NCBI GenBank assembly: GCA_038245785.1
Contig: JBBRSB010000019.1
Coordinates: 1 to 64,000 of the forward strand
Reading direction: 5' to 3'
DNA length: 64,000 bases
Source of the DNA: Gloeobacterales cyanobacterium
Lineage (GTDB): Bacteria > Cyanobacteriota > Cyanobacteriia > Gloeobacterales > PMM-0068
The notes beneath the pieces were generated by a model. It worked only from the letters and a program-made list of their open reading frames with translations, had not been told where the DNA came from and searched no databases. This document shows, in pieces, positions 1 to 64,000 of this stretch (the stretch's first letter is position 1; each line of letters opens with the position of its first letter). Both the position numbers and the translations under genes were made by a program.

Positions 1-240
1 CGCTGAGAAGTATCTCCCCCAGCATAGGCATCAACGATTTTTTGGCGTAAGTCCAGAGAGTATGATTTCATTTCTGCTACCGAAAATATACAGGTGTTTA
101 ATGTTTTAGTTATACCTTACTAGCTTGAGAACCGCTATATCTGCACTCGCTATTTCGACACCCTGCTGCTTGCGGCCGGGTAGTTCATTTACTTAGAAGT
201 TTTATTTTTATTAACAAATAGTTTCATAAGGATAAAGAGA

Positions 241-972
241 ATGAGATTTTTTTATATTGTATCTAGTTTAATTGTAGTTCTTTTAGCTTTACCTGTTAGA
301 GCTGCCCCAAGTAAACTTGAGCAAATTTTTGACCCTGATATGTTAGTAGCAGACCGAGCATACCTTGAGCAAGTGACCGGCGTTGCCTGGAGAAGAGAGG
401 AAGATACTAAGACATATAAGGTCGATGGTTGCCTTGTTACAGCTACATATGACAAGAATTCGGTAAGGTCTTTGCGACTGGAGCTTAGTCCTAAATGCAC
501 ATTTGACTTTAATAAGTTCTTGCTAAAAGTCAATCCTTATAACCCTTATCCTAAATTTCCCGCCCTATATCAGACAACTTTTGGACAACTAGAGTCTCTT
601 TCACTCATGGATAAGCAATTCATGACTGACTGTTTATACAGCTGCGGAAACATAGCAGACCCATCTGTTTATGAGTACTTGGCATTTCCTCATGTTAATA
701 ACTTTCTAGAGGTTATGCCTGAAGTTATGTTAGTCGGTGATCCGGCTATAGATGCATCAATCAAATGGGAAAAAGCTATGGTGAAGGCAAAAGGAGAGGA
801 TTGGGTTCTCCAGACCAAATTCAATTGCCAGCTCACGAAGTACGACACTGTAGCCCATAACGCCTTCAAGAAAGTCAGAATCACGGCAATCACAGTTGGA
901 CATAACATCAAGACTCCGGGCCATGGACTTTTAACCCCATGGTCTAGTGCCGATGATTGCAGCGGAGGTTAA
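241..972 (+). CDS. Hypothetical secreted protein
   Basis: 243-aa ORF with an N-terminal signal peptide (MRFFYIVSSLIVVLLALPVRA) and several Cys; AT-rich; no family recognised. Confidence 0.75.
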   Translation: MRFFYIVSSLIVVLLALPVRAAPSKLEQIFDPDMLVADRAYLEQVTGVAWRREEDTKTYKVDGCLVTATYDKNSVRSLRLELSPKCTFDFNKFLLKVNPYNPYPKFPALYQTTFGQLESLSLMDKQFMTDCLYSCGNIADPSVYEYLAFPHVNNFLEVMPEVMLVGDPAIDASIKWEKAMVKAKGEDWVLQTKFNCQLTKYDTVAHNAFKKVRITAITVGHNIKTPGHGLLTPWSSADDCSGG

Positions 973-1222
973 CAGTACCTGTATTTGAAATGCTTATGTA
1001 GAGCATTATGCTAAGTCTACAACTCTTACTGAACGCTGAGCGGCGTGGGGACCTGGAAAGAGAGGACTCCTGAGCTTTGGATTTGTCATTCCTGTGGCAA
1101 TGAGGATTTTATTTCTTGGTGGAGTCGTGGCAGGTCGTCTGATGAGCAATCTTGTTGATCGCCTTAGTGTGATAGCCCTCTTGAGCAACATTTGAAAGCG
1201 CATTCTTTGCTAACAGACAGCT

Positions 1223-1249
1223 ACCTAACGCTCGATAGAGGAGTTAAGC
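1223..1249 (-). mobile_element. Truncated integron attC-like remnant
   Basis: Minus strand reads GCTTAAC-TCCTCTATCGAGC-GTTAGGT: RYYYAAC overlapping the stop codon, then GTTRRRY; only 27 bp. Confidence 0.4.
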
Positions 1250-2026
1250 ATGTTCATGCCAGTGTCGAAAGTACAGGCCTCCAAATTCAACCACAACTTT
1301 CGCATCGCAGAGCAATTGCGGGTGTAGCAACATGGGTCTCGGTGAGTCCTCGCCGGAACCGGAAAAGGAGTGTAAGAAGGTCAAGCAGGATTTGCCAATG
1401 GCTGCTTGCTCTTCCCGGATCTGATCTAGCCGTTCCCAGTCACGTGACTTTATGCACTCGACCTCTTCGTTCTCAAGCTTCTTGTAATGCTCGTCCTCTT
1501 CTACAGTAAACACGGCGGGTGGAATGTAGAGCGGTATGCGATGCGCAAGAGCATCTCGGTAGTTCTTCAAGTAATCGCCATACCACTGGGTTATGTTCAG
1601 AGACTTAAGGTAAGACTCGATTGGCTCAGGCAGGTGCTTCTTGGTCGCTTTGTTGAACAGACCGACATTGCGACGATCGCCAATCTGTGATTCAAGGTTA
1701 TGCCGAAGAACAAAGGCCCATGCCCAGTTGTCGAAGATGCCACATAGATTTATTACGAATGCTTGAAGGTTTATCTGTACATCTGCGCGGGCCTCCTCTA
1801 CCAGAGGTCGTTCGGTCGAGGGAGGAAAGACTTCAAAGACATTCTGAAGGGTTCGTTCGAGTAATTTGACACGGCGTCCAGCGCCATGAAGGAGATGCTC
1901 TTGAACCCGTGGCTCAGCTATTGAATGGCCCTGAACGACGCACTCAAGCAGAAGGCTCTGGAGGCCACTAAGCAACGCCTTGTGCTCGATAAACAGATTG
2001 GAAATCTGGTCAGGGGAATAAACCAT
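1244..2026 (-). CDS. Hypothetical protein with HEPN-like RxxxxH motif (putative RNase)
   Basis: 260-aa mostly helical ORF containing YRDALAH; bounded by attC/attI-like scars. Confidence 0.6.
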   Translation of the reverse strand: MVYSPDQISNLFIEHKALLSGLQSLLLECVVQGHSIAEPRVQEHLLHGAGRRVKLLERTLQNVFEVFPPSTERPLVEEARADVQINLQAFVINLCGIFDNWAWAFVLRHNLESQIGDRRNVGLFNKATKKHLPEPIESYLKSLNITQWYGDYLKNYRDALAHRIPLYIPPAVFTVEEDEHYKKLENEEVECIKSRDWERLDQIREEQAAIGKSCLTFLHSFSGSGEDSPRPMLLHPQLLCDAKVVVEFGGLYFRHWHEHA

Positions 2027-2153
2027 AGGGGGATGGTGAAGTAGATCTCAGAGTGCCTAATCAGTATTTATACTGAATTATTCCACATATCCTCCCTATC
2101 TGGCTGATTAGGTGGATATATTCAGCCTATTCCTGGCACTTTCAAGGATTCCG

Positions 2154-2870
2154 TCACAAAACACTAATCAATACTTCTGGTCCAACAGGGGAGCGGGACT
2201 CTGCTATGGGTTCTGCCGTGACCACCAAACCTGAGACCACTGAACTATAGAGTCCTGGCGGCAGTGGAATTTTTTCTACGGCTTTTCCTCCGGTGGTTTT
2301 AAAACGTCCACAGATAACTTTTTCTCCGTCGACTACAGCCCAGAGATGGTACGTCTGGCTGCCTGATAGAGTGGGGAGGTTTTGTACCGAAAGGACAGCA
2401 TCTTGCTTATCTAGGTCCATCACAATCCCTCCTGAAGCTTTGACGGCAGTACCCGTCCCCCTCAGAGCAAAGAGGCGTGTATTGGGTTGCTGGAGCATGG
2501 CAATAACCCCTTCATCCTGATTGCGTAGACGATAACTATCCAGCCCAAAACCAAGGGCTAAGGCTGCGGCTACCCCTGCTAGAGCCCAACTCCAGCGTAA
2601 AGGGATGGGGCGTCTTGAAGGGCGCGCTTGCTTGGAAGACTGGAACGCTTGAAATTCATTCAAAATTGCTGACTGTACCCGAGGAGGCGGACTGACGGGT
2701 TGCGGGGCATAGGCCATCAGCCCTAGGGAGGTCTGTACTCGTTCTACTTCATCAGTGAGTTCGGGTTGTCGCGCAAGAAGCTGCTCAAGCTCTTCTGCTT
2801 CCGCAGGCTCCAAATTGCCGAGGACATAGCCTGCGATCAATTCTTCTATGTGTTCAGAGGAGGTGGTCAT
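2154..2870 (-). CDS. RskA-family anti-sigma factor
   Basis: N-terminal ASD (ELIAGYVLGNLEPAE), one TM helix, C-terminal RskA-like domain (YHLWAV...VVTAEP...PVGP); directly downstream of the ECF sigma. Confidence 0.9.
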   Translation of the reverse strand: MTTSSEHIEELIAGYVLGNLEPAEAEELEQLLARQPELTDEVERVQTSLGLMAYAPQPVSPPPRVQSAILNEFQAFQSSKQARPSRRPIPLRWSWALAGVAAALALGFGLDSYRLRNQDEGVIAMLQQPNTRLFALRGTGTAVKASGGIVMDLDKQDAVLSVQNLPTLSGSQTYHLWAVVDGEKVICGRFKTTGGKAVEKIPLPPGLYSSVVSGLVVTAEPIAESRSPVGPEVLISVL

Positions 2871-2885
2871 ATCGAGCCATCATGT

Positions 2886-3476
2886 TTATTTATCGTTACC
2901 CAACGAACTTTGTAGTTGCTGCTTCAGTTTTACTAAGCCCAACCGCAACCAACTTTTGACAGTACCCAAAGGAACATTGCATTGCTGTGCAATTTCTACC
3001 TGGCTAACCCCTCCGAAATAAACCATCTCCAAGGCTTGGCGCTGATTTTCAGGAATTTGGCCCAAAGCTTCGCGCACACGCTCTGCACGCTCCTGCAAAG
3101 AAACTTGCTCGAACAGACTGGAAGGCCCTGTGTCCAAGGGCGTAATCTGGCTCCAGCGCTCCAGGAACTTGAGTTTTCTGCCACGGGCGCGCAGTTTGTC
3201 AATAGACCGTGAGCGCGTTAGCGTCGTCAGATAGCTGCCCAGCGCCCCCCGATTAGGGTCATAGGCATCATTCTTCCAGAGGGAAATGAAAATATCCTGA
3301 GTCATGTCTTCTGCCTCCTGGGAGTCCTTCAAAATTTGCAGTGCCAGTCCATAGACAATCGGCGCGTACCTCTGGTAGAGGGCATTCAGCGCGGAGGTTT
3401 GTCCTGCTTTTAGGCCCTGAAAGAGTTGTTGATCCGTAGGAGTGGTCTGTTTTTGACCAGGAACGTCGGAATTCAT
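2886..3476 (-). CDS. ECF (SigK-like) RNA polymerase sigma factor
   Basis: Region 2 (EAEDMTQDIFISLW, RSRSIDKLR) and region 4 (GVSQVEIA...PLGTVKSWLRLGL); ATG at 3476 preferred over the track start at 3506. Confidence 0.93.
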   Translation of the reverse strand: MNSDVPGQKQTTPTDQQLFQGLKAGQTSALNALYQRYAPIVYGLALQILKDSQEAEDMTQDIFISLWKNDAYDPNRGALGSYLTTLTRSRSIDKLRARGRKLKFLERWSQITPLDTGPSSLFEQVSLQERAERVREALGQIPENQRQALEMVYFGGVSQVEIAQQCNVPLGTVKSWLRLGLVKLKQQLQSSLGNDK

Positions 3477-3526
3477 TTGGTTTCCAGAATAAGCCCAAGT
3501 GCACATTCTGATGAGATTCCGTCGTT

Positions 3527-3565
3527 TCTGTTATTGATACGCCAGCCGACCTTACTTAGATCACT
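3527..3565 (-). promoter_or_regulatory. Putative ECF promoter of the sigma/anti-sigma operon (autoregulatory)
   Basis: Minus strand GTGATCT-aagtaaggtcggctg-GCGTA-tcaataa-CAGA; same spacing as the three plus-strand copies. Confidence 0.8.
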
Positions 3566-3605
3566 GGCAGGTTATATAAATTTTTTCATGCCCGTAAATC
3601 CCTGG

Positions 3606-3644
3606 GGTGATCCATCAAGGCTCCTCAAGCGTATCTAGGACAGA
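3606..3644 (+). promoter_or_regulatory. Putative ECF promoter, copy 1
   Basis: ggtgatccatcaaggctcctcaagcgtatctaggacaga, 23 nt upstream of the ATG at 3668. Confidence 0.85.
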
Positions 3645-3667
3645 AATAATAGACAGCGGTGTTGGAG

Positions 3668-3958
3668 ATGACAGTTTTATCCCTATTCAGAAACAAAGTC
3701 GATTTGCTACACCCCATACGCCAATGGATGGAAGCTTTAGCAATGCCGAACCCAAGAGTCGCTCGACTACTCTGTACGCTCATCCCTGCTCAGTGCCCTT
3801 TTGCACGAGATATCAAGTTTGCGGGACACACCTTTTTGCATATCCCGCCCCTATGTAAGTTGAATCCACTTTTTGAACAGTTCGTTAGTCTTCGCTTTCG
3901 AGCTTTATCGTATCTTGCAGATGAATGTGGTGAAGATATAATGCCCTATGTCTCATAA
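3668..3958 (+). CDS. Mo-dependent nitrogenase C-terminal (Mo-nitro_C)-like domain protein of unknown function
   Basis: LCTLIPAQCPFARDI...HIPPLCKLNPLFEQ...LRFRALSYLADECGED matches this cyanobacterial family. Confidence 0.88.
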   Translation: MTVLSLFRNKVDLLHPIRQWMEALAMPNPRVARLLCTLIPAQCPFARDIKFAGHTFLHIPPLCKLNPLFEQFVSLRFRALSYLADECGEDIMPYVS

Positions 3959-4033
3959 ATTAATGGTTTCAACTATAGTAAATTTCTGATTAATAGTAGA
4001 TGAAATATTTTCCTGTTCTTTAGTCTCATCTAT

Positions 4034-4062
4034 GCCCCCCAAGTCTCACAACCTTGGGGGGC
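4034..4062 (+). terminator. GC-rich hairpin, probable terminator
   Basis: gccccccaag / cttggggggc perfect 10-bp stem downstream of the CDS. Confidence 0.55.
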
Positions 4063-4100
4063 TATTACTATGTTTTCTTTACAAAAGAATTTTCTTTTTT

Positions 4101-4139
4101 GGTGATCCATCGAAGCTCCTCTGGCGTAATTAGGTCAGA
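4101..4139 (+). promoter_or_regulatory. Putative ECF promoter, copy 2
   Basis: ggtgatccatcgaagctcctctggcgtaattaggtcaga. Confidence 0.85.
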
Positions 4140-4176
4140 GCTGAGATAAATGCTCATACAAGAAAGAGGAAGAGCA

Positions 4177-4398
4177 ATGAAAGATTCTAATTCGGTAGAT
4201 ACGCAAAGTTTTCTGTACCCTCGCAGTCGCTACTATGGTCAATTTACCCCTGCGAATCTAGTCTTCAATGCTAACCTGCAGGAGTTTTCTCAAAGAGTTG
4301 GTTTCATCACCAGTTTGCAAACGTCTGGCAAGGTTTCTGCTGAAGAAGCTTATAGCCAAATTGAACTGCTTTGGGACCGATTTACTGCTAGTAAATAA
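4177..4398 (+). CDS. Small conserved cyanobacterial protein (FLYP..RYYG.FTP.NLVFNANLQEF family)
   Basis: Recognisable conserved motif; RBS-like GAGGA upstream of ATG 4177; the stop may be premature. Confidence 0.85.
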   Translation: MKDSNSVDTQSFLYPRSRYYGQFTPANLVFNANLQEFSQRVGFITSLQTSGKVSAEEAYSQIELLWDRFTASK

Positions 4399-4469
4399 GC
4401 AGTAGGAATTGGGACCGATACTGCGATGTGAGAATAAGCGTCGGCCGGAGGTAAACCATTTGTAGATTT

Positions 4470-4508
4470 GGTGATCTATCTAAACTCCTCCAGCGTAATT
4501 AGTTCAGA
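4470..4508 (+). promoter_or_regulatory. Putative ECF promoter, copy 3
   Basis: ggtgatctatctaaactcctccagcgtaattagttcaga. Confidence 0.85.
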
Positions 4509-4545
4509 GCTACAAAAAAAGTTTCTCTAAAACTATGGAGTAACC

Positions 4546-4944
4546 ATGAAAACTATGCACAAGATTTCTCTCATAACTATAGCTGGCCTCTTGATGCTGG
4601 CAAGTCCTGTTATCGCTGGAAGTTTTACTACTTTTGCTGTGTCTGCAACAGCAGGTAAAGAAGTCTCCGGACCAGGGCATAGCAATGGAAGTGCCTCCGC
4701 TAATTTAACTCTTAATCCTGAAAGAGAAGAAGTTTGCTTCGAGATTCAAGCTAAGGGCATTGCCTCAGCAACCCTGGCGCATATTCATGCTGGTGCTGCT
4801 GGAATGTCAGGTCCTGTTGTGATTAGTCTCACTGCTCCTACAGAAGGCTTCTCAAAAGGCTGTGCTCGTGCCAGTCGTGAACTTATCCAACAGATTTCCC
4901 AGAATCCTGAGAACTTCTATCTCAACATCGGAGTTCTTAGATAA
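4546..4944 (+). CDS. Secreted CHRD-domain protein, C-terminally truncated
   Basis: Signal peptide; EV..PG, AHIH.G.AG.SGPVV and NPENFYLN motifs; lacks the terminal H...GEIRGQ motif. Confidence 0.8.
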   Translation: MKTMHKISLITIAGLLMLASPVIAGSFTTFAVSATAGKEVSGPGHSNGSASANLTLNPEREEVCFEIQAKGIASATLAHIHAGAAGMSGPVVISLTAPTEGFSKGCARASRELIQQISQNPENFYLNIGVLR

Positions 4945-4974
4945 ACCTTTATTCACTAATTTTGGTAACAGGCC

Positions 4975-5631
4975 ATGGCTAACGCGCTCACTTCCTTAAA
5001 TATGGACAGTTCCAAGCTCATTCTTCAAGATCTCTATCGAGGACGGCCACTTTGGTCTTATCCTGCAGGTAGAAGGATTCCTATTTTCGAAGATGAAATA
5101 GGTATTGTGTATCGCGGCATTGTCCGTACACAGACCTTGCAGCAGGGAGGCGAGGAGTCTATCGTAGGCTTGGTAGGCCCAATGATGCCTGTTTCCCCAA
5201 AATTTACGATGCTCAATTACTATGAAGTCTATGCCTTAACGCCCGTAGAGCTTTTGCGTTTGAAATGGGCCGAAGTCTATAGATCTAATGATTTGATGCG
5301 AGAGCTAAACCGTACCTTGATTCAGCGGCTCCGTCATACTGAAGTATTACTTGATTTAAGGAGTAAACGGCAAATCAGCGAACGTTTGATTGCCTTCTTA
5401 TCCTTCTTAGCTCAAGCATATGGTAACCCAACGCCTCAAGGGGTCCGCTTAGAAATTCAGTTAACCCATCAACAGATGGCTGATGCTATTAATACAACGC
5501 GGGTTACGATCACACGGTTGATGGGAGTACTTAAAAAAGCCTCTATGATTAGAGTCGCCCAAGACCGCACTATTTATGTCATGAGTGAACTATTCAATAG
5601 CCAAGAGTTTAACTTTATAAATAAGAATTGA
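4975..5631 (+). CDS. Crp/Fnr-family transcriptional regulator
   Basis: C-terminal HTH LTHQQMADAINTTRVTITRLM; N-terminal cNMP-like domain. Confidence 0.9.
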   Translation: MANALTSLNMDSSKLILQDLYRGRPLWSYPAGRRIPIFEDEIGIVYRGIVRTQTLQQGGEESIVGLVGPMMPVSPKFTMLNYYEVYALTPVELLRLKWAEVYRSNDLMRELNRTLIQRLRHTEVLLDLRSKRQISERLIAFLSFLAQAYGNPTPQGVRLEIQLTHQQMADAINTTRVTITRLMGVLKKASMIRVAQDRTIYVMSELFNSQEFNFINKN

Positions 5632-5875
5632 TGAGAAGCTAGACACCTTAATCTAGCTTACTTTTCTTCAAAAACTAACTGATAGTTCAGCGAAAGTCAG
5701 ATAGTAGTTATCACTTTAGTTAGGGTGCGATTCAAGACGTTTATCAGATGTTTTCTCAAGTTGAATCTCTACGATGAAGACACTAAACAACAAATCTCAA
5801 TCTTTCAAGGAGAAAAACATGGACAGTAAACAAAGCCTCAAGGGTACTTCCGTACCTAACGGGGGATATCAAGCC

Positions 5876-6448
5876 ATGAAAGCATTTCCAATAACCAGTT
5901 CCTTGCTGCTGCTCGCTTTTTTGCTTGGCCCTGTTGCCCTCTCGGCTGATACTGCTTATGCCCAGAGTCCCGCCCCATGCACAATCCGAACGGTCAATGG
6001 GCACTACCTAACTGCAGCGGGCGGCGGAGGTCTAAACCACCAGGCCATTTACACCGATGCGACCCAGGCTAATGATTTGGAGCACTTCGCGCTGGAAGTC
6101 GTGGGAGGCATTCCGGTCATTAAGACAGTGAATGGCTACTACCTGACCGCAGTAGGTGGCGGTGGGCGTAACTCCGACGTTATTCACACCGATGCAACCC
6201 AGGCGCAGGCCTGGGAGTCGTTGGATTTGGAGTACCTTGGGGTAGCCAGAGACGGCACCTGGTATGCCATCAAGACAGTGAATGGGAATTACCTGACCGC
6301 TGTAGGCGGCGGCGGACACCGTGGAGAGCCCCAGGATACCCTCCACTCCGACGCGACCAAGGTCGACGATTGGGAAAAGTTCAAGGTCTTTTGTCAAGGG
6401 GATGGTGGAGGACTCCCTCAGTGTTTGGTTGGAAGAGTGCTGTGCTAA
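5876..6448 (+). CDS. Secreted fascin-like beta-trefoil repeat protein
   Basis: Signal peptide MKAFPITSSLLLLAFLLGPVALS; three repeats I(R/K)TVNG.YLTA.GGGG...(T/S)DAT. Confidence 0.8.
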   Translation: MKAFPITSSLLLLAFLLGPVALSADTAYAQSPAPCTIRTVNGHYLTAAGGGGLNHQAIYTDATQANDLEHFALEVVGGIPVIKTVNGYYLTAVGGGGRNSDVIHTDATQAQAWESLDLEYLGVARDGTWYAIKTVNGNYLTAVGGGGHRGEPQDTLHSDATKVDDWEKFKVFCQGDGGGLPQCLVGRVLC

Positions 6449-6697
6449 GACGGCCTAGAGATCTCCAGAGAAGCCCATTTAGGGGAGTCTCCAGGCCCCC
6501 TCCGACCTATTCTCCTTGCTTCCCGCCAATACCAATAAGGCCCATGCATCTCCCCACCAGCACATCGACACTGCTCTTTCCCACACCAAATTAACTCCTT
6601 GAAAGAGGTTCATCCATAATGCAGCGTTCAAAACTGGAGCCGTATGGTATTAACTAGTTGAAAACCAACCCGCTCAAGAGTCTGATGCCTATTCCTA

Positions 6698-7321
6698 TTA
6701 AGCCCTAAAGTGCCGGGACCTGGAAACATGTGGATGGCAGGCTGTAGCAGATTCTAAGGACTGGAGAAAATCGAGCTGCGTTATGCACGCTCCCGTCTGT
6801 AAATACTCTATAGCCTTAAGAGCTGACCAGTGAGCATCCCAATCAGAACCTGCACAACAGTCTTCAATCACGTGCAGATGATAATCCCGTTGATGAGCAT
6901 CCGCTGCCGTGTAGTGCACACAAACATTGGTCATAGTCCCGATCAAGATCAGAGTATCCACCTTTAAGCCCTTGAGCAGAATCTCTAAATCGGTCCCAAA
7001 GAAGCAGCTATAGCGCCGCTTGCTAATCACAAATTCGCCATCGATCGGGGCTAACTCAGGATGAATCTCTGTCCCTGGCCAGGTTTCCAAACAATGCACC
7101 GGCTCGGCACCGTCCAGCTCCCGCCCAAAATCCACCATTTCTTTGCGATGCACTTCTTTGGTGTGGATAATCGGCAACCCTGCCTGTCGCGTGGCCGCTA
7201 AGGTCTGTTTGGCCTTGGGGAGCAGCTCATCGGTCCCAGCTAGCGTTAAAGCCCCGCCTATAAAGACGTCAGCTTGTAGATCGATAATCAGTAGAGCGGC
7301 TTTGGAGAGGTCTAGATTCAT
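6698..7321 (-). CDS. Isochorismatase-like cysteine hydrolase
   Basis: ALLIIDLQAD, KRRYSCFFGTDL, TNVCVHYTA catalytic motifs. Confidence 0.92.
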   Translation of the reverse strand: MNLDLSKAALLIIDLQADVFIGGALTLAGTDELLPKAKQTLAATRQAGLPIIHTKEVHRKEMVDFGRELDGAEPVHCLETWPGTEIHPELAPIDGEFVISKRRYSCFFGTDLEILLKGLKVDTLILIGTMTNVCVHYTAADAHQRDYHLHVIEDCCAGSDWDAHWSALKAIEYLQTGACITQLDFLQSLESATACHPHVSRSRHFRA

Positions 7322-7323
7322 AT

Positions 7324-8115
7324 TTAAGATTTTAAGGGAATGAAGTCAGAAGGACAGCCTGGTTTACGCTTGGCTTCCAGATACTCTCCTAAAATTTCTT
7401 GAAAGCGCTTGGGGCCAAAGCTTGTATAGTGGCCGGGGTGAACAACCTCAACAGGCAAGCTTTGCAACCGTTCGTAGGTTTTGCAATAGGTTGGAATATC
7501 ACTGCCTGGTAGTTGATCGAGCAAATCTCCGTCATAGACCACATCTCCAGACAAGAGCAGACGTTGCTTACGGTCATAGAGCGCGATGCAACCGGGGGAG
7601 TGTCCTGGCAGATGCAGCACCTCAAAAGCCCGATTCCCCAAATCCAAAATATCTCCTTCTGCCAAGACCTGAGTTGGTTCTACCGCTTTCAAGGTGTACT
7701 GAAGGGCGGTGAAGCCAGGATAGGGCAGTTGCTGAAAGTGTTCATCGAGCACCCAGCCAGACTGGGGGTCACAAAGCGCCGCCTCCTGATCACCTTGACG
7801 CAGGGCTTCTGCTTCTTGATGATGAATAGCAACTTCGTCAAATTCATGCAGGCCCCCTGCATGGTCGAAATGAACATGGGAAGCAACCGCCAAAAGGGGT
7901 TTATCAATTAGAGAAGCAATATGTTGTCTCAGACTCGCTACACCTAAGCCAGTATCAATGAGCAAATCCTGTTTCTGTCCTTTGATCAGCCATATATTGG
8001 CGCGATTCCACTCCCAATAATGAATTTCCTGGATGCAGTAGAGGTCATCCTGCACTTTTCGCGTGGCGAACCATTGTTCAGCCGTAGGTTTTGAGGGTAG
8101 CTCCAACCTGTTCAC
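7324..8115 (-). CDS. Metallo-beta-lactamase-fold hydrolase
   Basis: SHVHFDHAGG, PGHSPG, SGD and PGH motifs. Confidence 0.92.
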   Translation of the reverse strand: MNRLELPSKPTAEQWFATRKVQDDLYCIQEIHYWEWNRANIWLIKGQKQDLLIDTGLGVASLRQHIASLIDKPLLAVASHVHFDHAGGLHEFDEVAIHHQEAEALRQGDQEAALCDPQSGWVLDEHFQQLPYPGFTALQYTLKAVEPTQVLAEGDILDLGNRAFEVLHLPGHSPGCIALYDRKQRLLLSGDVVYDGDLLDQLPGSDIPTYCKTYERLQSLPVEVVHPGHYTSFGPKRFQEILGEYLEAKRKPGCPSDFIPLKS

Positions 8116-8148
8116 CTCAAAAGCGCTGAAGTTAGAATTGCTACTAAG

Positions 8149-8472
8149 TTACATGCCCAACATAAATCTGGCGAGTTCGGACATTCGGCTGCGGTCCCAG
8201 GTAGGCTCCCAAACCAAGGTGACCTGAGCGGAAGTGACTCCAGGGACTTCGCGGATCTTGGCTTCCACTTCCGGCGGTAACGTGCCAGCAACAGGACAAC
8301 CGGGAGCGGTAAGCGTCATATCTACTTTGACGTTGCCTTCTGCATCAATATCGAGGGTATAGACCAATCCTAACTCGTAGATATTGACGGGGATTTCTGG
8401 GTCATAAACGGTCTTCAAGGCTTCGATGACCCGTTCTTCGAGGGTGGTGTTGGTGTCCAGTTGGGTATTCAT
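8149..8472 (-). CDS. sufT: SUF-system Fe-S assembly protein, DUF59/SufT-like
   Basis: DPEIPVNIYELGL, MTLTAPGCPVA. Confidence 0.88.
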   Translation of the reverse strand: MNTQLDTNTTLEERVIEALKTVYDPEIPVNIYELGLVYTLDIDAEGNVKVDMTLTAPGCPVAGTLPPEVEAKIREVPGVTSAQVTLVWEPTWDRSRMSELARFMLGM

Positions 8473-8475
8473 CGC

Positions 8476-8925
8476 TTACTCCGTGGATATAGGCTCTTTT
8501 TGTTCTTTCAAAGCGGCTTGCAGGGTATGCCAAGACAGCGTGGCACACTTGACTCGTGCAGGAAACTCACGCACCCCAGAGAATACCGCTAGTTTTCCTT
8601 GCGCCGGAGCCGCTGGTTGACTGGGATCTCCGGTCAGCATGTCATGGAACTCCTCAAACAGCGTTTCCACTTCAGCCAAATTCTTCCCTTTCAAGGTTTC
8701 CGTCATTAGCGAGGCAGACGCTGTGGAAATCGCACAGCCGCCGCCCTGGAAGCTGATATTACGAATCACGTTCCCGTCCATTACTAAATAGATCGTCACC
8801 CTGTCTCCGCAGAGGGGATTATGCCCTTCTGCTTTATGGTCAGCCTCTTCAAGCGGGCCAAAATTACGAGGTCGCTTGTAGTGGTCGAGGATTACTTCTT
8901 GGTAAAGATCGCGCAGCTCCGACAT
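8476..8925 (-). CDS. sufU: SufU (NifU-family) sulfur-transfer protein
   Basis: LYQEVILDHYKRPRNFG, NPLCGD, GCAIS, RVKCATL. Confidence 0.93.
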   Translation of the reverse strand: MSELRDLYQEVILDHYKRPRNFGPLEEADHKAEGHNPLCGDRVTIYLVMDGNVIRNISFQGGGCAISTASASLMTETLKGKNLAEVETLFEEFHDMLTGDPSQPAAPAQGKLAVFSGVREFPARVKCATLSWHTLQAALKEQKEPISTE

Positions 8926-10184
8926 TAGCTAAATATCTCCTGGACTTTGCGGATAGAGGAAACGAGGGCATCAACTTCTTCTAGGGTGTTATAGAAGGCA
9001 AAAGAAGCACGGGCCGTGGCCGGGACTCCAAAGCGTTCCATAACGGGTTGGGCGCAGTGATGCCCTGCTCGGATCGCAATCCCTTCTCGGTCCAAAATCG
9101 TTCCGATGTCATGGGGATGGACCCCTTCAATCAAGAATGATAAAACACTGGCTTTGTTGCGTGCGGTCCCAATCAGTCGGATGCCAGGAATTTCAGAAAT
9201 TGCTTCTGTTGCATGGGTGAGCAGCTTATCTTCATAGGCAGCAATCTGGTCAAGGCCAATTTCTTGGACATAGTCGATAGCAGCACCCAGCGCAATCGCG
9301 CCTGCAATATTCGGCGTCCCAGCTTCAAAGCGAAAAGGCAGTACGTTATATTCTGTCTTCTCAAAAGAGACGGACAGAATCATATCGCCCCCTCCTTGAT
9401 AGGGAGGCATAGTTTCTAGAAACTCTTTCTTGCCATAGAGCACGCCAATGCCCGTTGGACCGAAGAGTTTGTGGCCAGAGAAGACATAAAAATCGCAGTC
9501 GAGAGACCGCACGTCCGTTTGAATGTGCGGTACGGCTTGAGCGCCATCCACCAGAACCGGAATCCCTCTTTGATGGGCCATTTCAATCATTTGCTCAATG
9601 GGGTTAATCGTCCCTAGAGCATTGGACAGATGGACGATACCCACCAGGCGCGTCCGCTCAGAAAGCAGCTTCTCGTACTCGTCTATAAGAATTTCGCCTT
9701 CATCATTAATCGGAATTACTTTGAGGATGGCTCCCTTCTCTGCACAGAGCATTTGCCAAGGAACAATATTGGAATGGTGTTCCATGGCCGAGATCAGAAT
9801 TTCATCTCCAACTTGGACATGCTGCCGTCCAAAGGTTTGAGCGACCAGGTTAATCCCTTCGGTTGTGCCACGCGTAAAGATAATTTCTTCGGAACTCTTG
9901 GCATTTAAGAAATGCTGTACTTTGTCACGAGCTTTTTCATAGGCATCGGTGGACTGCTGAGAGAGCAGATGCACGCCCCGATGAACATTAGAAAAATACT
10001 CACTGTACAGTTTGACTTCCGAGTCTATAACAGCCTGAGGTTTCTGACTGGTTGCTGCGTTATCCAAATAGACCAAAGGCTTGCCGTGAACCTTCTGTTT
10101 CAAAATCGGGAAGTCTTCTCGGAGGCGTACTACATCCAAGCTGGCCAAAGGACTAAGAACGGGGGGCGTAACAAGAGATTTCAT
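8925..10184 (-). CDS. sufS: Cysteine desulfurase SufS
   Basis: [34 protein letters not shown] at 10184 preferred. Confidence 0.96.
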
Positions 10185-10195
10185 GAGTAAGTGCC

Positions 10196-11503
10196 TTATG
10201 ATGCAGGTAACCAATGGGTAAGGAGTTGTTCCAAATCATCGCGAACCGCACTGATTCGGATTTGTTCTAAAACATCGCTGGCAAAACCATAGGTCAGGAG
10301 ACGACGCGCTGCTATCTCATCTAGACCGCGAGAACGCAGATAGAAAATAGCCTCTTTGTCTAGCTGCCCTACAGTAGCTCCATGACTGCATTTAACATCG
10401 TCCGCAAAGATTTCTAACTGCGGATTGGTGTGAACCAGCGCTTCATCAGAGAGCAAAAGATTGCGATTGGCCTGTTGGGCATCCGTCTTCTGAGCGTTCG
10501 GGTGGACATAGACTTTGCCGCTGAAGACAGCTCGTGATTTGCCATCGAGCAGCCCTTTAAAAAGTTGATGACTCGTACCGTGGGGCTTGCGGTGATCAAC
10601 GTGGATGTGATGGTCTACCCGCTGATCGTCCTTCACTAAATACAAACCATTTAAGGTGCAATCAACGCCCTCTGCATCAAGGTCGGCATGGAGGTCTGTG
10701 CGAGCTAAAGCTCCACCTGCTGCCATCGATAGAGAAGAAAAGCGGCTGTTCCGGCCCAATTGGACCTGCATCGTAGCCATATGGAAAGCTTTAAGATGCT
10801 CCCGCTGGATTTTGTAATGGTCGAGAACGGCGTTCTCCTCTGCTACGATCTCCGTCACAGGACAGGTGAAATAACCTGCTTCTAAGCCGACATAGCTCTC
10901 GATAATCGTGGCTTGACTGTTAGCTTTAGCCACCACCAAATTGCGCGGGTAAGAGACTGTTGCTTGGTCTTTCACCGTTGAGACAAATAATAAGTGAATT
11001 GGCTTTTCGATCACCGCTCCCTGGGGCACATACACAAAAGCTCCATCTTCGATGAATGCCGTATTCAAGGCCTCAAAAGCATGGTCTTCAAAGAATGCCA
11101 TTTTTCCAAGATAGGGTTCGGTCAGGTCTGGATGCTCTTGTAGCGCTTCAGCCAAACTGCCCAAGCTGCAGCCTGCAGGTAAAGCTTCTACATGGGAAAG
11201 CTCCGGTGCCCAGTGACCATTCACAAAAACTAACTGATGGCATCCGTCATAAACAAAGGGCTGTATAGATTCAGCGGGAACCGACGAGACAGACGCCTGC
11301 TCAAAAGAGCTGTTTGCTAAGGCAGAGAGATCGGTATACTTCCACGCTTCCATCCGACGCGTCGGCAGTCCCAGCTCTTGAAAACGTTGGGCAGCTTGGC
11401 GGCGCAAAGTCTGGAGTGCAGCCGAATCCACCTTCAGGCGCTGTTGGCTGAACGCTTCAAAGGCTTGGAGGTAGTCCGCTTTTTTGGTAATCACTGGGGT
11501 CAT
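10196..11503 (-). CDS. sufD: Fe-S cluster assembly protein SufD
   Basis: [34 protein letters not shown]. Confidence 0.96.
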
Positions 11504-12252
11504 GCGCGTGCGGCCTCTTGCTCAAACTTGTATCCTGTTTTTTCCAATTCTAGAGCCAGCTCTTTGCCTCCAGAACGGACGATACGCCCGTCCACGAGGA
11601 CATGGATATAGTCTGGAACGATGTATTCCAAGAGCCGCTGATAGTGGGTAATGATCAGGAAAGACCGTTGTTCGTCCCGCATGTTGTTGATGTTGTCGGC
11701 GACTACCCTTAGCGCATCGATGTCCAATCCTGAGTCGGTTTCATCCAGAATCGCCAGCTTTGGTTCTAGAACGGAAAGATGAAAGACTTCATTGCGTTTT
11801 TTCTCACCGCCAGAAAATCCTTCATTGACCGGGCGATGGAGCATCGCTTCATCCAGATTCACCTTCTTGATCTTGTCCTTGACCAAGAGCAGGAAATCCA
11901 TAGCGTCCATTTCTGGTTCGCCGTGGTGCTTACGCTTGGCATTCAGGGCTGCTTTCAAGAAATAGATATTGCTCACCCCTGGAATCTCCACGGGGTACTG
12001 GAAATTCAAAAGCAGTCCTTCGCGGGCTCGTTCTTCAGGAAGCATTTCCAAGAGGTTTTTGCCTTCGTAGAGTACTTCTCCCTCTGTCACGCTATAGAGA
12101 TCCCGCCCAGAGAGGACGCCCGCGAGGGTACTTTTCCCAGAACCGTTCGGTCCCATAATCGCGTGGACTTCACCGGGATTGATTGTTAAATCGATCCCTT
12201 TTAGGATCTCCCGGTCCTCAACAGTCGCGTGTAGATTCTTAATTTCCAGCAT
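11500..12252 (-). CDS. sufC: Fe-S cluster assembly ATPase SufC
   Basis: GPNGSGKST, FSGGEKKRNE, LDETDSGLDID; ATG at 12252 preferred. Confidence 0.97.
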   Translation of the reverse strand: MLEIKNLHATVEDREILKGIDLTINPGEVHAIMGPNGSGKSTLAGVLSGRDLYSVTEGEVLYEGKNLLEMLPEERAREGLLLNFQYPVEIPGVSNIYFLKAALNAKRKHHGEPEMDAMDFLLLVKDKIKKVNLDEAMLHRPVNEGFSGGEKKRNEVFHLSVLEPKLAILDETDSGLDIDALRVVADNINNMRDEQRSFLIITHYQRLLEYIVPDYIHVLVDGRIVRSGGKELALELEKTGYKFEQEAARA

Positions 12253-12298
12253 TGCTTGCTCCAAAGATTTAGCCCTCATCCGGCTTATTTAAGACTGA

Positions 12299-13750
12299 TT
12301 AACCGACACTACCTTCCAGGCTCACACTCAGAAGTTTCTGCGCTTCCACCGCAAACTCCATCGGCAACTCGCGGAAGACGTCTTTACAGAAACCATTCAC
12401 AATCATCGATACCGCATCTTCGGTGGAAATGCCGCGTTGGTTGCAGTAGAAGATTTGGTCTTCTCCAATCTTGGAAGTGGAAGCCTCATGCTCCACCTGA
12501 GCGCTTGGATTTTGCACGTCGATATAAGGGAAGGTATGAGCCCCACAGAGATCGCCGATCAGGATTGAATCACACTGTGAATAGTTACGGGCTCCATCTG
12601 CCCCTGAAAGGATTTTGACGGCTCCTCGGTAGGTGCTCTGGGCATGTCCGGCAGAGATTCCTTTGGCCACGATCGTGCTGCGGGTGTTCTTGCCGATATG
12701 GATCATCTTGGTACCCGTATCTGCCTGCTGGTAGTTGGCAGTAACCGCTACGGAATAGAACTCACCAATGGAGTTATCCCCTTTCAAGATGCAGCTTGGA
12801 TATTTCCAGGTGATGGCAGAACCCGTTTCCACCTGAGTCCAGGAAATCTTGGAATTGCGGCCTTCGCATTTACCCCGCTTGGTCACGAAGTTGTAAATGC
12901 CGCCTTTGCCTTCTTTGTCGCCGGGATACCAGTTCTGAACAGTAGAATATTTGATCGTCGCATCATCATGGGCAATCAATTCGACTACGGCTGCGTGAAG
13001 CTGGTTCTCGTCCCGCATCGGAGCGGTGCAGCCTTCCAGGTAGCTCACATAGCTGCCTGCATCGGCAATGATCAAAGTCCGCTCAAATTGACCCGTGTTC
13101 TTGGCATTAATCCGGAAATAGGTGGAAAGCTCCATCGGGCAGCGCACACCTTTGGGGATGTAGACAAAGGATCCATCGCTGAAAACAGCAGAATTCAGGG
13201 CCGCGAAATAGTTGTCGTTGGTAGGAACTACCGTACCCAGATATTTGCGGATCAGCTCAGGATGTTCCTGTGCCGCTTCTGAGAACGAGCAGAAGATAAT
13301 GCCCATCTCGTTGAGCTTGGCTTTGAAGGTCGTAGCCACCGACACGCTATCGAACACAGCGTCCACTGCTACGACCCCAGCCAGCATTTCCTGCTCTTGA
13401 ATCGGAATCCCCAGCTTCTTATAGGTCTCAAGGATCTCAGGATCAATCTCATCCAAGCTCTTGGGCGAATCACCCTTCGCTTTCGGCGCAGAGTAGTAGA
13501 TCACGTCTTGATAGTTTATTGGCGGATAGTGGACGTTCTGCCACTTGGGTTCTTCCATCGTCAACCAGTGACGATAGGCTTTCAGCCGCCATTCCAGCAA
13601 AAAATCAGGCTCATTTTTTTTCGCCGAAATCAAACGAATCACGTCTTCATTCAATCCCGGTGGAACCGATTCCGCTTCTACGTCAGTGATAAAACCGAAT
13701 TCGTACTCGCGGTTAGCAAGTTCTTCAACGGTACGGGTGGGCGTTGACAT
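12299..13750 (-). CDS. sufB: Fe-S cluster assembly protein SufB
   Basis: [37 protein letters not shown]...LEGSVG. Confidence 0.98.
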
Positions 13751-13758
13751 ATCTTCCC

Positions 13759-14223
13759 CTATGAAACGAGGTGCAAGGAGGTTTCTGCAATGTTCGAACT
13801 GGGCGTATGGCTAGGGCTCATCGGACCTAACATCTGAGCTAAGGTAACGCGAGAGAGGGCTTGATGGACGGCTTGATTGATCAACTGCCAAGGATCTTGC
13901 AAAGGGCAAAAGCTCTCCATGGAACATGAACTCGAACTCCCCTCTGCGCACTCGGTGAGTGCAATCGGTCCCTCAACAGCCTGGATAATCTCCGCGACAG
14001 AGATAGTCTTTGGAGGACGCGCCAAGGTATAGCCCCCTTTGACTCCACGATGAGCGTTGAGCAGTTCCCCCCGCGCTAACAGCTTCAAAACCTTACTGAC
14101 AATCGGTAAAGGTAGTTGAGTCTGAGTAGCCAGTTCGGGAGCGGTATACAGCTTGTCCGGATTCCTAGACAGATGAGTCATGAGTACAATCCCATAATCA
14201 GCCTGTTTTGTTATCCGAATCAT
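13759..14223 (-). CDS. Rrf2-family SUF-system transcriptional regulator (IscR-like)
   Basis: Rrf2 wHTH ([13 protein letters not shown]) with C-X7-C-X5-C; first gene of the suf operon. Confidence 0.92.
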
Positions 14224-14243
14224 TGCCAGCGCCCCTTCTGCAA

Positions 14244-14264
14244 ACAGTACCTTTTTAGTACTGT
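14244..14264 (-). promoter_or_regulatory. Palindromic operator for the Rrf2/suf operon
   Basis: ACAGTAC-N7-GTACTGT perfect inverted repeat between a minus-strand TATGAT (-10-like) and the ATG. Confidence 0.65.
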
Positions 14265-14401
14265 ATTGATCATAACGCGGTTTTGCACTTCGTTACCTAG
14301 ATTTAAATTCTGAATTTCTAGCTTCACTTTGATAGAAGGGAAGATCCGCTCCAATCCTTATGTCACTGAGCAACAGAGAGGAAAATAACTTCTCCGACCT
14401 G

Positions 14402-15628
14402 CTACTCTCCCTCTTCCCGTTTTGCAGGAGAGAAAGTAGGAAAGTGAGGGGCATTCTCTAAGCTCTTAGGCTTGAGCAGAAATTTATAGTACCAGTAAGC
14501 CATCCCTTCTTTGAGCGGAAAGAGGATGTAGGTCAGCGGATTGATCGTGACAATAATGTTTCGGATATCGCGACGGGCTAAATTCACCACCATTTTGGCG
14601 ACCCAAGTTGGGGACATCACGCCAATCGGATTGAGCTTGCTCTTAAAAGGACCAAGGACAATTTTACGAATCACACAGGGGGCGTCTATACGCTTGAGCG
14701 TGACTAGATCTCCAAGCGCACGTTTGGACAGCTCATACAGAGGGCTAAAGGCTGGCGATACTTCAGCCTCTGAGGTGTTTATCCAAATCTCTTTGGTGGC
14801 GCGTGCTCTAGAAGTGGTCACAGTGGACAGGAAGAGTTCCATCAGCTTGATTACGGAGAAAGTATTGACAGCATAAGCCGCTTCGATATCTTTCCAATCC
14901 GAGGATCCATGGCAATTGAGGCCGTGATTGCAGACCAGAATATCCACGCCTTTCAATAGTTCAGCAAGCGCCTGTTCTTCGCCGATGCTCCAGTGCATCA
15001 CCTGAATCCCCTCTGGCGCAGTCCAGTCGCTGGAGGTGAGGGCAATCACTTTTGCTTTGCGCTTGAGGAGTTCTTGCATCAGAGCCTGTCCCAAGGCTCC
15101 AGAGGCTCCGGTAACGGCAATAGTTTTACCTTTCAAAGAAATAGAAGTTCCCATGACCCGGTCCACAAGCGAGAAAACGCCAGAGTAATAGGCATTGCCA
15201 TCATCAAAATGATGACGCCAGTGATAGGTGCGGTTGACCAACCAAGGGCTCGGTGGAGTCGTGAGGGGACCGGACTTATGATTGAGATCGGTGCTCTTAA
15301 GCAGGTCATTGGCTCTGGCAAGACCGCTCAACCAGAAAGAAGTGGAGTAGGCGACCCCTAGCCAAGCACCAGGGGCCTGAGTCAGAAAAACGAAAACTAG
15401 AGAGAATATTACGAGAACGGTTGCTTCTGGAACATCTCCATACCAATGGGCTTTGCGGTATAGCTCAGGAGACAGGACTTCCAGATTAGTGTTGTAGACC
15501 TTGTGGTGAATGGCGTGGATGCGGGTCAGGGGACCCCACACATGGGCCAGCACATGGTAGCTATCCCGCACTACTTCGGCAAGAAGTACAGAACCGAAAG
15601 CTAATAATCCCTGCGTAATCCAGTCCAT
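14402..15628 (-). CDS. Bifunctional sterol desaturase / short-chain dehydrogenase
   Basis: His boxes (YHVLAH, HAIHH, YHWRHH) fused to an SDR domain (VTGASGALG, YELSKR); cyanobacterial family. Confidence 0.92.
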   Translation of the reverse strand: MDWITQGLLAFGSVLLAEVVRDSYHVLAHVWGPLTRIHAIHHKVYNTNLEVLSPELYRKAHWYGDVPEATVLVIFSLVFVFLTQAPGAWLGVAYSTSFWLSGLARANDLLKSTDLNHKSGPLTTPPSPWLVNRTYHWRHHFDDGNAYYSGVFSLVDRVMGTSISLKGKTIAVTGASGALGQALMQELLKRKAKVIALTSSDWTAPEGIQVMHWSIGEEQALAELLKGVDILVCNHGLNCHGSSDWKDIEAAYAVNTFSVIKLMELFLSTVTTSRARATKEIWINTSEAEVSPAFSPLYELSKRALGDLVTLKRIDAPCVIRKIVLGPFKSKLNPIGVMSPTWVAKMVVNLARRDIRNIIVTINPLTYILFPLKEGMAYWYYKFLLKPKSLENAPHFPTFSPAKREEGE

Positions 15629-15722
15629 TTTCTATCTTTCTGATTTCAGGTAAGAAATAGGTTTCCAAATAATATGTTACAAAGCTTTATGATGGACAAG
15701 CTACCTGTAGGCTTCTACTACT

Positions 15723-17399
15723 ATGCTACGCCTTGAACGAGTTTCTAAAATCTATGCCACAGGAGAAGTCCTCAAGGATGTTTCTTGGGAAGTCCGCGCG
15801 GGAGAAAAAGTCGGTTTAGTGGGCGTGAATGGGGCTGGCAAGTCCACACAGCTCAAAATTATTCTGGGTGAGGAAGAGCCTACCAGCGGTAAAGTTGCTC
15901 GTCCTCATAGTTTGAGGGTTGCCTATCTAGCCCAAGAATTTATCGCAACGCCAGGCCGGACGGTGAAGCAGGAACTATGGACAGCCTTCGAGGAGGCTCT
16001 AACAGTTCTCAACAAACTGGAGCGCGTCAAACAGGAGCTAGAGGCTGGCCCCACGGATGCCAAGAAACTCGAAAAACTGCTCAAGGATTTAGACACCTAC
16101 CAGCGACGTTTTGAAGCCTTAGACGGTTATGCCCTCGATAGCCGCATTGAAAAATTGATGCCAGACTTGGGCTTCGAGCCAAGTGATACGCAGCGGGACG
16201 TGACGGAATTTAGTGGTGGTTGGCAGATGCGTATGGGGTTGGGTAAAATCTTGCTCTCTGACCCAGACATACTGCTCTTAGACGAACCGACCAATCACCT
16301 TGACTTAGAAACAATTGAGTGGCTAGAAGACTATCTCAAAGCCTGTAAACCTGCCGTTGTCGTTATTTCCCATGACCGGAGATTTCTCGATAAGCTTGTC
16401 AACAAAGTCATCGAAACAGAGCGTGGGGTCGCCAGTACCTATTTGGGCAATTACTCGACCTACCTTGCGGAAAAAGAACGCCGCAAAGAATCTCAGATGT
16501 CTGCCTTTGAACGCCAGCAAAAAGAGCTAGAAAAACAGGAACGCTTTATTGAGCGATTCCGGGCCAGTGCTACTCGTAGTACCCAAGCTAAAAGTAGAGA
16601 AAAGCAGTTAGATAAGAAAGAAAGAATCGAAGCGCCTGTCTCGGATGTGCGGGGCTTAAAATTCCGTTTTCCTCCCGCTGCTCGCAGCTCGAATCAAGTG
16701 GTCAAAGTAGCCGATCTCACCTTGGAATTTAACGAGAATCCACTATTTATTGGTGCAGAACTGATCGTTGAACGAGGGGACCGGATTGCTTTGTTAGGGC
16801 CTAATGGCTGCGGCAAATCGACGTTCTTGCGATTTATGGTAGGAACACAAAAAGCTCTGGAAGGGGAGGTGAGCTTTGGCCATAATGTCCAGCTTGGGTA
16901 TTTCGCCCAGCATCAGGCTGAAGCCTTACCTTTAGACCGTTCCGTACTAGAAACCTTGAGAGATTCTGCCCCCAATGCTCCCGATGGAGAACTCCGAGGA
17001 TTGGCGGGGCGGTTTTTATTCACAGGCGATGGTGTTTTTAAGAAAGTCCGCGCGCTTAGCGGCGGAGAGAAATCCCGTCTTGCTTTGGCGCGCTTGTTGC
17101 TAGAACCAGCAAACTTTCTGCTGCTTGATGAGCCTACTAATCATCTAGATATCCCTGCCAAGGAAACCCTAGAAGAGGCACTGTGCAACTATGAAGGAAC
17201 TGCCGTCATTGTCTCCCACGACCGCTATTTCATCCAGCGTGTCGCTAATAAGATTGTGGAGATTGTAAATGGAGAATTTGTTGTTTATCTGGGTGGTTAT
17301 GATTACTACCTAGAGAAAAAAGCAAATCAAAAAGAGTCTTCTAACACCTTTGCTTTAGAGCTAGCCTATCAGAAGGACCAAGAAGTAGCAGGTCGTTGA
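15723..17399 (+). CDS. ABC-F family ATP-binding protein
   Basis: Two ABC domains (GVNGAGKST, FSGGWQMR; GPNGCGKST, LSGGEKSR); no TM segments. Confidence 0.95.
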   Translation: MLRLERVSKIYATGEVLKDVSWEVRAGEKVGLVGVNGAGKSTQLKIILGEEEPTSGKVARPHSLRVAYLAQEFIATPGRTVKQELWTAFEEALTVLNKLERVKQELEAGPTDAKKLEKLLKDLDTYQRRFEALDGYALDSRIEKLMPDLGFEPSDTQRDVTEFSGGWQMRMGLGKILLSDPDILLLDEPTNHLDLETIEWLEDYLKACKPAVVVISHDRRFLDKLVNKVIETERGVASTYLGNYSTYLAEKERRKESQMSAFERQQKELEKQERFIERFRASATRSTQAKSREKQLDKKERIEAPVSDVRGLKFRFPPAARSSNQVVKVADLTLEFNENPLFIGAELIVERGDRIALLGPNGCGKSTFLRFMVGTQKALEGEVSFGHNVQLGYFAQHQAEALPLDRSVLETLRDSAPNAPDGELRGLAGRFLFTGDGVFKKVRALSGGEKSRLALARLLLEPANFLLLDEPTNHLDIPAKETLEEALCNYEGTAVIVSHDRYFIQRVANKIVEIVNGEFVVYLGGYDYYLEKKANQKESSNTFALELAYQKDQEVAGR

Positions 17400-17409
17400 T
17401 CTGCTGGAA

Positions 17410-17486
17410 AGATCCCCCCAAGCGTCAAAGACCTTCAATCGTAAAACACTCTTGCTCCCCTTAGTAAGGGGGGAGCGGGGGGATCT
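17410..17486. repeat. 77-bp dispersed element (MITE/REP-like), copy A
   Basis: 10-bp terminal inverted repeats agatcccccc/ggggggatct and an internal hairpin; second copy at 63052-63128. Confidence 0.65.
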
Positions 17487-19151
17487 CTAGAAAGTAAATA
17501 CTAGCCGCAAGGTGCCCACGGTGATATTAGGATTGCCCGCAATGTTGTTGGGTTGGCTAATGACTTGAATATCGGGCGTTAAGAAGATTCGGTCGTTCAC
17601 TTTAATGTTGTAGTACACTTCATAGTCTGTTTCCGTTCCATTCGCTGCGATCGGACCACTCGTGACTTTGTTGGGTTGACCTACAGCAATCCCTAAAGTG
17701 TTACCGGGTGCGAATAAGTCAGGGAAAGCAAGCCCCACTTGCCAAGTAGATAAAGTGTAATTTCCATTTGGAACAGATGTAAGACCAACAAAACCAGTGT
17801 TGTAGTTCTTGGTTGTGCCTGTCCCATAACGCCCGAAAATAGCCATGTTAGGCGTAATCGCCCACTCTGCATTCACCCCAAAAACGTCTGTTTTCTGGGT
17901 GCCTGTAATTCCAAGGGGGCTGGGGAACGTGTTGGTTGTATAACTGCTGTACTGAAGTTTAATCTTCGAAGTCTGGGAAGGGCGGAACTCAAATTCAGCA
18001 GAACCAATAGTATCAGAACCTGTCAAGCCGCCTTGCCCAGATCCATTAGAACGACCGCCATCCCCAGCGAGATAAACTGCACGCAAACTAAACTGCTCAC
18101 CAATCTTCCAATCAAATCCTGCCCCAGGACCACCAACAACATAGGTAATTAACGGATTATCTATCATGAAACCACTGGAGAAATCCACTTCTTCGTTGCT
18201 AGCAAAGGAGTTGGTATCGATGATCTCACTCAGTTCGAGACGAGGACCAACGAAAATCCGGAAGTCGTCACTAAATAAGGGGGTAGTATAGCGAATTTTG
18301 TCGAAATTAACTGTTGCATTGCCATTAGTTGCTACCCCTAGGGTAGAACCATCGAAAGAAGCAACAGCACCTCCTGCATAAAATAAGCTGCCATTGTTAC
18401 TGGCAATGCTAGGGAAAGTACCAGAGATATCTTGGCCCGTTACTCCGCGCAGACGAATTAATAATTCATCCTTGCCTGTAAAGCTAGCCCGTAGGTTCAA
18501 AGTGGTACGACCCAAGAAGGTTGTATTGGCTGCACTCCCGCTCACAATCCCTGTGGGGATACCCAAGGCTGGAGCTGAAGAGATAAAGGTATTACCTGCA
18601 GCACTACCCCCCTGTACTCCCATGACCACAGAACCATCCAGTTTGGAAGTGGTGGAGATTTGCTGATTTTCTAATTCTTTGGTCTTAGCTTCTAACGTAT
18701 CAATACGATCACGAAGAGTCGTCAATTCAACTTTGAATTCTTCTTGCAAACGCTGAATCGCGGCCAGATCCTCTTTGGTTGCCAATGGATCGGTAGCAGA
18801 TGCAAGTACTTCGTTGACCTTATTTAAACAAGCATTTAAGCCTACGGCAAATTCATAACGGGTTAGAATCCGATTACCTAAGTATTTCTTGCTGGGATAA
18901 CCTTCGATACAACCGTAGCGCTCTATCAAAGATTTCAGGGCTTGGAAAGCCCACTGGTTGGGATCTACATCGCTAAGTTCGGCAACAGTATTGATATGAG
19001 AAACAGGCCCAAGGTCTAAATCCTTAGCGTACCGCTCCATCGTGGCAGTGTCATCTTGCGCAAAAGCACTGGAAGCCAGTGAAAAGCTAATCGTCCCCGC
19101 CAAGGCCCCCATTAGGGTGCGTGTTTTTATCTGTAAACCCCTCACGTGCAT
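17487..19151 (-). CDS. SLH-domain OprB-type (cyanobacterial) porin
   Basis: Signal peptide, SLH (DVDPNQWAFQALKSLIERYGCIEGYP), coiled coil, beta-barrel ending TVGTLRLVFTF. Confidence 0.95.
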   Translation of the reverse strand: MHVRGLQIKTRTLMGALAGTISFSLASSAFAQDDTATMERYAKDLDLGPVSHINTVAELSDVDPNQWAFQALKSLIERYGCIEGYPSKKYLGNRILTRYEFAVGLNACLNKVNEVLASATDPLATKEDLAAIQRLQEEFKVELTTLRDRIDTLEAKTKELENQQISTTSKLDGSVVMGVQGGSAAGNTFISSAPALGIPTGIVSGSAANTTFLGRTTLNLRASFTGKDELLIRLRGVTGQDISGTFPSIASNNGSLFYAGGAVASFDGSTLGVATNGNATVNFDKIRYTTPLFSDDFRIFVGPRLELSEIIDTNSFASNEEVDFSSGFMIDNPLITYVVGGPGAGFDWKIGEQFSLRAVYLAGDGGRSNGSGQGGLTGSDTIGSAEFEFRPSQTSKIKLQYSSYTTNTFPSPLGITGTQKTDVFGVNAEWAITPNMAIFGRYGTGTTKNYNTGFVGLTSVPNGNYTLSTWQVGLAFPDLFAPGNTLGIAVGQPNKVTSGPIAANGTETDYEVYYNIKVNDRIFLTPDIQVISQPNNIAGNPNITVGTLRLVFTF

Positions 19152-19507
19152 CTCCGAAACGATTAATCCGCCTGTGGGGTGAAATCTGCGTCTCCTTAGT
19201 AAAACGCAGGACAGCTCCGGTTGATAACCGTGCCCCCACGTAAAACGAATAGTTTACATATCAGTAAGTACCGGGAGAAGACTCCGAGCTGGACCCCTTG
19301 CAACAGCATCAGCTTATTGAGAATAAGAGCTGGTGGGTCTGCAGGGAAACGCAAGCAGATAGAAACCACAGAAATAAAACGTAAAGAATAGAATCCTGCA
19401 TTCTATACAGACGGTTCTAGGTGCAATTGCTAACTTTTATAGACCCGATGCTACATTAGATACGTGATACTGTGAGCTTTCTTGCTTTTTAGCATAAGTT
19501 TAAGTTT

Positions 19508-20974
19508 ATGTCTTTGCGCTTAGGTCAACTTCTTTACACCAGTTTCCCCAACGTGGGGTTTCATATTGTCACTAGTCCGGAAGTACCTGCAGAGGCTCGT
19601 CAGGCCTTTGTGCAAAAGGTAACACACCAACTCTGGGATGCTTATAATCCGCCTGATAATGGTTATCGTGCAGTTTATATCTATCAAGAAGGGCTGGACT
19701 GGACTTTATTCGCCTGGTTGTACAACGATGGTGCCGATGATAGGGGACGCAGTCATGTGCCCTATTTCGTTGGTCATTACTTAGCAGGTCCTCTATCGCC
19801 TAAACAGCTAGACAATATTTTTGCATTACTCCGTAAAGGCCCTTCTATGGCCATTGTCCGCCAAGCTCCTCCAGAATACCTGGAAGAAGCGGTTGCTCCA
19901 GACCTATGGGACTATAAGCCTGCTCGGGCAGGGGTTGCTGTCCCAGCGAAGATTTGTAAACAGGCGTACAAGGCCCTGGCTGAGGGCAAATGTGTGGAGA
20001 TATTCGTTTCTGGTAATGATGAGGAGTATGGCTCAGATGCTCACACTACCCTGTCAAATTTAAGTTCAAGCCTGATGATTCGAGATACAGACCAGGAACC
20101 CGGCGTTTTTGCAAACAATCCTAAAGGGGAGTCACTATGGGAAAAAAGTATTTCGCCAGCGTTCATCCTTGGCATTCTGTTCACAGGGGCAACTTGCGGC
20201 TTGCTTGGATATAGCCTACAGCCTAAGCAATCTTTGGTGCAGGAGATTATTACAAAAGCTGAGGTGCCGAATTCTATCCCAGCTCCAGATAGCAACAGAA
20301 TAAAGAAGGATTTACCCAACCGTCAGCCAGCAATTGACAAATCAAAATCATTGTCAGAAATTGCTGTCGCTAACAACTCCCTACCACCATCTCAGAAAAC
20401 CACCGCCCGGAACAATCCGAAGACATCAAGCACTGTAAACGGTAAGGGTACACCAAATCTTTCTAGCCTTGCAAAGCCTTCCAGCGCTCTTCGAAGGTCG
20501 CCTCAAGCTTCACCAACCACGGAGCAACAGCAACTACCTACCCGTGTAAGGTCGCTTCCTACCCAAAAATCGTTACCTAAAACGAGTAATCCTACAGAGG
20601 CCCTAGCCAATGATGAGGAAGCTGATAAGCTCATAGGTCAGAAGTCTTCCTCCCAGGCCTCAGAGGTCGAGCATATGAAGCAAGGTAATGTGACTCCCGC
20701 TGCAATTCCAATTCAGTTGATTCCAATATCGTCCACTGAAAAAACCCTGGAATCCATTGAGATTCCGATGCAGGATGGAACTTCTGTCCCAGCAAATAAG
20801 TTGCTCCACCTTGATACCGTAGCTTGGAAACTGGATCAAGGAAAAACCCGTAAAAAACTAGTAGTACTAGTTAACGAGCTAATGGAGTCAAAAAACTTGA
20901 ATTCTGCCTGTAAGAAGGCAAATGTCAGTTTAGATAGTCTACGCCTTCTGATTAAAAAGTATGGAAATGCCTAG
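19508..20974 (+). CDS. Membrane-anchored hypothetical protein with a conserved cyanobacterial N-terminal domain (GAP1-N2-like)
   Basis: LGQLLYTSFP..GF...WLYNDGADDRGRSHVPYF domain, one TM helix, long P/S/T/K-rich region. Confidence 0.7.
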   Translation: MSLRLGQLLYTSFPNVGFHIVTSPEVPAEARQAFVQKVTHQLWDAYNPPDNGYRAVYIYQEGLDWTLFAWLYNDGADDRGRSHVPYFVGHYLAGPLSPKQLDNIFALLRKGPSMAIVRQAPPEYLEEAVAPDLWDYKPARAGVAVPAKICKQAYKALAEGKCVEIFVSGNDEEYGSDAHTTLSNLSSSLMIRDTDQEPGVFANNPKGESLWEKSISPAFILGILFTGATCGLLGYSLQPKQSLVQEIITKAEVPNSIPAPDSNRIKKDLPNRQPAIDKSKSLSEIAVANNSLPPSQKTTARNNPKTSSTVNGKGTPNLSSLAKPSSALRRSPQASPTTEQQQLPTRVRSLPTQKSLPKTSNPTEALANDEEADKLIGQKSSSQASEVEHMKQGNVTPAAIPIQLIPISSTEKTLESIEIPMQDGTSVPANKLLHLDTVAWKLDQGKTRKKLVVLVNELMESKNLNSACKKANVSLDSLRLLIKKYGNA

Positions 20975-21069
20975 CCTCTCTGGAAGCCAATAGCGGTAGG
21001 TTGAGCCTTTCTGAAGGTTAACAGCTGCCTTTGGTATAGGTTAATTTCCTAGGTCGGTTACCTTAGAAC

Positions 21070-21100
21070 AAAAAAGAGGCCCCCACAGGAGCCCCTTTTC
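21070..21100 (-). terminator. Intrinsic terminator of porin 2
   Basis: Minus strand GAAAAGGGGCTCCTGTGGGGGCCTCTTTTTT: hairpin plus U-tract. Confidence 0.8.
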
Positions 21101-21130
21101 ATCTATTTAAACCCTAGAGTTTAAGCAGAT

Positions 21131-22738
21131 TTAGAAGTTGAATACAGCGCGCAAGGTACCCACAGTGATGGTGGAGTTACCAGCAACGCTATTAGGTTGA
21201 CTGATGAGTTGGACATCAGGAGTCAAGGTGATGCGGTCGTTCAACTTGAAGTTGTAGTACAACTCGTAGTTTGTCTCTGTAGCATTAGGTGCACCAGGAC
21301 CATTGGTTGCTCTCGCTGGCTGGCCCGCTGCAATACCCAAGGTATTACCAGGAGCAAACAAGTCAGGGAAAGCTAATCCAGCCTGCCAGGTGTTCAGATC
21401 ATTATCTCCAAGGCCTAAACCGCCGAAATTCTTCTGTGTACCAAATCCATAGCGTCCGAAGATTCCAAGGCCAGGAGAGACAGCCCATTCAGCGTTTACA
21501 CCAAAGGCATCAGTTTTCTGAGAACCACCGGTGATGATACCGCTGGGTGGTGCAATACCCTGAGTGGTGTAGCTGCTGTACTGAAGCTTGATTTTCGAAG
21601 TCTGAGAAGGACGGAACTCAAGTTCAGCAGAACCAATGGTGTTACCACCGGTGAAGCCGCCAACTCCATTAGATTTACCACCATTAGCAGCAATGTAGGC
21701 TGCACGCAGGCTGAATGAATCGCTAATCTTCCAATCAGCTCCGGCACCAGGACCAGCAAAGATATAGGTGATTAGCGGGTTGTTGATCATGAAGCCGTTG
21801 GAGAAGTCCACTTCTTCGTTGTTCGCGAAGGAGTTGGTATCGATAATCTCGAAGAGGTCGATACGAGGACCGACGAAGATACGGAAATTATCTCCGAACA
21901 GGTTTGTGGTGTAGCGGACTTTGTCGAAGGATACGGTCGCGTTACCGTTGGTTTGCACATTATTTGTGGAACCATCAAAAGATGTACCACCAGTACCACC
22001 AGCAGCTGTGGAACCACCGGCATAGAAGGCGGTTCCTAGGTTATTAGAAATACCAGGGAAGGTTCCAGAGATATCTTGACCTGTTACTCCACGCAGACGA
22101 ACCAACAGTTCATCTTTACCCGTGAAGCTAGCACGGAGGTTCAAAGTGGTACGACCGAAGAAGGTTGTGTTCGCAGAACTACCACCAACGCCATTCACAT
22201 TCCCGCCAGCGCTTCCGCCCTGAACAGCCATGACCACAGAACCATCCAACTTGGTGGTAGTGGAGAACTGGTGTGCTTCCAATTCCTTGGTCTTAGCTTC
22301 TAGAGAGTCAACGCGGCCACGGAGGGTCGCCAATTCAACTTTGAACTCTTCCTGCAAACGCTGAACAGCGGCCAAGTCATCTTTAGTCGCTTTGTCGGCT
22401 GAAGCAGCTGCAATTTGTTCACCAATTTTGTCTAAGCAAGAGTTCAAACCAGCGGCGAACTCATAGCGGCTTAGAGGACGATTACCCAAGTATTTCTTGC
22501 TGGGATAACCTTCGATACAACCGTAGCGCTCAACCAGAGATTTGAGAGCTTGGAAAGCCCACTGGTTAGGATCTACGTCCGTTAATTCAGAAACAGAAGA
22601 TACTTGAGAAACAGAATCAGCTCCCAAGCCCTGAGAATACTGGTCGATTACAGCAGAATCGCCTTCAGCGAAAGCACTGGGTGCTAGGGAAAGGCTGATA
22701 GTCGCTGCTAAAGCTCCCATCAATACAAGTTTTTTCAC
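21131..22738 (-). CDS. SLH-domain OprB-type porin (probably the major porin)
   Basis: Paralog of 17487-19151; GTG at 22738 follows a GAGGAG RBS (track start 22756). Confidence 0.95.
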   Translation of the reverse strand: MKKLVLMGALAATISLSLAPSAFAEGDSAVIDQYSQGLGADSVSQVSSVSELTDVDPNQWAFQALKSLVERYGCIEGYPSKKYLGNRPLSRYEFAAGLNSCLDKIGEQIAAASADKATKDDLAAVQRLQEEFKVELATLRGRVDSLEAKTKELEAHQFSTTTKLDGSVVMAVQGGSAGGNVNGVGGSSANTTFFGRTTLNLRASFTGKDELLVRLRGVTGQDISGTFPGISNNLGTAFYAGGSTAAGGTGGTSFDGSTNNVQTNGNATVSFDKVRYTTNLFGDNFRIFVGPRIDLFEIIDTNSFANNEEVDFSNGFMINNPLITYIFAGPGAGADWKISDSFSLRAAYIAANGGKSNGVGGFTGGNTIGSAELEFRPSQTSKIKLQYSSYTTQGIAPPSGIITGGSQKTDAFGVNAEWAVSPGLGIFGRYGFGTQKNFGGLGLGDNDLNTWQAGLAFPDLFAPGNTLGIAAGQPARATNGPGAPNATETNYELYYNFKLNDRITLTPDVQLISQPNSVAGNSTITVGTLRAVFNF

Positions 22739-22883
22739 TTTGGACTCCTCACTCACTACTTTGAAACAGACGAATGCTACTTAAATAAAGTAGATACATC
22801 CTGTCCAAATACAACGTTAGCGTATTAACGATCTTAGAGCAAGCCTACTTTATCTTTATTTCGCTTCTTCTAAAGACCTAAAA

Positions 22884-23810
22884 TCAAGACTCAGAAGGCC
22901 ATAGATTCTTCATGTAAGTAAATTCACCTAGAAACTTTACTTCCGGCTGGAGAAGGACCTGCCAACGCTCCCAGACCTTCTCCTGAACGTACTTCATTAA
23001 GTCAATAATGTCCTGTGCCGTAGCTCCTTCTCTGTTCAAAAAGAAGTTTGCATGAAGTTCAGAAACTTCTACTCCCCCAATGCGGGTACCCTTGAGGCCA
23101 GTATGTTCAATCAGCCAACCCGCCCCATGAGGTTTAGGATTGCGGAAAACACTGCCACAAGTAGGAAAACCAGCCGGTTGTGTTGTCTTTCGATAATGAT
23201 TACAGCGCTCCACATGAGCCTCACAAACCTTCGGGTCTTGTCCTCCTGACAAATGGAGCGTAGCTTCCAACACCACATAGTCCACTTTGGATTGGAGAGA
23301 AGAAGTCCGGTAGCTATATTTCAAGTCTTCAGCCGTCCAGATTTCCACATGCCCCTCAGGCGTCATGACCTGGAGGCTGACCACCGATTCAGCCATATCC
23401 TGCCCGTGGGCCCCACAGTTCATCACGACGCCGCCACCGACAGAACCGGGGATTCCCACAGCCCATTCCATACCTCCTAGCCCTAGCCTCGCTGTCTTGA
23501 TCGCGAGTTTTGCCAGGGAAACTCCCGCCGCAACGCGGACGAGATCTCCTTCAACTTGCATGTGCTGCAGGGAGCGCAAGCAAACTACCAATCCACGAAT
23601 TCCTTGGTCGCTTACCAAGACATTACTGCCGAAACCCAACCATGTAATTGGAAGATCGTTTTCTTTGGCCCAGATCAAAGCCGATTGCAGTTCCGGGATG
23701 CTTTTGGGTTGGATAAACCATTGAGCACACCCTCCAACTTGATAAGCGGTAAAGGGTGCTAGCACTACAGAAGATTGAATCATTGGAAGAGCAGGAGCGA
23801 ACATCACCAT
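22884..23810 (-). CDS. murB: UDP-N-acetylenolpyruvoylglucosamine reductase
   Basis: G.GSNVLVSD.G, GIPGSVGG.V.MN.GA, GSVFRNP, HANF. Confidence 0.96.
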   Translation of the reverse strand: MVMFAPALPMIQSSVVLAPFTAYQVGGCAQWFIQPKSIPELQSALIWAKENDLPITWLGFGSNVLVSDQGIRGLVVCLRSLQHMQVEGDLVRVAAGVSLAKLAIKTARLGLGGMEWAVGIPGSVGGGVVMNCGAHGQDMAESVVSLQVMTPEGHVEIWTAEDLKYSYRTSSLQSKVDYVVLEATLHLSGGQDPKVCEAHVERCNHYRKTTQPAGFPTCGSVFRNPKPHGAGWLIEHTGLKGTRIGGVEVSELHANFFLNREGATAQDIIDLMKYVQEKVWERWQVLLQPEVKFLGEFTYMKNLWPSES

Positions 23811-25300
23811 TACATCCGCATAGTTTCAGGAGCACGTTCACTGTGCTCTTCTTTTATTTTTGGCTGTTCTTTAGCCGGTTGTTCCTTTGTACTGGCAGGC
23901 TCAAGCTGCAGCAGTTCTGAAATTACTGTATTGATGTTACCGGCCCCTAGAAATACGGCCATATCGCCGGGATGCAGATTGCGCTGCAACCATTGGGAGA
24001 CGTCTCCCAGACTGGGGCAATAGTGGACTTGGGTATGGTGCTGGCGTACAGCATCCGCGACGTGACTGCCATCAAGACCTGAATAAGTCTCGCCTGCACT
24101 GTAGATATCCGTAAGGACAACGACATCGGCATCCTTAAAGGCCGTGCTAAATTCTGTGAACAGAGCCTTTGTCCGCGTATAACGATGGGGTTGAAAAATA
24201 GCCACTATCCGACGGCCAGGATGGAGTTTAGCGGTGGCTAAAGTAGCCCGGATTTCGCTGGGATGGTGCGCATAGTCATCGATGAAAACTACGCCATCTC
24301 GTTGGCCCCGTTCTTGGAAACGACGCTGTGCCCCCTGGAAGTGCTTTAGGGATTGGGCAATAATCGAGAAAGGTAAGCCTAATTTGCGAGCAACAGCAAC
24401 TACGGCAAGAGCATTACTAAGATTGTGACGACCTAATACGCCCAATTCAAGAATTCCCAGCATCTCTTCTCTTTCGCCTTTGCCTTCCCCTGTTTTTTCC
24501 CAGATCCGGGCCTTGGTGCATTCAGCCCCATAGTGAACCTCGTCTGCTCGGAACTGAGCTAAAGGATGGTTGTCTAGGCTGTACCCGGTCCAAGGAATAG
24601 TGCTAGCAGGAATTAAACGCTCGGTAATATTGGCATCATCTAAGCAGGCAACCCAGTGTCTACTCTGCGCAATAAATTGCTGAAAGGTCTCGACGATATC
24701 ATCAATGCCTGCATAGTGGTCTAAGTGGTCTGCCTCCACATTGGTTACTACGGCAATCTCAGGATGAAAATGGAGCAAAGAACGGTCTGATTCATCTACT
24801 TCCGCGACCAAATATTCTCCACTCCCTGGTTTGGCATTGCCTCCTAGGGAATCCACCTGTGCCCCGATCACCACCATCGGATCAAAATCAGCATCACAGA
24901 GCAAGGAGCCCATCATGCTAGTAGTAGTGGTCTTGCCATGGGTGCCCGAGATGCCGATCAGTTTTTTAGAAAAGCTTAAGGCGGCTAAAACCTGAGCCCG
25001 ATGGAGGATTTCAATTCCCAATTCCCGAGAACGCTTTAGTTCAGGATCATCGTCTGCAATCGCGGTGGAATAGACCACCTGATCAACGCCGTCTATGACT
25101 TCAGGACTGTGACCGATGTGGATAGAGACCCCATGGGCCTTTAGCTTTTTTGTTTGAGCGTTGCACTGTATGTCAGAGCCGGAGACTTTGTACCCGCCTT
25201 TCGCGAGCAGGAAGGCTAGGCCAGACATCCCAATCCCCCCAATGCCGATAAAGTGAATAGAATGCTTCAGGGTGGGGCTGCATTGGGTTTGGGTGGTCAT
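23810..25300 (-). CDS. murC: UDP-N-acetylmuramate--L-alanine ligase
   Basis: HFIGIGGIGMSG, GTHGKTTT, EVDESD, DDYAHHP, FQPHRYTR. Confidence 0.97.
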   Translation of the reverse strand: MTTQTQCSPTLKHSIHFIGIGGIGMSGLAFLLAKGGYKVSGSDIQCNAQTKKLKAHGVSIHIGHSPEVIDGVDQVVYSTAIADDDPELKRSRELGIEILHRAQVLAALSFSKKLIGISGTHGKTTTTSMMGSLLCDADFDPMVVIGAQVDSLGGNAKPGSGEYLVAEVDESDRSLLHFHPEIAVVTNVEADHLDHYAGIDDIVETFQQFIAQSRHWVACLDDANITERLIPASTIPWTGYSLDNHPLAQFRADEVHYGAECTKARIWEKTGEGKGEREEMLGILELGVLGRHNLSNALAVVAVARKLGLPFSIIAQSLKHFQGAQRRFQERGQRDGVVFIDDYAHHPSEIRATLATAKLHPGRRIVAIFQPHRYTRTKALFTEFSTAFKDADVVVLTDIYSAGETYSGLDGSHVADAVRQHHTQVHYCPSLGDVSQWLQRNLHPGDMAVFLGAGNINTVISELLQLEPASTKEQPAKEQPKIKEEHSERAPETMRM

Positions 25301-25495
25301 TCCTCAACACCATATATGGGGGACTAGAGAAGGATTCCTATTCATACTCTATCGAGTAGATAAATAGGGAAGAACTAATAGAAGCACACAGGCGATAGCC
25401 TCTTTACCGAGAGTACTATACCGCACGATTCAGCGTATTCGGTAGTTTTCAAAAGAGTTCTTTTACTATAGGTAGTACCCCTAGCCATTGATGCT

Positions 25496-26125
25496 ATGTC
25501 TGAACCCCAAATAGCGTGCTCGAAAGATCCACGGGCGTCCAACGTTCTCACCTGGCTGCAAGCCTATGTCTCGCCCAAGCGACTGAGGCATATTCTGGGT
25601 GTCGAGAAAACGGCTCATGCTTTGGCGCTCCATCATCACGAAGATGCCCAAAAGGCTTCCTGGGCCGGTTTACTGCACGATTTAGCCAAACATTTTTCCT
25701 CGGAAAAGCTCCTGACAGAAGCGTATCGTCTGGGCGTAGAAGTAGACCCTGTGTGTCAAAAAAATCCGCACCTGCTCCACGCTGACATCGGTGCCGCCCT
25801 GGCCCAAGAACTCTTCGGAGAGGAGGATGCCCAAGTTCTTCAAGCGATTGCGAACCACACCTTAGGCAATCCAGACATGGACCGCTTGAGCCAAATTCTT
25901 TATTTGGCGGATTGGATCGAACCGATGAGGAAAGGACCGGATGTAGAGCACTTACGTACGCTAGCCTGGGATAATTTGGAAGAGGCTACGATGGTAGGCT
26001 GTCTCTATGTGCTGGAAGACTTAACCAAACATGGTCAACCGATCCATCCACGCACCCAACAGACCTATGACGGGCTTACAGAGAAGCTCACGCTAGCCAA
26101 ACTGTCCAATACCCCTATGGAGTGA
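25496..26125 (+). CDS. yqeK: YqeK HD-family Ap4A hydrolase
   Basis: [28 protein letters not shown]; upstream of rsfS. Confidence 0.9.
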
Positions 26126-26135
26126 CCCTAAATCC

Positions 26136-26519
26136 TTGAGTGAACTATCTTCCCTGGACCTTGCTAATACCTGCGCCCAGGCTGCCGACGAACGTAAAGG
26201 CCAAGAAATCCTGTTGATTGAAGTGGGAAAGGCATCGATCATTGCCGATTATTTTGTAGTAGTCACTGGCCAATCCCGAACCCAAGTCCGGGCCATTGCC
26301 AAGGGAATCGAGGATGCGATGGAGGTCAATCATGACCGTAAGCCCACGCATATCGAAGGATCCTCAGAGGCTAGTTGGGTCTTACAAGATTTTGGGGATG
26401 TCATTGTCCAGATTTTCTTGCCCCCGGAGCGCGCATTTTATCAACTAGAAGCCTTTTGGGGTCAAGTCCCTCAGACGCCTTACCAGTCGGATACTCATCC
26501 GCTGCCTCAGCTAAATTAA
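26136..26519 (+). CDS. rsfS: Ribosome silencing factor
   Basis: [28 protein letters not shown]...R.FYQLE.FW. Confidence 0.95.
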
Positions 26520-26548
26520 CAGACCAAATCAAATAAGGACCCAATTCT

Positions 26549-27007
26549 ATGGAACGGCACTCTGTGGCCTCAGTGATGACGGCAAATCCCTTCACAACCA
26601 CTCCAAAAACTCCGATCGCTGAAGTGGTGCAATTGCTCTCAGAAAAGCGGATTAGCGGGCTGCCCGTGGTCGACGAGCAGGGTTTTTTGGTGGGCATTAT
26701 TTCTGAAACGGACCTCCTCTGGCAGGAACGAGGGGCCACGCCTCCCAATTTTCTGTTTATTTTGGATGCGGTGATCCCTCTAGAAGTTCCTGGACACTTT
26801 GTGCAGGAACTTCGAAAAGTGCTGGGCAGCACCGTGGCTGAGGTGATGACCAAAAATCCGGTAACCATCCATCCAGACCAAACGGCGCAAGAAGCTGCTC
26901 AAATCATGATGGACAAGAAAATCCATCGCCTGCCCGTTGTGGATGAGAACAAAGCCTTAGTGGGTATTGTCACCCGAGGGGATATTGTCCGGGCCATGGC
27001 TCGCTAG
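26549..27007 (+). CDS. CBS-domain protein
   Basis: Tandem CBS pair (ISGLPVVD...GIISETDL; IHRLPVVD...GIVTRGDI). Confidence 0.93.
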   Translation: MERHSVASVMTANPFTTTPKTPIAEVVQLLSEKRISGLPVVDEQGFLVGIISETDLLWQERGATPPNFLFILDAVIPLEVPGHFVQELRKVLGSTVAEVMTKNPVTIHPDQTAQEAAQIMMDKKIHRLPVVDENKALVGIVTRGDIVRAMAR

Positions 27008-27808
27008 GAGAGGTTCATTCTGAACCAACGCCACTAGATAGGCTGCGGAGAATAAAGACTGAACAAAGACCAAAGCGACGATGCCTAAAATATTGGTTAG
27101 GGCTAAGAGTAAAAAGGCTAGGCCCCAAGCCAGCAAGTTCAGCAGCGCTAGAGGCAAAATGGCGGTCCATCGAGACCAGAATGAAACAAAATTGCGCTGC
27201 AAAGATTTGAATACTTTCCCTTCTTCCAGCACTAGGGAAGCTTTCCAGGGAATCAGAAACAAATTAAGGCCAAGCGTACTGACGAATGCCCCCCAGGTAG
27301 CAATATTGAGCTGATTTACAACAGGTTCTAAGTTCTTGGGGACAGCAAATCCTTCAGGAGAAAGTTTGCCCTGATTTATCTTTTGAGAAAAGTCCTCGGC
27401 CAAGGCCTGCAGCTGCTGTAGTTCTTGAATGCTGGTAGTACTCCGGGACCAAGAAGACCAGGCCAGAATAATGCCGACAATGGCTGACCAGTAGATAGCT
27501 TCTAAGCCGACCATGGGTAGGAACCAGCGTCCAATGCCCTCAAGAAAGGTATCTAAGCTGCTGTTTTTTTCTTGATTATCTTTTTTTTGTACGTCCTTCC
27601 TTCTTAGCGTCTGGAGCGCCTGTTCATGGAACCCTCCAGCAAAGGCTGTCCAGAGGAGCAAAACACCCAAAAGAATCAGCGGGTTTCTGTCCGATAGTGC
27701 GACGAGAAAAAGCGTCACTACATACAAAAGACTGTAGGGAGCCCAAAGTAAAGGGTGGGTTTTGAATAGGTCCCAGGTTTCCCTGAGCACAGAAGAAAGG
27801 GTGGTCAT
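26957..27808 (-). CDS. Hypothetical integral membrane protein
   Basis: 283-aa ORF with about six hydrophobic segments; 3' end overlaps the CBS gene by 51 nt. Confidence 0.75.
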   Translation of the reverse strand: MTTLSSVLRETWDLFKTHPLLWAPYSLLYVVTLFLVALSDRNPLILLGVLLLWTAFAGGFHEQALQTLRRKDVQKKDNQEKNSSLDTFLEGIGRWFLPMVGLEAIYWSAIVGIILAWSSWSRSTTSIQELQQLQALAEDFSQKINQGKLSPEGFAVPKNLEPVVNQLNIATWGAFVSTLGLNLFLIPWKASLVLEEGKVFKSLQRNFVSFWSRWTAILPLALLNLLAWGLAFLLLALTNILGIVALVFVQSLFSAAYLVALVQNEPLLASHGPDNIPSGDNTH

Positions 27809-27904
27809 TGGTGGAGACTAAGGTGCCTCTATCCTAGCAGTGAGCCTGTTGGGCTAGGCGAGGCAAGCCTTACCCTGGCTCTACTTCATGGCCGCTTTTT
27901 GTGT

Positions 27905-28123
27905 TTAATGCTGATTGGTTTCCCGGTAATTGGCATTGAGCCAGCATTGGGGCAGGGGTTCGCCAGAAAGAAACATCAGTTCTGATTTGCTCATTGCTTC
28001 TGGGTCTTGTAATTCTTCCCCTGCATGAAAACGGCCGGTGATTTCGTGCTTGCATGGATCGAATAGGTCAGACAGATCCAAAACTTCGATTAACTCATGG
28101 TTCTCTTTATGGCTTAGGAACAT
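27905..28123 (-). CDS. Small conserved cyanobacterial hypothetical protein
   Basis: GRFHAGEELQDPE...SGEPLPQCW motif; AGAGGA RBS upstream. Confidence 0.85.
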   Translation of the reverse strand: MFLSHKENHELIEVLDLSDLFDPCKHEITGRFHAGEELQDPEAMSKSELMFLSGEPLPQCWLNANYRETNQH

Positions 28124-28242
28124 AAGAACTTCCTCTTGCGAAGGGCTAGGGTATTTCTATCTCTATTTTTAATGATGAATTTGGGGATGGGACAGAATCT
28201 TCTTAAATCCTTATGCCTCGCCATCTTTGTACAATAGAGCCT

Positions 28243-28923
28243 ATGAACGCTGTAGTTTTGCTGTCTGGGGGCTTAGATTCGACAACGGTCGCTTATCTTG
28301 CCAAAAGTGAAGGTTATACCCTCTATGCCTTGTCCTTTGACTATCATCAACGGCACCGGAGGGAACTGGCAGCGGCTAAAGCTGTAGCTGAAGCCGTGGG
28401 GGTAGAAGAACATCGATTAGTCTCTTTTGACTTGGGTTTATGGGGGGGGTCTGCCCTGACCGATGATGCGCTGGAAGTGCCGCTGCATCGTAGTGCAGAG
28501 ACGATGACCACATCTATCCCAATCACCTACGTTCCGGCCCGCAATACTATTTTTCTGAGCTTCGCTTTGGGTTATGGCGAGGTGGTTGGAGCCCAAGCCG
28601 TCTTCGCCGGGATGAATGCCCTAGACTATTCTGGCTATCCCGATTGTCGCCCCGATTATCTGGCGGCCATGGAAGAGGTATTCCGTTTGGGCAGTAAAGA
28701 GGGAAGAGAGGGGACCCCAATCAAAATTTTGACCCCTCTGATTCAAAAAACGAAGCGCGAAATCGTGGAATGGGGAAATACGCTCCAGGTTCCGTGGGCG
28801 TTGACCTATAGTTGCTATCAGGGGAATGCGGATTCCTGTGGCGTCTGTGATAGCTGCACCCTACGTCTGAACGCTTTTAGAGAGGCAGGATTAGTAGACC
28901 CGATTGCTTACGCGAAACTTTAA
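28243..28923 (+). CDS. queC: 7-cyano-7-deazaguanine synthase
   Basis: VLLSGGLDS, TYVPARN, SGYPDCR, SCY...CGVCDSC. Confidence 0.96.
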   Translation: MNAVVLLSGGLDSTTVAYLAKSEGYTLYALSFDYHQRHRRELAAAKAVAEAVGVEEHRLVSFDLGLWGGSALTDDALEVPLHRSAETMTTSIPITYVPARNTIFLSFALGYGEVVGAQAVFAGMNALDYSGYPDCRPDYLAAMEEVFRLGSKEGREGTPIKILTPLIQKTKREIVEWGNTLQVPWALTYSCYQGNADSCGVCDSCTLRLNAFREAGLVDPIAYAKL

Positions 28924-28935
28924 GGCCCTAGAACC

Positions 28936-31395
28936 TTGTCCGAACTTTTCACCCCAGAACTACAGCAGGAACTCAAACGCCTAGAAAAAGCGCTCCAGGC
29001 AGAAGTGCAGCAAGGCTACATCAATCTTCAGGGTAGACAGTATCGATTTGCAGAATTTTTGACGCTCAGCTTAGGACAAAAACCCCCTGCGCCCTTCGCA
29101 GCCGACCAGAAGCGCACGTGGATCAATCTGGCCCAGAAGTTTTCCCGCTATGAAGTTTTGGAATTGCCTGGTCGCCGTTCCTTGATCGCAGAAACCCGCC
29201 GTTTTCTCTATCAGATCAATCGTCAGGGAGAGACTCAGCCTACAGCCGTCAAAGAATCTAACGCTTCCTATCAGGATAAACTGCCCGCAAGTGCAGAACG
29301 TCCAACCCAAAGTCTGGCTAATTCCATTGCTCAGTTGAAGGGCATTGGTCCGAAAGGGGCTCAAGCTTTAGCTAAGCTGGGGATTCTATATATAGAGGAT
29401 TTACTGCGCTACTACCCACGGGATTATGCAGATTATTCCAATCAGAAGCTGATTAAGCAAATCCAACCAGGAGAAACGGTAACGCTTGTGGGGAAAGTTA
29501 GGCAAGTGAGCTGCTTTACCAGTCCAAAAAATCATAAACTCTGTATTCTCAGCCTTGTAGTCGGTGATTCATCCGGCCGGATCAAGGTCAGTCAATTTTT
29601 TGCGGGACCACGATTTACGAGCCGAGGCTGGCAAGAACTCCAAAAGAAAAACTATCCCTTGAATAGTACCGTTGCCGTTAGTGGCCTAGTTAAAAAGAAT
29701 GCCAGCGGATTATCCCTTGACAAGCCAGAAATAGAAGTCTTGGATGAAGAAGGGGGTCTATTCCAGGGGAAAATCATCCCCATCTATGCCTTGACGGAAG
29801 GCGTTCCTGCAAGCCTGATCCGTCGCGCTGTTCAACGGGCCCTGCCCTATGCTGAAGCCTTAGGGGAGCCGCTACCACTTTCCCTGCGCCAAGATTTATC
29901 TTTCCTGGATCTGCCCCAAGCTATCCGCAACGTTCACTTTCCTGAAACCAGTGAAGACCATAAAAAAGCGCGTCAACGCTTAGTATTCGATGAATTTTTC
30001 TTTTTACAACTAGGGCTACTGCGCAGGCGTTGGCAACAAAAGGAACAGGAGCCTGGTATTTCTTTTCAGACGCAAGGAAAGCTGATTAGTGAGTTTTATA
30101 AATTATTGCCTTTTTCTTTCACTGGCGCTCAAAAAAGGGTAACTGAGCAGATTCTGGCTGATTTGGCGGCTCCCCAACCGATGAATCGTTTAATCCAGGG
30201 AGATGTCGGCTCTGGTAAGACAGTCGTGGCCGTGGTTTCTATCTTAGCGGTATTAGAATCAGGGTATCAAGCTGCTTTTATGGCTCCAACGGAAGTGTTA
30301 GCAGAACAGCACTATCGCAAATTAGTTCACTGGTTTAATCAATTACACATTCCAGTGGAGTTGCTGACCGGTTCTGTGCGGACGGCCAAACGTCGAGAAA
30401 TTTTGCGCCAGTTAGAAACAGGAGAGTTGAAAATCTTAGTCGGCACCCATGCTCTCATTCAAGAAGCCGTCCAATTCCAGAATCTTGGTCTTGCCGTCAT
30501 TGATGAACAGCATCGTTTTGGGGTCCAACAGCGAGCGACGCTACAAAATAAAGGCCGTAATCCCGATGTCTTAACGATGACCGCTACACCTATTCCCCGA
30601 ACGCTAGCCCTGACCCTCCATGGCGATCTTGATGTCAGCCAAATTGATGAATTACCGCCAGGAAGGAAGCCTATTTACACATCTGTTATTCGTCCTAGTG
30701 AGCGCAGTCAAGTGCACGAACTGATGCGCCGTCAGTTAGCAGAAGGCTCTCAAATTTATGTAGTCCTTCCCTTAATTGAAGAGTCAGAAAAGCTAGATCT
30801 AAAGTCAGCCACCGAAGAATATGAAAATTTAACGCACGTATTTCCTGAGTTCCAGGTTGGTCTTTTGCACGGGCGGATGAAATCGGAGGAAAAAGACGCC
30901 ATCATCACTCAATTTCGAGAAAACCAGCTCCATATTCTCGTCTCTACAACGGTTATTGAAGTAGGCGTCGATGTGCCCAATGCTTCGGTGATGGTCATTG
31001 AACATGCGGAACGTTTTGGCCTTGCCCAACTCCACCAATTGAGAGGCCGGGTTGGTCGGGGAGCCGCCCAAAGCTTTTGCGTATTGATTACCCACAGTCA
31101 AGGAGACTATGCCCTCCAACGCTTAAATGTTCTGGCCCAATCCAATGATGGATTTGTAATTGCCGAAATGGACCTGCGTCTACGAGGGCCAGGCGAAGTT
31201 TTGGGTAGCCGTCAATCAGGATTACCAGATCTCGCCCTTGCTTCTTTAGTGGATGACCAAAGTACTCTAGAACTCGCCCGCGTCAAAGCCCAGGAAATTA
31301 TTACCGAAGACCCCGCTTTGCGGAGCTATCCCTTACTGAAGGCAGAGCTAAAGAAACGCTTAAATCACCTGATGCAAGGGGCTATTATGACTTAG
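28936..31395 (+). CDS. recG: ATP-dependent DNA helicase RecG
   Basis: QGDVGSGKT, DEQHRFG, QLHQLRGRVGR; cyanobacterial N-terminal extension. Confidence 0.97.
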   Translation: MSELFTPELQQELKRLEKALQAEVQQGYINLQGRQYRFAEFLTLSLGQKPPAPFAADQKRTWINLAQKFSRYEVLELPGRRSLIAETRRFLYQINRQGETQPTAVKESNASYQDKLPASAERPTQSLANSIAQLKGIGPKGAQALAKLGILYIEDLLRYYPRDYADYSNQKLIKQIQPGETVTLVGKVRQVSCFTSPKNHKLCILSLVVGDSSGRIKVSQFFAGPRFTSRGWQELQKKNYPLNSTVAVSGLVKKNASGLSLDKPEIEVLDEEGGLFQGKIIPIYALTEGVPASLIRRAVQRALPYAEALGEPLPLSLRQDLSFLDLPQAIRNVHFPETSEDHKKARQRLVFDEFFFLQLGLLRRRWQQKEQEPGISFQTQGKLISEFYKLLPFSFTGAQKRVTEQILADLAAPQPMNRLIQGDVGSGKTVVAVVSILAVLESGYQAAFMAPTEVLAEQHYRKLVHWFNQLHIPVELLTGSVRTAKRREILRQLETGELKILVGTHALIQEAVQFQNLGLAVIDEQHRFGVQQRATLQNKGRNPDVLTMTATPIPRTLALTLHGDLDVSQIDELPPGRKPIYTSVIRPSERSQVHELMRRQLAEGSQIYVVLPLIEESEKLDLKSATEEYENLTHVFPEFQVGLLHGRMKSEEKDAIITQFRENQLHILVSTTVIEVGVDVPNASVMVIEHAERFGLAQLHQLRGRVGRGAAQSFCVLITHSQGDYALQRLNVLAQSNDGFVIAEMDLRLRGPGEVLGSRQSGLPDLALASLVDDQSTLELARVKAQEIITEDPALRSYPLLKAELKKRLNHLMQGAIMT

Positions 31396-31425
31396 CAAAA
31401 TTGAACGTTGAGCAGTACCACCGGA

Positions 31426-31722
31426 TTACGGAGTCTTATCCACTTGCTCCACCTCTAACCGTCTCAATATAGAACGTGTCTCTGTCCGAGGTAGGAGTGG
31501 CCAACCATCCCGGTCTTCCATTTCTTTCAGAAGCGCGTACAGTTCTCCTCGATTCTCAGGGAGCGAGGATACGTAGTAGTTATCACGAATTTGACCGTGT
31601 AGCGTTTCTAGAAAACGTAGCAGCTCTAAAAGACCGATACAGTCATCCTGGCGTTCTTTGGCCAGTTCGATAAGGGTCTTATAGACATCAGCCAATTCGA
31701 CGGGTACAAAAGATTGCTCCAA
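31426..31722 (-). CDS. Conserved cyanobacterial hypothetical protein
   Basis: LL.LLR.LE.LH.QIRD...LP..R..LY.LL.EME...GWP pattern; GGAG RBS before TTG. Confidence 0.75.
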   Translation of the reverse strand: MEQSFVPVELADVYKTLIELAKERQDDCIGLLELLRFLETLHGQIRDNYYVSSLPENRGELYALLKEMEDRDGWPLLPRTETRSILRRLEVEQVDKTP

Positions 31723-31833
31723 AGTTACTCCAAAACGATGTACTTATTAGAGGATAGGGGGTCTTGATGCATCTGTGTATAGTACCCGGTTGTCGTAAGC
31801 TGGAACATTGGAATGCATCGTGAAAGGGAACCC

Positions 31834-33279
31834 ATGAGCACCATTCGTAAACTCCAGCAACAGCTAATCCAGCGCGAAATTAGTGCAGTTGAACTGGCAG
31901 AACAAACTTTTCAGCGGATTGCTGAGGTAGAGCAAGAGGTTCACGCTTTCTTGAACCTGACGCGTGAGAGGGCTTTGGCCCAAGCCCATCGGGTAGACGA
32001 AAAAATACGGTCTGGAAAAACGCTCAGTCCCCTTGCAGGCATTCCTGTTGCCCTCAAGGACAATCTTTGTACGATTGGGTCCCCGATGACCTGTGCTTCC
32101 AAGATTTTGGAGGGGTACATGCCTCCCTACGAATCTACGGTTACCCATAAGTTGGACGAGGCTGGGGCGCTCTTTATGGGCAAAACCAACCTCGATGAAT
32201 TTGCCATGGGCTCCTCGACGGAGAATTCGGCCTATGGCCCTTCTCGCAATCCATGGAATACTCGCTGTGTCCCCGGTGGTTCTTCCGGTGGTTCTGCTGT
32301 GGCCGTTGCTGCGGGTGAAGCCGTCTATGCCCTGGGCTCTGACACCGGAGGTTCTATCCGCCAACCTGCCGCACTGTGTGGGGTCGTAGGGCTGAAACCT
32401 ACCTATGGTTTGGTTTCACGCTATGGCCTGGTGGCCTTTGCCTCTTCCCTTGACCAAATTGGACCCTTTGCGCCAACGGTCGAAGATGCTGCTTTGGTCT
32501 TACAGACCCTGGCAGGCTACGACCCCAAAGATTCCACTAGCCTCAAAGTTGAAATTCCTGATTATAGCAAGGCCCTCATCCCAGACCTCAAGGGCATGAG
32601 AGTGGGCGTTGTCCGCGAGTTCTTTGGCCCAGGAACAGACCCTGACGTTCAGGCTGCCGTAGAGAAAGCGATAGAAACCCTAAAAGAATTAGGAGCTGCG
32701 GTTCAAGAAATTTCTTGCCCACGCTTCCAGTACGGCCTTTCGGTTTATTACATTATCGCGCCCTCTGAAGCTTCAGCTAACCTCGCTCGTTATGATGGGG
32801 TCCGCTATGGGTTCAGAAAAGAGGCCGATTCTCTGATCCCGATGTATTCCCAAACGCGGGACGAGGGCTTTGGCCCTGAAGTGAAGAGACGGATCATGAT
32901 CGGCACCTACGCTCTGTCGGCGGGCTACTACGACGCCTACTACCTGAAGGCCCAAAAAGTGCGCACCTTGATCAAGCAAGACTTCCTCGAGGCATACCAA
33001 AAAGTGGACGTTCTTGTTGGACCGACCTCTCCCACTACCGCCTTCGAGTTCGGCGCGAAGGCCAGTGATCCTTTAACGATGTACCTTTCAGACGTCTGCA
33101 CTATTCCTCTAAACCTTGGTGGAGGAGCGGGGATCAGTATCCCCTGTGGGCTAGACCAGAAAGGGCTCCCAATTGGGCTGCAGATTATGAGCGATGCGCT
33201 TCAGGAATCTAAGTTGTTCCGTGTGGCCTATGCCTATGAGCAGGCTACCGATTGGCATACAAGGCGCCCGAACCTATAA
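31834..33279 (+). CDS. gatA: Glu-tRNA(Gln) amidotransferase subunit A
   Basis: [46 protein letters not shown]. Confidence 0.98.
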
Positions 33280-33281
33280 AG

Positions 33282-33317
33282 AAGCCCTCAAAACCTATAG
33301 AAAGGTTTTGAGGGCTT
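33282..33317. terminator. Hairpin between convergent genes, probable terminator
   Basis: aagccctcaaaacct / aggttttgagggctt perfect 15-bp stem. Confidence 0.8.
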
Positions 33318-33338
33318 TAAAACACACTAAGCAAACGT

Positions 33339-33554
33339 CTAATCGGTCACGATCCAATGTCCCCGTGATGGTAGATAAGCTGCTCTACCCACCTGATTCA
33401 ACTCATGGACAGCCCGGAATATTTGCCAGGGAGCCAAGTCGAGATCACGACTCAATTGCACAATAGATCTTGGTCTATTGGAAAGCTCATCATGGATTTT
33501 TTCCGCTACTAACTCTCTGGCGGTGAGTGCTTCTCTAACTACAGTTTGTGCCAT
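33339..33554 (-). CDS. Small hypothetical protein, possibly winged-HTH
   Basis: 71 aa; RSIVQLSRDLDLAPWQIFRAVHEL HTH-like segment; AGGGGG RBS upstream. Confidence 0.6.
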   Translation of the reverse strand: MAQTVVREALTARELVAEKIHDELSNRPRSIVQLSRDLDLAPWQIFRAVHELNQVGRAAYLPSRGHWIVTD

Positions 33555-33797
33555 TGCTAAAACCCCCTAAAGGCCTATCTCAATAAAGAATGTGGGCCTA
33601 ACCCCAACACCAAAAAATTGTTTCTTTCTATAGTTATAGTCTTTTTTTTGAGCGGGGATCACGTCTAGGCATAAATTTGAAGAATGTTATGTCTAAGGGA
33701 ATAGTTTAGGCAAAGAGCACTTAGCTCTAACATAAATTATTGTTATCAAGACACCCAAACTTGTTACAAATGAGTTACATAAACTTTTCATTATGAT

Positions 33798-34838
33798 ATG
33801 GCTGTAATTCTTGCCCTTGAAACCAGTTGTGACGAAACGGCCTGCGCCATCATCCGGGATCGCGAGGTCTTGGCCTCCGTGGTCAGTTCTCAGATTGAGG
33901 TGCATAAGCGCTATGGCGGAGTGGTTCCAGAAGTGGCCTCCCGACAGCATGTCCTGACGATCAATCCGGTCATTGCAGAAACTCTGGCGACTGCATCTAT
34001 AGGTTGGGAAGCTATCGATGGCATTGGCGTAACCTGCGGGCCAGGTCTTGTCGGATCTCTGCTCACGGGGGTAATGGCGGCAAAAACCTTAGCCTGGATT
34101 CACGAAAAGCCTTTGATCGCCGTCCATCATCTAGAAGGTCACCTTTACTCCGCTTTTCTAGCGCAGCCGACCCTAGAGCCTCCTTTTTTATGCCTCTTGG
34201 TCTCCGGTGGTCATACGATGCTGATCCATGTTCGTGCCCATGGAGATTATGAAATTTTGGGCCAAACCCGAGATGATGCGGCAGGGGAAGCCTATGACAA
34301 AACGGCACGACTTTTGGGCTTACCCTATCCAGGAGGACCAGAGATTGATCACCTTGCCCATGCGGGAAATGCCAAAGCGTTCGCTTTTCCTAAAGGCAAA
34401 GTTGACCATCCCTATGACACCAGCTTTAGCGGACTCAAAACTGCAGTCAGGAGGACCGTAGAACAGCTAAGGACTCAATTACCCAAAGAAAATTTTCCCT
34501 TATCTGACCTTTGTGCCAGCTTCCAAAGGGCCGTAGTGGAAGTCTTAGTTGAAAAGTCTATGCGTGGATTGGAACAATTCAATCTGTCCACGCTTGTGGT
34601 TTGTGGAGGAGTGGCCGCTAACCGAGGCTTACGGGAAAGGCTAAGTCAGGAGTCTGCTCGGCGAGGCTACAGCGTCGTTTTTCCCGCTTTTACCTACTGC
34701 ACGGATAATGCGGCAATGATCGGTTGCGCTGCTGCTCAGAAGTATAAACAGGGATTGATTTCAGACTGGGAAATCGGGGTATTCTCTCGCATGGACTTAG
34801 ACCAGACAGCTTCGTTGTACCGCAGTTTCTCAGGCTAA
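33798..34838 (+). CDS. tsaD: tRNA N6-threonylcarbamoyltransferase
   Basis: LALETSCDET, HHLEGH, DDAAGEAYDK, CTDNAAMI. Confidence 0.97.
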   Translation: MAVILALETSCDETACAIIRDREVLASVVSSQIEVHKRYGGVVPEVASRQHVLTINPVIAETLATASIGWEAIDGIGVTCGPGLVGSLLTGVMAAKTLAWIHEKPLIAVHHLEGHLYSAFLAQPTLEPPFLCLLVSGGHTMLIHVRAHGDYEILGQTRDDAAGEAYDKTARLLGLPYPGGPEIDHLAHAGNAKAFAFPKGKVDHPYDTSFSGLKTAVRRTVEQLRTQLPKENFPLSDLCASFQRAVVEVLVEKSMRGLEQFNLSTLVVCGGVAANRGLRERLSQESARRGYSVVFPAFTYCTDNAAMIGCAAAQKYKQGLISDWEIGVFSRMDLDQTASLYRSFSG

Positions 34839-34891
34839 TGCCGAACCATTAACCAGAATATTAGAGGACTCTTTTCCGCTACAATCCCTGC

Positions 34892-35731
34892 ATGTTCGAC
34901 AATACCTGTAAATTCCTCGCTGAGAGCTTTCCCGCTGATTTTGCCACTTGGTTGCTCGGTGAACCCATTACCCTAACCAAACTCAGCCCAACTGAACTTT
35001 CACTGGAACCAATTCGAGCAGATTCGCTAATTCTGCTGGATTCAGCCGAAATCGTTCTCCATGCAGAATTCCAGACCGAACCAGACCCCACCATGGGATT
35101 CAGGATGGCAGACTACCATCTAAGAGTCTTTAAGCGCTTTCCAGAGAAAAGAATGCTTCAAGTGGTCATATATTTGAAGCCTACAGGCTCAAATCTTGTG
35201 TACCAGAACGTATATGAGACGGAGAAGATGCGGCACGAATTTCAGGTTATCCGCCTCTGGGAGCAGCCCACTCAACCCTTTTTGGAATCCACGGGTTTAT
35301 TGCCCCTGGCTGTGCTCACACAGACCCCAGACAAGGCTCAAACCTTACGTCAAGTGGCCGCACGAGTTGAGGCTATTCCAGAAATGAGGGTTCAGAGCAA
35401 TGTAGCCGCCTCTGCTGGGATTCTAGCAGGGCTATTATTGAGGAGGGATTTTATCAATCAGGTTCTCAGGAGAGAAATCATGCAGCAATCTGTGGTTTAT
35501 CAGGAGTGGAGAGAAGAATTTCTTCAGGAAGGTCGTCAGGAGGGGGAACAATCGCTCATTCTCCGCCAGCTTACCCGCCGTATTGGTAACGTTGCTCCAG
35601 CTTTGCAAGCCCAAGTTCAAGCCTTGTCTCTCGCTCAGCTTGAATCCCTAGGCGAAGCGCTGTTGGATTTCTCAGAAACTGCTGATTTGGAAGAGTGGTT
35701 CCAGAATTTGCAGCCTGATAGCGTGTCCTAA
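34892..35731 (+). CDS. Rpn-family (recombination-promoting nuclease / YhgA-like) protein with a DUF4351-like C-terminus
   Basis: FDNTCKFLAE, EPIRADSLI, HAEFQT, RMADY; C-terminal LILRQLTRR.G...LE.LGEALLDF. Confidence 0.9.
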   Translation: MFDNTCKFLAESFPADFATWLLGEPITLTKLSPTELSLEPIRADSLILLDSAEIVLHAEFQTEPDPTMGFRMADYHLRVFKRFPEKRMLQVVIYLKPTGSNLVYQNVYETEKMRHEFQVIRLWEQPTQPFLESTGLLPLAVLTQTPDKAQTLRQVAARVEAIPEMRVQSNVAASAGILAGLLLRRDFINQVLRREIMQQSVVYQEWREEFLQEGRQEGEQSLILRQLTRRIGNVAPALQAQVQALSLAQLESLGEALLDFSETADLEEWFQNLQPDSVS

Positions 35732-35866
35732 CAATCAATCCGGTTATTGCAAAATCCTGGCCGGCGCATCTATAGGTATTGCTCAGAAGTATAAACAGGG
35801 ATTGGTTTCAAACTGGGAAATCTGGGTATTCTCTCGAATGGAGCTATACCAGACAGCTTCGTTGTA
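35693..35866 (+). pseudogene. tsaD: Degenerate, internally deleted duplicate of tsaD
   Basis: 35693-35777 aligns to tsaD 33919-34004; 35780-35866 aligns to tsaD 34733-34819 (80/87 nt identical by manual count). Confidence 0.88.
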
Positions 35867-35936
35867 TTGTCATCCTTAGAAAGGCTTTACCTGTTTTCCC
35901 TTACACTAATTTCTCAGTGGAAATAAAAAGGGTGTC

Positions 35937-36803
35937 GTGACATCAAACTCCCCATCATCAGCAGGAAATTCTAGGGGACTGCGTCAGCCTACTGCCGTGA
36001 TTCAACCCTCAAGTGGCTGGGCGGCCCTAAATCTACGTGAACTCTGGGCATATCGTGATCTACTGTTCATTCTTGCTGGCCGCGATGTCAAATTGCGATA
36101 TAAACAGACAGCCTTGGGAGTTATCTGGGTTATTTTGCAACCCTTAGTAGCGGCTTTGATTTTTGCCACTATCTTTGGAAAATTTGCCAAACTACCTAGT
36201 GATGATTCTCCTTATATCCTCTTCGTCTTCTGTGGACTATTGCCTTGGAACTACTTTGCAGGTGCACTGCAGCGTGCTGGCAATAGTTTAATTACAGATT
36301 CAAGGTTGATATCGAAAGTTTATTTTCCGCGTTTGCTTATTCCTTTCGCTAGCACATTTGCAGTCTTGATAGATTTTGGTGTCACCCTGGTAGTCCTATT
36401 TGGATTGATGCTTCTCTATGGTGTTAGTCCAACCTGGCAAATATTGACACTACCCTTCTTTTTGCTTATGACAACCCTCTGTGCCACGGGCGTCAGTCTC
36501 TGGCTATCGGCACTCAATGTGCAATATCGAGATTTTGTATATGCAATGCCCTTCATCATTCAAGTCTGGATGTATGGAAGCCCAGTGGTCTATGCTACGA
36601 GCATCGTGCCAGAAAAATTACGATGGATTTACAGCTTGAACCCTGCTGTTGGATTTATTGAGGGGTTTAGGTGGGCACTCTTAGGGAAGAGTGCACTTAC
36701 CTGGGAGATGACAATAGTTACGCTGATTGTCTCTGTGGTTGCATTCGTGAGTGGGGCTTTCTTTTTCCGACGGGTTGAGCGAGGTTTTGCTGACGTAGTG
36801 TGA
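35937..36803 (+). CDS. wzm: Polysaccharide ABC exporter permease
   Basis: RDVKLRYKQTALG..W, KVYFPR, SPVVY...NP; ABC-2 permease. Confidence 0.92.
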   Translation: MTSNSPSSAGNSRGLRQPTAVIQPSSGWAALNLRELWAYRDLLFILAGRDVKLRYKQTALGVIWVILQPLVAALIFATIFGKFAKLPSDDSPYILFVFCGLLPWNYFAGALQRAGNSLITDSRLISKVYFPRLLIPFASTFAVLIDFGVTLVVLFGLMLLYGVSPTWQILTLPFFLLMTTLCATGVSLWLSALNVQYRDFVYAMPFIIQVWMYGSPVVYATSIVPEKLRWIYSLNPAVGFIEGFRWALLGKSALTWEMTIVTLIVSVVAFVSGAFFFRRVERGFADVV

Positions 36804-36909
36804 TGTTGAATAGGCAAGGCTTCGCTTCTGCCACATAAGAGAATGTATCTGTTTTTGGGTAAAATAACGTAGGCTTGCTTCTCGCTACGGTTTAAAAAAC
36901 AGGAAAGTA

Positions 36910-38169
36910 ATGAGTGATGTTGCCATCCGGGTTGAAGGCTTAAGTAAGAGCTACCAGATCACTCGAACTGATCAGTCTCAACGCTATAAAACGCTCCAGG
37001 AAGATCTACTTGCTTTACCCCGCAAGCTGCTGAGAACATTCAAACAGCCTGAGGTTCAGACATTTTGGGCTCTAAATGATATATCTTTCGAAATCAAGCA
37101 GGGTGAAGTTCTTGGCATAATTGGTCGTAATGGAGCAGGGAAAAGTACGCTGCTCAAAGTTCTTTCGCGCATTACTGAACCTACTTCAGGACGTGCTGAG
37201 ATTTACGGACGTATTGGGTCTTTACTTGAAGTTGGAACTGGTTTTCATCCTGAGTTGACGGGTCGGGAGAACATTTATCTGAATGGTGCGATTCTCGGTA
37301 TGCGACGCAATGAAATTGCCAAGCATTTTGATGAAATTGTTGACTTTGCAGAGGTGGAAAAGTTCATCGACACACCTGTCAAACGTTACTCTAGTGGCAT
37401 GTATATGCGACTTGCCTTTGCAGTAGCAGCATACCTTGAGCCTGAAATTCTGATTGTCGATGAAGTATTAGCAGTTGGAGATGCAGAATTTCAAAAGAAG
37501 TGTTTGGGAAAAATGGGTGAAGTGGCCAACAGTGGTCGAACAGTTTTATTCGTTAGTCATAATATGACAGCGGTAAGGCAGCTCTGTGAGATAGGGATTT
37601 TATTAAATGAAGGTAGTATTTATAAGCAGGGAGATGTTTCCTCTGTAGCTACTGATTACGAAAGAATTAGTACAGATAACCTAAGCAGCACATGGTTAAA
37701 CAAAAAAAAATATAATCAGAATGAAGAGACTTCCATCGAAAAGATTGAGATATTAGATAAAGGTTATAAAGAAAGGAATAATTTTCTAAGTAGTGAGTCT
37801 ATCTTTTTAAGATTCACTATTGATGTAAAAGAAGAAAATTCTAATTTAAAAATAGGTTTTGATTTGGTAAAAAATGGCACTGTTGTATTTAGATCTCAGC
37901 ATGTAGATTCAAAAAGCTTTATCAAGAAAATTCCATCTGGAAAAAGTTGTTTAGTATGTGAAATACCGGGAAAATCTTTGAACTCTGGAGATTATTCTAT
38001 TACTCCGCTGATATCCATACACTGTATCAAGAGTTTAATTGATGTTAGAGAACCTGTTTTAAGCTTTAATGTCACATTGGATTCAAGTCTATCTGATTTT
38101 CATACTGTATTAAATGAACAGAATCATCCAGGTTTAGTTTTTCCTTTATTGAACTGGATCACTGATTAA
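36910..38169 (+). CDS. wzt: Polysaccharide ABC exporter ATPase with a C-terminal Wzt domain
   Basis: GRNGAGKST, YSSGMYMRLAF, DEVLAVGD; C-terminal extension. Confidence 0.93.
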   Translation: MSDVAIRVEGLSKSYQITRTDQSQRYKTLQEDLLALPRKLLRTFKQPEVQTFWALNDISFEIKQGEVLGIIGRNGAGKSTLLKVLSRITEPTSGRAEIYGRIGSLLEVGTGFHPELTGRENIYLNGAILGMRRNEIAKHFDEIVDFAEVEKFIDTPVKRYSSGMYMRLAFAVAAYLEPEILIVDEVLAVGDAEFQKKCLGKMGEVANSGRTVLFVSHNMTAVRQLCEIGILLNEGSIYKQGDVSSVATDYERISTDNLSSTWLNKKKYNQNEETSIEKIEILDKGYKERNNFLSSESIFLRFTIDVKEENSNLKIGFDLVKNGTVVFRSQHVDSKSFIKKIPSGKSCLVCEIPGKSLNSGDYSITPLISIHCIKSLIDVREPVLSFNVTLDSSLSDFHTVLNEQNHPGLVFPLLNWITD

Positions 38170-38177
38170 AAATTACC

Positions 38178-38864
38178 ATGGAGCTAAAAATGATAAATCG
38201 ATTGACTCGTCTATTTAGAGGTTCAGATCCTAAGGTGGGGGAAATATCTAAGAGCTACATCGCTAAATTTTTACCGGAAGATCCAACAATTATTGAAGCC
38301 GGAGCCCATGTTGGAGTTGATACTCTCGAAATGAGCAAACTTTGGCCTTTGGCTCATATCCATGCGTTTGAACCGATCCCAACAATCTTCCAATCGCTGA
38401 AAGAGAATACTTCAAAATCAAGAAATGTTACTTGTTATCCTTTGGCCCTAAGTGACAGTAATGGAACTGCAGAGATATTTGTTAGTGGTGGTACTTCAGA
38501 TGGTTCAAGTTCACTACTTGCCCCAAAAGAGCATTTAACTGAACATCCAAGCGTAACATTTACCAATAAGATTGCGGTGAGCACAGTTACGCTTGACAAA
38601 TGGGCATTGGAAGAAAACATAAGAAGGATTGATTTTCTTTGGTTAGACATGCAAGGGTATGAATTCAATGTGCTAAAAGCATCACCAGATATTTTAGAAT
38701 CAGTACTTGTTATACATACTGAAGTTTCCCTCAAGCATATCTATGAAAATGCCCCACTCTATCCGGAATTGCGCCAATGGATCGAGAGTAAAGGTTTTGA
38801 AGTTAAGTTTGAAGCATTACCTTGGAAGGATGCGGGGAATATATTATTTGTTCGCAAGCCATGA
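38178..38864 (+). CDS. FkbM-family methyltransferase
   Basis: IIEAGAHVG, AFEP, IDFLWLDMQGYE. Confidence 0.9.
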   Translation: MELKMINRLTRLFRGSDPKVGEISKSYIAKFLPEDPTIIEAGAHVGVDTLEMSKLWPLAHIHAFEPIPTIFQSLKENTSKSRNVTCYPLALSDSNGTAEIFVSGGTSDGSSSLLAPKEHLTEHPSVTFTNKIAVSTVTLDKWALEENIRRIDFLWLDMQGYEFNVLKASPDILESVLVIHTEVSLKHIYENAPLYPELRQWIESKGFEVKFEALPWKDAGNILFVRKP

Positions 38865-38901
38865 GTATATATTTTTTCCACTAATTAATAACTGAGAAGA
38901 A

Positions 38902-39693
38902 GTGATGAATTGTCCATTATGTGATTGTACTAAAATTCATCATCTATTCACTCCTGGTTCCGGAGAAAAATGGATAGTGGAAGCTTGTGGAAGGTGTACG
39001 AATGCCTGGACTATACCTTCTCCAAAGGCTATTTCATATGAGTATGATAATTTCCATGCACAATTTTCTTTTCAGTCTGTGGCAGACTTGCCGGCCCAAT
39101 GGAAAAAATCATTATTGATGCAAGCAGAACTCATTTCTAAGTCCCTTGGTCCAAGCGCGAGGATTTTAGAGATTGGCTGTGGAGAAGGATTACTGCTCAG
39201 TGAGCTAGGTCGGCGAGGATTCCTTGTGACGGGTATCGAACCCAGTAAATCGGCGGGAGACGTAGCGCGAGGAAGAGGACTCAATGTGATTACAGGCTAC
39301 TTCCCACATTCTGAAGTGTCTGGACCATTCGATGCTGTGGTAATGTCTCACGTGCTTGAGCACATGTCAAATCCAACCGAAGTTCTGCATGAAGTAGGAA
39401 AGCTAGTACCTGAGGGCAAAGTCTTACTGATTCAAACAAACTGGCAGGGACTAGTGCCTAGACTACAAAGTCGAAAATGGTACGCCTGGGTGCCTGAGCA
39501 ACATTACTGGCATTTCACTCCCAAGGGACTTAGTAGTGTCTTGGAAAACTCATTAGGCTGGAAAGTAAATAAGGTTCAACACTCAAGTCTCGATCATGGA
39601 AGCAGTAGACTGTCTCGTATCTCTGAGTTACTCCCTATGTTTTGTGATCAGTTTCACTTACTTGCAGACATACCCTCGAAGATCCTCAAATGA
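38902..39693 (+). CDS. Class I SAM-dependent methyltransferase
   Basis: N-terminal CxxC...CxxC; ILEIGCGEG; SHVLEH. Confidence 0.9.
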   Translation: MMNCPLCDCTKIHHLFTPGSGEKWIVEACGRCTNAWTIPSPKAISYEYDNFHAQFSFQSVADLPAQWKKSLLMQAELISKSLGPSARILEIGCGEGLLLSELGRRGFLVTGIEPSKSAGDVARGRGLNVITGYFPHSEVSGPFDAVVMSHVLEHMSNPTEVLHEVGKLVPEGKVLLIQTNWQGLVPRLQSRKWYAWVPEQHYWHFTPKGLSSVLENSLGWKVNKVQHSSLDHGSSRLSRISELLPMFCDQFHLLADIPSKILK

Positions 39694-40682
39694 ATCACCC
39701 TACTGTTATTTGTCTCACGCCCGTTAGGAATGAAGCATGGATACTAGAGCGCTTCTTAAAATGTGCGAGCCTTTGGGCTGACTATATCATCATCGCAGAT
39801 CAACACTCTGATGATGGATCACGCGAAATAGCACAACGTTTTGAAAAAGTAATTCTAATAGACAATTCTTCTCAGCAATATAGTGAATCAGATCGGCAGA
39901 AACTACTTATTGAAGAAGCTAGAAAAATATCGGGACCTCGTCTATTAATCACTTTAGATGCCGATGAGTTCTTGACAGCAAATTTTATGGATAGTGCTGA
40001 ATGGCTAACTGTATTAAATGCACCAACTGGCACTGTTGTTAAATTTCAGTGGGCAAATATACGACCTGATATGGCTACATATTGGATGCCATCTACAGAA
40101 TTTGCTTGGGGTTTTATTGATGATGGAAGTGAGCATGTAGGCACTAAAATTCATAGTCCTAGAATCCCTATTCCTAAAAATGCGAACAGTATCAGCCTCA
40201 GAGATATTAGAGTTCTTCACTACCAGTACACAGATTGGGAGCGAATGAAGAGTAAGCATCGTTGGTATCAATGTTGGGAACGTATCAACCATCCTGAGCG
40301 ACATGCAATCGATATTTACAGGCAATATCATCATATGTATGCTATTCCTCTCAATGAAATTAAAGTAATTCCAGATGACTGGAAATCTGAATATGATAGA
40401 CAGGGAATCGATATGACAAGTACATGTCGGACAGAAAAATTTAGATGGGATGAAGAAGTTTTGGATTTGATACAGAAATATGGCGCTTTGAAGTTTAAGA
40501 GAGAGGCTATCTGGGATTTTGATTGGTCTGTCTTATCAGAACTAACAGGCTCTAATTCTGTGCGTGACCCTCGCAGTAAGCTTGATAGATACCTACATCA
40601 TTGGCTAGAAAGAACACAACCAGACCAAGATAAGCTAATAGTTAAAGCCATTACAAAAATTCTTCGGTTGCTAGGATGGTAA
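39690..40682 (+). CDS. Family 2 glycosyltransferase
   Basis: PVRNEA, SDDGS, LDADE. Confidence 0.88.
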   Translation: MNHPTVICLTPVRNEAWILERFLKCASLWADYIIIADQHSDDGSREIAQRFEKVILIDNSSQQYSESDRQKLLIEEARKISGPRLLITLDADEFLTANFMDSAEWLTVLNAPTGTVVKFQWANIRPDMATYWMPSTEFAWGFIDDGSEHVGTKIHSPRIPIPKNANSISLRDIRVLHYQYTDWERMKSKHRWYQCWERINHPERHAIDIYRQYHHMYAIPLNEIKVIPDDWKSEYDRQGIDMTSTCRTEKFRWDEEVLDLIQKYGALKFKREAIWDFDWSVLSELTGSNSVRDPRSKLDRYLHHWLERTQPDQDKLIVKAITKILRLLGW

Positions 40683-40685
40683 TCA

Positions 40686-41423
40686 ATGCTGGAAATTATA
40701 TCAATTACTAAAGATGACATGCAGGGAATTCTCTCTACAGTTCATAGTACTAGAGCTTTGAGAGAGCAGTATTCTGTCAAACAAATAATAGTGGACAGCA
40801 GTTCAAATACGATAAGTTCTACTCTCAAAAGCAACTTGGCTAAAGAAAAGAATATTGAGTATATCTGGCAAGAACCTTTGGGAATAAGTTATGCATTCAA
40901 TGTGGGATTACAACTTTCTAATGCGAAATGGTTGTGGTTTCTTAATGGTGGAGATGAAATACACCCTGACTTAGATATTAATCTTCTTATAGCACTTCTA
41001 AAATCAAGTACAGCAGATGCTATTATTTTTGAGTTAGAGTTTGTTGATAGGATATCTAGACGTCCTCCCCTATATGCGCTCTGGCCACCTGTTGCTAATT
41101 GGATACCTCATCCTTCAACTCTTCTGAGAAGAGATATTTTAAATAAAGTAGGTGGTTTTGATAACACCTATAGAATTGCAATGGATGGAGAGTTATGGCT
41201 GCGTTTGTTTGGGAAGGGAGCAAGACCAGACTTAATTTCGCTTCCTTTAACAAAGTTTGCTTCAGGGGGAATATCTGAGTCTCATAGTCAAGCGGCTAAA
41301 GAGGTTGAGAGACTAATTCGTGTACATTCCAGATTACTCCTAAAACGTTGGTTGCAACAAGGAATTGACACACTGCGGGCTTGGAATCACTTTCGCAGAC
41401 TGTCTAAGGGGAAAAGTAGTTAA
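40686..41423 (+). CDS. Family 2 glycosyltransferase (WcaE-like)
   Basis: GISYAFN.G, WFLNGGD, PHPS, GGFD..Y.IAMD. Confidence 0.85.
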   Translation: MLEIISITKDDMQGILSTVHSTRALREQYSVKQIIVDSSSNTISSTLKSNLAKEKNIEYIWQEPLGISYAFNVGLQLSNAKWLWFLNGGDEIHPDLDINLLIALLKSSTADAIIFELEFVDRISRRPPLYALWPPVANWIPHPSTLLRRDILNKVGGFDNTYRIAMDGELWLRLFGKGARPDLISLPLTKFASGGISESHSQAAKEVERLIRVHSRLLLKRWLQQGIDTLRAWNHFRRLSKGKSS

Positions 41424-41424
41424 T

Positions 41425-42525
41425 ATGAAAGTTCTGGTAATTCCGGAATATGAGTCTAGTGGGGGGACTCTATCTTTCCTGAAAAAACTACTCATGATTC
41501 ATTCAAAGTATTCTATTGAGACAGCTATCTTAATAGAAAAAGCCCAAGCTGCAGATAGCATCTTAGATTTTTTTAAAAAGCTAAGTGCAAAGGTTTATAT
41601 TGGCCAAAATAGAAATTCTATATTCCGTAAAGCTTATATATCTATATTTTATGATTTGTTCTTTTGCTGGAAAGCTTACAGCTCATTTCAACCTGATTTA
41701 ATCGTAGTCTCGAATGCATCATGTGGACTTATGCTTGGCAGTTTGCTGTATCCAAAACCCGTGATATTTATTATGCATTCATATCCTGAACGAAAAATAA
41801 GGGGTGGGATTCTAGCTTTTGTAAAATGGGCGATTCAAGCATCGCATAAATTCGTCACAGTTTCAGAGTCCTCTGCAAATAACTTAAGCTTATTTATGGG
41901 AATTCCGAGAAGCTCGATTAGCGTAATTTTCAATAGCTATGAAAGCATAAACGATATTGAAAAATGTGTCTTGGAAGAGCGTAAAGATAAGATAGTCCTT
42001 ACAATTGGTCATGTCACTGAGTATAAGAATCCTGAGTCTTGGCTTGAAGTAGCAGCACATATTGTTGAGCAAAGGCCCGAGGTGAAATTTATTTGGCTTG
42101 GAGATGGTCAACTCTTAAGCTCTATGAGATCAAAAGTTCAGGAATTGGGTATTGAGAAGAATGTTTCTTTTTTGGGTCACTGCGATCATGTAGAACTGTA
42201 CTATAAGGAAGCAACGCTCTATTTTCAGCCTAGTTTGCGTGAGAGTCATGGCATAGCAGTAGTTGAGGCCATGTCTTTTGGTTTGCCTTGTGTTACTTCA
42301 GATATTGGTGGTTTACCTGAATCCGTAATAGACGGCGTCACTGGTCTCACTTGCCATCCAAATGATATAGAAAACTTTTGTTTGCGCATTACAACACTAC
42401 TTGACAGTTCTAATACTCGTAACGAAATGGGTGCTGCAGGTAAAGAACGGGCGCAGAAACTATTCTCAGAAGATATTCAAGAAAAAAAATTCATCGATTT
42501 ATACAATGAAGCCTTAAGTGTGTAA
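41425..42525 (+). CDS. Family 4 glycosyltransferase
   Basis: PSLRESHGIAVVEAMSFGLPCV.SD.GG; ATG at 41425 preferred. Confidence 0.92.
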   Translation: MKVLVIPEYESSGGTLSFLKKLLMIHSKYSIETAILIEKAQAADSILDFFKKLSAKVYIGQNRNSIFRKAYISIFYDLFFCWKAYSSFQPDLIVVSNASCGLMLGSLLYPKPVIFIMHSYPERKIRGGILAFVKWAIQASHKFVTVSESSANNLSLFMGIPRSSISVIFNSYESINDIEKCVLEERKDKIVLTIGHVTEYKNPESWLEVAAHIVEQRPEVKFIWLGDGQLLSSMRSKVQELGIEKNVSFLGHCDHVELYYKEATLYFQPSLRESHGIAVVEAMSFGLPCVTSDIGGLPESVIDGVTGLTCHPNDIENFCLRITTLLDSSNTRNEMGAAGKERAQKLFSEDIQEKKFIDLYNEALSV

Positions 42526-42542
42526 AATTTTGTAGAAAGTGT

Positions 42543-43448
42543 GTGATGTCCTTTATGAATACTCCTGTTGTTTTTCTAATCTTCAATCGTCCTGAAACTA
42601 CAAGGAAAGTCTTTGCAGAAATCACAAAAGTAAAGCCGGCAAAGTTATTAGTTATTGCCGATGGTCCTCGTTCTAACTGCTTTTGGGAAACTGAAAAATG
42701 TGCTGAAACTCGCTCTATTATTGAACGTGTAGATTGGGATTGTGAAGTATTAACTAATTATTCTGAGGTGAATTTGGGTTGCAAGTCTCGGATAGCGAGT
42801 GGATTAGACTGGGTGTTTAGTATAGTTGAAGAGGCGATTATTCTCGAAGATGACTGTCTACCCAATGAAACGTTCTTTCGATTTTGCGAAGAGTTGCTGA
42901 AAAGGTATCGTGATGATGAGAGGATAATGTCTATTTCTGGTACCAATCAGCGATTTGATAAACTTAGAACTCAGGATAGTTATTACTTCTCTCGATATAA
43001 CCATATTTGGGGATGGGCTACTTGGAGACGCTCCTGGCAATATTACGATTCTCAGATGAAGCTCTGGCCCAGAATAAAAGAAGAAGGATGGCTTAAAGAT
43101 ATATTTAAAGAGCCCCGACTCGTAAAATTTTGGGAAAGAAATTTTGAATTGGCCTATGCTGAGACTTGGAATACTTGGGACTGGCAGTGGCTTTTCGCTT
43201 GTTGGGTCCAGAGTGGATTGAGTATCTTACCTCGTGTGAACTTGATTTCAAACATTGGCTTTGGTGAAAATGCAACAACCACAATGGACACGAATAGTAA
43301 GCTAGCTCAAGCTGCTAAACTTCCAGTGCAGCCTATGAATTTTCCTCTCCAGCATCCATCTTTTGTAATCCGTGATAGTCAAGAGGATAATCGTATCCCA
43401 CAGTTAATTGCTCGCATTAAAAGTAAGACTAAGCTTACTGCTGAATGA
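42543..43448 (+). CDS. GT-A fold glycosyltransferase
   Basis: FLIFNRP, ADGPR, ILEDDC, WGWATW, NLISNIGF. Confidence 0.88.
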   Translation: MMSFMNTPVVFLIFNRPETTRKVFAEITKVKPAKLLVIADGPRSNCFWETEKCAETRSIIERVDWDCEVLTNYSEVNLGCKSRIASGLDWVFSIVEEAIILEDDCLPNETFFRFCEELLKRYRDDERIMSISGTNQRFDKLRTQDSYYFSRYNHIWGWATWRRSWQYYDSQMKLWPRIKEEGWLKDIFKEPRLVKFWERNFELAYAETWNTWDWQWLFACWVQSGLSILPRVNLISNIGFGENATTTMDTNSKLAQAAKLPVQPMNFPLQHPSFVIRDSQEDNRIPQLIARIKSKTKLTAE

Positions 43449-43526
43449 TAACTTTGCCCCCCAAGATTGCCTTAAGCATAAGGCTAAGCGGATACTTCCC
43501 TCTAACGCAGGGGTATTCTATACATT

Positions 43527-44309
43527 ATGGAATGTCATATATGTTCTAGTCCCACAAGTCTTTTCGATAAAGCTCAAGTGCTTCATAAATATGAAGTTCA
43601 ATATTATCAATGTGATTACTGTGGTTTTATTCAAACTGAAAAACACTATTGGCTAGATGAAGCTTATTCTGAGGCAATAACTAAGAGTGACTTGGGGTTA
43701 GTCTCCAGAAATATTGCTTTGTCAAGAATATCTAAAGTTATTATCCAGAGCTTTTTTAATGAGAATGCTGAATTTGTGGATTACGGCGGTGGTTATGGAA
43801 TGCTTGTTCGGATGATGCGAGACTTTGGCTTTGATTTCTATCGATCAGATAAATTTTGTGATAATCTCTTAGCCGTTGGGTTTGATGCTGATAGAGAAGG
43901 TACAGGTCAATATGAACTTGTCACTGCTTTTGAAGTCTTTGAACATTTGGTCAATCCATTGCTTGAAATAGAGCATATGTTGCAATTTTCAAAAAATATT
44001 CTCTTCACTACATCACTGCTTCCACCAACGAAACCTAAACTTAGTGAGTGGTGGTACTTTGGGTATGAACACGGTCAACACATAGCATTCTACACACCAA
44101 AAGCCTTAGCGAAGATTGCTGATAAATTTCATCTAAATCTCTATTCCAACGGGGATTCTTTACATCTGTTAACTGAGAAAAGAGTTCCTCCTCTATGCTT
44201 TAATCTTATGTCGAGAGATAAAGTTTCTCGCATACTCCATTTATTTTTCTGGAGACGATCTTTGTTAGCCAAAGATTACTCTCATGTAACGGGCAAAATG
44301 CTTAATTGA
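43527..44309 (+). CDS. Class I SAM-dependent methyltransferase
   Basis: CxxC...CxxC; DYGGGYG; TAFEVFEH; GQHIAFY. Confidence 0.9.
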   Translation: MECHICSSPTSLFDKAQVLHKYEVQYYQCDYCGFIQTEKHYWLDEAYSEAITKSDLGLVSRNIALSRISKVIIQSFFNENAEFVDYGGGYGMLVRMMRDFGFDFYRSDKFCDNLLAVGFDADREGTGQYELVTAFEVFEHLVNPLLEIEHMLQFSKNILFTTSLLPPTKPKLSEWWYFGYEHGQHIAFYTPKALAKIADKFHLNLYSNGDSLHLLTEKRVPPLCFNLMSRDKVSRILHLFFWRRSLLAKDYSHVTGKMLN

Positions 44310-44316
44310 ACATCTG

Positions 44317-45441
44317 ATGTCTAATAACTATATTTTCATCAATGACAATATTCCCTCTCATGCTACTCAACGGGGTGTAGCACGTTGCTTTAGAGAGATC
44401 ACGCAGGGTCTTATTACAGAATTCACAGAGAATGTCACTGTTTATTCACCGAAACAGGGAAACTATGGGCTGGCCAGATATGTGCAGTCTTGGCCTAACT
44501 CCGCACCCTTCCCTGGTACGGGACTCCTTGGCATTAACTCCATACTGTCTAAGTTTAATAATCATGCTGCTGCCAGCTTACTTAGGCAAAATCCTCCTGC
44601 CGTTATATATAACTCCTACTATGGGAATCTTAAATTTAAGTCTCCTCAAGTATTCACCGTATACGACATGATGCATGAACTCTATCCGCAGTACTTTAGC
44701 CGTGCTCGGTTTGATCATCGTGAATTAATTGCACAAAAGAAAGACTGTTTTGACCGTGCAGCTGTTCTCATGGCCATTAGTGAGAGTACCGTTAGAGATA
44801 TAACTACTCACTATCCAAATCTAGATTCTACAAAAATTGTAGTGACTTCTCTGGGGGTAGATGATTTCTTTTTTCAATCTCATCCTGCTGTGCGTTATGA
44901 AGATAAGCCTTATTTTCTCTATGTCGGTAACCGCAGCGGTTATAAAAATTTCTTACGGCTACTAATAGCTTACGGTCAGTCTAACTTAGCTAAAGATTTT
45001 GATTTGCGCGTGATTTCACCCAGAGGTAGCCAATTCAGCGCCAAAGAGCTTGAACAAATTAACAAGTATGACCTGCACCATAGTATTTATTTAGTAACCG
45101 CAGCAAATGAAGTAGAACTACAAAAAAATTATGCTCAGGCAACGGCCTTTGTCTACCCCTCTGAATATGAAGGCTTTGGCCTGCCTATCTTAGAAGCGAT
45201 GGCTAGCGGAACCCTTGTGGCCACTTCGAATACCTCATCTATGCCAGAGGTTGGTGGTGATACCGCCTTTTACTTTGACCCGTATGATTCGCACTCAATT
45301 ACTGAGTGTTTGCAGTACTTGGCAACACTTTCTAACGAAGAGCGTAACCAGCGGATAAATGATGGCCTGACTAGGGCTCGTACTTTCACTTGGACACGAT
45401 GTCAACAAAAAGTTATAGAGGTAATGTACCAGTTGCTCTAA
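44317..45441 (+). CDS. Family 4 glycosyltransferase (mannosyltransferase-like)
   Basis: YVGNR.GYKN, PSEYEGFGLPILEAM. Confidence 0.92.
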   Translation: MSNNYIFINDNIPSHATQRGVARCFREITQGLITEFTENVTVYSPKQGNYGLARYVQSWPNSAPFPGTGLLGINSILSKFNNHAAASLLRQNPPAVIYNSYYGNLKFKSPQVFTVYDMMHELYPQYFSRARFDHRELIAQKKDCFDRAAVLMAISESTVRDITTHYPNLDSTKIVVTSLGVDDFFFQSHPAVRYEDKPYFLYVGNRSGYKNFLRLLIAYGQSNLAKDFDLRVISPRGSQFSAKELEQINKYDLHHSIYLVTAANEVELQKNYAQATAFVYPSEYEGFGLPILEAMASGTLVATSNTSSMPEVGGDTAFYFDPYDSHSITECLQYLATLSNEERNQRINDGLTRARTFTWTRCQQKVIEVMYQLL

Positions 45442-45529
45442 AATTATGTCCGGTGTAGTGAAAGGGTTCACAAATATGGGTATGTTTTACCTAAGTTAAT
45501 TCTATAATTGTCCGTGGAGCTATGTCGTT

Positions 45530-46312
45530 ATGGAGGGGGGATTGTTAGATGGTGAAACAATTAAGAAAGTTCAGCCAGATGTCCCACTAGTCAGTGTTAT
45601 CACTGTAGTGCGCAATGGTGAAAAAACACTGGAACGCACTATTCAAAGTGTCATTAGTCAAGATTATAAAAACATTGAATATATCATTATTGATGGGGCC
45701 TCAACCGACGCGACTACTCACATCATCAAAAAGTATGATAGTTCAATTAACTATTGGAGCAGTGAGCCTGACAGAGGTATCAGCGAGGCCTTCAACAAAG
45801 GAATTAATTTGGCATCGGGCTCATGGATCAACTTTTTGAACTGTGGCGATTGCTACATCAATAGTCAAGTAATTAGTAAAGCCAGTCAGTTTTTTACTCA
45901 AGCTCCTATAGTTACTGGATTCTCAAAATGTGGTGCCGTGAGTCTTCCTAGGGTTAAGCTGCATAATTCTACTCCACTAAGAAGAAGAGCCAAAATCTCA
46001 CATCAAGCATCCTTTGTCCATGTCGATGTTTTTAATAAAATTGGGCTTTTTGATGAGCGCTATCAGATCCGCATGGATTATGACTTTTGGCTTAGAGCCC
46101 TCAAAACCCATAGTTTCGTAATGGTAAATGATACTCTAGTTGACTATGCTCCTATCGGAATTAGCAGCATGAGTGCGTCAACAAAAATATTCTATGAAGA
46201 AGAAAAAAGAGCTAACCATGAACATCATATCGATATGGTTTCTGGAATAGACCTATATTTAAACTTCAAATATTATGCGGACCGAGTAAGAAGATTTGCG
46301 CTTCGGAGATGA
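45530..46312 (+). CDS. Family 2 glycosyltransferase
   Basis: VSVITVVRN, IIDGASTD, EPDRGISEAFNKG, FLNCGD. Confidence 0.92.
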   Translation: MEGGLLDGETIKKVQPDVPLVSVITVVRNGEKTLERTIQSVISQDYKNIEYIIIDGASTDATTHIIKKYDSSINYWSSEPDRGISEAFNKGINLASGSWINFLNCGDCYINSQVISKASQFFTQAPIVTGFSKCGAVSLPRVKLHNSTPLRRRAKISHQASFVHVDVFNKIGLFDERYQIRMDYDFWLRALKTHSFVMVNDTLVDYAPIGISSMSASTKIFYEEEKRANHEHHIDMVSGIDLYLNFKYYADRVRRFALRR

Positions 46313-46420
46313 TGTTGTCCTCTGCTCGTTCTGAGCTTTTGATTTCTCAAATATCTAAACCTTAATCCATAGCGCGACCAGAGCGACCTGTGTCAGCATG
46401 GAGAGAGTACGTATTACAAA

Positions 46421-47257
46421 ATGACGATGCCTTCTATGCAAGCTACTGCGTCCCTGACAGAGAAGCTGACTCAGCTCCAGACGGTCCTGAAGAGTTTAGA
46501 CCGCTGTGTGGTTGCCTATTCTGGTGGTGTGGACTCAACCCTTGTCGCCAAGGTTGCCTACGATGTTCTAGGCGAGAAGGTTTTGGCCGTAACGGCAGCA
46601 TCTCCTTCTTTGATGCAGGAAGACCTGGATCAAGCGATAGACCAGGCGCAAGTGATCGGGGTTCGTCATCAAATTATCGAGACCCAGGAATTAGACAACC
46701 CCAACTACAGCAGCAACCCCGCCAATCGTTGCTATTTCTGCAAAAGTGAACTCCACGGGGCTCTGGGACCTCTAGCCCAGCGCTTGGGCTATGACCTTGT
46801 GGTAGATGGAGTCAACCTTGATGACTTGGGAGACTATCGACCAGGGCTTCAGGCAGGCAAGGAGAAAGGGGTCCTTTCTCCCCTAGCGCAGTGTGGCATC
46901 ACCAAGATAGAAGTCCGTCAGCTTTCTCAACTATTGGGCTTACCTTGGTGGGACAAGCCTGCCATGCCTTGTCTTGCCTCTCGCTTTCCCTATGGCGAGG
47001 CTATTACTCAAGAAAAACTCCAACGGGTAGGAATGGCTGAACGCTACTTGCGTAACCTCGGTCAACGTCACTTTAGAGTCCGTTCCCATGAAGATACAGC
47101 CCGCATTGAGGTCAGCCCAGACCAAATCCGTCAATTTGTCCTGGATGTAGATCTGCCAAAACTAGTCGTCGCCTTTCAAGAAGCGGGTTATCGTTACGTC
47201 ACTTTGGACCTGGAAGGCTACCAATCCGGCAAGCTGAATCGAGTTCTAGGACTCTGA
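46421..47257 (+). CDS. larE: LarE-family ATP-dependent sacrificial sulfur transferase
   Basis: AYSGGVDS, NRCYFCK, DYRPG, KPAMPCLASR.PYG. Confidence 0.9.
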   Translation: MTMPSMQATASLTEKLTQLQTVLKSLDRCVVAYSGGVDSTLVAKVAYDVLGEKVLAVTAASPSLMQEDLDQAIDQAQVIGVRHQIIETQELDNPNYSSNPANRCYFCKSELHGALGPLAQRLGYDLVVDGVNLDDLGDYRPGLQAGKEKGVLSPLAQCGITKIEVRQLSQLLGLPWWDKPAMPCLASRFPYGEAITQEKLQRVGMAERYLRNLGQRHFRVRSHEDTARIEVSPDQIRQFVLDVDLPKLVVAFQEAGYRYVTLDLEGYQSGKLNRVLGL

Positions 47258-47259
47258 AC

Positions 47260-47871
47260 CTACCCAGGGCTAGGTGCTTCGAAACAAGGGAGGGTGAACA
47301 GCTTTTGGTTTTTACTCTTGCGCGTAGTCCGTAAGAGGTCTGCAAACGTGGCTAAAATCGGCTGGGAAGGAGAATCTTCCGGAACGGTCTGGAGATAATC
47401 CTGGAGTTCCAACTCGATGTGCCGGAGGTCAGCTCCCTGCTGGAGTGCCATCAGTCTCATGCCATCGCTAAGAGGAATCCAAACTAGCCCGGTGAGCGGA
47501 GGGAGTAGGTCTTTACTGCCTAAGACGATGACTTTGCCATCCTCAAGAGTGAGAAACTGGAGGGTCTCGGGAGAGTTGCTTATGGGCAAAGAGCCTTCGA
47601 CCGAGCTACTTTCGCCGTTGGTTGCTCCCGCTAACTTCACTACCGCTCTGCCTAGGTCATCATCGACCGCTTTGAGCAAGGCTACGGTTTCAAGAGGAAG
47701 GGTCAAGAAAAAATTATGGGTCGGACCCTCAAATTTGCGAGGGCGCCCACTCTTCTTGTGGTCTTTAGCAACCCGGTCTTGAGCTTTTTCTTTTTTAGCC
47801 ACGAGAGAATAACTGAATCTTGCCAAGAGTATTGCACGTCGCAAGAGAGATTTAGAACACATTGCATACAA
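47260..47871 (-). CDS. Hypothetical protein, possibly DNA-binding
   Basis: Basic GRPRKF motif followed by LTLP...LL..VD.D..RAVVKL; the true start is probably downstream (GTG near 47802). Confidence 0.65.
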   Translation of the reverse strand: MYAMCSKSLLRRAILLARFSYSLVAKKEKAQDRVAKDHKKSGRPRKFEGPTHNFFLTLPLETVALLKAVDDDLGRAVVKLAGATNGESSSVEGSLPISNSPETLQFLTLEDGKVIVLGSKDLLPPLTGLVWIPLSDGMRLMALQQGADLRHIELELQDYLQTVPEDSPSQPILATFADLLRTTRKSKNQKLFTLPCFEAPSPG

Positions 47872-47960
47872 AGTTTTCCACAGAAGCCCTGATCTAAAAC
47901 TGATACAAAAACTGGTAAGTCAGCGTAGGCTGGAGACAGCTACCTAATATTTCCCTGTGC

Positions 47961-49283
47961 TTGAGGAATGATCCCGTGACTACTGCTTTGACTACCACGT
48001 TTCCAGGTCTCGTGCGCTATTTGGACAATGGGGTGACCCTGATTGTTCGGACGGTGCCCACTTCCCAGGTGGTCACCGCTGACCTTTGGATTCGTTCTGG
48101 AGCACGGACCGAAGTTCCTGAGCAGTCCGGGATGTCTCACTTCCTGGAGCATATGATTTTCAAAGGGACGAGCCGGATCGCTCCCGGAGAATTTGACCGC
48201 CGCATTGAAGGACGGGGGGGCGTGACCAACGCTGCTACCAGCCAGGATTACACGCACTATTACATCACGGTAGCCCAGCGGGATTACGCAGAAGCCTTAC
48301 CCTTACTCGCGGACTTAGTGTGCAACGCTCGGATTCCAGAGAATGAATTTGAACAGGAACGCCTGGTCGTCTTAGAAGAAATTCGCCGCTCTCAAGACAA
48401 TCCAGACCGTACCGCCTATGACCTTTTAACCACGAATAGCTATAAAGACCATCCTTACGCTAGACCTGTCTTGGGTTATCCAGAGACGCTGATGAATATG
48501 ACCCCAGAAACGATGCGTCAATTCCATCGCTCTCGCTATCAGCCGGGATCTTTGACCGTGGTGCTTGTCGGTGGCTTACCAGAGCGAGAACTTTTGGAAG
48601 TGGCAGAACCGCTTTTTGCTCAGCTGCCCGTGAATAAAGAGGAAGCAGCACACGCACAGGTCGCTCCAGTTCTTCCGCTAACTCAGGCAAGACGGATTGA
48701 ACAGCCCCAAGCCCGGATTGAGAATAGCCGCTTGCTGATGGGATTTTTAGGCCCTTCGGCCGCTCAACCCGATGACATCCTGGCGTTAGAAGTGATTTCG
48801 GTGATTCTGACAGAAGGCCGCACCGCGCGTCTTACGAGAGAATTACGGGAAGAGAAAGGATGGGTCCGCTATATCGGCAGCTACTGTGGATTTAGCCATG
48901 ACCCAGGGCTGTTTACCTTCAGTGCTCAACTGGACAAGCAGTATTTAGAGTCTGTAGAAGAAGCAATTTATCACCAGATTGAACAAATCCAGCAGGGTGC
49001 CTTTAGCGAGGAAGAGCTACAGCGAGCCAAGCGTATGCTCCTCAATGATTTTACCTTTGGGACTGAGACCCCTTCGCAGCTAGCATCGCTCTATGGTTAC
49101 TACCAGACCGTTGCTCAATTAGATTTGGCATTGCTCTATCCTCAGCAGCTTAAAGACCTGGATGCTGAAGCGCTCGCTCAGGTTGCCAAGAAGTACTTAG
49201 ACCGGAACAAAGCGGTCGTTATTGCCCTTCATCCCGAAGAAGCTCAACCTGAAGAAGTCAAGGAGCACGTTGAACATGCATAA
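47961..49283 (+). CDS. M16-family zinc protease, catalytic subunit
   Basis: HFLEH (HxxEH), NAATSQDYT, E..VVLEE. Confidence 0.93.
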   Translation: MRNDPVTTALTTTFPGLVRYLDNGVTLIVRTVPTSQVVTADLWIRSGARTEVPEQSGMSHFLEHMIFKGTSRIAPGEFDRRIEGRGGVTNAATSQDYTHYYITVAQRDYAEALPLLADLVCNARIPENEFEQERLVVLEEIRRSQDNPDRTAYDLLTTNSYKDHPYARPVLGYPETLMNMTPETMRQFHRSRYQPGSLTVVLVGGLPERELLEVAEPLFAQLPVNKEEAAHAQVAPVLPLTQARRIEQPQARIENSRLLMGFLGPSAAQPDDILALEVISVILTEGRTARLTRELREEKGWVRYIGSYCGFSHDPGLFTFSAQLDKQYLESVEEAIYHQIEQIQQGAFSEEELQRAKRMLLNDFTFGTETPSQLASLYGYYQTVAQLDLALLYPQQLKDLDAEALAQVAKKYLDRNKAVVIALHPEEAQPEEVKEHVEHA

Positions 49284-50517
49284 AGGATTTTCCCGACGGA
49301 CGCTGGAGGGCGGGAGCCAGTTGCTCTTTACCGAGAACCTAGGAACCCCAATTATTTCTACTCGCTTCTTGTTTCCCAGCAAGATAGGGGCTCCAGGATT
49401 GGCCCATCTGACGGCCTCTGTCTTGACCAAAGGGACCCAGCGCCACAGCTCCCAAGAGATAGCAGGACTGGTAGAAAACGCGGGTGCCCAATTGGGTTTT
49501 GAAACAGCTACAGATTATCTCTTGCTGGGTCTGAAGTGCCTGGCCGAAGATTTCAAAGCACTTTTTGCGCTCTGTTTGGAAATTCTGACAGAAGCTAACT
49601 TCCCGGAAGACCAAGTGAATCTAGAAAGGAATGTCACGCTCCAGGGAATTCGGGCTCAACGGGAACGGGCTTTCTCCGTGGCCTATTCGCAGTTTAGAGA
49701 AAATCTCTATGGCCCTCATCATCCCTATGGTTATTCGACCTTAGGCACTGAAGAAACCGTATCGGCTTTTCAAGTACAAGATTTGGCCGCCTATCATCAA
49801 AGCGCCTTTAACCCTGACCGGATGGTTCTATCGCTTTGTGGTGGGGTGAGTGATGAATTGAAAGACTTTGTGGAAGAGCAGGTGAAGAGCCTGCCTGCGA
49901 GGGCTTCTGACAGCGTGAGTGATACCGTGCCTGCACCTGAGCCCACGGGTAGCCATAGAATTGTTACCCATCAGAAAACAGAACAGACGACAGTCCTTTT
50001 GGGCTACGCTGCCTGTGGTATTCATCACCTTGACTATCCTGCGCTCAAAGTTTTAAATACTTATCTCGGCAGTGGTCTTTCCAGTCGTCTTTTCGTTGAA
50101 CTACGGGAGAAAAGAGGATTGGCCTACGAAGTTTCTTCGTTCTTCCCGACCTACCGTAACCATGCTCATTTTGGAGCCTACATCGGCACGGCTCCACAAA
50201 ATGTCCCCACCGCAGAAGAAGGACTCCGTCGCGAACTTGAACAAATCCGTGAAATTCCATTGACAGACGAAGCTCTACAGGCGGCAAAGAATAAAACCCT
50301 TGGGCAGTATGCTTTAGGCAAGCAAACGAATAGTCAGATTGCTCAACTTCTAGGTTGGTACGAAATTTTAGGCGTTGGTGCGGACCATGATGAACGCTAT
50401 CCTACCTTGATCGAACAGGTCACAGCTGAAGATGTGAAACGAGTTGGACAGACCTACTTCACAGAGCCTGTGGTTTCTTTAGTCGGGCCTGTGGAAGAGA
50501 ATGAAATCAACGATTGA
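49276..50517 (+). CDS. M16-family protease, non-catalytic partner subunit
   Basis: GLAHLTA (no HxxEH), SSRLF.ELREKRGLAY; overlaps the previous gene. Confidence 0.92.
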   Translation: MHKGFSRRTLEGGSQLLFTENLGTPIISTRFLFPSKIGAPGLAHLTASVLTKGTQRHSSQEIAGLVENAGAQLGFETATDYLLLGLKCLAEDFKALFALCLEILTEANFPEDQVNLERNVTLQGIRAQRERAFSVAYSQFRENLYGPHHPYGYSTLGTEETVSAFQVQDLAAYHQSAFNPDRMVLSLCGGVSDELKDFVEEQVKSLPARASDSVSDTVPAPEPTGSHRIVTHQKTEQTTVLLGYAACGIHHLDYPALKVLNTYLGSGLSSRLFVELREKRGLAYEVSSFFPTYRNHAHFGAYIGTAPQNVPTAEEGLRRELEQIREIPLTDEALQAAKNKTLGQYALGKQTNSQIAQLLGWYEILGVGADHDERYPTLIEQVTAEDVKRVGQTYFTEPVVSLVGPVEENEIND

Positions 50518-50617
50518 TCGCTTGGAGTGATCCGGAATTAATGGAACTTCAAGGTGAGCACAGAACATAGAATTATTTTTGTTAGAACGATTTACCGTGA
50601 ATTCTGTGAGTAAAAAG

Positions 50618-50824
50618 ATGAGACATGTGATTCTTTATCCAGATCAAGATAGCTGGTGGGTAGTGGAATGTCCAAGCCTACCGGGTTGTGTGAGTCAAGG
50701 TAAGACCAAAGAGGAGGCACTTACTAACATCAAAGAAGCAATTCAACTTTATATCGAAGTTTTGGAAGAAGACGGACTCCCCGTTCCTGAGGACCGTGTT
50801 GAATCTGTTTTAGTAGAAGCGTGA
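50618..50824 (+). CDS. hicB: HicB-family antitoxin
   Basis: CPSLPGCVSQGKTKEEAL.NIKEAI. Confidence 0.92.
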   Translation: MRHVILYPDQDSWWVVECPSLPGCVSQGKTKEEALTNIKEAIQLYIEVLEEDGLPVPEDRVESVLVEA

Positions 50825-51042
50825 GTAAACTGCCTGTAGTCTCTGGACAGGAGTGTGTCAGAGCTTTGATCAACGTGGGTTTTGTCGTGAGGCGACAAAC
50901 TGGAAGTCACATCATTCTGCAACGGAAAGAACCCTTTGCTCAGGTCGTTGTTCCCAATCATCGGGAGATAGCTCCAGGAACGTTACGAGCCATTATTCGG
51001 CAGGTTAATCTCTCTGTAGAAGAGTTTATCAACTTGCTATGA
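50821..51042 (+). CDS. hicA: HicA-family toxin
   Basis: GF...RQ.GSH, VP.H.EI.PGTL.AI; GTGA overlap with hicB. Confidence 0.92.
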   Translation: MSKLPVVSGQECVRALINVGFVVRRQTGSHIILQRKEPFAQVVVPNHREIAPGTLRAIIRQVNLSVEEFINLL

Positions 51043-51117
51043 CTTGGAACTATTCTGCATTAAGGTCAATTCCTGAGGCTCTCAAGCGTCCTGCTCTTTC
51101 TCAACTGCTTTACCTAT

Positions 51118-51360
51118 TTAAGTAGTCTCTTCATGTCGTTCAGCGATTAACTCATCGGCCAAACTGATCTCTGAAGCAATCTCGGCGAAGTGCTCTTGGA
51201 GAAGTTTTAAGATATGTCTTCGGGTTTCCAGCACTAAGCGCCCATCCTCTACATAAGCAATAAGAGTTTCTCCCTCTCGTAATCCCAAGGTGCGTCTCAT
51301 CCTAGAAGGAATAACCACCCTTCCTTGTGACCCTAATCTCACTTTGATTTGATTAGCCAT
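51118..51360 (-). CDS. AbrB/MazE-family antitoxin-like DNA-binding protein
   Basis: GRVVIP...R..LGL.EG, SLADELIAER. Confidence 0.85.
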   Translation of the reverse strand: MANQIKVRLGSQGRVVIPSRMRRTLGLREGETLIAYVEDGRLVLETRRHILKLLQEHFAEIASEISLADELIAERHEETT

Positions 51361-51380
51361 AATTCTTTATTTAGTGAGTA

Positions 51381-54300
51381 CTAAGCGCTAAAGTACCGTG
51401 CTTCAGGGTGGTAGATCACCAAGGCAGTTGTGGATTGCTCTGGATGTAGTTGTAAGCTTTCATCCATCACTAATCCAATCGCTTCCTCTGCTTGCAGGAG
51501 TTCTAGTTGCTTGGCTTGGTCTTCCAGGTCAGGACAGGCTGGGTAGCCAAAAGAGTAGCGAGAGCCTTGATAACCCTGATTAATCAGGCGGCGCATATCA
51601 GGACTATCCTTGTCGCCAATGCCTAATCCCTGACGAATACGGGCATGGGTCCAGTCAGCCACGGCTTCTGCCGTTTGTACCGATAGGCCGTAGTAGTAAA
51701 GGTAATCGCTGTAGTTGTCAGCCTTGAAGAGTTTCTGAGCGTATTCCGTAGCGACATTGCCAACGGTCACGGCTTGCATCGGGAATACATCTAAGTGCTC
51801 AGAGCCTACGGGCAAGAAGAAATCGCTGAGACACTGGTGGTCTTCTCCAGCTTGACGCGGAAACTCGAAGCTCTGGGCAATCACCAAGTCGCTGGGACTG
51901 CCTGTTTCTTGGAAATGGGCCGCAGAATCCAGGGTGTAGATATGTACGCTATTCTCTTCTGCCCAGCAAGGGAAGTAGCCATAAACCACTTGCGGATTAA
52001 GCGCTTGATCTCGGATAATTTGCGCTTTCCATTTTTCTAGAATCGGATACATCTTCTCTTTGACCAAGGCTTCATACTCTTCTCGGTTCTGCTCCTTGGT
52101 TTTGCGGAACTGCCATTGACCAGCTACCAGGGCATTGAGGTCGAGATAATGGAATACCTCTTCCAGGTCAATATCCTTAAGCACCTTAGTACCCCAGAAG
52201 GGCGGCTGCGGACGAGGAACATCTAAAGAAACACTTTGACGGACCTTGGCAACTTTGGGGCGAGCCAGAGATTTGACCGATTGCAGGGTATGGTCCGTCT
52301 CGGACGCAGATGCTGCTGTGTGCTCGACAGATCCATTGCCTGCTATCAGGTGAGCAAACTCTGGATTAACAGCATCAGTTAGAAATCCTTCCGTATTCGT
52401 CCAGGTGTCCTTATGTTTGTTTTCCATCAAGGCATCGAGAAAGTTCAAGTCCGTAAAGGCATCCCGGCCATAGATAACCTTGCCTTTATAGACCTGTTGA
52501 CAGTCTTTCTCGACGAACTTGCGAGTGAGGGCTGCTCCACCAAGGATGACCGGAACCTCAATTCCCTTTTCGTTGAAGGTTGCCAGATTCTCTTTCATGA
52601 AGGCGGTGGACTTGACCAACAGCCCAGACATAGCAATACAGTCAGCCTGGTACTTTTCCTGGGCTTCTAAAATGGCATCGACGGATTGTTTGATCCCAAT
52701 GTTGTAGACCGTGTAGCCATTATTGGTCAGGATAATATCGACTAAGTTCTTACCAATATCATGGACATCACCCTTAACCGTAGCAATTAGAACCTTGCCT
52801 TTCGTAGAGCCGTCTTTCTTCTCCATGAACTGTTCAAGGAAAGCCACCGCTGATTTCATCGTTTCCGCTGATTGCAGGACGAAAGGTAGCTGCATCTGAC
52901 CGGAAGCAAACTGTTCACCTACTACTTTCATGCCATCGAGCAGATGTTCATTGATGATCGCCAGGGGAGAATATTTTTTCAGCGCTTCTTTAAGCTTATC
53001 TTCTAAGCCAATGCGCTCTCCCTCAATAATGTGACGACGTAGATGCTCCTCTAGGGTTAAGTTCTGAATGTCCTCCTTAGATTGCTTGGTCGTAACGCCC
53101 ATAAACAATTCTGTAAATACGGTCAGGGGATCATAGACACAGATATCACCTTCAAATTTGCGTTCATCGAAGATTAGATGCCTGGCAACTTCCTGGTGAT
53201 GCTCATCAATACGAGCCATCGGTAAAATCTTGCTGGCACTAACAATGGCCGAATCTAACCCTGCTTCTCTCGCTAAGTGCAAGAAGACAGAATTTAGAAC
53301 CACCCGCGCCGCAGGATTCAAACCAAACGATATATTAGAAACGCCAATCGTTATACGGCAACCAGGCAGTTCTTCTTTTATTCGTTTGATCGCTTTTAGG
53401 GACTCTAAAGCATTGTGACGGTCTTCTTCAATTCCTGTGGAAATTGGCAAAGCAAGGGGGTCAAAAAAGATCTCATAGGCTGGGATCCCAGATTCGACCG
53501 CTTGACGATAGGCCCGTTGGGCAATGGCAAACTTCTTATCCGCTGCACGGGCCATTCCTTCCTCATCGATGGTCCCGACAACCACGCCCGCTCCATAGAT
53601 CTTGGCAAGATCTAAGACTTTGAGGAAGCGAGGTTCTCCATCTTCGTAGTTGGTAGAATTCAGCAAACACTTGCCCCCTGCTACTTTCAGGCCCGCTTCC
53701 ATCTTTTGCCATTCCGTAGAATCGAGCATCAGAGGAATCGTGACATTGGTGACGAGACGAGATACCAGTTCATGCATATCCTTCTCGCCATCCCGGCCCA
53801 CGTAGTCTACGTTGACGTCTAAGACATGGCAGCCTTCACGCACTTGAGCACGAGCCAGGGAAACTAAGCCATCCCAATCTTCCGCGTTCAACAAGTCCCG
53901 ACATTTTTTAGAACCACTGGCATTCACCCGTTCGCCGATGATCAGGAAAGAATTGTCTTGGTCATAGGGCTGTGTGCTGTAGATAGAGGAAGCGGAAGGA
54001 ACGACATGGATAGGCCGGGGCTTAGGCGTATAGTCTTGGACAATCTCCACTAAAGCTTGGATATGGTCAGGACGAGTGCCACAGCAACCGCCAACTACAG
54101 TTACTCCCAAGTCTTCTACGAAGTGCTTGAGGTGGTTTTGCATTTCCTGAGGCGTCAGATGATAGTGGGCATGGCCGCCAACATTTTCTGGAATTCCCGC
54201 GTTCGGAATGCAGGAGATCGCAAACCGAGAATTTTCTGAGAGGTAACGGATGTGCTCCGTCATTTTGTCTGGACCGGTCGCACAGTTGAGACCAAGCACA

Positions 54301-54956
54301 TCAATCGGAAATGGTTCGAGGATAGTTAAGACGGCCCCAATTTCTGAACCGACCAGCATCGTGCCCTGAATTTCCATCGTTACCGAAACAATGACAGGTA
54401 AGCGGATGCCTTTTTCTTGGAAAACTTCTTCAGTCGCTCCCAGCGCGGCCTTGATTTGCAGCACGTCCTGACACGTCTCAATCATCACAATATCAATGCC
54501 ACCCTCCACCAGGCCGTGAATTTGCTCGGCATAGGAGGCTTTCATGTCGTCGTAGTGGATATGACCAAGGGTCGGCAACTTGGTCGTAGGGCCAATAGAA
54601 CCAGCAACAAAGCGCGGCTTTTCAGACGTACTGTAGCGAGCAGCGACTTTTTTGGCAAGCTGGGCCGCTTTCACGTTTAGTTCATAGGCTAAATGGGCAA
54701 TATCGTACTCAGCCAAGACAATGGAACTAGACCCAAAGGTATCAGTTTCGATAACATCGGCTCCTGCTTCCAAAAAGTTGCTATGCACTTTCTCAATTGC
54801 TTCAGGCTTAGAAAGCACCAGATATTCATTGCAGCCTTCTAGAGAGGGGCCTCCAAAATCCTCTGCCGTCAGATTCATCGTCTGGATAGAAGTACCCATC
54901 GCCCCGTCAAAGACAAGGACTCGATTTTTTAGGAGGTCTAGAAAGGAAGAGGACAT
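51381..54956 (-). CDS. metH: Cobalamin-dependent methionine synthase
   Basis: [44 protein letters not shown]. Confidence 0.98.
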
Positions 54957-55114
54957 TTATAGAACAATCCCTTGGAACATTTGTTTACTTTAATTTACGT
55001 TGAATTCCTTTTCACATGTATACATCGGAGTTCAATATCAGCAAAGTAGTTTGCTCGGACCCTAGTACATGGACAGAATTCGCTAAAATAGTTCGGGCTA
55101 TACCTAACATTTTA

Positions 55115-55552
55115 ATGAAACAAATCACCCTTAAGCGCAGTATCAACGTAAAAGCTGTAGTAACCCCTCGTCTGCAAGAAGAGGCCAATGCTCAGTTACA
55201 GCAGGGCTTAGCGCAGCTCGATAATCAAATCCAACAGCTAGAATTTCAGGGCAGACGGGCGATTAGCGATATTGAGCGCACGTCCGTGAAACCCCCAGGC
55301 CCTGAAGTCCAGCAGCAGATTGCCAGTATTCGCAACCAGGTAGAGCAGCAAAAGTCTGAAATGTTGGCCCAGAAAAACCAGTTATTGCAGCAGATGAATC
55401 AAGTGGCTACCTGGGAGATGGGACAGGAGATTGTCCAAGGCCAAATCGAGAGCTCCTTCAAGGTTCAAGAAGGAGATAACTTGGTAAACCGAATGAATGT
55501 GGAAATTTTGCTAAATGACGGCGTAATCAAGGAAATACGCGGAGAAGTTTAG
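55115..55552 (+). CDS. YlqD-family protein
   Basis: LKRSINVKAVVTP...coiled coil...VEILL.DGVI.EIRG; ATG at 55115 preferred. Confidence 0.88.
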   Translation: MKQITLKRSINVKAVVTPRLQEEANAQLQQGLAQLDNQIQQLEFQGRRAISDIERTSVKPPGPEVQQQIASIRNQVEQQKSEMLAQKNQLLQQMNQVATWEMGQEIVQGQIESSFKVQEGDNLVNRMNVEILLNDGVIKEIRGEV

Positions 55553-55683
55553 TTTAAACATCCAAAAGTCTTGTGGATATGTGATCCCCTCCCTAGGGCA
55601 TATGATTTTCTAGGCCAGATGAGGGTACTTTTAGTGTGGTGTGACACAGACATTACGCCCTCTCTGGTGCTTCAATAGTTAAA

Positions 55684-55713
55684 TTGACATCAAGAGTAAC
55701 AATTTGTTAAGAT
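55684..55713 (+). promoter_or_regulatory. Sigma70-type promoter of the group-2 sigma gene
   Basis: TTGACA-N18-TAAGAT with an extended -10 TG. Confidence 0.55.
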
Positions 55714-55740
55714 TCTGAGTAACGAATAAAATTAAAAAGA

Positions 55741-56688
55741 ATGCTTGTAAACCCCTCTTCAGATAACAATATGGAACCCGCTTCAGATCTTTCTGTACAG
55801 GTAAACTTCTCTGTTCCTGAAAAACGCAAGGGACGGGGACGCAAACCAAGTAGTTCAGAGGACTCTGTTGGCCAATTTTTAAGAGAAATGGCCCGTTATC
55901 CTCTTCTGACCTCTGAGCAGGAGGTGGAGATTGCCCGCACGATTGCGCGTGGGGGTCCTGACGCAGAACCAGCTAAGCGCCGTCTTGTGCGCGCGAACTT
56001 GCGCCTGGTCGTATCGATCGCCAAGAAATATCTCAACCGGGGAGTACCTTTCCTGGACCTGATCCAAGAAGGTTCTATCGGTTTGATGCGGGCGGCTGAA
56101 AAGTTTGACTACGAACGTGGATTTAAATTTTCCACCTATGCTTACTGGTGGATCCGCCAGGGGATCACCCGTGCTATTGCCTCTCAATCTCGGACCGTAC
56201 GCCTCCCTGTGCACATGGTTGAGAAGCTGAATCAGGTTAAGAAAGTCCTGCGGGAAATGACTCAAGAGTTGGGCAGACGTCCAACAAAGCCTGAGCTAGG
56301 AGAAAAGCTGGAACTCACCCCTGAGAAGCTGGACGAGATTCTTGAAGCTGGACGCCGCACTCTTTCTTTGCACGTCAAGGTTGGTAAAGAGGAAGATACG
56401 GAACTTCTAGAGCTAATTGAAGCCCATGACGAGTTAACTCCCGATTCTTATATTGACCGTGAGATGTTGTCTCAGCAGATCGGGGAAGCTTTGGACCAGC
56501 TAACTCCTCGTGAACGGGATATCCTGATGCTGCGCTTTGGCATGCTGGATGGCCATGACTACACGCTGTCTGAAATTGGTGAACTGTATTCGCTTTCCCG
56601 TGAGCGCGTTCGCCAAATTCAAGCTAAAGCAATGCGTAAACTCCGTCATCCTCGTCGTCAAGCTCTATTACGTGACTGGATGAGCTGA
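55741..56688 (+). CDS. RpoD-family (group 2) sigma factor
   Basis: Regions 1.2, 2 ([25 protein letters not shown]), 3 and 4 (SRERVRQI); no region 1.1. Confidence 0.93.
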
Positions 56689-56709
56689 GACTTGCTCTAG
56701 AATATTTAC

Positions 56710-56739
56710 AGTAAACCCTGCATCTCTGCAGGGTTTACT
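56710..56739 (+). terminator. Terminator hairpin
   Basis: agtaaaccctgca / tgcagggtttact perfect 13-bp stem. Confidence 0.75.
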
Positions 56740-56753
56740 CTTGGATTCCTTGC

Positions 56754-56780
56754 AAATCATAGTCATATCGATTATGATTT
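56754..56780 (+). promoter_or_regulatory. AT-rich inverted repeat upstream of srx-dps (Fur/PerR-like operator)
   Basis: AAATCATAGTC-N5-GATTATGATTT, 10/11 complementary. Confidence 0.55.
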
Positions 56781-56805
56781 AGGAGTCGCAAGGGAAGTTT
56801 GTCTC

Positions 56806-57069
56806 ATGGCTGATATCCGAGAGCTCCCCATAGAGCAGATTCGTCGCCCTCTACCGCGTCAGAATGATCCCCAAAAAGTAGCGGTTCTGATGGAATCTAT
56901 TCAAACAGTTGGTCTTCAGGAGCCGATCGATGTTTTGGAAGTTGAGGGTCAGTACTACGGGTTTTCGGGCTGCCATCGCTATGAAGCGTGCACGCGTCTT
57001 GGCCAACCAACCATTCGTTGCCGAGTCCGCCGTGCTACCCCTCAAGTGCTGCGCATGCACCTAGCCTGA
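56806..57069 (+). CDS. srx: Sulfiredoxin
   Basis: PIDVL....YYGFSGCHRYEA. Confidence 0.93.
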   Translation: MADIRELPIEQIRRPLPRQNDPQKVAVLMESIQTVGLQEPIDVLEVEGQYYGFSGCHRYEACTRLGQPTIRCRVRRATPQVLRMHLA

Positions 57070-57136
57070 TGCGGACTAAGGTTAATATCGGAACCAGCAA
57101 ATAATCTCTAATCTTTATTCAATTGAGGAACTCCAC

Positions 57137-57607
57137 ATGGACATTAATGTAGGCATTGACGAAAAAGATAGAAAAAAGATTGCTGAAGGTCTATCGAGAC
57201 TGTTGGCAGATACCTATTCTCTCTATTTGAAAACTCATAATTTTCACTGGAATGTCAAAGGGCCTATGTTCCAGACGTTACATCTGATGTTTGAAGCCCA
57301 ATACAATGAATTGGCTTTGGCCGTAGATTTAGTCGCTGAACGTATCCGTGCTCTGGGTTTTCCGGCTCCCGGCACCTATTCTGAATACGCTCATCTGAGT
57401 TCAATTCCGGAAACTCCTGGAGTCCCGAAGGCAGAGGAGATGATTAAACTTTTGGTCGAAGGTCAGGAAGCAGTAGTGCGTACAGCCCGCTCGCTCTTCC
57501 CTCTATTGGATAAAGTGCACGATGAACCCACTGCTGATTTATTGACGCAACGGATGCAGGTTCATGAGAAGACTGCTTGGATGTTGAGAAGTTTATTAGA
57601 AAAATAG
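57137..57607 (+). CDS. dps: Dps DNA-protection ferritin-like protein
   Basis: [28 protein letters not shown]. Confidence 0.96.
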
Positions 57608-57626
57608 ACTTCTACCTTTGCTTTCT

Positions 57627-57660
57627 GCCTCCTTTCTATCTATAGAAGGGAGGTTTTTTA
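57627..57660 (+). terminator. Intrinsic terminator after dps
   Basis: gcctcctttctat / atagaagggaggt stem followed by a T-run. Confidence 0.75.
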
Positions 57661-57739
57661 AGCGCCATGATGTAACGTTGTTAACCGTAGAGGGCTATTT
57701 CCGCGAACTTGATATATTTGTTCTAAAAGGGAGATCTGA

Positions 57740-58345
57740 ATGGTGATCAATTTCAAAAACTATGGCTTCAACCTGCTGCTTACGTTGTCCTTGCTTATGG
57801 CACCGACTGCGATAGCCCAAACCACCGCCATACAGAAAACTACTACTATTCCGGCAGGCACTGAATTTGATGCCAAGTTACAGGAAGACCTCTCTACCAA
57901 AAAGAATCGCGACCAGGATCGCTTTACGCTGAGGGTGCAAAAGCCATTATTTGGGGGAGTCCCGCTTTTGAATGGCACACAAGTGGAAGGGCATCTAGAA
58001 CAAGTAGTAAAAGCGGCTAAAGGTCAAAAAGCGAAGATGAGTTTAGTTTTTGATGACATTGTCTTCAAGAACGGAAGCCGCCAACCGATCGGTGTCACGC
58101 TTCAAAACTCGAAAGTTCAAACAAAAACTAAAGGAACGTTCCTCCGTAATACGGGAATTATCCTCGGTGGAGCGGTGGCTGGGCGCTATTTAGGTAAAAA
58201 AACAGGGTTACCACTGGGAACTACAGGCGGAATCGCTGCAGCCACAGCCTTTGTTCTAAATAGCCCTGGTGGTGAAGTCGTACTGAAAAAAGGAACGAAA
58301 CTCCAACTTAAACTGAATAAGCCCTTGACCGTGGGAGTTCGTTAG
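57740..58345 (+). CDS. Secreted hypothetical protein (beta-rich, with a glycine-zipper segment)
   Basis: Signal peptide; IPAGT.F...L...LST; GG.VAG..LG segment; EVVL.KGT.L.L.L. Confidence 0.75.
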   Translation: MVINFKNYGFNLLLTLSLLMAPTAIAQTTAIQKTTTIPAGTEFDAKLQEDLSTKKNRDQDRFTLRVQKPLFGGVPLLNGTQVEGHLEQVVKAAKGQKAKMSLVFDDIVFKNGSRQPIGVTLQNSKVQTKTKGTFLRNTGIILGGAVAGRYLGKKTGLPLGTTGGIAAATAFVLNSPGGEVVLKKGTKLQLKLNKPLTVGVR

Positions 58346-58353
58346 GGAATAGA

Positions 58354-61128
58354 TTACTTCGCTTCCTTCCAGTTCACACCAGCATTGATATCCACATTAA
58401 GCGGAACGGATAAAGTTACGGCCTGTTCCATACAGGTGCGAATCAAGGTTTGCACTTCTTCCCATTCCGCTTTCGGGACCTCGAAAACCAATTCATCATG
58501 GACTTGGAGAAGCAGTCTAGATTGATAGGGCTTTAAGGCTTTATGGACATGCAGCATCGCTATTTTAATAATGTCAGCCGCTGTGCCTTGGATGGGGGCA
58601 TTAATAGCAGCACGCAGGAGGGCAAGACGTTGATTGGTGGGTTGTTTGGCTAGATTGTGAAAGTAGCGACGACGCCCGAAAATAGTTTCTACGTATTCCT
58701 TCTCCAAAGCCATTTTTTCTGTTTGTTTTAGATAGGCAAAGACCTTGGGATAGCGTTCATAGAAACCATCCACGAACTTTTTGGCATCTGCTCGATTGAC
58801 ACCTGCTTCTCGAGCGAAACGGTCTGATCCCATGCCATAGATAACCCCATAGTTCAGGGTTTTACCAAGACGACGTTCTTCTTTGGTAACTTCTGATTTT
58901 TCAAACAAAAGTTTAGCCGTCAAGGCATGAACATCCTCTCCTGTATTAAAAGCTTGGACAAGCGGCATTTCCTGACTGACATGAGCCAAAATTCGAAACT
59001 CAATCTGAGAATAATCCGCTGAAACCAAAAGCCAATTTTCTTCTGGAATAAAGGCAGAACGAACACGACGAGAAAATTCCGTGCGGATTGGAATATTCTG
59101 TAAATTTGGATGAGAAGAACTCAGTCTTCCAGTTGTGGTTATCGTTTGATTGAAATCTGTGTGCACGCGATGCGTTTTAGGATTGACCAGTTCCGGCAAA
59201 GCATCGACATAGGTAGATTTGAGTTTAGAAAGTGTGCGATTTTCTAGAATCGTGTCAATAAGAGGATGGTCTCCTTGGAGCTTTTCTAAGACTTGTACAT
59301 TGGTGGAATAGCCTAGGGTCGTTTTTTTGGATTTGCGGCTATCTAGTTTTAATTTCTCAAAGAGAATATCGCTGAGCTGTTTAGGCGAGTTGAGATTAAA
59401 CGGTTCTCCTACTAGTTCATAAGCTCGCTCTTCTAAGGTCTTCAAATCACGGGTTAATTCTTCTGACAGTTGGGCCAGATAGACTTTATCGATACGGATA
59501 CCCTGCCATTCCATATCGGCCAGAACAGGCTCCAGCGGAAGTTCCAGCGTATTGTAGAGTTTTTCGAGGGTGGGAGACTGGGCTAGTTCTGCTTTGAGTA
59601 AAGGAACTAGCTTTTGGGTACATACCGCATCCATGCCACAGTAATGAGCAGCATCGGTAATGGGAACTTCCGCAATCGTTTTTTTCTTGCCCACCAATCC
59701 TTCATAGGAAGGCATCGTCGTTTTGAGATAGCGGAGGGACAGGGCTGCTAAGTTGTGTTCTGCTTCTGGATTGAGGGTGTAGCTAGCGAGCATCGGATCA
59801 AAGACAACCCCCTGTAGATTAACCTCATGGTTCAGCAATATAAGTCGGTCATACTTGGCATTTTGGAAGGCCTTAGGAACATTAATATCTTCTAGAAAAG
59901 GACTCAAGGCTGCGAGCGATGCAGGATAATTTTGGCCTTCTAGATGTCCAATCGGAAAGTAGTAGGCTTGTTCATCTTGCCAAGAACAACCGATTCCAAC
60001 GAGTTGGGCCTGACGAACATCCAGGCTCGTTGTTTCTGTATCAAAGGCGAGGATGGTTTCTGAAGGTAAGGCTTTTAACGCGGTCAAGAACTGGGCTAAT
60101 TTTTCAGCACTGTCTACCACAGTGACCTGGATATCTAATCGAGCTTGGTCTTGGAATCCAAACCAAAGCTCATCATCTGCGGCCTCTTGGCGATCCATTT
60201 CTTCTTGTTGCTCACTGCCCTTGGAAAAGGCTGTTTGCAGTCGTTTAACCTGACGCAGAAAAGAGGTAAATTCTAGGTTTTCCAAGAGAGGTCGTACATC
60301 TTCTTCTTGGAATCCAGTCAATCTGCACTGGTCTACATCTGCAACCATCGGGGCATCCCGATGAATGGTGGCCATCCAGTAAGAATGCTGAGCTGCATCT
60401 TCGCCTGCTTCGAGCTTGGTTTTGGTGGCTCCTTTGATCTCCTTAATATGTTTATAAATCTCTGCTAAAGAATTGTATTCTTCGAGCAGTTTGATCGCTG
60501 TTTTTGCCCCAATGCCTTTGACCCCAGGAATATTGTCAGAGGTGTCTCCACAAAGGGCTTTGTAGTCCACAACTTGTTCTGGCCAGACGCCCAATTTCTC
60601 TTTTACTTGTTCAGGACCAAATTCTCGGATGCCTGGCTGCTGCGTGCTCTGATAGAGGACTCGGATATTGCCTTCTCGGTCCACGAGTTGGAATAAGTCT
60701 TGGTCCCCACTCAGCAGTTTTACTCGATAGCCCGCCTGTACGCCTTGCATGGCAAGACTTCCTAAGAGATCATCCGCTTCATAGCCGGGCAATTCCATGC
60801 GCGGAATTTGGAGAGCGGAGAGGATTTCTTTGAGGTTTTGCAGGTCGTCAATGAACTCCTGTGGGGTTTCGGCCCGTCCGGCTTTGTAGGTATCGTCCAC
60901 ATCATGGCGGAACGTGGGCATCCGCGTATCAAAGGCGACCGCTGCCGCTTTCGGCTGCTCTTTCTCCAAGACTTCCAGCAGTGCTTTCAAAAAGCCATAG
61001 CAAACACTGGTTGGGATACCTTTAGAGGTCCGCAAACCACCTTCAGATCCTCTTAAATAGGCATAAAAAGACCGATAGGCCAGGGAATGCCCATCTACTA
61101 AGAGGAAGGTGTCTTTGGTGTCTGTCAT
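58354..61128 (-). CDS. polA: DNA polymerase I
   Basis: LLVDGHSLAYR, EADD, GD.SDNIPGV.GIG.KTA, DTETT, ADYSQIE.R, LQVHDEL. Confidence 0.98.
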   Translation of the reverse strand: MTDTKDTFLLVDGHSLAYRSFYAYLRGSEGGLRTSKGIPTSVCYGFLKALLEVLEKEQPKAAAVAFDTRMPTFRHDVDDTYKAGRAETPQEFIDDLQNLKEILSALQIPRMELPGYEADDLLGSLAMQGVQAGYRVKLLSGDQDLFQLVDREGNIRVLYQSTQQPGIREFGPEQVKEKLGVWPEQVVDYKALCGDTSDNIPGVKGIGAKTAIKLLEEYNSLAEIYKHIKEIKGATKTKLEAGEDAAQHSYWMATIHRDAPMVADVDQCRLTGFQEEDVRPLLENLEFTSFLRQVKRLQTAFSKGSEQQEEMDRQEAADDELWFGFQDQARLDIQVTVVDSAEKLAQFLTALKALPSETILAFDTETTSLDVRQAQLVGIGCSWQDEQAYYFPIGHLEGQNYPASLAALSPFLEDINVPKAFQNAKYDRLILLNHEVNLQGVVFDPMLASYTLNPEAEHNLAALSLRYLKTTMPSYEGLVGKKKTIAEVPITDAAHYCGMDAVCTQKLVPLLKAELAQSPTLEKLYNTLELPLEPVLADMEWQGIRIDKVYLAQLSEELTRDLKTLEERAYELVGEPFNLNSPKQLSDILFEKLKLDSRKSKKTTLGYSTNVQVLEKLQGDHPLIDTILENRTLSKLKSTYVDALPELVNPKTHRVHTDFNQTITTTGRLSSSHPNLQNIPIRTEFSRRVRSAFIPEENWLLVSADYSQIEFRILAHVSQEMPLVQAFNTGEDVHALTAKLLFEKSEVTKEERRLGKTLNYGVIYGMGSDRFAREAGVNRADAKKFVDGFYERYPKVFAYLKQTEKMALEKEYVETIFGRRRYFHNLAKQPTNQRLALLRAAINAPIQGTAADIIKIAMLHVHKALKPYQSRLLLQVHDELVFEVPKAEWEEVQTLIRTCMEQAVTLSVPLNVDINAGVNWKEAK

Positions 61129-61216
61129 GAAGAAAACCGGATGCTCTACCTATTGTGTCCCGTCACAGTACAGGGAGCATGACAAAGTGTCTACGCAGAG
61201 ACAGTCTGGCTCACAA

Positions 61217-62380
61217 TTACGGCAACACTTTTTGCAGAGCCTCTAAAAGTTTATCTACGCTTTCCTTGCGGCTGTTAAAGCCCATCAGTCCGATGCGCCA
61301 AACCCGACCAGAGAGTTCACCGAGACCGCCGCCGATTTCAATGTTATAGTCACGCAGCAATCGCTGGGAAACAGCCTTTCCATCTACAACCTCTGGGATA
61401 CGGACGGTGGTTAAAGTTGGCAGTCGGAATTCTTTTTCTACATGCAAGGTGAGTCCTAAATCTTCTAACCCTGCCCAGAGATACTCTACGTTTTGCTGAT
61501 GACGCTGCCAGCAGTTCTCCAGCCCTTCTTCTGCCACTAGGCGCAGCGCTTCCCGCAGGCCATAGTACAGATTAATCGGCGCTGTATGGTGATAGGTTCG
61601 CTCATTACCCCAGTACTTGCTGAGCAAAGACATATCGAGATACCAATTGGCTACCTTGGTGCGACGCTTCTGCAACTTCTCCATCGCTCGCGGACCCATC
61701 GTGAACGGCGAAGCTCCTGGAGCACAGCCCAGGCCTTTCTGGCTGCAGCTATAGGCCAAATCAACGCCCCACTCATCCAGGAATAAAGGGACTCCCCCTA
61801 GACTTGTGACCGTGTCTAGCAGTAACAGACAGTCATATTCCCGACATAAATCACTCACTCCATCTAGAGGTTGACGGGCTCCGGTAGAAGTTTCCGCATG
61901 CACCAAAGCCAGAATATTGGGGCGATGCGTTTCAAAAGCGGTGCGCAGTTCACTCAGCGAAAAAACCTGTCCCCAGGGCTTGGTGATCGTTTGCACCTCT
62001 GCTCCATAGCGTCCTGCCATATCGACCAGACGGTTCCCGAAATAGCCTGCCGCCCCGACCAAAAACACGTCACCTGGTTCTGTGATATTAGCAATGGTGG
62101 CCTCCATCGCTGCGCTTCCCGTTCCGCTTACCGCAATAGTCAAAGCATTCTCTGTCTGCCAGACATAGCGCAACAAGGACTGAATTTCATCCATGATCGA
62201 TAAGAAAGCTGGGTCCAAGTGCCCAAGCAGCGGAGTATTCATGGCCTGGAGAACCGCAGGATGGACATTGGAAGGCCCCGGTCCCATTAAGAGTCGGGTC
62301 GGCACTTCGAGGGGAGTGAGGTTTAAGCGCTGATGATTATTGATAGAGCGTGTTTGCATCATTATTTTCTCTCCTGGCAT
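61217..62380 (-). CDS. Alanine--glyoxylate aminotransferase family (class V PLP)
   Basis: LMGPGPS, HAETSTG, SCSQKGL, YHHTAP. Confidence 0.94.
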   Translation of the reverse strand: MPGEKIMMQTRSINNHQRLNLTPLEVPTRLLMGPGPSNVHPAVLQAMNTPLLGHLDPAFLSIMDEIQSLLRYVWQTENALTIAVSGTGSAAMEATIANITEPGDVFLVGAAGYFGNRLVDMAGRYGAEVQTITKPWGQVFSLSELRTAFETHRPNILALVHAETSTGARQPLDGVSDLCREYDCLLLLDTVTSLGGVPLFLDEWGVDLAYSCSQKGLGCAPGASPFTMGPRAMEKLQKRRTKVANWYLDMSLLSKYWGNERTYHHTAPINLYYGLREALRLVAEEGLENCWQRHQQNVEYLWAGLEDLGLTLHVEKEFRLPTLTTVRIPEVVDGKAVSQRLLRDYNIEIGGGLGELSGRVWRIGLMGFNSRKESVDKLLEALQKVLP

Positions 62381-62460
62381 AAAAGTGATCCTAAAGGCTG
62401 GTTGCGCGTCCGTAAAACTAATGAAAGAATTTGAAACCCTAACGATGTTTTAGTCTAAAC

Positions 62461-63018
62461 GTGATGAGCACTCCATACAAACCGACGAAAGAGGAGATTT
62501 GCGCTGCCTTTGGTAAAACCATTCCAGATATCATTGATCCCAATCTGCACGTATTATTCTGTGGCATTAACCCTAGCCTCTATAGTGTGGCCGTAGGGCA
62601 TCATTTTGCCCGTCCAGGCAATCGTTTCTGGCCGACGCTCCAGGCAGCAGGCTTTACAGAGCGTCTCCTCACTCCCTTTGAGGATAGTGCGCTTTTGGAA
62701 CAAGGCTATGGACTGACCAATATTGCAGACCGAGCAACGGCAAGAGCTGATCAATTAGATAGGCAGGAACTGATAACCGGACAGCAACAGTTGTTAGAAA
62801 AAGTGCAGTATTATCGCCCTCAGATTCTTGCAGTACTAGGCATTGGAGCTTACCGTGCAGCCTTCAACAGGCCCAAAGCTATGTTAGGTCAGCAGGATGA
62901 GTTCATTGGCGATGCCATCATCTGGGTCCTGCCCAACCCCAGCGGATTGAATGCCCATTACCAAAAAGAAGATCTCAAACAGGTATATCAAGAGCTAAGG
63001 GGGTTCAGTGAAAAGTAA
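62461..63018 (+). CDS. mug: G/U mismatch-specific DNA glycosylase
   Basis: LFCGINP, HHFARPGNRFW, LPNPSGLN. Confidence 0.93.
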   Translation: MMSTPYKPTKEEICAAFGKTIPDIIDPNLHVLFCGINPSLYSVAVGHHFARPGNRFWPTLQAAGFTERLLTPFEDSALLEQGYGLTNIADRATARADQLDRQELITGQQQLLEKVQYYRPQILAVLGIGAYRAAFNRPKAMLGQQDEFIGDAIIWVLPNPSGLNAHYQKEDLKQVYQELRGFSEK

Positions 63019-63051
63019 GGCTTAAGATAGTGCTTAGCGCATAAGTATTAG

Positions 63052-63128
63052 AGAGCCCACCAGCAAAAGAGCAACTTTAATCTGTCAGCAGCCATACCCC
63101 CCTTTTTTGAGGGGGAACGGGGGGCTCT
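63052..63128. repeat. 77-bp dispersed element (MITE/REP-like), copy B
   Basis: agagcccacc...ggggggctct termini; aligns without gaps to 17410-17486. Confidence 0.6.
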
Positions 63129-63151
63129 TTATGCAGTCTCCCCCATTCAGC

Positions 63152-63511
63152 CTACAAACCTAGTTTTTCTCGAATCACAGCTTCATCTCTGAAACCGACT
63201 GACACAGCCATTCCATCTTTGACAAATAGAGGGCGTCTCAAGAGCATTGCATCCTGAGCAAACGCTGCAATCCATTGCGAAGCGGTCCAATCATTCTTTT
63301 CTTCACCCAGGGCTCGATAGGATTGACCTGAGGTATTGCGCATATATTTTGCGCCCAAGGAGCCTACCCAATTTCCAATCATTTCCTTTGCTGGGGGATG
63401 CTCCTTAGTATTCACAAATTCATAGTCAATACTGTTATCTTCAAGCCACTTAAAAGCTTTTTTGCAAGTGCCACAAGTAGGTATTCCATAAACCTGAATA
63501 GCCATCATCAT
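63152..63511 (-). CDS. ArsC/Spx-MgsR family protein
   Basis: YGIPTCGTCKKA, NTSGQSYR, LL.RP. Confidence 0.9.
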   Translation of the reverse strand: MMMAIQVYGIPTCGTCKKAFKWLEDNSIDYEFVNTKEHPPAKEMIGNWVGSLGAKYMRNTSGQSYRALGEEKNDWTASQWIAAFAQDAMLLRRPLFVKDGMAVSVGFRDEAVIREKLGL

Positions 63512-63537
63512 TTCCTTCTCTTTCTATAAAGATAAGG

Positions 63538-64000
63538 CTAAACCAATCCAGCCAAAATATTGACACTAAGTGCCAGAATTACCGTATTAAAAGCAAAAGA
63601 TAAAACGCCGTGGATCAGGGCAAGACGACGCATAGAAGGGGAAGTTATCTGGACATCGGAGACTTGTGAAGTCATTCCTACTACAAAAGAGAAGTACGCA
63701 AAATCTAAATAATTAGGGGGCTCTTTTCCTGGAAAATCTAATCCTCCAGCCTCTTCATGGTCCATCTCTGTATTTAACATCCCTGCTCGATAGTAGCGAT
63801 GGGCATAGTGCAGCGTAAACACGGTGTGGGCCAGAAGCCAGGAACAGATAATGGCAAGAATAGAGACGATTAGATGCCCCACCATGTCCGCTTTCGGAAC
63901 GCCCTGCGTGTTAAGCCCTACCGCAACAAGACTGATGGTATCGGCGATAAGCACCAAAGCCAAGATCGCTGGCCCGCTCTGGTCTTCTTGGGCAGCCCGC
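63538..64000 (-). CDS. DUF1345 membrane protein (5' end lies beyond the window)
   Basis: W...HT.F.LHYA..YY, P.Y.DFAYFSF.VGMT.QVSDV. Confidence 0.88.
   Translation of the reverse strand, partial: RAAQEDQSGPAILALVLIADTISLVAVGLNTQGVPKADMVGHLIVSILAIICSWLLAHTVFTLHYAHRYYRAGMLNTEMDHEEAGGLDFPGKEPPNYLDFAYFSFVVGMTSQVSDVQITSPSMRRLALIHGVLSFAFNTVILALSVNILAGLV

Follow-up and report, generated by a model that had tools for sequence, protein, structure and literature searches.

Within the window, the whole stretch of 64,000 nucleotides analysed here from a Gloeobacterales cyanobacterium, an ECF sigma factor gene stands next to four repeats of one motif, one before the sigma gene itself and three before genes of different families. 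This raises the question of whether the repeats are promoters of that sigma factor, how three of them came to resemble one another, and whether the genes behind them form a settled stress regulon. The first-pass annotation had proposed a self-contained photo-oxidative or envelope-redox regulon that gives its members a regulatory context; its promoters, anti-sigma type and duplication were supported, while self-containment, conserved context and photo-oxidative role were not.

The sigma factor and its anti-sigma factor

2886..3476, minus strand: ECF sigma factor, PRK12519 family, 196 aa from the likely start at 3476 (open frame to 3506)
2154..2870, minus strand: RskA-type anti-sigma factor, 238 aa (PF10099, 60.6 bits; NF052375 over cut-off)

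The PRK12519 profile matches the sigma factor with 257 bits against a cut-off of 222, and the SigK model remains below its cut-off; the best PDB match is R. sphaeroides SigE, narrowly above SigK. The likely start is the methionine that matches the start of the ortholog in the related genome G001, and no ortholog was found in the related genome G002. The protein has a single cysteine, at residue 166, and no sigma-4 cysteine pair, so that the two conserved sigma-4 cysteines of the proteobacterial group ECF18 are absent. The anti-sigma factor, 79% identical in G001, is of the RskA rather than the ChrR type, as had been supposed: it matches PF10099 and shows neither an HxxxCxxC motif nor a cupin match. 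It contains one cysteine, and its membrane anchor is weakly predicted, the best 19-residue Kyte-Doolittle mean being 1.36, at residue 94 and immediately ahead of RskA_C. Judged by its sequence, the sigma factor is a cyanobacterial PRK12519/SigI-like ECF factor with an RskA anti-sigma, probably of ECF19 type. A paralog on contig C53 of this genome, 51% identical, could read the same promoter sites. A leucine in sigma region 4.2 accompanies TGATC promoters at six loci, a suggestive tie among loci that are kin and whose two clades did not separate.

Four predicted promoters

3527..3564, minus strand: predicted autoregulatory promoter, predicted start 3529, the first A of CAGA
3607..3644, plus strand: promoter copy 1, divergent from the sigma gene, predicted +1 at 3642
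4098..4155, plus strand: promoter copy 2 and leader start (core 4102-4139), predicted +1 at 4137
4467..4511, plus strand: promoter copy 3 (core 4471-4508), predicted +1 at 4506

GTGATCY-N15-GCGTA occurs four times in the window, as annotated (3607-3633, 4102-4128 and 4471-4497 on the plus strand, 3538-3564 on the minus strand); 100 dinucleotide shuffles of the window gave a mean of 0.00 and a largest count of 0. CAGA 7 nt past CGTA in all four sites, and ATC with CTCCTC in the three plus-strand copies, were confirmed, and the gene labels RskA_C, Sigma70_r2/r4_2, Mo-nitro_C, DUF7219, CHRD and HTH_Crp_2 hold. No Rfam match was obtained at E 1 or less.

The four repeats are likely promoters for the adjacent stress sigma factor. 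In other genomes, ATCY-N16-CGTR lies no more than 200 nt from 15 of 30 homologous sigma loci, and since half of the homologous sigma genes, 15 of 30, thus have ATCY-N16-CGTA in front of them, the promoter reading, though a prediction, is well supported. The proposal of an autoregulated ECF promoter is supported as well. Among 39 hand-picked sites of other genomes, 24 have a pyrimidine-purine step where CAGA begins, which fits a start site. Upstream of this genome's genes, the short core pattern is barely enriched (14 at N16 versus 2-12 at other spacings).

The self promoter in G001 keeps the core and differs in 7 of 23 non-core bases; at the position of copy 1, G001 has a broken relic with a lengthened spacer and no gene behind it, and in G002, the genome in which no ortholog of the sigma factor was found, both homologous sites bear a core change. 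Related contigs carry at least 11 substitutions over 3525-3645, and the 11 listed, beyond which there are up to seven further changes, all fall outside the 30 core positions (p about 0.04). This sparing of the core speaks against the notion that most of the target copies are inactive or in decay, or that the C53 paralog reads them in place of the adjacent sigma factor. Two of the four local targets are damaged, a site on contig C1 precedes an apparent gene stub, and the paralog's own sites share ATCC-N16-CGTA, but these have CATCC or AATCC, not TGATC; we regard this explanation as highly improbable.

Sites elsewhere

The regulon is not self-contained, contrary to the annotation, because four further sites, two of them strong and two weaker, are found on other contigs of this genome. 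No gene immediately behind any of the eight sites matches a photolyase family or a fatty-acid cyclopropane synthase family. G001 possesses the sigma factor, and its cyclase ortholog carries no intact site. Fasciclin genes have a site at N16 in 5 of 30 cases (two doubtful) versus 0-1 at other spacings. A huge regulon in G009 (52 sites versus 7 for the reversed pattern) was considered and rejected: when spacers of 12-20 are allowed there are 361 matches, about 39 at each of the other spacings, and most of the sites inspected fall within reading frames. For the same reason, counts of the pattern across 301 genomes are uninformative. The cassette pattern had no match among viral contigs and one, unrelated-looking, among metagenome contigs; a related-locus search returned five loci, one of them cyanobacterial.

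Probable descent of the promoter copies

The three target copies agree with one another at 15-18 of 23 non-core bases and with the self promoter at 9-11 of 23, and copies 3 and 2 are identical at 39 of 45 bases. Sites of other genomes share a mean of 7.0 non-core bases, with 15 or more in 1 of 741 pairs. Given this excess, the shared CTCCTC most likely reflects descent of the copies, in line with the duplication suggested earlier. CTCCTC might instead be an element read by this sigma factor or a second factor, separating the targets from those of the C53 paralog, in sites of separate origin. CTCC-like runs also occur in the C27, C9, C1 and C38 sites, and spacer sequence is reported to be able to modulate ECF selectivity (PMC5758882). 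Nevertheless, CTCCTC is missing from the self promoter of G000 and of G001, as it is from the other collected sites of the TGATC type, of which 11 were listed, the spacer columns beneath it hold only 0.05-0.19 bits in the 39 hand-picked sites, and the likeness runs past the core into the leaders, as in C27 versus C1. Such a role for CTCCTC is accordingly judged quite unlikely.

Contigs of runs X2 and X9 carry the unit of about 55 bp before other start codons, and 4098..4155 is likely this reused unit. Single-promoter alleles occur in G002 and in an X4 contig that joins 4150 to 4523; the latter, DUF7219-free, is one contig of depth 4.3, aligned at 80% likeness. A joint of 4060-4467 in X2 and X3 was rejected as a further DUF7219-free allele, since only 45 letters lie beyond it and fit either copy. 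The distance from site to ATG is 75 nt at both copies 2 and 3; this equality is no mark of a duplicated unit, because DUF7219 keeps its ortholog's own ribosome site.

The Mo-nitro_C and DUF7219 genes

3668..3958, plus strand: stand-alone Mo-nitro_C gene (PF06967), likely captured
4034..4062, plus strand: likely terminator, a 10-bp hairpin then a T-rich run, read from the sequence
4177..4398, plus strand: DUF7219 gene (PF23856) with an early stop, flanked by two promoter copies

Orthologs of the Mo-nitro_C gene (83% nt) lie at G001:C40 and G002:C137, where another leader precedes them and homology begins at 3665; in the present genome, a Mo-nitro_C paralog has this alternative leader in front of it as well. 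G001 and G002 share the alternative context and may be sister genomes. The hairpin at 4034..4062, whose flanking context is shared with G002, was not flagged by an automated hairpin search with a loop limit of 8. The DUF7219 ortholog is at G001:C8 (79% nt); contigs of X2 and X3 have a C at position 4396, where this genome has a T, and the gene is missing from an X4 contig and from the G002 locus.

The annotation had granted both genes a regulatory context, and absence of the motif upstream of orthologs had been set beforehand as a finding that would refute it. The motif is indeed absent for Mo-nitro_C and DUF7219, whose sister-genome orthologs sit elsewhere without a site, and a conserved context is not supported for these two genes. 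More widely, Mo-nitro_C homologues gave two distant site matches (70 examined of 101) and DUF7219 homologues one distant upstream match (50 examined of 79). The locus cautions against reading function into either gene.

An opposite history can be drawn, in which a three-promoter array ancestral in the genus is eroding by deletion between repeats and the genes moved off in sister lineages. Direct repeats invite deletion, the broken divergent promoter of G001 has no gene behind it, and the alternative Mo-nitro_C context is common to G001 and G002. Against this, homologs of both genes, among those examined, occur across cyanobacteria without the site, the alternative leader also precedes the paralog in this genome, and the Crp insert described below interrupts a gene that G002 has in full; an eroding array appears unlikely.

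CHRD, the insert and the Crp regulator

4546..4929, plus strand: 5' part of a secreted CHRD gene, split (PF07452 positions 2-103 of 117 only)
4930..6614, plus strand: 1,685-bp insert flanked by a 4-nt direct repeat (joint 4925-6611 in other contigs)
4975..5631, plus strand: Crp-family regulator on the insert (HTH_Crp_2; PtrA-like, below cut-off), with about 45 nt of its own leader
5636-5659: terminator-like hairpin past the Crp gene
5877..6448, plus strand: fascin-like repeat protein gene on the insert (weak PF06268, below cut-off)
6611..6660, plus strand: decayed CHRD 3' remnant, compared with the G002 CHRD end, right of the insert joint

CHRD is likely the old target of the promoter: a CGTA site is found at 8 of 25 distinct CHRD genes. 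Outside the genus, however, the five nearest short homologs of CHRD (L240, L245, L259, L260, L265) carry no site. The insert-free joint 4925-6611, at which four letters fit either side, occurs in X2 (depth 50.1) and X4 (depth 8.28), and the insert is missing from contigs of two other studies. Because it splits CHRD, which is whole in G002 (155 aa), the Crp insertion is read as a gain. The Crp gene is 86.6% identical in nucleotides to a paralog at C1:222156-222855 (dN 0.078, dS 0.40). The fascin-like gene has its own repeated leader (5732-5787) and a GC content of 0.56 versus 0.41-0.51 in its neighbours, and in one X2 contig it is joined straight to promoter copy 2. The shortened CHRD, the early stop in DUF7219 and the sites on other contigs had escaped the first-pass annotation.

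Because the insert is polymorphic and breaks CHRD, it is doubtful that the Crp regulator forms a stable second tier. The wider proposal, a stable and self-contained photo-oxidative regulon with Crp as its designed second tier, draws on a core identical to the RpoE-ChrR consensus, on light-linked members of ECF18 and ECF19 (PMC7826278), on the high-light rise of sigI in UTEX 2973 (log2 +1.31) and on a Crp dN/dS of about 0.19 versus its paralog. It is opposed by the four additional sites, by the genes directly behind the eight sites, and by a split CHRD, a shortened DUF7219 and a polymorphic insert. No result pointed to singlet oxygen or photo-oxidative stress, and this proposal is considered very unlikely.

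A regulon probably rewired by promoter copying

Regulon rewiring is favored over a fixed stress circuit because the three sites look like copies and the genes behind them differ between related strains. The sigma factor's target list probably grew by copying of a promoter cassette of about 55 bp before promoterless incoming genes. The RskA-type anti-sigma would keep the sigma factor inactive until an envelope signal frees it; the freed factor would read GTGATCY-N16-CGTA, with transcription from the A of CAGA. Sigma and CHRD would be the original divergent partners, Mo-nitro_C and DUF7219 would have come in with a duplicated promoter, and a later 1.7-kb insert would have split CHRD and placed Crp behind the CHRD promoter. 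We infer promoter activity, start sites, the sigma factor that reads the sites, the signal and the direction of change; this direction is unrooted, G001 and G002 being possibly sisters, and deletion between repeats would equally yield the single-promoter allele.

A more general and tentative idea, possible but on the doubtful side, is that in this cyanobacterial genus the ECF promoter itself serves as a landing pad: promoterless genes would recombine in and duplicate the promoter, adding one gene per event while the old target keeps a copy. Wild populations would then differ in cargo (DUF7219, CHRD, the fascin-like protein, acidic proteins, the Crp regulator), forming an integrase-free, sigma-controlled cassette array. 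The sigma factor and its promoter are of a known kind; the strain-level rewiring is unusual. For cyanobacterial SigI-type sigma factors, the locus offers an explicit predicted promoter (ATCY-N16-CGTA, with a TGATC subtype) and, in CHRD, a target that recurs. It also presents before and after alleles of a strain-level regulon change; such change is in most cases inferred only by comparing genomes that are far apart.

Comparison with known systems

A 2009 review called promoter recognition by cyanobacterial SigI-type sigma factors unclear (PMC2758279); no later definition was found in the literature searched, which included the supplement tables of PMC7826278 and PMC6091082 in part. The Todor 2020 supplements, in the portions covered, list no cyanobacterial rows by name, and predictions may exist there under numeric ids.

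The closest group is ECF19, comprising SigK-RskA of Mycobacterium and the cyanobacterial SigI type, in which cyanobacteria make up 5.65% and 79.7% of members have an anti-sigma with one transmembrane helix (Casas-Pastor et al. 2021, PMC7826278). As in that group, an RskA-like anti-sigma is encoded at +1 (PF10099 on 2154-2870) and the promoter has ATC in the -35 and CG, the alternative to TG, in the -10 element. In contrast, this sigma factor has one cysteine and no sigma-4 pair, and its target promoters are most likely copies by descent, with targets that vary between strains. In the portion of the group description consulted there is neither a consensus for cyanobacteria nor CHRD as a target. 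In S. elongatus UTEX 2973, sigI adjoins a CHRD gene (PMC6091082 Table S1) and its high-light rise comes from a start 23 nt upstream; the CHRD gene has no sense start among the Table S1 rows listed.

The noted resemblance to the singlet-oxygen system RpoE-ChrR (ECF11), e.g., PSPTO_1043, was borne out for the TGATCC-N16-CGTA core (PMC5507510). However, the anti-sigma here has an RskA_C domain and lacks both the cupin and the zinc motif of ChrR, and no photolyase gene lies directly behind a site.

The DUF7219 unit resembles insertion with long target duplication (Furuta et al. 2010, PMC2853133) in its duplication of more than 30 bp, its insert of less than 20 kb, its single-copy allele and its lack of a mobility gene. 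The cargo is DUF7219 rather than restriction-modification (criterion i), the duplicated target is a promoter, and the copies are 87% alike, not 96-100%; the working is similar, and the unit is not a member as defined.

Putative mobile promoters, closely similar upstream segments before unrelated genes with a proposed part in fast rewiring (Nijveen et al. 2012, PMC3575422), have their parallel in the similar segments found here, although these match over about 45 bp, slightly less than the 50-nt threshold of that study. What distinguishes the present locus is the reuse of a defined ECF promoter beside its own sigma factor, with alleles both with and without cargo.

Predicted promoter sites in the window

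A pattern search of the window recovered all four promoter-like sites where the first-pass annotation had placed them, with GTGATCY-N15-GCGTA matched four times against none in 100 shuffles and CAGA lying 7 nt beyond GCGTA in 4/4 sites.

3527-3564, minus strand: self promoter, before the ECF sigma (2886-3476) and RskA-type anti-sigma (2154-2870) genes
3607-3644, plus strand: target copy 1, before Mo-nitro_C
4102-4139, plus strand: target copy 2, before DUF7219
4471-4508, plus strand: target copy 3, before CHRD

The gene labels also held, with matches for the RskA_C anti-sigma, ECF sigma (above the PRK12519 cut-off), Mo-nitro_C, DUF7219, CHRD and Crp-family regulator. The earlier observation is real, and its interpretation is partly revised. 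Elsewhere in the window, two genes (241-972 and 1244-2026; 243 and 260 aa) gave no Pfam or NCBIfam match, and their upstream regions fall in small repeat families. Five or more other contigs also carry the inverted-repeat element that lies directly beyond the anti-sigma gene (2055-2130).

Sites on other contigs and a paralogous sigma

The regulon had been called self-contained, a description that no longer applies: a scan of the 5.0 Mb assembly that contains the window (contig C19), using a matrix built from the four window sites, located four further sites.

C27:48337, 41.5 bits: before an acidic protein gene
C9:94747, 37.4 bits: before a NarL-type regulator gene
C1:99309, 26.0 bits: before a short stub; less secure
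C38:9636, 22.4 bits: before a polyketide-cyclase-fold protein gene; less secure

The next matches score 20.5 and 19.3 bits. Across 3,237 crudely called upstream regions, the short core is hardly enriched (14 at N16 vs 2-12 at other spacings).

The genome also encodes a paralogous sigma-RskA pair (C53:1714-4684, locus L170) with two ATCC-N16-CGTA sites, in versions reading CATCC and AATCC; this sigma is 51% identical to that of the window and has thioredoxin and CcdA genes alongside. A CATCC-type site precedes a cytochrome b561 gene (C11:17019-17627), which is likely a target of the paralog. Small acidic proteins, without Pfam match where scanned, are encoded in a run beside a baseplate gp25 gene at C27:47830-52154 (L166, L388) and at L381; the gp25 label comes from a Pfam match on the homolog in the related genome G002, and one gene of the C27 run bears an ECF promoter copy. 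At C1:99414-99560 (L168), the C1 promoter copy and a ribosome site lead into five codons resembling the acidic family start, followed by sequence judged by eye to be integron attC-like.

Promoter reading across the sigma family

In other genomes, ATCY-N16-CGTR lies within 200 nt upstream at 15 of 30 homologous sigma loci. Three genomes of the same order also carry it ahead of genes for DUF4331 and ferritin-like proteins, and 8 of 25 distinct CHRD genes follow a site of this type, which is missing from five close short CHRD homologs belonging to other genera. The GTGATCY-N15-GCGTA-type motif is thus read as a predicted family-wide ECF promoter. Of 39 sites hand-picked from other genomes, 24 carry pyrimidine-purine at the CAGA start position (YAGA in six), so CAGA most likely marks the predicted transcription start. 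In genome G033 (L174:3134-5376), two tandem RskA genes follow one homologous sigma, and the 2 kb upstream contain three TGATC-type sites.

Probable shared descent of the target promoters

The three target copies share 15-18 of 23 non-core positions with one another, against a mean of 7.0 over 741 site pairs from other genomes (15 being reached by one pair), which points to descent as the source of their common spacer. The C27 and C9 sites match them at 15 and 12-17 positions, and the self promoter matches them at 9-11; the C27 and C1 sites also have leaders in common. In sites of other genomes, the columns under CTCCTC, present in this spacer, hold 0.05-0.19 bits. It is conceivable instead that the spacer contains a sigma-specific element.

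The targets are in flux, judging from relatives in the same genus. The sigma and suf operons are direct neighbours in G001, separated by nothing more than a defective remnant of the divergent promoter. The same locus in G002 has one promoter (-35 GTGTTCC) and an intact CHRD gene, and no ortholog of the window sigma was found in that genome (97% complete). Mo-nitro_C orthologs lie elsewhere in G001 and G002 (83% nt identity) and the DUF7219 ortholog elsewhere in G001 (79%), sharing a different leader. At the C38 locus, G002 keeps GTGATCC with CGGA replacing CGTA, and in G001, where the sigma is present, no intact site precedes the ortholog. Across cyanobacteria, distant upstream sites numbered 2 in 70 examined of 101 Mo-nitro_C matches and 1 in 50 examined of 79 DUF7219 matches; no near site accompanies any of 16 paralogs that Mo-nitro_C, DUF7219 and Crp have within the window's genome.

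A second reused leader, with AAGTCA repeats at 11-nt spacing and then an AT-rich block, is found in this genus ahead of genes for Mo-nitro_C and DUF7219 (L377:5150-5366; L378:6823-7040; L379:1548-1790 and 98-322; C8:113900-114110 in the window's genome). Beside an AraC-type gene, a Mo-nitro_C paralog of the window's genome occupies the slot filled by DUF7219 in G001. Genomes of this genus, compared through L378 and L377 against the window's genome, have an almost wholly shuffled gene order at about 80-85% nucleotide identity.

Alleles in public sequencing runs

Contigs from public runs X2, X3, X4 and X9, compared at 80% likeness and drawn from mixed communities, represent relatives of the window strain. 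An X4 contig (depth 4.3) joins 4150 to 4523, giving Mo-nitro_C, one promoter and CHRD without DUF7219. Because 4925 is joined directly to 6611 in contigs of X2 and X4, runs of two different studies (four letters fit either side), the 1,685-bp segment with Crp and a fascin-like gene is read as an insert in CHRD, whose remnant (~6611-6660) is decayed; X2 contigs include the inserted form as well. In one X2 contig the junction runs from 4165 to 5864, which places the fascin-like gene directly behind copy 2, and X2 and X9 contigs carry the unit 4091-4161 alone, then other start codons. Where DUF7219 of the window has its stop codon, X2 and X3 contigs read a sense codon.

Homology between Crp and its C1 paralog begins at the insert junction and includes a leader of ~45 nt, so Crp is likely transcribed from copy 3. 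Their pairwise dN/dS is ~0.19, a value that does not indicate which branch is under selection. Crp-family paralogs are numerous in the genome; one with three in-frame stops (C7:3142-3792) is likely a pseudogene. A third repeated leader (TCAAGACGTTTWTCAGATG, 5732-5787; also C1:98291, C11:48863, C55:4183 and C4:18519) stands before the fascin-like gene and before two or more genes unrelated to it, as a candidate promoter or operator.

Proposed mechanism and comparison with known systems

In the proposed scheme, the RskA-type anti-sigma would hold the sigma inactive until an envelope signal releases it, probably by proteolysis as with RskA; the freed sigma would boost its own expression and transcribe short units from each promoter copy. 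Incoming promoterless genes would arrive with promoter duplication (DUF7219, probably Mo-nitro_C) or, as with Crp, be inserted into an existing transcription unit. In size, the DUF7219 unit fits insertion with long target duplication (PMC2853133). Gain of targets is favoured over loss, because homologs elsewhere have no site and the Crp insert disrupts a gene, with the direction being unrooted. Leader reuse is nothing exceptional in the window's genome, with 49 families spanning 151 of 3,237 upstream regions; the largest families are palindromic repeats.

The sigma type, promoter core and promoter reuse (PMC3575422) are already known. ECF19, which includes cyanobacterial members, has RskA at +1, a -35 with ATC and a -10 with CG or TG (PMC7826278). 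Todor et al. 2020 (PMC7776599), who predicted regulons for many ECFs, report that close to half of ECFs regulate no more than three promoters. Our literature search found no paper with a cyanobacterial SigI-type consensus or CHRD target; the predictions of Todor et al. may include them under numeric identifiers. In S. elongatus UTEX 2973, sigI adjoins a CHRD gene, which has only an antisense start among the starts listed (PMC6091082). Unlike in RpoE-ChrR, the anti-sigma of the window has neither zinc motif nor cupin match, while the window core equals the RpoE-ChrR consensus, TGATCC-N16-CGTA (PMC5507510).
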